From the IMG/VR virus record IMGVR_UViG_2740892235_000003: a DNA stretch of 16,130 nt; one strand, written 5' to 3'. Origin of the DNA: a virus (taxonomy: Duplodnaviria; Heunggongvirae; Uroviricota; Caudoviricetes). The position numbers were made by a program, and so were the translations under genes. The notes beneath the pieces were generated by a model. The model was given only the letters and a program-made list of their open reading frames with translations. It searched no databases and had not been told where the DNA came from. Positions 1 to 16,130 of the stretch are shown here, piece after piece; the stretch's first letter is position 1, and each line of letters starts with the position of its first letter.

Positions 1-9648: not shown

Positions 9649-10398
9649 ATGGCAACACCAAATCCTCTTGAGCCGGTGAAAGGTTCCGGTACCACACTGT
9701 GGGTGTACACCGGCACTGGTGATGCTTATGCAAACCCGTTGTCAGACGATGACTGGCAGCGACTGGCGAAGGTGAAGGATCTGACCCCCGGCGAGATGAC
9801 GGCAGAATCCTACGATGATAACTATCTGGATGATGAGGATGCTGACTGGGTATCCACCGGGCAGGGGCAGAAATCTGCCGGTGACACCAGTTTTACGCTG
9901 GCCTGGAAGCCGGGTGAGAAAGGGCAGCGCGATTTGATTGCCTGGTTTGACAGCAGTGAGAGCCGGGCCTACAAAATTCGCTTCCCGAACGGTACGGTGG
10001 ATGTGTTCCGTGGCTGGGTGAGCGCCATTGGTAAAGCGGTGACCGCCAAAGAGGTGATCACCCGTACGGTAAAAATCACCAATATCGGTCGTCCGTCGCT
10101 GGCGGAAGATCAGGGGGACATCACACCGGTCACCGGTATTACCGTGACGCCACCAACGGGCAATGTGGCAAAAGGTCAGAATATCACCCTGACCGTGGCT
10201 GTTCAGCCGGAAGGGGCGACGGATAAAACCTTCCGTGCCACGTCGGCGAATCAGAATTTTGCGACCATTACCGTGAAAGGGAACACGATCACCGTGAAAG
10301 GTGTTGCGGCCGGTAAAGCGCAGATCCCTGTGGTTACCGGCAATGGTGAGTTTGCGGCAGTGGCGGAAATTACCGTCACGGATGGTGCAGCGGGTTAA
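9649..10398 (+). CDS. V: Major tail tube protein V with C-terminal Ig-like (Big_2-type) domain
   Basis: 249 aa. [62 protein letters not shown] and C-terminal [18 protein letters not shown] match lambda gpV nearly residue for residue in blocks. Confidence 0.92.
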
Positions 10399-10417
10399 GC
10401 TGAGGGAGTGATAAAGC

Positions 10418-10849
10418 ATGTTTCTGAAAACAGAACAATTTGAATATAACGGTGTGTCTGTCACGCTTTCTGAGCTGTCTGCGCTGCAGCGTATTGAGCA
10501 TCTTGCCCTCCTGAAACGGCGGGCAGAAGAGGCTGAAGTCAGCGGTAACCTGCAGGTGAGCGTGGAGGACCTTGTCAGAACCGGGGCGTTTCTGGTGGCG
10601 ATGTCCCTGTGGCATAACCATCCACAGAAAACGGCGTCACCGTCAATGAATGAGGCTGTGATGAAGATAGAGCAGGAAGTGCTCACCACCTGGCCTGCCG
10701 ATGCCATTGCCCGGGCGGAAGACATTGTGTTGTGCCTGTCCGGGATGATCGAAGCTGTTCGTCCGGATACTGATATTACTGAAGTGGCGAAAAATAACGC
10801 GCTGACTGATGATGATTTTTCTGCGGGAAAGTCTTCGACGGCGAGCTGA
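10418..10849 (+). CDS. G: Tail assembly chaperone G
   Basis: 143 aa. MFLKTE.FE.NGV.VTLSELSALQRIEHLAL and FLVAMSLWHNHPQKT match lambda gpG. RBS GGGAG upstream. Confidence 0.9.
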   Translation: MFLKTEQFEYNGVSVTLSELSALQRIEHLALLKRRAEEAEVSGNLQVSVEDLVRTGAFLVAMSLWHNHPQKTASPSMNEAVMKIEQEVLTTWPADAIARAEDIVLCLSGMIEAVRPDTDITEVAKNNALTDDDFSAGKSSTAS

Positions 10850-11280
10850 ACTTTGCCCTCAGACTGGCGCGTGAGATGGGGAGACCCGACTGGCGCGCCA
10901 TGCTTGCCGGGATGACATCCACCGAATATGCCGACTGGCGACGTTTTTACCGCACGCATTATTTTCATGATACCCAGCTGGATATGCATTTTTCCGGGCT
11001 GACGTACGCCGTACTCAGCCTGTTTTTTTGCGATCCGGATATGCATCCCTCTGATTTCAGTCTGCTGGCACCCCGACGTGATGATGAGCAGACGGAGATG
11101 CCGGATGAGGAGGATATGCTGATGCGGAAAGCGGCAGGACTTTCTGGTGGTGTCCGCTTTGGGGCTGACGGGAAGGAAATCGTTACGGTCAGTGATGACA
11201 TGCGGAGCAGTACAGAGGATGAAGCCATGCTGATGATGGTGTCTGAGGGAATTCCAGGAGGTGTACGCTATGGCGGGTAA
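10418..11280 (+). CDS. GT: Tail assembly protein G-T fusion, produced by programmed -1 ribosomal frameshift at the GGGAAAG heptamer (10825-10831)
   Basis: The -1 frame after the heptamer reads GKVFDGELNFALRLAREMGRPDWRAMLAGM..., continuing into track ORF 10876..11280 (T domain, ending GGVRYGG), which matches lambda gpT. There is no independent start with an RBS for the T frame. Confidence 0.85.
10825..10831 (+). other. Slippery heptanucleotide G GGA AAG (X XXY YYZ) for the -1 frameshift between G and T
   Basis: Exact heptamer in the G zero frame (codons GGA AAG = G K of ...SAGKSS), 6 codons before the G stop. Same site as in lambda. Confidence 0.85.
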
Positions 11281-13903
11281 TTTTGCCGATCTGACAGCTG
11301 TTCTTACACTGGATTCAACCCGTTTTTCTGAAGAGGCTGCACGGGTAAAGAAAGAACTGGGTGAAACCAGTGACCTTGCGGATTTGATGGCCGGGCGTGT
11401 CAGCCAGTCTTTTAAGAAACAGGCCGCTGCTGTTGAGCAGGGGCTGAGCCGCCAGGCGCTGGCTGCACAAAAAGCCGGGATTTCCGTCGGGCAGTATAAA
11501 GCGGCCATGCGAACCCTGCCCGCACAGTTTACGGATATCGCCACGCAGCTTGCCGGTGGTCAGAATCCCTGGCTCATCCTGCTGCAACAGGGCGGTCAGG
11601 TGAAGGACTCATTTGGCGGGATGATCCCCATGTTCCGGGGGCTTGCCGGTGCGATCAGCCTGCCGATGGTCGGGGTCACCTCGCTGGCGGTGGCGACCGG
11701 TGCGCTGGCGTACGCCTGGTACCAGGGGGATTCCACGCTTTCAGCGTTTAATAAAACCCTGGTTCTTTCCGGTAATCAGTCAGGACTGACGGCAGAGCGC
11801 ATGCTGACGCTCTCCAGAGCCGGGCAGGCGGCAGGGCTGACGTTTAACCAGGCGGGAGAGTCACTGGCAGCCCTGGTCAGTGCCGGTGTGCGTGGTGGTG
11901 AACAGTTTGATGCCATTAACCAGAGTGTGGCGCGTTTTGCGTCTGCCTCCGGTGTGGAGGTGGACAAGGTTGCAGAGGCTTTCGGAAAACTGACCACCGA
12001 CCCGACGTCGGGACTGATGGCGATGGCGCGCCAGTTCCGTAACGTGACGGCAGAGCAGATTGCGTATGTTGCACAGCTGCAGCGTTCCGGAGACGAGGCC
12101 GGTGCCTTACAGGCGGCGAACGATGCTGCCACGAAAGGCTTTGATGAGCAGACCCGTCGCCTGAAAGAGAACATGGGGACGCTGGAAACCTGGGCGGATA
12201 AAACAGGGAAGGCGTTCAAATCGATGTGGGATGCCATTCTGGATATCGGTCGTCCGGAATCTTCTGCGGACATGCTCGCCAGTGCGCAGAAGGCATTTGA
12301 TGAGGCGGATAAAAAATGGCAGTGGTACCAGAGCCGGAGCCAGCGCCGCGGTAAAACCTCCTCTTTCCGGGCCAACCTTCAGGGTGCATGGGATGACCGG
12401 GAAAATGCCCGTCTGGGGCTGGCGGCGGCAACGCTGCAGTCGGATATGGAAAAAGCCGGTGAACTGGCGGCAAGGGACAGGGCTGAGCGTGAGGCGTCAC
12501 AGCTGAAGTATACCGGAGAGGCGCAGAAAGCGTATGAACGCCTGCTGTCGCCGCTGGATAAATATACCGCCCGTCAGGAAGAACTGAACAGGGCCCTGAG
12601 AGACGGGAAAATCCTGCAGGCGGATTACAACACGCTGATGGCGTCGGCGAAAAAGGATTATGAATCGACGCTGAAAAAACCGAAGTCGTCAGGTGCGAAG
12701 GTGTCTGCCGGTGAGCGCCAGGAAGACCGGGCACATGCTGCCCTGCTGGCGCTTGAAACCGAGCTCCGGACGCTGGAGAAGCACAGCGGTGCGAATGAGA
12801 AAATCAGCCAGCAGCGCCGTGATTTATGGAAGGCGGAAAGCCAGTATGCCGTGTTACATGAAAAGCTGCTTGCGGATGCACAGGCCGGACAGAAAAAATC
12901 ACTTACATTGCAGGAAAAATCCCTGCTGGCTCATGAGAAAGAAACGCTGGAGTACAAACGCCAGCTGGCTGAGCTGGGTGACAAGGTGGAGCACCAGAAA
13001 CGCCTGAATGAGCTGGCACAGCAGGCAGCACGGTTTGAAGAGCAACAGAGCGCGAAGCAGGCCGCCATCAGCGCAAAAGCCCGCGGTCTCACTGACCGTC
13101 AGGCGCAGCGGGAGTCTGAAGCGCAGCGTCTTCGTGACGTGTATGGTGATAATCCGCAGGTGCTGGCACAGGTCACCGGGGCACTGAAACAGACATGGGC
13201 GGATGAAGACATGCTGCGCGGTGACTGGCTGGCCGGTCTGAAGTCCGGCTGGGGTGAGTGGACGGAAAGTGCGACGGACAGTTTTTCGCAGGTTAAAAGT
13301 GCTGCCACGCAGACCTTTGACGGTATTGCACAGAATATGACGGCGATGCTGACCGGTGCAGAGGCAGACTGGCGGGGATTCACCCGTTCGGTGCTGTCCA
13401 TGATGACAGAAATCCTGCTTAAACAGGCCATGGTGGGCATTGTCGGGCGTATCGGCAGCGCCATTGGTGGTGCTTTCGGTGGTGGGGCGTCTGCCTCCAC
13501 GGGGACGGCCATTGAGGCTGCGGCGGCGAACTTTCATTTTGCGACCGGCGGATTTACGGGCACGGGCGGCAAATATGAGCCTGCGGGGATAGTTCACCGC
13601 GGGGAGTTTGTCTTCACGAAGGAGGCAACCAGCCGGATAGGCGTGGGGAATCTTTACCGTCTGATGCGCGGCTATGCGGAAGGGGGGTATGTGGGTGGTG
13701 CCGGAAGTCCGGCGCAGATGCGGCGGGCGGAAGGTATTAATTTTAATCAGAACAATCACGTGGTGATTCAGAACGACGGTATCAACGGACAGGCGGGGCC
13801 GCAGCTGATGAAGGCGGTGTATGACATGGCCCGCAAGGGGGCGCAGGATGAACTCCGGCTGCAGTTGCGTGATGGCGGTATGTTATCAGGGAGCGGGCGA
13901 TGA
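11261..13903 (+). CDS. H: Tail tape measure protein H
   Basis: 880 aa with long blocks matching lambda gpH (SRQALAAQKAGISVGQYKAAMR, GGQVKDSFGGMIPMFRGLAGAI, KYEPAGIVHRGEFVFTKEATSRIGVGNLYRLMRGYA, C-terminal MRDGG). Start is probably ATG 11270 (MAGNFADL); 11261 is the first in-frame ATG, overlapping the end of T. Confidence 0.92.
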   Translation: MYAMAGNFADLTAVLTLDSTRFSEEAARVKKELGETSDLADLMAGRVSQSFKKQAAAVEQGLSRQALAAQKAGISVGQYKAAMRTLPAQFTDIATQLAGGQNPWLILLQQGGQVKDSFGGMIPMFRGLAGAISLPMVGVTSLAVATGALAYAWYQGDSTLSAFNKTLVLSGNQSGLTAERMLTLSRAGQAAGLTFNQAGESLAALVSAGVRGGEQFDAINQSVARFASASGVEVDKVAEAFGKLTTDPTSGLMAMARQFRNVTAEQIAYVAQLQRSGDEAGALQAANDAATKGFDEQTRRLKENMGTLETWADKTGKAFKSMWDAILDIGRPESSADMLASAQKAFDEADKKWQWYQSRSQRRGKTSSFRANLQGAWDDRENARLGLAAATLQSDMEKAGELAARDRAEREASQLKYTGEAQKAYERLLSPLDKYTARQEELNRALRDGKILQADYNTLMASAKKDYESTLKKPKSSGAKVSAGERQEDRAHAALLALETELRTLEKHSGANEKISQQRRDLWKAESQYAVLHEKLLADAQAGQKKSLTLQEKSLLAHEKETLEYKRQLAELGDKVEHQKRLNELAQQAARFEEQQSAKQAAISAKARGLTDRQAQRESEAQRLRDVYGDNPQVLAQVTGALKQTWADEDMLRGDWLAGLKSGWGEWTESATDSFSQVKSAATQTFDGIAQNMTAMLTGAEADWRGFTRSVLSMMTEILLKQAMVGIVGRIGSAIGGAFGGGASASTGTAIEAAAANFHFATGGFTGTGGKYEPAGIVHRGEFVFTKEATSRIGVGNLYRLMRGYAEGGYVGGAGSPAQMRRAEGINFNQNNHVVIQNDGINGQAGPQLMKAVYDMARKGAQDELRLQLRDGGMLSGSGR

Positions 13904-14346
13904 AAACCTTTCGCTGGAAAGTGAAGCCGGATATGGAGGTGAACTCGCAGCCATCGGTGCGTGAAGTGCGTTTTGGTGACGGGTACTCACAGCGTATGGC
14001 GGCAGGGCTGAATGCTGACCTGAAGACGTACAGGGTGATGCTTTCCGTGACCCGGGAGGAGGCCCGGCATCTGGAAGCGTTCCTGGCAGAGCACGGGGGC
14101 TGGAAGGCATTTTTGTGGAAGCCACCCTATGNNNNNNNNNNAACATACCGGGTGATGCTTTCCGTGAGCCGGGAGGAGGCCCGGCATCTGGAAGCGTTCC
14201 TGGCAGAGCACGGGGGCTGGAAGGCATTTTTGTGGAAGCCACCCTATGCATACCGGCAGATAAAGGTGACCTGTGCCGGGTGGTCTGCGCGGGTCGGGAT
14301 GTTGCGCGTTGAGTTCAGCGCGGAGTTTAAGCAGGTGGTGAACTGA
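13900..14346 (+). CDS. M: Minor tail protein M; inflated by a scaffold join (N run 14132-14141 with unmerged overlap about 14029-14131 / 14145-14248)
   Basis: MKTFRWKVKP, VRFGDGYSQR, LKTYRVMLSV.REEA, GGWKAFLWKPPY and IKVTCAGWSARVGMLRVEFSAEFKQVVN match lambda gpM (about 109 aa). The 148-aa track ORF contains the duplicated block. Start overlaps the H stop (ATGA). Confidence 0.88.
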   Translation: MKTFRWKVKPDMEVNSQPSVREVRFGDGYSQRMAAGLNADLKTYRVMLSVTREEARHLEAFLAEHGGWKAFLWKPPYXXXXTYRVMLSVSREEARHLEAFLAEHGGWKAFLWKPPYAYRQIKVTCAGWSARVGMLRVEFSAEFKQVVN

Positions 14347-15285
14347 TGCAGGATATTCACGAAGCAAGCCTGAACGAGTCGGTTAAATCAGAGCAGTCAC
14401 CGCGGGTGGTGCTCTGGGAAATCGACCTGACGGTGCAGGGCGGTGAGCGGTATTTTTTCTGCAATGAGCTGAATGAAAAAGGGGAGCCGGTGACCTGGCA
14501 GGGGCGTGAATATCAGGCGTACCCGATTGAGGGCAGTGGCTTTGAGATGAACGGAAAGGGCAGCAGTGCCCGCCCGTCGCTGACAGTGTCCAATCTTTTC
14601 GGCCTTGTCACCGGGATGGCGGAGGATTTGCAGAGCCTGGTGGGGGCCACGGTGGTCCGCCGCCGNNNNNNNNNNACAGGGCGGTGAGCGGTATTTTTTC
14701 TGTAATGAGCTGAATGAAAAAGGGGAGCCGGTGACCTGGCAGGGGCGGAAGTATGAGGCGTACCCGATTGAGGGCAGCGGCTTTGAGATGAACGGAAAGG
14801 GCAGCAGTGCCCGCCCGTCGCTGACAGTGTCCAATCTTTTCGGGCTGGTCACCGGGATGGCGGAGGATTTGCAGAGCCTGGTGGGTGCCACGGTGGTCCG
14901 TCGCCGGGTGTATGCGCGTTTTCTGGATGCGGTGAATTTTGTGGCAGGCAATCCTGAGGCCGACCCGGAGCAGGAGCTGACGGACCGGTGGGTGGTGGAG
15001 CAGATGTCATCGCTGACGGCCATGACGGCCTCGTTTGTGCTGGCGACACCGACGGAGACGGACGGGGCGCTGTTTCCCGGTCGCATCATGCTGGCGAACA
15101 CCTGTATGTGGGATTACCGGGGCGATGAGTGCGGGTATAACGGTCCGGCAGTGGCGGATGAGTTCGACAACCCTACCACGGATATCCGGAAGGACAGATG
15201 CAGTAAATGCATGCGCGGGTGTGAGATGCGCGGCATGGTGGCTAATTTCGGCGGTTTCCTTTCCATTAATAAACTTTCGCAGTAA
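14346..15285 (+). CDS. L: Minor tail protein L; frame interrupted by a scaffold join (N run 14666-14675 with unmerged overlap 14436-14665 / 14677-14906)
   Basis: MQDI, VVLWEIDLT, GGERYFFCNE.NEKGEPVTWQGR.YQ, SGFE.NGKG, VSNL.G.VTGMAED.QSLVG and C-terminal NFGGFLSINKLSQ with a Cys cluster (CGY...CSKC..GC) match lambda gpL. The track ORFs 14346..14687 and 14605..15285 are the two halves. Confidence 0.88.
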
Positions 15286-15295
15286 ATCCCGTTTT

Positions 15296-15525
15296 ATGAC
15301 ACAGACTGAATCAGCGATTCTGGCGCATGCCCGGCGGTGTGTGCCAGCGGAGTCGTGCGGCTTCGTGATAAGCACCCCGGAGGGGGAGCGGTACCAGCCC
15401 TGCGTGAATATCTCCGCAGAGCCGGAGGCGTATTTTCGTATTGCACCGGAAGACTGGCTGCAGGCACAGATGCAGGGGGAGATTGTGGCGCTGGTCCACA
15501 GTCATCCCGGTGGTCTGCCCTGGCT
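15296..15525 (+). CDS. K: Minor tail protein K, N-terminal 76 aa only (truncated at scaffold join 15526-15535)
   Basis: MTQTESAILAHARRCVPAESCGFVISTPEGERYQPCVNISAEPEAYFRIAPEDWLQAQMQGEIVALVHSHPGGLPW is near-identical to the lambda gpK N-terminus. True start is ATG 15296 within track ORF 15035..15547. The sequence after the N run is not K but gpL. Confidence 0.85.
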
Positions 15526-15535
15526 NNNNNNNNNN

Positions 15536-16130
15536 GAGTGGCTTTGAGATGAACGGAAAGGGCAGCAGTGCCCGCCCGTCGCTGACGGTGTCCAATCTTT
15601 TCGGCCTTGTCACCGGGATGGCGGAGGATTTGCAGAGCCTGGTGGGGGCCACGGTGGTCCGCCGCCGGGTGTATGCGCGTTTTCTGGATGCGGTGAACTT
15701 TGTGGCAGGCAATCCTGAGGCAGACCCGGAGCAGGAGCTGACGGACCGGTGGGTGGTGGAGCAGATGTCAGCGCTGACGGCCATGACGGCCTCGTTTGTG
15801 CTNNNNNNNNNNTTTTGTGGCGGGGAATCCGGAGGCCGACCCGGAGCAGGAGCTGACGGACCGGTGGGTGGTGGAGCAGATGTCAGCGCTGACGGCCATG
15901 ACGGCCTCGTTTGTGCTGGCGACACCGACGGAGACGGACGGTGCGCTGTTTCCCGGTCGCATCATGCTGGCGAACACCTGTATGTGGGATTACCGGGGCG
16001 ATGAATGCGGGTATAACGGTCCGGCAGTGGCGGATGAGTTCGACAACCCCACCACGGATATCCGGAAGGACAGATGCAGTAAATGCATGCGCGGGTGTGA
16101 GATGCGCGGCATGGTGGCTAATTTCGGCGG
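15536..16130 (+). repeat. Redundant variant copies of gpL segments (15536-15802 resembles the L middle; 15813-16130 resembles the L C-terminal third), separated by N runs; assembly artefact, not additional genes
   Basis: Direct comparison: 15536-15802 repeats the gpL middle segment seen around 14530-15050, and 15813-16130 repeats about 14937-15255, with scattered substitutions. Each block is bounded by exactly 10 N. Confidence 0.75.

What the first reader, a model, noticed from the sequence alone, without database searches (positions are those of the whole stretch)
15296..16130. gpK is cut off after 76 codons and followed by third and fourth variant copies of gpL
After the N run at 15526-15535 the sequence jumps back into the middle of gpL, and after 15803-15812 it jumps to the gpL C-terminal region. 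With the two copies inside the gene itself, up to four non-identical versions of some gpL segments are present. The rest of K and the expected downstream I/J genes are missing from this window. This points to several related lambdoid prophages with near-identical tail modules whose reads could not be resolved, so the 3' end should not be read as gene order.
Basis: seen in the sequence. Interest (0 to 1): 0.45.

Follow-up and report, generated by a model that had tools for sequence, protein, structure and literature searches.

The report
Assembly artefact in prophage tail genes
The "cut-off K gene followed by extra pieces of gene L" is not a real gene order: a short-read assembler wrote alternative versions of a tail gene, shared by several related prophages, one after another in a draft E. 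coli record, so the finding is ordinary.

Summary
K stops after 76 codons at a 10-N run. The next two pieces (15536-15802, 15813-16130) are partial copies of gene L, covering L nt 189-455 and 351-668. No base of L is present in more than three versions, not four.

The window is a complete public draft record (CCQJ01000063.1, 16,130 b), so it ends where the record ends. All seven gaps are exactly 10 N and split the record into eight pieces.

- Every piece after a gap starts at a base that differs from the piece it overlaps.
- Every piece ends exactly 80 b after its last distinguishing base. This is the signature of de Bruijn graph bubble arms with k = 81.
- K is "cut" at nt 230 because the last variant in that piece is at K nt 150.
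- Threading the pieces 5-7-8 (S5-S7-S8) by their heads reproduces the M-L sequence of closed genome CP146507.1 with 0 mismatches in 997.
- The copies differ mainly at third codon positions (19 of 22 sites), so they are real alleles, not read errors.
- Closed E. coli genomes always show M-L-K-I-J, often in several prophages per genome.

Verdict: scaffold artefact of a multi-copy lambdoid tail module. Interest is low.

The parts
13900..14131 (+). Gene M (minor tail protein), nt 1-232, at the tail of piece S4 (5984-14131). The last 107 b are repeated at the head of S5.
   Evidence: PF05939 Phage_min_tail, E 1e-28. The overlap with S5 is 107 b with 4 differences, and S4 ends 80 b after the last one.
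14132..14141 (.). 10-N spacer between pieces S4 and S5
14142..14665 (+). Piece S5: the rest of M (to 14346) and L nt 1-320 (14346-14665). Its head follows the CP146507.1-type haplotype and its tail the L001-type haplotype.
   Evidence: PF05100, E 1.1e-32; variant table. S5 ends 80 b after its last difference from S7, so S7, not S6, is its graph partner.
14666..14675 (.). 10-N spacer between S5 and S6
14676..15525 (+). Piece S6, a third haplotype: L nt 90-699 (to the stop at 15285), the intergenic stretch, and K nt 1-230 (15296-15525).
   Evidence: PF05100, E 3e-92, and PF14464 Prok-JAB, E 4.5e-12. The best match in 5,426 closed E. coli genomes is 98.8%. Its alleles occur in mosaic fashion in CP061914.1 and CP027366.1. 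It ends 80 b after its last difference from the CP146507.1 copy, at window 15445 = K nt 150.
15296..15525 (+). K fragment: 76 codons plus 2 nt, open reading frame up to the N run. Full-length K in closed genomes is 247 aa, with Prok-JAB and NlpC/P60 domains.
15526..15535 (.). 10-N spacer between S6 and S7. This is the only join where the right piece does not overlap the tail of the left piece.
15536..15802 (+). Piece S7: L nt 189-455, the alternative bubble arm that follows S5. It lies wholly inside the span of S6.
   Evidence: PF05100, E 9.5e-36. Its first base is a variant site. It ends 80 b after its last difference from S8. Best closed-genome match 99.6%.
15803..15812 (.). 10-N spacer between S7 and S8
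15813..16130 (+). Piece S8: L nt 351-668, the alternative arm that follows S7. It is identical to CP146507.1 and ends, together with the record, 80 b after its last difference from S6.
   Evidence: PF05100, E 2.8e-42. 318/318 identity to L003, L004 and L006. 80-b rule.
2832..2841 (.). 10-N spacer with the same signature (162-b duplicated flank), inside the terminase large-subunit gene
4592..4601 (.). 10-N spacer with the same signature (159-b duplicated flank), inside the portal gene
5974..5983 (.). 10-N spacer with the same signature (144-b duplicated flank), at the start of the protease/capsid gene

Best explanation
The region is a layout artefact of a short-read de Bruijn graph assembly (inferred k = 81) of a genome that holds at least three near-identical copies of the lambda-type tail-tip genes M-L-K, most likely in separate lambdoid prophages.

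Where the copies differ, the graph forms bubbles. One arm stays attached to the upstream contig and stops 80 b (k-1) after its last variant. The other arm is emitted as a new piece that starts exactly at its first variant base and keeps the downstream sequence. The scaffolding step could not merge the mismatching overlaps. It wrote the pieces in order of their start position with a fixed 10-N spacer.

S7 and S8 are the alternative arms that belong after S5. They fall inside the span of the longer third-haplotype piece S6, so they were written after it. That creates the appearance of 'K truncated, then more L'. K stops at nt 230 because S6's last distinguishing base is at K nt 150. The record then ends because everything downstream is shared multi-copy sequence.

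Shown directly: the piece structure, the 80-b rule, the haplotype threading, the allele-like nature of the differences, and the normal M-L-K-I-J order in closed genomes. Inferred: the type of assembler, and that all copies sit in one genome.
For: 1. The window equals the whole public record CCQJ01000063.1 of GCA_000753315.1 (16,130 b), so the end of the window is the end of a draft scaffold.
2. There are seven gaps, all exactly 10 N. At six of them the tail of the left piece repeats the head of the right piece (107-231 b, 1.4-4.8% different, no indels).
3. All seven right-hand pieces begin at a base that differs from the piece they overlap.
4. Pieces S1, S2, S3, S4, S5, S7 and S8 each end exactly 80 b after the last base that differs from their partner. 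S6 ends exactly 80 b after its last difference from the CP146507.1 copy.
5. Tiling S4-S5-S7-S8 and switching at the first base of each right-hand piece gives the M-L sequence of closed genome CP146507.1 with 0/997 mismatches. Keeping the left tails instead gives a second haplotype that is 3/997 from NZ_AP027246.1.
6. On closed-genome coordinates the pieces start at 12756, 13049, 13148 and 13310, so they are sorted by start, and S7 and S8 are nested in S6.
7. Of the 22 sites in L where the window copies differ, 19 are third codon positions (binomial p = 4e-7). All six 5'-most variant sites of S6 match L011 and its later L-gene variants match L010, leaving only window 14937 and three sites in the K fragment (15342, 15385, 15388) unmatched by either.
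8. The 2,231-b region collapses onto 1,268 b of M-L-K in closed E. coli genomes, and I and J follow. 2,308 of 5,426 closed genomes carry the module, with a median of 2 and up to 13-15 places per genome. One closed genome (CP023165.1) has three separate prophages with full M-L-K-I-J whose L-K copies differ by 3-13 in 939 b.
9. No closed genome has K nt 230 joined directly to L nt 189.
10. PMC9453080 states that STEC assemble into fragmented drafts with short reads because of the extensive, partly homologous phage complement.
Against: - No reads or depth information were available, so the copy number in this strain is not measured.
- S6 (best 98.8%) and S7 (best 99.6%) have no exact counterpart in closed genomes. 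They may be graph chimeras or true recombinants.
- The expected alternative arm for the K bubble (about 184 b) is not in the record. I can only guess that it fell below a length cut-off.
- The assembler is not documented. No paper citing the accession was found.
Confidence: 0.93

Rival explanations
1. The arrangement is real: the strain has a rearranged tail module in which K is truncated after 76 codons and partial, diverged copies of L follow it in tandem.
For: Only that the public record is written this way. Lambdoid prophages do recombine, and defective prophages with partial genes exist (own knowledge).
Against: - Every junction is an N run, not sequence.
- K has no stop, frameshift or insertion at the break.
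- The break points obey an exact 80-b rule tied to variant sites, which biology would not produce.
- S5-S7-S8 thread into an intact known L gene with 0/997 mismatches.
- No junction-spanning match exists in 5,426 closed genomes.
Confidence: 0.01
2. The several versions come from a mixed sample (two or more strains, or a contaminated culture, each with one such prophage) and not from several prophages in one genome. The assembler artefact is otherwise the same.
For: Sequence alone cannot tell co-resident copies from copies in different cells. At least three haplotypes are needed.
Against: - Closed single-strain genomes routinely hold 2-15 copies of this module. CP023165.1 shows three in one chromosome with the same scale of divergence.
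- The record belongs to a genome assembly, not a metagenome.
- One genome with several prophages is the simpler reading.
Confidence: 0.06
3. The pieces were ordered by mapping contigs to a reference genome and joining them with 10 N, not by a paired-end scaffolder. The nested pieces S7 and S8 follow S6 simply because contigs were sorted by mapped start.
For: The piece starts are strictly sorted on closed-genome coordinates (12756 < 13049 < 13148 < 13310) even though S7 and S8 lie inside S6. The spacer length is fixed.
Against: Nothing distinguishes this from a scaffolder that sorts by estimated position and uses a minimum gap. The break points themselves come from the graph in either case. This rival changes only the layout step, not the verdict.
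Confidence: 0.2
4. The differences between copies are sequencing or consensus errors at low-quality contig ends, and only one copy exists.
For: None beyond the location of the duplications at piece ends.
Against: - There are no indels.
- 19 of 22 sites are at codon position 3 (p = 4e-7).
- The heads match a closed genome 997/997.
- The alleles compared against closed genomes recur there.
Confidence: 0.01

Closest known systems
Unmerged bubble arms (false duplications) in de Bruijn graph assemblies of repeats or heterozygous regions
   Same: Two or three near-identical versions of one stretch are written in series with a fixed spacer. Pieces start at a variant base and end k-1 bases after the last one. 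The duplicated flanks mismatch at a few per cent.
   Different: The variants here are most likely paralogous prophage copies in a haploid genome, not alleles of a diploid. The assembler and its settings are inferred, not documented.
Lambda tail-tip module M-L-K-I-J of lambdoid (including Stx-converting) prophages of E. coli
   Same: The gene content and order up to K, the Pfam families PF05939, PF05100 and PF14464, and 95-100% DNA identity to closed STEC prophages and Stx phages.
   Different: In the window K lacks its last 171 codons, including the NlpC/P60 domain, and I and J are absent. This is because the record ends, not because the genes are missing from the phage.
Multi-prophage STEC genomes with partly homologous lambdoid prophages
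   Same: Closed relatives hold 2-15 copies of this module that differ by 0.3-1.4% or more. The literature describes the resulting fragmentation of short-read drafts (PMC9453080 and PMC9278759).
   Different: Such regions usually show up as contig breaks. Here a scaffolding step stitched the fragments into a misleading linear order.

Membership tests
Scaffold or assembly artefact (serially written graph bubble arms) | Junctions are gap characters of fixed length, not sequence | tested here: met
   Seven N runs, all exactly 10 N
Scaffold or assembly artefact (serially written graph bubble arms) | Break points are tied to variant sites by a constant k-1 offset | tested here: met
   7/7 right-hand pieces start on a variant base. 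7/7 pieces end exactly 80 b after the last difference from their partner, and S6 ends 80 b after its last difference from the CP146507.1 copy.
Scaffold or assembly artefact (serially written graph bubble arms) | Removing the redundancy restores a normal, known sequence | tested here: met
   S4-S5-S7-S8 head tiling equals CP146507.1 M-L with 0/997 mismatches. The 2,231 b collapse onto 1,268 b in closed genomes.
Scaffold or assembly artefact (serially written graph bubble arms) | Read depth and read pairs show collapsed shared stretches and no physical link across the odd junction | not testable with these tools
   No reads available
Phage minor tail protein L (Pfam PF05100) | Profile match above the curated cut-off | tested here: met
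   All four pieces match: 113.5, 308, 123.5 and 144.8 bits against a cut-off of 25
Lambda gpK-type tail-tip protein (Prok-JAB plus NlpC/P60) | N-terminal JAB/MPN domain | tested here: met
   PF14464, 46.3 bits against a cut-off of 25, profile positions 3-79 of 114
Lambda gpK-type tail-tip protein (Prok-JAB plus NlpC/P60) | C-terminal NlpC/P60 peptidase domain | tested here: not met
   Absent from the window because piece S6 ends at K nt 230. It is present in the 247-aa K of closed copies.
Genuine truncated gene (pseudogene) | The truncation is caused by a stop codon, frameshift, deletion end point or mobile-element insertion visible in sequence | tested here: not met
   The reading frame is open up to the N run and the break is a gap character
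Genuine tandem or segmental duplication | Contiguous sequence across the duplication junction, seen also in independent closed assemblies | tested here: not met
   The junctions are N runs. There is no junction-spanning match in 5,426 closed E. coli genomes. Closed loci show single M-L-K-I-J arrays.
Targeted hypervariation (for example a diversity-generating retroelement) | Changes concentrated at adenines of a template and altering amino acids in a variable region | tested here: not met
   19 of 22 differences are at third codon positions and involve all base types

The most novel reading that the evidence does not exclude
The mosaic pieces S6 and S7 have no exact match in 5,426 closed E. coli genomes. 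They could be true alleles rather than graph chimeras. That would mean this strain holds at least three co-resident prophages whose tail-tip genes L and K have exchanged short segments with one another. The evidence does not exclude this, but it would only add one more example of well-known recombination among lambdoid prophages.
Probability: 0.35. Interest if true: 0.12.

Novelty: not a real feature. Interest (0 to 1): 0.04.

Why it matters
The finding has no biological novelty. Its value is practical. The record is public, and its gene calls include artefactual proteins: a 148-aa "M" read through an N run, a 113-aa and a 202-aa "L", an 83-aa "K", and a 151-aa partial product. These can contaminate protein databases and pangenome counts. 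They can also be misread as pseudogenes or duplications in prophage surveys.

The 'starts on a variant, ends k-1 after the last variant' rule gives a quick way to recognise this class of artefact without reads.

Tried and rejected
- Looking up the tape-measure protein from the GTG start at 11261 found nothing. The ATG at 11270 gave the source record and closed relatives.
- A literature search for the accession (CCQJ01, GCA_000753315) found no paper, so the strain and assembler remain undocumented.
- A search for a published statement that a given assembler uses a minimum 10-N gap gave nothing usable. My recollection that Velvet behaves this way stays an unverified lead.
- I searched for exact closed-genome counterparts of S6 and S7. 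None was found: the best matches were 98.8% and 99.6%. This leaves open whether they are chimeras or true recombinants.
- My first variant table had an off-by-one offset for L001. It was redone.
- I considered and rejected four readings: a real rearrangement, read errors, a true pseudogene, and targeted hypervariation. See the rival explanations and the membership tests.
- I checked whether the third haplotype might come from a prophage with an ompC-like gene upstream of L, as in L011 and L014. The comparison was not informative.

Full report
**What is in the sequence.** The window has seven N runs, all exactly 10 N: 2832-2841, 4592-4601, 5974-5983, 14132-14141, 14666-14675, 15526-15535 and 15803-15812. 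They cut it into eight pieces, S1 to S8.

K begins at ATG 15296 and is open up to 15525. That is 230 nt, or 76 codons plus 2 nt, with no stop. Pfam identifies the genes:
- 13900-14131 is Phage_min_tail (M).
- 14346-14665 and 14677-15282 are Phage_tail_L.
- 15296-15525 is the first two thirds of a Prok-JAB domain (K).
- 15537-15802 and 15814-16130 are again Phage_tail_L, profile positions 36-123 and 90-189.

One detail is not. On L coordinates the four pieces cover nt 1-320 (S5), 90-699 (S6), 189-455 (S7) and 351-668 (S8). No base is present in more than three versions.

**Divergence per copy.** All differences are substitutions, with no indels.

| Pair | Differences |
|---|---|
| S5 vs S6 | 11/231 |
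| S5 vs S7 | 2/132 |
| S6 vs S7 | 10/267 |
| S6 vs S8 | 7/318 |
| S7 vs S8 | 5/105 |

**Where the window comes from.** An exact look-up of the tape-measure protein (ATG 11270 to 13903) returned NCBI record CCQJ01000063.1 of assembly GCA_000753315.1. The window is therefore a whole draft record. The rest of K and genes I and J are missing because the record stops, not because a larger sequence was cropped.

The same look-up returned closed chromosomes CP027452.1 and CP146507.1 with an identical tape-measure protein. There the order is H, M (109 aa), L (232 aa), K (247 aa, Prok-JAB plus NlpC/P60), I, J. Other closed genomes show the same order.

**Comparison with closed genomes.** The 2,231 b from 13900 to 16130 match closed E. 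coli chromosomes as five pieces that pile onto only 1,268 b of M-L-K. That is exactly the non-redundant length of the region. 2,308 of 5,426 closed genomes carry the module, with a median of two places and up to 13-15 places per genome.

A synthetic 80-nt query joined K nt 191-230 directly to L nt 189-228. At an E-value limit that only a junction-spanning match could pass, it found nothing in any closed genome.

In the single closed genome CP023165.1, three separate prophages (at 1.41, 1.60 and 2.55 Mb) each have full M-L-K-I-J. Their L-K(76) stretches differ by 3-13 substitutions in 939 b. Several slightly different copies in one genome is the normal state for these strains.

**The break points carry a graph signature.** At six of the seven joins the tail of the left piece repeats the head of the right piece (107-231 b). 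The exception is S6 to S7. Two exact regularities appear.
- Each of the seven right-hand pieces begins at a base that differs from the piece it overlaps.
- Each of S1, S2, S3, S4, S5, S7 and S8 ends exactly 80 b after the last base at which it differs from its partner.

By this rule the partner of S5 is S7, not S6. The partner of S7 is S8, and S8 merges into S6. S6 ends exactly 80 b after its last difference from the CP146507.1 copy. That difference is at window 15445, which is K nt 150, so S6 ends at K nt 230.

A constant offset of 80 with a start on the variant base is what bubble arms of a de Bruijn graph with k = 81 look like. This is an inference from how such graphs work. The assembler is not documented. 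From memory, Velvet stores nodes without their first k-1 bases and uses a minimum gap of 10 N, but I could not verify this.

**Threading the pieces.** I tiled S4-S5-S7-S8 in two ways.
- Switching to each right-hand piece at its first base gives 997 b from the M start. This is identical (0 mismatches) to M-L of CP146507.1.
- Keeping each left piece to its end gives a second haplotype that differs by 3/997 from NZ_AP027246.1.

S7 and S8 are therefore the continuation of the L gene begun in S5. They are not something downstream of K.

S6 is a third haplotype. In L nt 351-455, S6, S7 and S8 are three different sequences, and S6 has further alleles of its own. All six of its 5'-most variant sites match CP027366.1, and its later L-gene variants match CP061914.1. 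That leaves only window 14937 and three sites in the K fragment (15342, 15385, 15388) unmatched by either. No closed genome matches S6 better than 98.8% or S7 better than 99.6%. These two pieces are either true recombinants or paths that switch haplotype across shared stretches.

**The differences are real alleles.** Of the 22 sites in L where the window's copies differ, 19 are third codon positions (binomial p = 4e-7 against one third). There are no indels. Read error is excluded.

**Why S7 and S8 come after K.** On CP146507.1 coordinates the pieces span 12756-13279 (S5), 13049-13898 (S6), 13148-13414 (S7) and 13310-13627 (S8). They are written in order of start position. S6 is long and reaches into K, while S7 and S8 are short and nested inside it. 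Writing them in that order with a fixed 10-N spacer produces the apparent 'K cut off, then L again'. I cannot tell whether the ordering came from read pairs or from mapping to a reference.

**Verdict.** The finding is a scaffold artefact caused by at least three near-identical copies of the tail-tip module, most likely in separate lambdoid prophages of one STEC-like E. coli. The closest relatives are LEE-negative STEC such as O113:H21 strain 10.

The literature describes the underlying problem. [quoted passage not shown]

Two points remain open. Sequence alone cannot show that all copies sit in one genome rather than in a mixed culture. It also cannot show whether S6 and S7 are true recombinant alleles. 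Both need the reads or a long-read assembly. There is no new biology here, and interest is low.

Noticed in passing
window 2832-2841, 4592-4601, 5974-5983: The three upstream N runs show the same artefact: duplicated flanks of 162, 159 and 144 b, a right piece that starts on a variant base, and a left piece that ends 80 b after the last variant. They interrupt the terminase large-subunit, portal and protease/capsid genes, so those genes are also miscalled in the record.
   Followed up: yes
window 1-14131 (pieces S1-S4): The pieces differ in how well they match the same closed prophage (L003-L009): S1 97.5%, S2 99.6%, S3 100%, S4 99.8%. The scaffold as a whole is probably a chimera of contigs from different prophages, not one phage.
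   Followed up: partly
window 13900-16130 (gene calls of the source record, L007 12631-14861): The public record carries gene calls made across the artefact: a 148-aa M read through an N run, 113-aa and 202-aa L fragments, an 83-aa K fragment, and a 151-aa product running off the end. These bogus products sit in protein collections.
   Followed up: partly
L011 1538-2701 (CP027366.1) and L014 2455-3618 (CP023165.1): In some closed prophages a gene annotated as porin OmpC sits between the M-like tail gene and L, as cargo inside the tail module. The left part of piece S6 matches the L allele of one of these prophages (L011) exactly.
   Followed up: partly
window 224-691 and 1145-1621: An Rz lysis gene (PF03245) and a DUF1441 gene lie upstream of the terminase. 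The record therefore runs from the end of the lysis cassette through the head genes to the tail tip. Window 1-733 and 1016-1336 have no counterpart in the closed loci fetched.
   Followed up: no
window 5901-7916: One long ORF combines a ClpP-type protease with a major capsid domain (PF00574 plus PF25209 in the closed copies, 659-674 aa).
   Followed up: no
L013 5924-9001 (CP023165.1): One of the three prophages of this closed genome has a gpJ annotated as frameshifted and lacking its N-terminus. This is a genuine example of tail-module decay, for contrast with the artefact in the window.
   Followed up: no
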